From Chromera velia (taxonomy: Eukaryota): a stretch of DNA of 54,204 nt. Shown here one piece after another: positions 1 through 54,204 of this stretch. Position 1 is the first letter of the stretch; the number at the start of each line of letters is the position of its first letter. Location of the stretch: contig JAHBMJ010000194.1 of NCBI GenBank assembly GCA_018398765.1, positions 1-54,204 of the forward strand, written 5' to 3'. Both the position numbers and the translations under genes were made by a program. The notes under the pieces were generated by a model. It had not been told where the DNA came from. It saw only the letters and a list, made by a program, of their open reading frames with translations, and ran no database searches.

Positions 1-43
1 CCCCCCCCCCCCCCACACACACACCTGTCGCCGGTTCACTTAC

Positions 44-275
44 TCATGCGTTCCATGTACTCAGGCCACTCCTTGTCCCCTGTCTCAGGATCTCTCCAGT
101 CCCCCGACCTCAGTTCCACGCACGTGTGCATGAACTCCTCGGCCCTCTTGCTGCTCTTCCGACCAAACCACACGACCTGGTCCCAGTACCCCTTCCCCTT
201 GGAGTCATGCAACGCTTCAACCATTCCCGCCCCTCCAGCCTCCACGCTTCCTGCGGCCGAGGCAGAGCATCCCAT
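44..275 (-). CDS. First coding exon of an unknown protein with an N-terminal myristoylation/palmitoylation motif (MGCSAS); gene continues off the window start
   Basis: ATG at 275 opens MGCSASAAG...PEYMERM; perfect GTAAGT donor at 43-38 on the minus strand followed by microsatellite intron sequence. Confidence 0.7.
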
Positions 276-1306
276 CGTCCTGGACTCAACGCAGGAATCT
301 TTATGTATAGATCTGTTTTACAAATGGACAACAATTATTAAAGGTGAAGTTGGATGTGTATCTGCACGTCAGTCTGCGCAAGTGGAGGCAAAGACTTCCA
401 GAGACAGGCTGTGAAGCGTCGCCTCTTGCACTGAGTGAGTGAAAGAAGTATATTTCTGTTCACAGAGAGAATTGTCCGTTGCATAATGTCCTGTATATAT
501 ATATACCCCTTTCCTTGTATACGGTTGTATATGCGCGTGCATGGTTTTTGTTTCCCCATGCATGCATGCATGAAAAAAGATGAAAAAGCTAGGCGCGAGT
601 TAATTCGCGCGCATTCGCGCGCGCGGAATGGCATGCATGCATGCATGCGGACTATAATTGATTATATAATTGCTCAAACACGTACGCACTTTTCTCTCAC
701 ATGCATGCATTCATGCACATATATATATATATATATATTCGATCGATCGACTGCCAGAAACATGCCAGAAACAGACATATATGCACTAAAGAAATATACA
801 TCTGTGCATGTGTAGGTGTGTTCGACTCTGCAATGCCAGATCATCCTACAGCGACGATCTTTTCGTTCACTGTATCACTTGTAAAGTCTCGCGAACCTTC
901 CGTCACAACAGGACCCAAGTGCACGTGTTGTAAAAACGACCTTGCCTCACGTCTCCCTGAAGTGAGCGGTGATCAGCTTCCCCGATCCGTTATAGAATTG
1001 AAAGGCACAGGACCGGACGTGTCGACAGGGGTCTCCTCTCCTTCTACACTTCATCGAATGAGAGTGATCCGGGGTCCAGTCAGAAAAGAGGAGAAAGAAC
1101 ACGAAGCGAACGAAGCATATTCATTGACTTGATTGAAGGGAGCCTCGAGAAATTTTATTCTTCCCACTTTCTTCGGACGTTAAGGCTTTCTGTGTACAAA
1201 CGGCACCAGGAACTTTTTTCTTCCACAGACTGCTTCCATCAGAAGTCTTGACCCAGCAGCTCCATTTAATCGTTGAAGTCGCGTGGAATCGACCAGGCAC
1301 TCTCCT
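276..1306. promoter_or_regulatory. Divergent promoter region with TGCATGCA cluster, CGCG-rich block and (TA)n
   Basis: Lies between head-to-head ATGs (275 - and 1307 +); (TGCA)n at ~558-571, ~632-648, ~700-717; CGCG block ~592-626; (TA)n ~718-738. Confidence 0.55.
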
Positions 1307-38970
<37,664 letters not shown>

Positions 38971-40034
38971 GAATATTATTGAAGGCTCGCGGGTCCGGAC
39001 GAACCTCAAAAAGACCAGACAGGTGCTCATTGTCCTTTCTAGTCGACCTTGATTCAATTTGAGAGAATGTAGGCAGGATTATGTTGGTAGCTAGGGAAGA
39101 GAGAGGAAGAGGACGAAAGATTCCAAGGATCGATCAATCAGAGACACGACAAAAGTGAGCACATGCAGGGCAAGGAGGGCAGGAAGAAGGATTATGAATC
39201 GTCAATTCGAAAAACCAGACGTAGCGTTTGATTCACTGACAAAGAGTTTTCATTCGATTGTTGTTCAAATCGACCAATACTGTCCGGTTTGCTTTGTCCC
39301 ATTTCCCGCGTAAATTTACAATCAGTCATTTTCGCCCCTCTTGCTGAATCCTTTTAGCTCTTCTCGTTTAATTAAAGACACCCCTCTTCATCACTCTGCC
39401 TGGCTTTCTTCTTTGCCAGAGAGAGACTCTCTTTGACCTCTCTAGCCATATGAAGGCTGGGGGTATTTGCGTATCCACACAATCAGCCTGAAACTCTTTT
39501 TTCTCTTTCGCTGACAGAGATACACTACAACGCTTCTCTCAAGATTCGTTTGAGAAAGGAAACTTCAAGAAAAATGAAGCGTCAGACGAATCCGAGATGA
39601 TCAAGGGGGAGAATAAGGAATAGACTCGGAAGGTACAAGAACTGCAAGCCCGCTTTTGATCAGAGGGTGTACGTTCTCTGTCTCGGAAACTCTCTTCTCC
39701 TCTCTTGTCCTTTCTGCACTGGCTTCCTCCCTTTTGTCAGTCGGCCCGTCTCTCTGTCGGCGACAAAACGATGTTTTAGAGTTCCTGTTCCGCCTCTTTT
39801 CTTCTCGCTTCGAATGCACCGCAGTTCACTCTTTGGTTCAGTGCCTGTTACAGCTCGTGTGCTTGCGCAACTCTTCAATGAATTACATTTTCTCTGAATG
39901 ATTGTTGTCCAACCGCGAAGTTTTCTCTCAAATATACTCAAATAAGTCCTGTATCCTTCTTCAGTAGTGCATCATCAGTAATATACTAGGTAATATATTA
40001 AAGACTAACCAGATAAATTTTATCTTAGCGCTTA

Positions 40035-40316
40035 CCCTATTAAATTGGGGTATAAATGGGGGAAATGGGGCCTCCATTTCACGCTAATTTCCAATTATGT
40101 TTATAATTTATAAAAAAGCTGTCATGTAATATTTTAAACTAGGTTTTAAATTACCAAATTAACTTTTACAAGCCGCAAACTTCTAGAAACACGCCTTATT
40201 TTACATGTTTTTATCAGTCAAAAAATGTATCATATTTTGGGGAAATGGGGCGAAATGGGGTGAAATGGGCCCCAATTTGCCCCCATTCACCCCATTTATA
40301 CCCCAATTTCATAGGG
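40035..40316. mobile_element. 282-bp MITE-like non-autonomous DNA transposon with ~36-bp TIRs and apparent TTA target-site duplication
   Basis: ccctattaaattggggtataaatgggggaaatgggg (40035-40070) is the reverse complement, with 3 mismatches, of ccccattcaccccatttataccccaatttcataggg (40281-40316); TTA on both flanks; repeated AAATGGG subterminal motifs. Confidence 0.75.
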
Positions 40317-41195
40317 TTATATTACTTTGGACTTATCATAAAAATTTAAAATGCTAGTTAAAATGAAAGATTTCAGAACTCATAGAGACTACTAGTATAG
40401 CATGAAGATGCAAATTGAACGTGAATTCGCTTAACTTGAAATTCATGTAGCAAGTATTTTATAAAATTTTAACTAAATGTTTAGTAAAATACATACATGA
40501 TTGGGCTAAACTTTAGCACTAGCTTTAGAAAGATTGAGTCAATATGATGCTTTAAATCAATTTTCACTCGTTTTTTTTAATATGCTTCATGATAGCAGTG
40601 TTCAGAAAACTTAAACGGTAAATTAAGATAAAAAAACTACAAAAAAACATAGAGGATTAATACCCGGACTATAATCTGATCTAAATTCCTAGCAAAATTT
40701 ATTACTTACTATTATACCAATGTATTGAAGTAAGTTAAATTCAATAGATCGTTTAGTGACTAGTTTAGTGATTGCCAGTGATTCTGCTGAGGCTTTACAA
40801 GTCTACATTTCCCCCTCCAGTTTTGTTTTTTAAATAACATGTTTGAGTGTTGCAATACGTTTCATCGGTGTCATACAATTAGCTGTTGTCTAGGCTGTTG
40901 TTTAATCATTATTGTTCAAAAATTCGTTGTTCAAAAACTTTATTTCTTTGGAGTGCGAGTGCTACCCCGAGGGGAAGCTGGGATTCCGCAGCATGAATAT
41001 CACTGTGTATTATCACATTTTCCGTTGATGCACTCGACTCATTGCCGGTAGGCTCCGTCCTAGCCTGATACAGGAATTTCGAGTACAGAACAAGAATGCA
41101 TATCTGACAAAGCGTTTTATTCTGCTTATTTACTCGCATGCACTATTTCATCACCCCATCATTTTTTCTTTGATCCACACATCCATCTTTTCATT

Positions 41196-41283
41196 TTAAT
41201 CCCCCGTCTTCTCGTTCTTCGCAAGGCAGTCGGCGAGAAGAGCACAGTCCACCAGCCACACCCGGAGGGCGTTTACCGGCTGC

Positions 41284-41360
<77 letters not shown>

Positions 41361-41372
41361 CACAGACGCACG

Positions 41373-41408
<36 letters not shown>

Positions 41409-41450
41409 GACACACACGCAGACACACACACAGACACACAGACACACACA

Positions 41451-41490
<40 letters not shown>

Positions 41491-41503
41491 CACAGACACA
41501 CAG

Positions 41504-41579
<76 letters not shown>

Positions 41580-41934
41580 GACGACGACGACGACGACGAC
41601 GAAGACAAAAGGAGAAGGAACTATAGATGAAAGGCCATTGGACCATTTTTCGAAAACTTCTCCGCGTAGTCTACGGATGCTTAACTGGAAAAATTGAAGC
41701 GCGGCTTTTACAACCCTTCCTCGTAACAAATACGTAGGAGCCATGATCAGATTCCAAAGAAAATGTAGTGCATCTCATTTGTTGCTGAATGCTTCCGTCC
41801 GACTTACTGCAGACGCGACTGAAGGACGCAGATACAAAAAAATAGAATATCACTTTCCGTCTCCAAACAGAAAACAAACTATCCGACAAACACAGGAGAA
41901 ACATCATGGCAACCGCGGAGGGCACACACATGGA

Positions 41935-42004
<70 letters not shown>

Positions 42005-42362
42005 CGCACCGACTTGGTAGCATGTATCCGTTTCCTCTTGACTCTTTCCCGTGCTTTCTGTCGCTTCTGGAGATTCTGCTTTTGCTCTTTTTCTCTCGCG
42101 TCCCACCCCCCTATTCCCTGCTCCCATTTCCCCTCTGCGTGCTTTGCTTCCATCTCCGTCACTGTGTCCCAACCCTTCCTCGCGATCGCTCTCTGACTCT
42201 GACGATGACGAGACGTGCTTTCCACCAGACTGCGCTACAGTTTCCCTGTACAGCGTTTTGCAGAAAGGCATGTCATGTACATGCCCCCTTAAACACAAAG
42301 GAATGCAAGAGAGGGACGGGAATACAAAACAGAAGCAAAAGAAAAACGAAGGCGGGAGAACT

Positions 42363-42403
<41 letters not shown>

Positions 42404-42493
42404 AAAGACCTGACAGACAGGAACGAAGGAAAAAAGAAAGAGAAAAATCAATAAACAAAAAGAGAGAGAGAGAGGGAGAGGGAGAGGGAGAGG

Positions 42494-42534
<41 letters not shown>

Positions 42535-44732
42535 AGCCAGCCAGCCAGACAGACAGACAGATAGACAGAAAGAAAGAAAGAAAGAAAGAGGGAGGGAGGG
42601 AGAGAGAGAGAGAGAGAGGGAGAAAGAGAAAAAGAGAGAAAAAAAGAAAGACAGAAAGAAAGCACCAAAGAAAAACGAGAGGAAGGAAGGAAGGAAGGAA
42701 GGAAGGAAGGCAACAATGAAGCATAAGAATAGAGTCAGGAGTCAAGGAAGATTAGAAAAAAGGAAGATTTCAGCGGGCGTGCGGCGGAAGGGAGGAAGGA
42801 AGACAAAGATGAAAAAAGCAATGGCAAGCGGCGAATGATGCGGAAGTGGACATGCAGTCTGACTGACCTGGTCCCTGACGATGTAAGCAGAAGTGGAAGC
42901 GTGGGATGAAATGAGCAGCCAGTGCTCTGCAATGAAAGTCATTGCAAGTGCACAGACTATCAGGTGGCCTAGCTGGGAGAGTTTGCAAGATGTGCTGCCA
43001 AAGTTTACGGAAAATTGTGGCTTTTGATCATGGACCGTCCGATCACTTTTGAATTCAGTGCTTCAAACCCGTGGTCTGTCTCCCAAACCCCAAAAGGCCA
43101 ATTCCTCCGTGGGTCAACCGGCAGATCTTGCCGGTGCGGGAAGCATGAATTCAAAATGCAATAAGGCAGAAGGTATGTCGGGGATTTCAAAAGGAAGAAA
43201 ATTGGTGTGCACCTGCAAAGGACAAGGCACAAGAAGGCGCTTACTGCGGGACAGCATTTCAAGCGGTTCGTGAATTTGCTCCCTCCCTCAGACTGACGGG
43301 AGAGAAGTGCGCAGGTGCGGCCGCCAGAGGCCCCCCGTTCGGCGCCCCGTAAAAGAGAACGCCCCCCTCCTGTGTGCCGGTTGCAACAACGACCCCAGTC
43401 TCCGTCTCCGTCTCTGTGTCCGTCTCCATTGGAACCTCCGATGTTTCTCCGATTCCTCCCTGGCCTCCTTTCGTCTTTTGCCTTTCTTTTTGGAGTCTTG
43501 CAATCGGGAGGCAATCAAATTGGAACTTCTGATGGGTGGCTACGGTGCTGCAACAACACAAAGCAAGAGGAAATAGATTGAGAGGGACAGATACCGACCG
43601 AGATAAAGAGACCAAAAGAAGAACGACAGTCGAGGGCATGCAGAAAGAAAGTGAATCGGGCAGAAAGACGACAGAGAGAGTGGCCGAAGGAAGAACATCC
43701 ACAGAATTGATGGACATCCACAGAATCCGGCCGAAAATCACTCTGCCAGACCAACAGAAGGAAAAAAGAAAGGCAGAAAGGAAAGCGAAGGATAGAATGA
43801 CAGAAAGGGAGGGGAGAAGGGGGAGGGAGCGCAGGGAAAGAAAGATTGAGAGAGAGAAAGAAAGAGCACGAGTGGTACAAAACGGGCGGACGCGCCAATT
43901 CCTCACCGAGGGTATTCGCAGACAGGTGTGTCATATGAGCGGAGGTCCTGCACACACAGGAGTGGACACGCACGTGTGCTTCTATTCTTTTCGCTGCTTT
44001 TGACCCCTTCAAGGGTACCTCCTGGGTGTCATGCCAGTGGGACAGCTTTGTTTGGACCACACGTGCACATGCAGGGAAAACATGACATTTCTCTCCCCAA
44101 ATTGGGCACTCTACTCGAAGAAGAAGCCAATCACAGGTCATTTACCAACAAAATGAAAACGAAAACCAGTTATACATGGTGATTGCAATTCTTTTTCTGC
44201 ATGCCATTTTCACTCACTGCAATGCGGCGAAAAACTGAGTACATAGATGTTTGAGGAAGCTGCCGTCCTTCTATGGCTCTTCACTCACCACCCACCCACC
44301 CACCCACCCACCCAAAGTCTCAAAGCATTGTCTTTCCGATGTCCACTCAACAGGTACATATCGCCCCCCACTCCTTCCCCGCCGGTCTCTAGCCACTGCA
44401 ACGAGGTCACCCCTCCCATTCCACCCTCTCTCTGCAACACCGCCTCCGCCCTCTTCACTCCTCCCCGAGGTCTGCTCTTTCTGTCCATCAACGCAATCTT
44501 CCGTGAGTAACTCCCAACGGCACACAGACCCGCCGCCCCTGCCCCCTCTCCCACAGGAGGCGCAATCGCTGAGACGATACCCTTCAGACCCTCCCGCCCC
44601 TTTCGCGTCGCCAAAGTCCACTGCTCAGTCTGCCTGCCCGGCCGCTGAGTGTCAAAAAGTCTGACACAGCTCGAGTGTCCTGAAACACAAAGACAACAAG
44701 AGCAATCACACACAAATGCGCACGCGTTCACA

Positions 44733-44773
<41 letters not shown>

Positions 44774-45787
44774 CAAGAAGACTCACATTTACACTGTGCA
44801 GGTGCATGCGCACGCGTACACAAACGCAGGCAAAGGTGAAGACACATACGGTTGCACTTCACATGCACAGAAACGTGCACATGGATGCTTGAAGGCAAAA
44901 ACCCCGACAGACCTGAGTAGAGAACAGAGCCGTCTCGGTAGAAAGCCAGCGAGAAAGGCGAAGACACTTCCTCGGCATTGTCCATCGGCATGAAAGACCC
45001 GCACAGAACTCCCGTAGAAGCAGACCACAAGTGCACCTGCAAAACCACCCATTGACGAGAAGCTTACCAATGAGCGATGGACAGCCGCACAGAAACCTAT
45101 TGATCAGGAACCCATCCTCGTTGGAGCTGCATTTATTCGAGGCTCACCCGATTTCTATTGCAAAAAGTATTTGCCAAGACTTAGCATGTATCACACACAT
45201 CAAATTTTATCCCTGCGTGCCCGAAGAGAAGTGAACGAAGAATTTTGCTTTTATGAATCAACGCGACCACACAAAACACCAAAAAGACGAGAGAGAACCA
45301 TATCCGCGTCAAGATTCTCGTTCACACAGTCCACATGGACCTGAAACCAGCCAGGCAGAATGCTACAAAGCAGTTGGTCATTTGATCAGTAAGCCAGTGA
45401 AGGCAGGCAGTCAGTCAGTCAGTCAGTCAATCAGTCAGCCGGGCTGCCGGCCAGCGAGCAAGTCAGTCGGTGGTCAAAGAGCAAGACAGCGACTGCTGAC
45501 TGGCTGGCAACCGACAGCCAACCTAAGCAAAACACAGTTTTTTGTGGCATCCTGTATTGTTGCGTTTGATTGCTCTAGACAGATGTACAGAAGAAGTTTA
45601 TGCAAGAAAGTCCTGCATAAACTGACGGGCTGTCCACGTGCAGCACACGCGAAGACACAGCTGCTCGGGTCCTCCCATTTCATCTGCGGAAGCCAGCAGC
45701 AGTCTGCGATTCCCTCAGGCTCAGCAATCGCAGCCCAGGGAAGAAGGGGGGTTGCTTGGGGTTGCTCTGCAGAGCCTTGAAGGGCGT

Positions 45788-45822
<35 letters not shown>

Positions 45823-46248
45823 CATGTACTCAGGGCTGGTACGTTCGCGAGTCTGTGTGTGTGAGAGAGAGAGAGTCGGTAACTACGCGTGAGTGACTAA
45901 GGACCTCGGTGAGCATCTCTCTCACACATATACACTGCAAGACTTTGCGTGTGCAGCTTACAAATAGAATTAAGATAAGACGGGACAGGAATAGACGGAT
46001 GGCGAGACGGCTAGAGACGGAAGAAGAAGGAACGAGACGGCAGCGGCAAGTGAAGAGATGGTGGAGGAAGAATTCTCACCGATCGTTTGTGCGGGGAGTG
46101 CGAACAACCGCACGCAAGCATCCTCGCTCACTGTGAGGATGGCGGATCCGTCGGGCGACCACAAACTTCTCTTAATGAAATTGTTCTCCCCCCCCGTGAA
46201 TTTGGGGTCGAAGGGAGCGACAGACTCATGGAGAAGGGAGAGCGGCAT
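41196..46248 (-). CDS. WRAP53: Telomerase Cajal body protein 1 (TCAB1/WRAP53/WDR79, WD40), 9 exons: 46248-46080, 45787-45627, 45036-44913, 44679-44312, 43947-43907, 43547-43298, 42926-42868, 42245-42014, 41279-41196 (~495 aa)
   Basis: [32 protein letters not shown]...[82 protein letters not shown] and NALRVW follow the TCAB1 motif order; exon lengths sum to 1488 nt in frame; start could extend to ATG 46327 via a 43-nt intron. Confidence 0.88.
41283..41602. repeat. Compound (CA)n/(GA)n/(GAC)n microsatellite in the last TCAB1 intron
   Basis: Direct reading. Confidence 0.95.
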
Positions 46249-46419
46249 TTTCCCTTTCAAACCCAGTTGGAGAGCAGGGGGCGTTGGCTCACATACCAGC
46301 TCTCAAAGAGACGGGTTCGGAGTTCATAGATCTGGAAGAGCACAATGAGAGTTCACATTGAAGATCATTGAAGCGCTTAGTTCTAGCTGTACGTCAGAAT
46401 CATTTGAGATGAGAGCTAT

Positions 46420-46700
46420 ACCCCCGCGCGCGTCCCGCGCGTTGCTAACCGCCGGGCCGCGGGCTCCGCGCGTCCCGCGCGCGATGATTGACTAGCCAAA
46501 AAATGATGATTGAGGTTTTTGTTATGCATGCCGCGTCCCCGTGTATGCCAAAAAATGATGATTAAAAGGTTGTGCGCATGCATCAACCATGCACTTATTC
46601 CCGATTTTTTGGGGGGAAAAACATTTTGAATTGTAGTTTGCATATATATATGCACTATGCCGCCTCCGCTACGCTCCTGCGGTATGCCGGGGCCTAGCAA
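46420..46700. promoter_or_regulatory. Putative TCAB1 promoter: CGCG-rich block, duplicated gccaaaaaatgatgatt, GCATGC words
   Basis: ccgcgcgtcccgcgcg-like motif twice in 46421-46483; gccaaaaaatgatgatt at ~46495 and ~46547; 170-450 bp upstream of the ATG. Confidence 0.5.
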
Positions 46701-47229
46701 GGCTAAAACCGATGAGTCTGTACTTAGAGACAATCATATGATATTATACTGACTAGGCTAGATCTGCTTGATCCTCATATATGGGGATGCAACTTACATA
46801 ACAAATTCTTCAATTATCATCAAAACAAAACCCTCAATCACCATTACGCTCAATCATCAGAGATAATACAAAATAAATCGTGACTCTGAAATTTAAGTTT
46901 GAATCTATTATATAGAGACCCCTCTAAATACTTTTGAAACTAATTAAAACTAATCATGAAGATTAAAGACAAGTCTGCCATCTTTAAGCGATCGAACCGT
47001 TTTAAACAAATAGTCTGTTGATCAGTATTATGATCAGTATTTAACAGCCTCACCAGTTAGGTTTGATTCAACTTGAAAGGGTCTGATTTTCTCGGTTGGA
47101 TCGGGTTGATTTGAGCCAAGGGCAATTCTCAGCTGTAATCGGCAGTGACTTTCTCATTAGCCAAGCTGTATGCCACACCATGCCACACCATGCCACACCA
47201 TGCGCCGCCCCGCATCGCAATATGCCTCC

Positions 47230-48816
47230 ATGAGCGGCTGAAGAAAAAGGAAAAAGATCTGAGGGCGGGAGACAGAAAGACGGAGGCAGATGACAGGAGC
47301 GCCACCGAAGTGGAGGTACACGTATTCAACTTAATAATAATTCAAGTGAGGCCTGAAAGCGTAGGGAGACAAGTGAATGGCTGACACTGTCAGCTGAAGG
47401 CCGAAAGAGAAGAAACGTGAGCTGAGGGCAGGAGACAGAAAGGTAGATGCAGAAAGCCGTAGATCGCAAGAGCAGAGAGGGCGCAGAACAGAGGTAGAAG
47501 CTAAGAAATGATATTATGATCAAAGGACTAAAATAAGAGGGAGAAAAGGAAGGGGCTCGTAGCAGAATGTAGCAGAGGGCTCGAGGGGGCTGGTCCCCAG
47601 GAAGAAAAGAAATGCTGCATGGAAGAGGCAGAATGCACCCTGAACACGATAGGCACAATTAAAGGGAGAGCCAGGTAGCGGAAGCAGAAAGCTTTCAGCA
47701 CAAAGGTAAAAGTGGAGGCAGAGGAATACGAGTGAAGGGCTGAAGCAAAGGGATTTAAACCGAGAACGGGCGGCTGGCGGCTGGAAGAGAAAGAACGCAA
47801 CCTGAACACGATCTAGGCGCAAAGGGGGGGAGAGGTAGCGGAACGAGAAAAAACGCAGCACATAGATGGAGGTGCAGGGATATAAATGACGGCTGAAGCG
47901 AAAGGGGAGCAAGCGAATGGCTGGCAACAGAAGGCTGGAAGAGAAGGAATAAGACCTGAGGGCGGGAGACAGAAAGAGGGAGGCAAGTGACGGGAGACAA
48001 AAGACCGCAACGCCAAAGTGGAGGTACAGGCATTCAAGTGAGGCCTGAAAGCGGAGGGAGAAGAGAAGCGAATCTAGCAAGCGAATGGCTGACACTGTCA
48101 GCTGAAGGCCGAAAGAGAAGAAACGTGAGCTGAGGGCGGGAGACAGAAAGGTAGATGCAGAAAGCCGTAGATCGCAAGAGCAGAGAGGGCGCAGAACAGA
48201 GGTAGAAGCTAAGAAATGATATTATGATCAAAGGATTAAAATAAGAGGGAGAAAAGGAAGGGGCTCGTAGCAGAATGTAGCAGAGGGCTCGAGAGGGCTG
48301 GTCCCTAGGAAGAAAAGAAATGCTGCATGGAAGAGGCAGAATGCACCCTGAACGCGATAGGCACAAACGGAGAGGCAGGTAGCGGAAGCAGAAAGCTTTC
48401 AGCACAAAGGGAAAGGTGGAGGCAGAGGAATGCGAGTGAAGGGCTGAAGCAAAGGGATTTAAACAGAGAACGGGCGGCTGGCGGCTGGAAGAGAAAGAAC
48501 GCAACCTGAACACGATCTAGGCGCAAAGGGGGGGAGAGGTAGCGGAACGAGAAAAAGCGCAGCACATAGATGGAGGCGCAGGGACATAAATGACGGCTGA
48601 AGCGAAAGGGAGGCAAGCGAATGGCTGGCAGCAGAAGGCTGGAAGAGAAGGAATAAGACTTGAGGGCGGGAGACAGAAAGACGGAGGCAGCTGACGGGAG
48701 AAAAAAGACCGCACCGCCGAAGTGGAGGTACAGGCATTCAAGTGAGGGCTGCAAGCGGAGGGAGAGAAGCGAATCTAGCAAGCGAATGGCTGACACTGTC
48801 AGCTGAAGGCCGAAAG
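47230..48816. repeat. ~700-bp purine-rich tandem repeat (~2.3 copies) built from four diverged ~155-220-bp subunits
   Basis: cactgtcagctgaaggccgaaag at ~47385, ~48094, ~48795; ttcaagtgagg at ~47341, ~48033, ~48736. Confidence 0.9.
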
Positions 48817-49825
48817 CAAAGAAGGTTCCCGGAAGAATGAGACTACAGCCCGTTTTCGTGTTCTTGAACATCAGTGTTATTGAACCCGTACCAATTAATC
48901 AATTCAGCTGTTGGCTTGTGTGCTGTGTAGTGCCGGGATATGTGGCTTATGGACGTTGGACCTGGAGGTCTGCAATGCCGGCTGTCTGCTCAGACTCTGC
49001 TGATGTCTGCCTGTCAAGGTCAGACAAATGGTCTTCAATATATAGATGTCCGTTGTAGGTGAGTGCCTCGAGTCGATGCATGCATATGGACGCCCGAGCG
49101 TACGCGCGCGTACATATACGTACGCACGCGCGTGCCGGTGATCCGCAAAAGTTTATGTAAAATGTGGAAATCTTCTGGGGCCTCTTTGGTTGTTCATGCA
49201 TGTGGATGTCGCCTCGGAGGGCAAAGCAGACGGACTTACCGCACGTACTCTTGAGAGGTGTGTGTCTCTATTTTTGTGACAAAACAACGTAACATTTTTT
49301 CTGCCGGAACGCGTATAGAGGGTCTGAACTAGACAGATACCGAGGCCCTGGGCCCCGGCATATATGCATGTATGAATATAATGATCGATTCCCGATCGAT
49401 CGAGGGGATGCATGGATGAACGCGTACAATTGACCATGCATGCACTGCTTGGATGCGCATGGTTTCAAGTTCGCTTGCCTTCTCTCGTCCGAACATGAGT
49501 CTCTCGAGGCACCTGATTTCTTTTTACTTTGACTCTACGTTACCTCCTCGGTCACCGATCAACTGTTGCTTGCAATCGATTGTACAGGTCCGCATGCATG
49601 TATGCAATCTGTCGATAGAACTCGGTGTATAGTTACGTCTGCAGCACGGTCTGCTGTATCTCTGCGACAACAAGTACCTTTCTTTTTCCATTCTTGCACG
49701 AGCCGGCGATATTGGACGCATCGAGAAAAGAACCAAGCAAACGAAGCGTCAAAAAGTGCGCGTATTCTTTTCTTCTGCATACTCAAATTGCAGAACATAC
49801 ATAGGTCAGACTGATTTTGAAATCG

Positions 49826-50623
49826 ATGTGGCCAGACCAAGACCCGTCATCAGGATGGCCGCAGCCTCCTCCCCCTCCTCAGCTGGCCCGCCTTAGAAGC
49901 GATGACAAGGTGGCCGAGCTTTCCGACGAGGGTGTTCTTGTGAGAAGGCCTGTGGCAATGGATAGAGTGAAGGACCTGAGGGCGGTCATTTTCTGCTACA
50001 ATGAGCTGCTGTTCGGGACAACCAAACTCGACAATACGAATATGGGAGAAGACTTCCGAAAGTTCCAAAAAGTAGCAGAGGAATGTGTGAAGAAGCACAC
50101 GAGCCTGGCAAATAAACGTGACCCAACGAGTTCAAGTTCAATCTCGATTGTTTACTTCTTCGTGTCGGCGGAACCTCATGAGAGATGCATCGAGGTGGCA
50201 CGCCAACTCGAGCTCGGCGGTTCGGTCCAGCACAGTGACTGTCTGGACCCAAACATTTCACAACCCGACAGCAAGCACATTCCAGCTGATGAGCTAATCT
50301 CCAAAGGCGTCAGCGTGGTTTCCGACTGCACTCCGCACCAGAAAGCTCAGGTTGTGGAGGGCATTCAGAAAGAGTGCAAAGGGAAAGTGATGTACATCGG
50401 AAAAGACAGCGGCGATGTTTTGGCGTTCCAAGGGAGTGATGTCTCTCTTTGCTACCAATTCCCAGCCCATGACCCTCACGCTCTTTCCGAAGTTGACGGA
50501 ATTCTCGTGAAGCCCGACTGGAGGCCAATCGAAAGGTTCTTTGAGGTGGCGACTTCTGACCCTGTAGGAGAAGAGGAAGAGGGTCCTGGAGAAAAGTGCA
50601 AATGCATATGTGCAGTGATGTAG
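49826..50623 (+). CDS. 265-aa stand-alone, catalytically degenerate P-type ATPase P-domain (HAD fold) with C-terminal CaaX (CKCICAVM)
   Basis: Intronless ORF; GVLVRRPVAMDRVKDLRAVIFCYNELL aligns to GVLVR..A.E.LG....VFDKTGTL; VSAE..RCIEVARQLEL to TGD..TA.AIA..LGI; SDCTPHQKAQVVEGIQ to ARxxPEQK; VMYIGKDSGDVLAFQGSDVSL to VAMxGDGxNDAPAL..ADVGI; EVDGILVKPDWRPI to AADIVL...F..I. Confidence 0.8.
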   Translation: MWPDQDPSSGWPQPPPPPQLARLRSDDKVAELSDEGVLVRRPVAMDRVKDLRAVIFCYNELLFGTTKLDNTNMGEDFRKFQKVAEECVKKHTSLANKRDPTSSSSISIVYFFVSAEPHERCIEVARQLELGGSVQHSDCLDPNISQPDSKHIPADELISKGVSVVSDCTPHQKAQVVEGIQKECKGKVMYIGKDSGDVLAFQGSDVSLCYQFPAHDPHALSEVDGILVKPDWRPIERFFEVATSDPVGEEEEGPGEKCKCICAVM

Positions 50624-50937
50624 GTAAAACAATTGTTGGATTAGAAGGAGCTGTGTCCTTTCGTCCTCTCATCTGTGTTTCAGAATATGTCTTCTTTCAA
50701 CTTTAAACGTATCTTTTGCTTGATGGCAGACCTCAGTCTTGCATCTTTCACACCTTTCTGTCATTTCTGTTTATTCTTCTGCCATCGCAATATTCAATCG
50801 ACGTGCGAGCCTAGACTCACTTCTTTAGCCGATCTGTCTAAGAAAGCTTAAGTCTGTCTCTCAGTCTGCTTGCCTGCCTGGCTGGCTGTTTGTCTAAAAG
50901 AAGGTGAAAAAGAAGAGAGGAAGTGATCTATTGTACC

Positions 50938-50960
50938 TGTCGGTCTGTCTGTCTGTCTGC

Positions 50961-50993
<33 letters not shown>

Positions 50994-51030
50994 AGTCAGT
51001 CAGTCAGTCAGTCAGTCAGTCAGTCAGTCA
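50938..51030. repeat. (GTCT)n(CAGT)n tetranucleotide microsatellite
   Basis: Direct reading. Confidence 0.9.
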
Positions 51031-53398
51031 GAAGAAAGAAAGAAACAGAAGAGAATGAAGCAGGAGAAAAAGGGAAAGAAAAGACGATATGGTCTGTCTG
51101 CCTGTCTGCACCCACACGCATACACGCAACCACACACACACTCACACGCATACGCATTCTTTCCATCGGGTCGGGGGGTCAAGAGATCCAACCAGAAGAG
51201 AGGGATTGTTGCTGCTGTTGATGCCATCGACTGAAAATGGGAACCCCAGAAGAAGAAATGAAGATATGCAGGGAACCCCAGAAGAAGAGAGAATGCTGAA
51301 CACAGACCTTGGAGTGAAGGACCATAAGCGAAAGGAAATGAAGAGAAAGGAGGGCAAGAGCGTAAGCCTGCACTGGGCGAGGAAAGGCAACATAGCACGC
51401 TCAAGGCCTGGGCCTCCGGTACTCTTCCACTGAGAGAGCGCGCCAAGAGAAAAACAAAAAAAAACTGAAGAAAATGAAAGGAAGGTTCTGTCTGTCTGTC
51501 TGCCTGCCTGTCGGTCTGTCTGGTTGCTAAGACCGTTGCTTGCCATTGAAGTTGCCAAAATAAGACAGAAAAAAAACGGGAAAAAAATTGAGAAAGAGAA
51601 AAAAGAAAAACAAAAACAATATAGTCTGTCTGTATAGTCTGTCTGTATAGTCTGTCTGACTTAATTTGTTGAAAAACCAGGTTATGAACAATCATTGTCA
51701 TACATTGTTAAGTATAGTCAATCATTTTTTTATATAGAATAGTATAGCATAGTGTAGAATTGTATCCACGCTAGTGGTCGGACTGTCGTCCACGTCTCTT
51801 AAAGTTGTTTCATTCATCAAGAAAACAGTGAAAACTAGCAAAAACGAGTACTAGAACGAGTAAAAACTGATTATTAAAACTTATAACACAAATAATTAGT
51901 TTAAATTAAGTATAACTTGAATATATACATGTGTGTAACATAAAAAAAAAAAAAAAATCTGTGTTGTAAGTGCCTTCCACTTCGCTTTCCGGGACTATGC
52001 CTTTCACTAAAAACTCGGCCCTGCGAAAGGCTGAATTTATGCTATGCATATGCCAGGTGTTCAAAACCCGGGCTTTTAATTTTTTCTGGGGGGGGGAGGA
52101 TTCCGTGACAAATTTAAAGCTGCATGTTTTTTTCCCACGGGGGGGGAGGTCCACTAGGGTCCACCGGGGTCCGCGGACCATATGTGCTAGGCCAGTATGG
52201 GTTAGCTGGCCGGCGTGTGTTAATCGTGCACTCCTCATTTTTCTTACGTTCCGGTAGCTTTCCGGGGCCGTTTGTAAGCTTGCTTGTGTCAGATGTTGGT
52301 GAAGGGTCACCGACGTGAAGGGCCTAACACGTACGTATGGTCGAAATACCCATGGTGGTGGTAGGAGTCACTGTTGATGCTAAGCCACGACCCCGGTCTA
52401 CAATATAAGTCCTCCAGGGTAGTTTTTTCTTTTAGAAAAAAATAATATATGGTAAACTAACTAAAATTTGCTGTAATTAGTATTAATCAGTATTAATTCA
52501 CAGTTTCTTTATTTTTTTATTTTTCTATCTATGAAAGTCAGTTACAGGTAAAGCCCAGCTCTGTAAGTACATAGTTATTTTAAGAGTCACTCAAATAGAT
52601 TGGTTTAGATCGGTTACTGTAGGGTCCCTAGCTAAGGTCCAAATAAAACGTTTTACTGCTCTTGTAATCTTGCTTACTGCATGCACAGCCGTTTTTGCTT
52701 GCTAACTCTCTTTAATGAGTCCCTTACAATTCTTAACAATTCTTCGTACCACGGCTTGGAACGCTGGAGCCAACATGCCATGCAACGAGATCACAAGCGT
52801 TGCAAATTGCCGCATCGACTCTTTGTACGGCTTCCCACACGCCCTCCTCTTTCCTTATGCCGTATGGGGCGTCCCACATATCGTCCCACACGGTGGTTCC
52901 GGCATGCCCTGGCCATGCACCTCGATCGCTCACGCATGTGCTGGCGCGGGGGCCACGGCTGATTCAATCTGATCGAACGAAAATTGCATCGGGGCTGTGC
53001 GGCCTCCGTCTCCGATCGATGTCTGTTGAATGCGGTTGAGTGAAAACGACTGGTGCACGATGGTGCATCCACATGGCTGCCAGAGCTTGCCATGCAGACA
53101 CAGCTCAGCTCCTTCATCTGCTCTATTTGGACCTTATTTACAGGTGCTCTGTGCTCTCTCGGCAGGAATCTCTCGAGCAGTTCTCCATTCGCCAGGTAAA
53201 TATTTGACATGACATGTGCTGTAGCCGTCTCCTGATCTTCCACCGAGTAAAAATAATCTAATATTCTTTTATGCCTGGTTGCTAAAATCAAAGTAGCTCC
53301 AGCACCAGGACAGGCAACTTCAGAGCCCGTGACGCTTCTTCCTGCTCTTCTGTCCGTCTACCTGCCTGCCAAGAACATATTCCGGCCCATATTGCGAA

Positions 53399-54085
53399 AT
53401 GACGCGGAAGGAACCTCTCTTGCAGGGAGAGAGCTCACACACTGGACACTCCAGTCTTCCAGGGCACTCTGTCTCCCAGGCCCACGGGCTTCTTCACAAA
53501 AGGTCCCCCCTCTGGTGGAGAATTTTGCACTCGCTTGGGTTTACATGCGGAGGAACAACTTTCATTGCTGGGAGTGTCTGCTTCTTTTTTCCGAACTGGG
53601 TGGAGGGCGCATGGTGAGCCTGCACCATTGTTTGTGCTCGTTTGTGTTTCCACTTTCCATCTTCCCCAGGAAGCTCATTGTTATACACTGCTCCTTTCTT
53701 CAGGGGCGCCTGTTGGGCCTGGACATGTTTCTGGCTTTGCATGTGAGTTTAAGGCCCTAGGACCAAGCGTGAGTATGACAGAATGACAGCTGCACAAGAC
53801 AGAGATGTGAGTGGACGGCCAAAGTTATTAACGAAATTTGTAGCCAACACTCCCGATGGTTTGACCTCTTAGAAACATTACATGCATGTTCATGTGGAGG
53901 CAGGACAGGAGGTATTCTCGTGTTTTGTTGTGGCATAAAGATGAGTTTTTTTGCGAATCTGCTTCTGTGTGTAGGTGGAGCGCGTTGCTGTACACAGTGG
54001 GGTCCCTCGGCTTTCTGCTCGTTGATGTAATGGAATTCTTCACTTTTACCGATTGCGTATTTCTTCGGACGAACATCCTCTGCAG
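53399..54085 (+). CDS. 5' part of a multipass membrane protein, YrhK-like; exons 53399-53613 and 53975-54085, continuing beyond the window
   Basis: Spliced TG|G junction gives WWRILHSLGFTCGGTTFIAGSVCFFFPNWVEGAWWSALLYTVGSLGFLLVDVMEFFTF..LRTNILC; paired helices with G..F.AGS..F and LY..GS.GF patterns; gtgagc and gtcagt donors. Confidence 0.65.
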
Positions 54086-54137
54086 GTCAGTGTGTGTTTC
54101 TTTCCAGGCGCTGCTGAGGACGCTCCTGTGTGTGTGT

Positions 54138-54186
<49 letters not shown>

Positions 54187-54204
54187 AGAGGGGGAGGGGG
54201 AGGG

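What the first reader, a model, noticed from the sequence alone, without database searches (positions are those of the whole stretch)
49826..50623. Prenylated, enzymatically dead stand-alone P-type ATPase P-domain
Seen: the two halves of a P-type ATPase phosphorylation domain are joined directly, with the N-domain replaced by a short linker and no A-domain or TM helices. The catalytic motifs are systematically substituted (DKTGT to CYNEL, TGD to SAE, GDGxND to GKDSGD) while the PxQK lysine and hydrophobic core positions remain. The ORF is intact and ends CKCICAVM-stop. Known: CaaX ending in Met is a farnesylation signal and nearby cysteines are typical palmitoylation sites. Inference: a pump fragment re-anchored to membranes by lipid, acting as a pseudoenzyme regulator, scaffold or sensor (Cys replaces the phospho-Asp). 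I know of no described family like this.
Basis: partly seen in the sequence, partly recalled or inferred. Interest (0 to 1): 0.82.

Follow-up and report, generated by a model that had tools for sequence, protein, structure and literature searches.

The report
Lipid-tailed dead ion-pump core domain
A transcribed, single-exon gene, likely from the alga Chromera velia, encodes only the catalytic core domain of a P-type ion pump, without the residues needed for pump chemistry and with a predicted lipid-anchor tail, so a pump fragment has likely been reused as a membrane-tethered binding protein; no relative was found and the function is untested.

Summary
Window 49826-50623 (+) is an intact 265-codon ORF. 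Contigs from five runs cover it unspliced, and an in-frame stop lies 24 nt upstream of the ATG, so it is not the last exon of a longer gene. Three kinds of evidence show a P-type ATPase P-domain: NCBIfam TIGR01494 (E 7e-4), an ESM Atlas model matching pumps (TM about 0.73), and my profiles, which place the phospho-Asp on Cys57 without using the motif. The N-domain, A-domain and membrane helices are absent. The dead motifs are real but less thorough than claimed: the nucleophile and the Mg-binding Asp are lost, while Ser114, Lys173 and Asp197 remain. The CaaX tail with two extra Cys is the only strict one among 2,204 frame ends in the window. Identity to pumps is about 18% with an open frame, which neutral decay almost never gives (0 of 3,000 simulations at 25%). 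No homologue was found among 1.84 billion representatives. The parent subfamily is unresolved (weakly P1B). Best reading: a lipid-anchored pseudoenzyme that binds a phosphorylated ligand at a membrane. Lipidation, ligand and function are untested.

The parts
49486..49825 (+). 5' untranslated region as covered by run contigs (about 340 nt, unspliced; four short upstream ATG frames, all closed before the main ATG)
   Evidence: contigs start at 49486-49538 in five runs; uATGs at 49495, 49594, 49598, 49602; contigs cannot fix the true start
49802..49804 (+). in-frame TAG 24 nt upstream of the ATG; blocks any N-terminal extension, also after a splice at the ttgcag ending 49793
49826..50623 (+). single-exon ORF, 265 aa (P0001)
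   Evidence: the exact protein is held by UniRef, EukProt and MetaClust as a one-member cluster
49826..49906 (+). residues 1-27: Pro-rich, probably disordered N-terminus with a run of five prolines; replaces the A-domain and M1-M4
   Evidence: sequence; no secondary structure in the model; docking role is inference
49907..49993 (+). residues 28-56: remnant of the stalk after M4 and the first P-domain helix and strand
   Evidence: P1B PSSM 17.4 bits, 0 of 2,000 shuffles; HMM domain 29-56
49994..50017 (+). residues 57-64: motif I, CYNELLFG in place of DKTGTLT; Cys57 sits at the phospho-Asp position
   Evidence: register; alignment A1
50018..50041 (+). residues about 65-72: short linker where pumps carry the N-domain
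   Evidence: Cys57 to Ser114 is 57 residues against 143-339 in 88 pumps; pLDDT under 50 at 64-69
50165..50173 (+). residues 114-116: motif II, SAE in place of TGD (hydroxyl and acid kept)
50216..50305 (+). residues 131-160: insertion of P2/P3-like length between the motif II helix and the Lys helix
   Evidence: motif II to motif IV is 78 residues; 71-86 in P2/P3, 44-67 in P1B, 107-200 in P4
50342..50344 (+). Lys173, the conserved phosphate-binding lysine (PHQK)
   Evidence: invariant in 51 of 51 rows of A1
50399..50416 (+). residues 192-197: motif IV, GKDSGD in place of GDGxND; Mg-binding Asp replaced by Lys193, Asn by Gly196, last Asp197 kept
50555..50620 (+). residues 244-265: acidic linker tail that replaces M5-M10
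   Evidence: low pLDDT; outside the pump-aligned range 28-248
50597..50620 (+). CKCICAVM: CaaX box (Cys262) with Cys258 and Cys260 upstream; predicted farnesylation and palmitoylation sites
   Evidence: 1 of 2,204 frame ends in the window fit C-[AVILM]-[VIL]-[MSQL]; 3 of 81,192 ten-mers fit it with two more Cys; modification untested
50624..50931 (+). 3' untranslated region as covered by contigs, running into TCTG/TCAG microsatellites

Best explanation
The gene encodes the P-domain of a P-type pump on its own, and this domain likely works as a non-catalytic binding module that is predicted to hang on the inner face of a membrane by a farnesyl group plus one or two palmitates. Shown: the fold, the loss of the N-, A- and membrane domains, the loss of the phospho-Asp and the Mg-binding Asp, transcription as one exon, and a CaaX tail beyond chance. 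Inferred: it cannot be phosphorylated from ATP, because it has neither the Asp nor the domain that delivers ATP. The phosphate half of the pocket survives (Ser114, Lys173, Asp197), and Lys193 stands where the Mg-binding Asp was and could supply the positive charge itself. With the N-domain gone the pocket is open. It would therefore bind, but not turn over, a phosphate-bearing ligand at the membrane (a phospholipid head group or a phosphorylated protein) and pass this on through the Pro-rich N-terminus. The lipid tail would keep the domain where the pump's helices once held it. The intronless gene probably arose long ago from a pump gene copy, by internal deletion and gain of a new tail.
For: Homology of both halves; all five anchored blocks score above random for at least one pump set, best z 3.1-6.7. 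ESM Atlas model pTM 0.75; all 10 structure rows carry P-type ATPase or HAD labels, TM 0.71-0.73 over about 172 residues. The 6 PDB sequence hits for residues 155-245 at E up to 10 are all P-type ATPases, though weak (E 0.23-1.5). Unspliced contigs in five runs from two studies; the four runs laid on the wider stretch skip a neighbouring GT-AG intron, so they hold RNA. Open frame at about 18% identity to pumps, while neutral substitution leaves the frame open in 0 of 3,000 runs at 25% and 2 of 3,000 at 35%. Four differences between study P1 and the window all lie in the UTRs (P 0.031). CaaX statistics.
Against: No homologue: 1 hit (itself) in 1.84 billion representatives, none among near-length or longer candidates, none in metagenome or viral contigs, no second copy at 80% DNA identity in four runs. 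So nothing shows that the CaaX, Cys57 or the pocket residues are conserved. Lys173 and Asp197 may be kept for folding only. The tail before the CaaX is acidic, which does not help membrane binding. Six-frame Cys frequency in this window is high (4.9%), and the CaaX was noticed after the fact. Protein expression, lipidation and ligand are untested. Four upstream ATGs could lower translation.
Confidence: 0.45

Rival explanations
1. Pump or transporter regulator: the tethered dead P-domain docks on the A- or N-domain of an intact P-type pump (or another transporter) and inhibits or tunes it, as prenylated PRL pseudophosphatases do with CNNM magnesium transporters.
For: It keeps the P-domain fold including the stalk remnant and would sit in the same place as a pump headpiece. 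PRL-CNNM is a precedent for the logic (PMC10040874, passages). An earlier unverified finding reports a stand-alone actuator domain with a CaaX tail in another genome (e1-7238732).
Against: At about 18% identity the surfaces that contact A and N are unlikely to be kept. No pump gene piece lies in the window. The organism's own pumps were not available, so no direct test was run.
Confidence: 0.15
2. Not dead but rewired: Cys57 is a reactive thiol in the old active site that forms a phosphocysteine, senses redox state, or binds a metal together with nearby His, Cys and acidic residues.
For: Cys57 maps exactly on the nucleophile position. Ser114 and Lys173 would still hold a phosphate. The protein has 10 Cys and 7 His, and its stalk resembles heavy-metal P1B pumps most. 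Long-lived phosphocysteine is known in PRLs, which have a different fold.
Against: HAD chemistry needs Mg held by the motif IV Asp, here Lys193 (established knowledge). I know of no HAD-fold enzyme with a Cys nucleophile (recalled). One Cys in one sequence may be chance. P1B metal sites lie in other domains than P.
Confidence: 0.17
3. A real, folded, selected pseudoenzyme, but the CaaX-like end is incidental or unused and the protein is soluble.
For: The tail is unconserved by default (no homologue), acidic, and Cys codons are common in this genome's random frames. Ten of 2,204 frame ends fit the looser pattern C-x-[VIL]-[MSQAL].
Against: The strict pattern with two more Cys has a background of 3 in 81,192 (one being this tail) and 0 in 200,000 draws from the protein's own composition. 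A lipid anchor makes sense for a domain that lost its helices.
Confidence: 0.12
4. A decaying, transcribed pump retrocopy or fragment with no function.
For: Intronless, orphan, flanked by repeats; very long branch (4.1 substitutions per site against a median tip of 0.23); four upstream ATGs.
Against: The frame is open after about 80% divergence (0 of 3,000 neutral runs at 25% identity, indels ignored). No close parent is detectable although Chromera proteins are in the databases. The N-domain is removed in frame with the fold intact. No poly-A remnant (longest A run 9). No coding difference between study P1 and the window.
Confidence: 0.07

Closest known systems
P-domain of P-type ATPases (TIGR01494; P1B TIGR01525, P2/P3, P4 TIGR01652)
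   Same: Rossmann-like HAD core with the stalk remnant, the order and spacing of motifs I-IV, the PxxK lysine and the last Asp of motif IV. Fold matches.
   Different: No phospho-Asp, no Mg-binding Asp, no N-, A- or membrane domain; ends in a CaaX box; about 18% identical to each of the three pump sets, which are 26-34% identical to one another. Signals for the parent are mixed: stalk P1B, insert length P2/P3, Lys helix P4.
Bacterial stand-alone N-domain-less P-type-like proteins of about 156 aa (the COG4087 'soluble P-type ATPase' label is recalled, not from a call)
   Same: P-domain core without N-, A- or membrane domains; motif I to motif II only 32 residues; 2 of 3 tested hit TIGR01494. 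CYN and SAE resemble their D[YF]N and TAD (the set was selected on the first motif).
   Different: They keep the catalytic Asp, lack the stalk and the insert, and a Cys at -4 occurs in 1 of 63. Their profile does not score P0001 (-0.3 bits, reached by 40 of 2,000 shuffles), so this is probably a parallel solution, not the source.
Degenerate P4-ATPase modules of alveolate P4-guanylate cyclases (PMC13466520, passages and section 2.4.4)
   Same: Alveolate P-type ATPase domains with altered or lost DKTGTLT (Cryptosporidium, P4GC-beta, gregarines, Tetrahymena), suggested there to have supporting roles. P0001's Lys helix and motif IV score highest with P4 (18.6 bits).
   Different: Those keep all four domains and their membrane helices and are fused to a cyclase. 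P0001's stalk and tail do not fit my P4 set.
TMEM94/ERMA (PMC12134183, whole text; contrary view in PMC13322241, search listing only)
   Same: P-type-like architecture with no ATPase activity detected in one study; appears in my fold search (9jjk, Z 12.2).
   Different: Full-length, ten helices, keeps A-, P- and N-like domains; its inactivity is disputed.
PRL/PTP4A pseudophosphatases (PMC10040874, passages)
   Same: Works-like comparison only: a single-domain, CaaX-prenylated protein with a Cys in a phosphate pocket that acts by binding (CNNM transporters).
   Different: Cys-phosphatase fold, not HAD; conserved across eukaryotes; retains slow catalysis.

Membership tests
P-type ATPases | DKTGT motif with phosphorylated Asp (PMC13466520 introduction) | tested here: not met
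   CYNEL at the register fixed by the upstream PSSM
P-type ATPases | P-domain fold and ancestry | tested here: met
   searches agree but rest on a pump-built alignment
P-type ATPases | N-domain inserted after motif I | tested here: not met
   57 residues from Cys57 to Ser114 against 143-339 in 88 pumps
P-type ATPases | A-domain and membrane domain in the same chain | tested here: not met
   single exon, upstream in-frame stop, highest hydropathy 0.70, no pump piece elsewhere in the window
P-type ATPases | TGD, conserved Lys, GDGxND | tested here: not met
   SAE, Lys173 kept, GKDSGD: partly kept, Mg-binding Asp and Asn lost
P1B heavy-metal ATPases (as parent) | groups with P1B in the P-domain | tested here: inconclusive
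   stalk block z 5.5 for P1B against 2.8 and 2.2; other blocks favour P2/P3 or P4; tree places it with P1B at support 54 on a branch of 4.1; no clade test run; no P5 set obtained
Bacterial stand-alone P-type-like proteins | catalytic D[YF]NGT and GNGxND, about 156 aa, profile match | tested here: not met
   -0.3 bits, 40 of 2,000 shuffles as high; hhalign probability 1%
Active HAD phosphatases | Asp nucleophile in motif I and Mg-binding Asp in motif IV (established knowledge) | tested here: not met
   Cys57 and Lys193
CaaX-prenylated proteins | Cys-aliphatic-aliphatic-X at the true C-terminus, X = Met for farnesyltransferase (rule recalled) | tested here: met
   CAVM-stop; stop covered by contigs of X1, X2, X3, X5 without difference; background 68 in 81,192
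CaaX-prenylated proteins | actual prenylation and membrane location | not testable with these tools
   needs labelling or imaging
CaaX-prenylated proteins | CaaX conserved in orthologues | tested here: inconclusive
   no orthologue found

The most novel reading that the evidence does not exclude
A eukaryote has taken a P-type pump apart and re-anchored its P-domain with lipid as a signalling protein in which Cys57, sitting where the phospho-Asp was, acts as a phosphocysteine, redox or metal switch that controls a transporter in trans: a HAD-fold counterpart of PRL. If the CaaX-tailed stand-alone actuator domain noted elsewhere in this scan is real, lipid-anchored single pump domains would be a recurring, undescribed class of pump-derived regulators.
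Probability: 0.15. Interest if true: 0.85.

Novelty: new variant of a known kind. Interest (0 to 1): 0.6.

Why it matters
P-type ATPase P-domains are known almost only as parts of pumps. A version that is cut free, closed up where the N-domain was, stripped of its nucleophile and given a lipid anchor shows that the domain can be reused as a membrane-tethered pseudoenzyme. It is a natural minimal P-domain, which can be expressed and solved to ask what the pocket does without ATP delivery, and whether a Cys can act at the HAD nucleophile position. The value is limited by its being one orphan gene of unknown function in one lineage.

Tried and rejected
Pfam gave only DUF2777 at E 0.13, and phmmer of the whole protein against PDB gave one chance hit (T-cadherin, E 0.039). 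Single-sequence AlphaFold2 failed (pLDDT 37) and its Foldseek search found nothing at E up to 0.001. The second model (pLDDT 73, pTM 0.73) used 50 pump and pump-like rows, so its matches (best Z 17.2, rmsd 3.2, 180 residues, Listeria Ca-ATPase) show compatibility and are not independent. ESM feature hits were all under 0.9 and are leads only. Homologue searches were blank. No whole genome is held, so paralogues and the organism's own pumps could not be searched; laying four runs at 80% likeness showed no second copy, but contigs show presence, not absence. No run is on record as RNA. Stretches without contig cover (46548-47369, 51480-52849) are not used as evidence. Last-exon idea rejected. 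A 23-letter loose end before 49495 in X4 has no AG at the junction and other runs continue through it; not followed up. Descent from the bacterial stand-alone family was considered because CYN and SAE resemble it, and rejected on profile score. An alternative register that reads residues 59-69 as the pump hinge appeared only in a 2%-probability global alignment to P4 and loses to the stalk PSSM. A P5 comparison set could not be built: none of 6 loci was a pump. Rows dropped: 16 of 79 P2/P3, 42 of 61 P1B and 20 of 30 P4 sequences remained after redundancy and anchor filters, and at most 16 per set entered the tree; the P1B and P2/P3 sets are mostly bacterial. Rfam found nothing in 45000-54204. 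Complex prediction was not run: no native partner sequence was available. Literature searches: 'soluble P-type ATPase' 2 papers, 'COG4087' 2, 'P-type ATPase' + 'pseudoenzyme' 1, + 'MJ0968' 0, + 'Chromera' 12, 'prenylated' + 'Chromera' 10, P-type/CaaX/'lacks transmembrane' 48 (25 listed). No title or abstract start seen describes a prenylated stand-alone P-domain; most were seen as listings only. A term search of the review PMC10654040 found no 'soluble', 'prenyl' or 'haloacid'. Subscription papers and supplements were not seen.

Full report
Observation. Window 49826-50623 (+) translates to an intact 265-residue protein, P0001, ending CKCICAVM-stop. The stop-to-stop frame begins at 49805; the TAG at 49802-49804 is in frame, 24 nt before the ATG. 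The exact protein is held by UniRef, EukProt and MetaClust as a cluster of one. The window is eukaryotic and repeat-rich. A large EGF-repeat gene upstream has paralogues at 76% and 66% identity named Chromera velia CCMP2878, so the source is likely Chromera velia or a close relative; this is inference.

Gene structure. Six runs from three studies hold the stretch; none is on record as RNA. The four laid on 46000-54204 all skip a GT-AG intron of the neighbouring gene (53614-53974), so they contain spliced RNA. Continuous contigs cover 49486-50677 (X1), 49538-50931 (X2), 49490-50866 (X3) and 49495-50622 (X4); X5 has two pieces with a 3-nt gap and X6 three short pieces. Five of six runs bridge the ttgcag at 49788-49793 and no joint is listed. 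Even a splice there would meet the in-frame TAG. The gene is a single exon, not the end of a longer pump gene. Profiles of full-length P2/P3, P1B and P4 pumps found no other pump piece among 1,330 six-frame segments of the window; this ORF was the top hit for all three.

Homology. Pfam and whole-protein PDB searches were blank. NCBIfam gave four families for the whole protein, all P-type ATPases: TIGR01494 E 7e-4, TIGR01525 2.8e-3, TIGR01652 0.023, TIGR01511 0.061, all far below their curated cut-offs. The ESM Atlas model (pTM 0.75) matched pump P-domains at TM 0.71-0.73 over about 172 residues in 10 of 10 rows. I collected pumps by motif scans and built profiles. The C-terminal half scored 14.9 (P2/P3), 14.7 (P1B) and 18.6 (P4) bits; 0 of 2,000 shuffles reached any of these. 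The N-terminal half was tested without its motif: a PSSM of the 27 residues before the Asp in 47 P1B pumps peaks at 17.4 bits where Asp maps to Cys57, with the next best place at -9.5 and 0 of 2,000 shuffles as high. The P2/P3 PSSM picks the same place without significance and the P4 PSSM does not. An AlphaFold2 model built on a pump alignment reached pLDDT 73 and matched pumps first, but that test is circular. The single-sequence model failed.

Anatomy. Residues 1-27 are Pro-rich and unstructured. Residues 28-56 are the stalk remnant and first strand. Motif I reads CYNELLFG. A linker of about 8 residues replaces the N-domain: Cys57 to Ser114 is 57 residues, against 143-339 in 88 pumps. Motif II is SAE, the lysine is Lys173, and motif IV is GKDSGD. 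In SERCA numbering (recalled) Asp351, Thr353, Asp703 and Asn706 are lost, Thr625 becomes Ser, and Lys684 and Asp707 are kept. So the protein cannot run the pump's phosphorylation cycle (established knowledge applied to the sequence), but the substitutions are selective: the nucleophile and metal side is gone, the phosphate-holding side remains, and a Lys replaces the Mg-binding Asp. There is no membrane helix (highest 19-residue hydropathy 0.70). An acidic 22-residue tail follows the last helix.

The tail. Of 2,204 stop-terminated frame ends in the window, 1 fits C-[AVILM]-[VIL]-[MSQL], and it is this one; 10 fit a looser pattern. Among 81,192 six-frame ten-mers the strict pattern occurs 68 times, and 3 times with two more Cys in the six residues before it, one being this tail. 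In 200,000 draws from the protein's own composition the counts are 90 and 0. This null already includes the genome's high Cys rate (4.9%). A CaaX ending in Met with upstream Cys is the farnesyl-plus-palmitoyl arrangement of H- and N-Ras (recalled). The pattern was noticed after the fact, and no orthologue confirms it.

Is it under selection? Identity to each pump set is about 18% over 127 anchored columns (best 23.6%), lower than the sets are to each other (26-34%). No protein other than itself scored E up to 0.001 among 1.84 billion representatives, so no close parent is detectable. Random substitution of the 218 pump-like codons leaves the frame open in 19 of 3,000 runs at 50% identity, 2 at 35% and 0 at 25%, ignoring indels. 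The four differences between study P1 and the window lie in the UTRs (P 0.031, weak). A long-selected protein is much likelier than a decaying copy. Against this, it is an orphan, no second copy was seen, and four upstream ATGs precede it.

Origin. The parent is unresolved. The stalk block favours P1B (z 5.5 against 2.8 and 2.2), the insert length and motif II block favour P2/P3, and the Lys helix fits P4 and P2/P3 about equally (z 6.7 and 6.6). A tree puts it among P1B with support 54 on a branch of 4.1 substitutions per site. My P1B and P2/P3 sets are mostly bacterial and I could not assemble P5. A bacterial family of N-domain-less P-type-like proteins of about 156 aa exists and shares the topology, but it keeps its catalytic Asp and its profile does not recognise P0001 (-0.3 bits; 40 of 2,000 shuffles as high).

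Mechanism. My best reading (0.45) is a lipid-anchored pseudoenzyme whose open, vestigial pocket binds a phosphate-bearing ligand at the membrane, with the Pro-rich N-terminus as output. Fold, losses, transcription and tail are shown; lipidation, ligand and output are inferred. Rivals are Cys57 chemistry or metal binding (0.17), regulation of a pump in trans (0.15), a soluble pseudoenzyme with an unused tail (0.12) and a functionless copy (0.07).

Comparison with what is known. It is not a P-type ATPase by the defining features given in PMC13466520 (passages), but it descends from one. Dead or doubtful pump domains are known in alveolate P4-guanylate cyclases (same paper) and TMEM94 (PMC12134183, whole text; disputed by PMC13322241, listing only); these keep their membrane helices. 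PRL phosphatases are prenylated single-domain pseudophosphatases that regulate a transporter (PMC10040874, passages), a working analogy in another fold. Ten searches of the open library found no description of a prenylated stand-alone P-domain; most results were seen as listings only, and subscription journals and supplements are not covered. An earlier unverified note from this scan describes a stand-alone actuator domain with a CaaX tail in another genome (e1-7238732); I could not test it and do not count it as support.

Verdict. This is a new variant of a known kind (a pump-derived pseudoenzyme with an architecture I did not find described), surprising to a P-type ATPase specialist and easy to test, but at present a single orphan gene. 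Interest 0.6.

Noticed in passing
window about 4490-27175 (+): Large multi-exon gene with calcium-binding EGF repeats in at least five ORFs, including a 1,205-codon open stretch at 20854-24471; paralogues of the 25793-27175 ORF are named Chromera velia proteins.
   Followed up: partly
window 47236-48823: Tandem duplication with a period of about 705 bp, copies 96-98% identical, just upstream of the gene; run contigs with many differences lie on it, as for a dispersed repeat.
   Followed up: no
window 53081-54085 (+): Transcribed neighbour gene with a GT-AG intron at 53614-53974 that continues past the window end; two overlapping ORFs tested had no Pfam hit.
   Followed up: partly
L121-L240 (genome contigs): Widespread bacterial proteins of about 156 aa that are P-type-like P-domains without N-domain and with an intact catalytic Asp; about 2,300 stretches match the motif, 63 of 65 complete ones are 130-190 aa.
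   Followed up: partly
window 49495-49814 (+): Four upstream ATG frames (45, 12, 6 and 70 codons) in the 5' UTR; the longest ends 12 nt before the main ATG.
   Followed up: no
whole window: TGCATGCA occurs 18 times against about 1 expected, twice within 750 nt upstream of the ATG (49077, 49437); recalled as an ApiAP2-type motif in apicomplexans.
   Followed up: no
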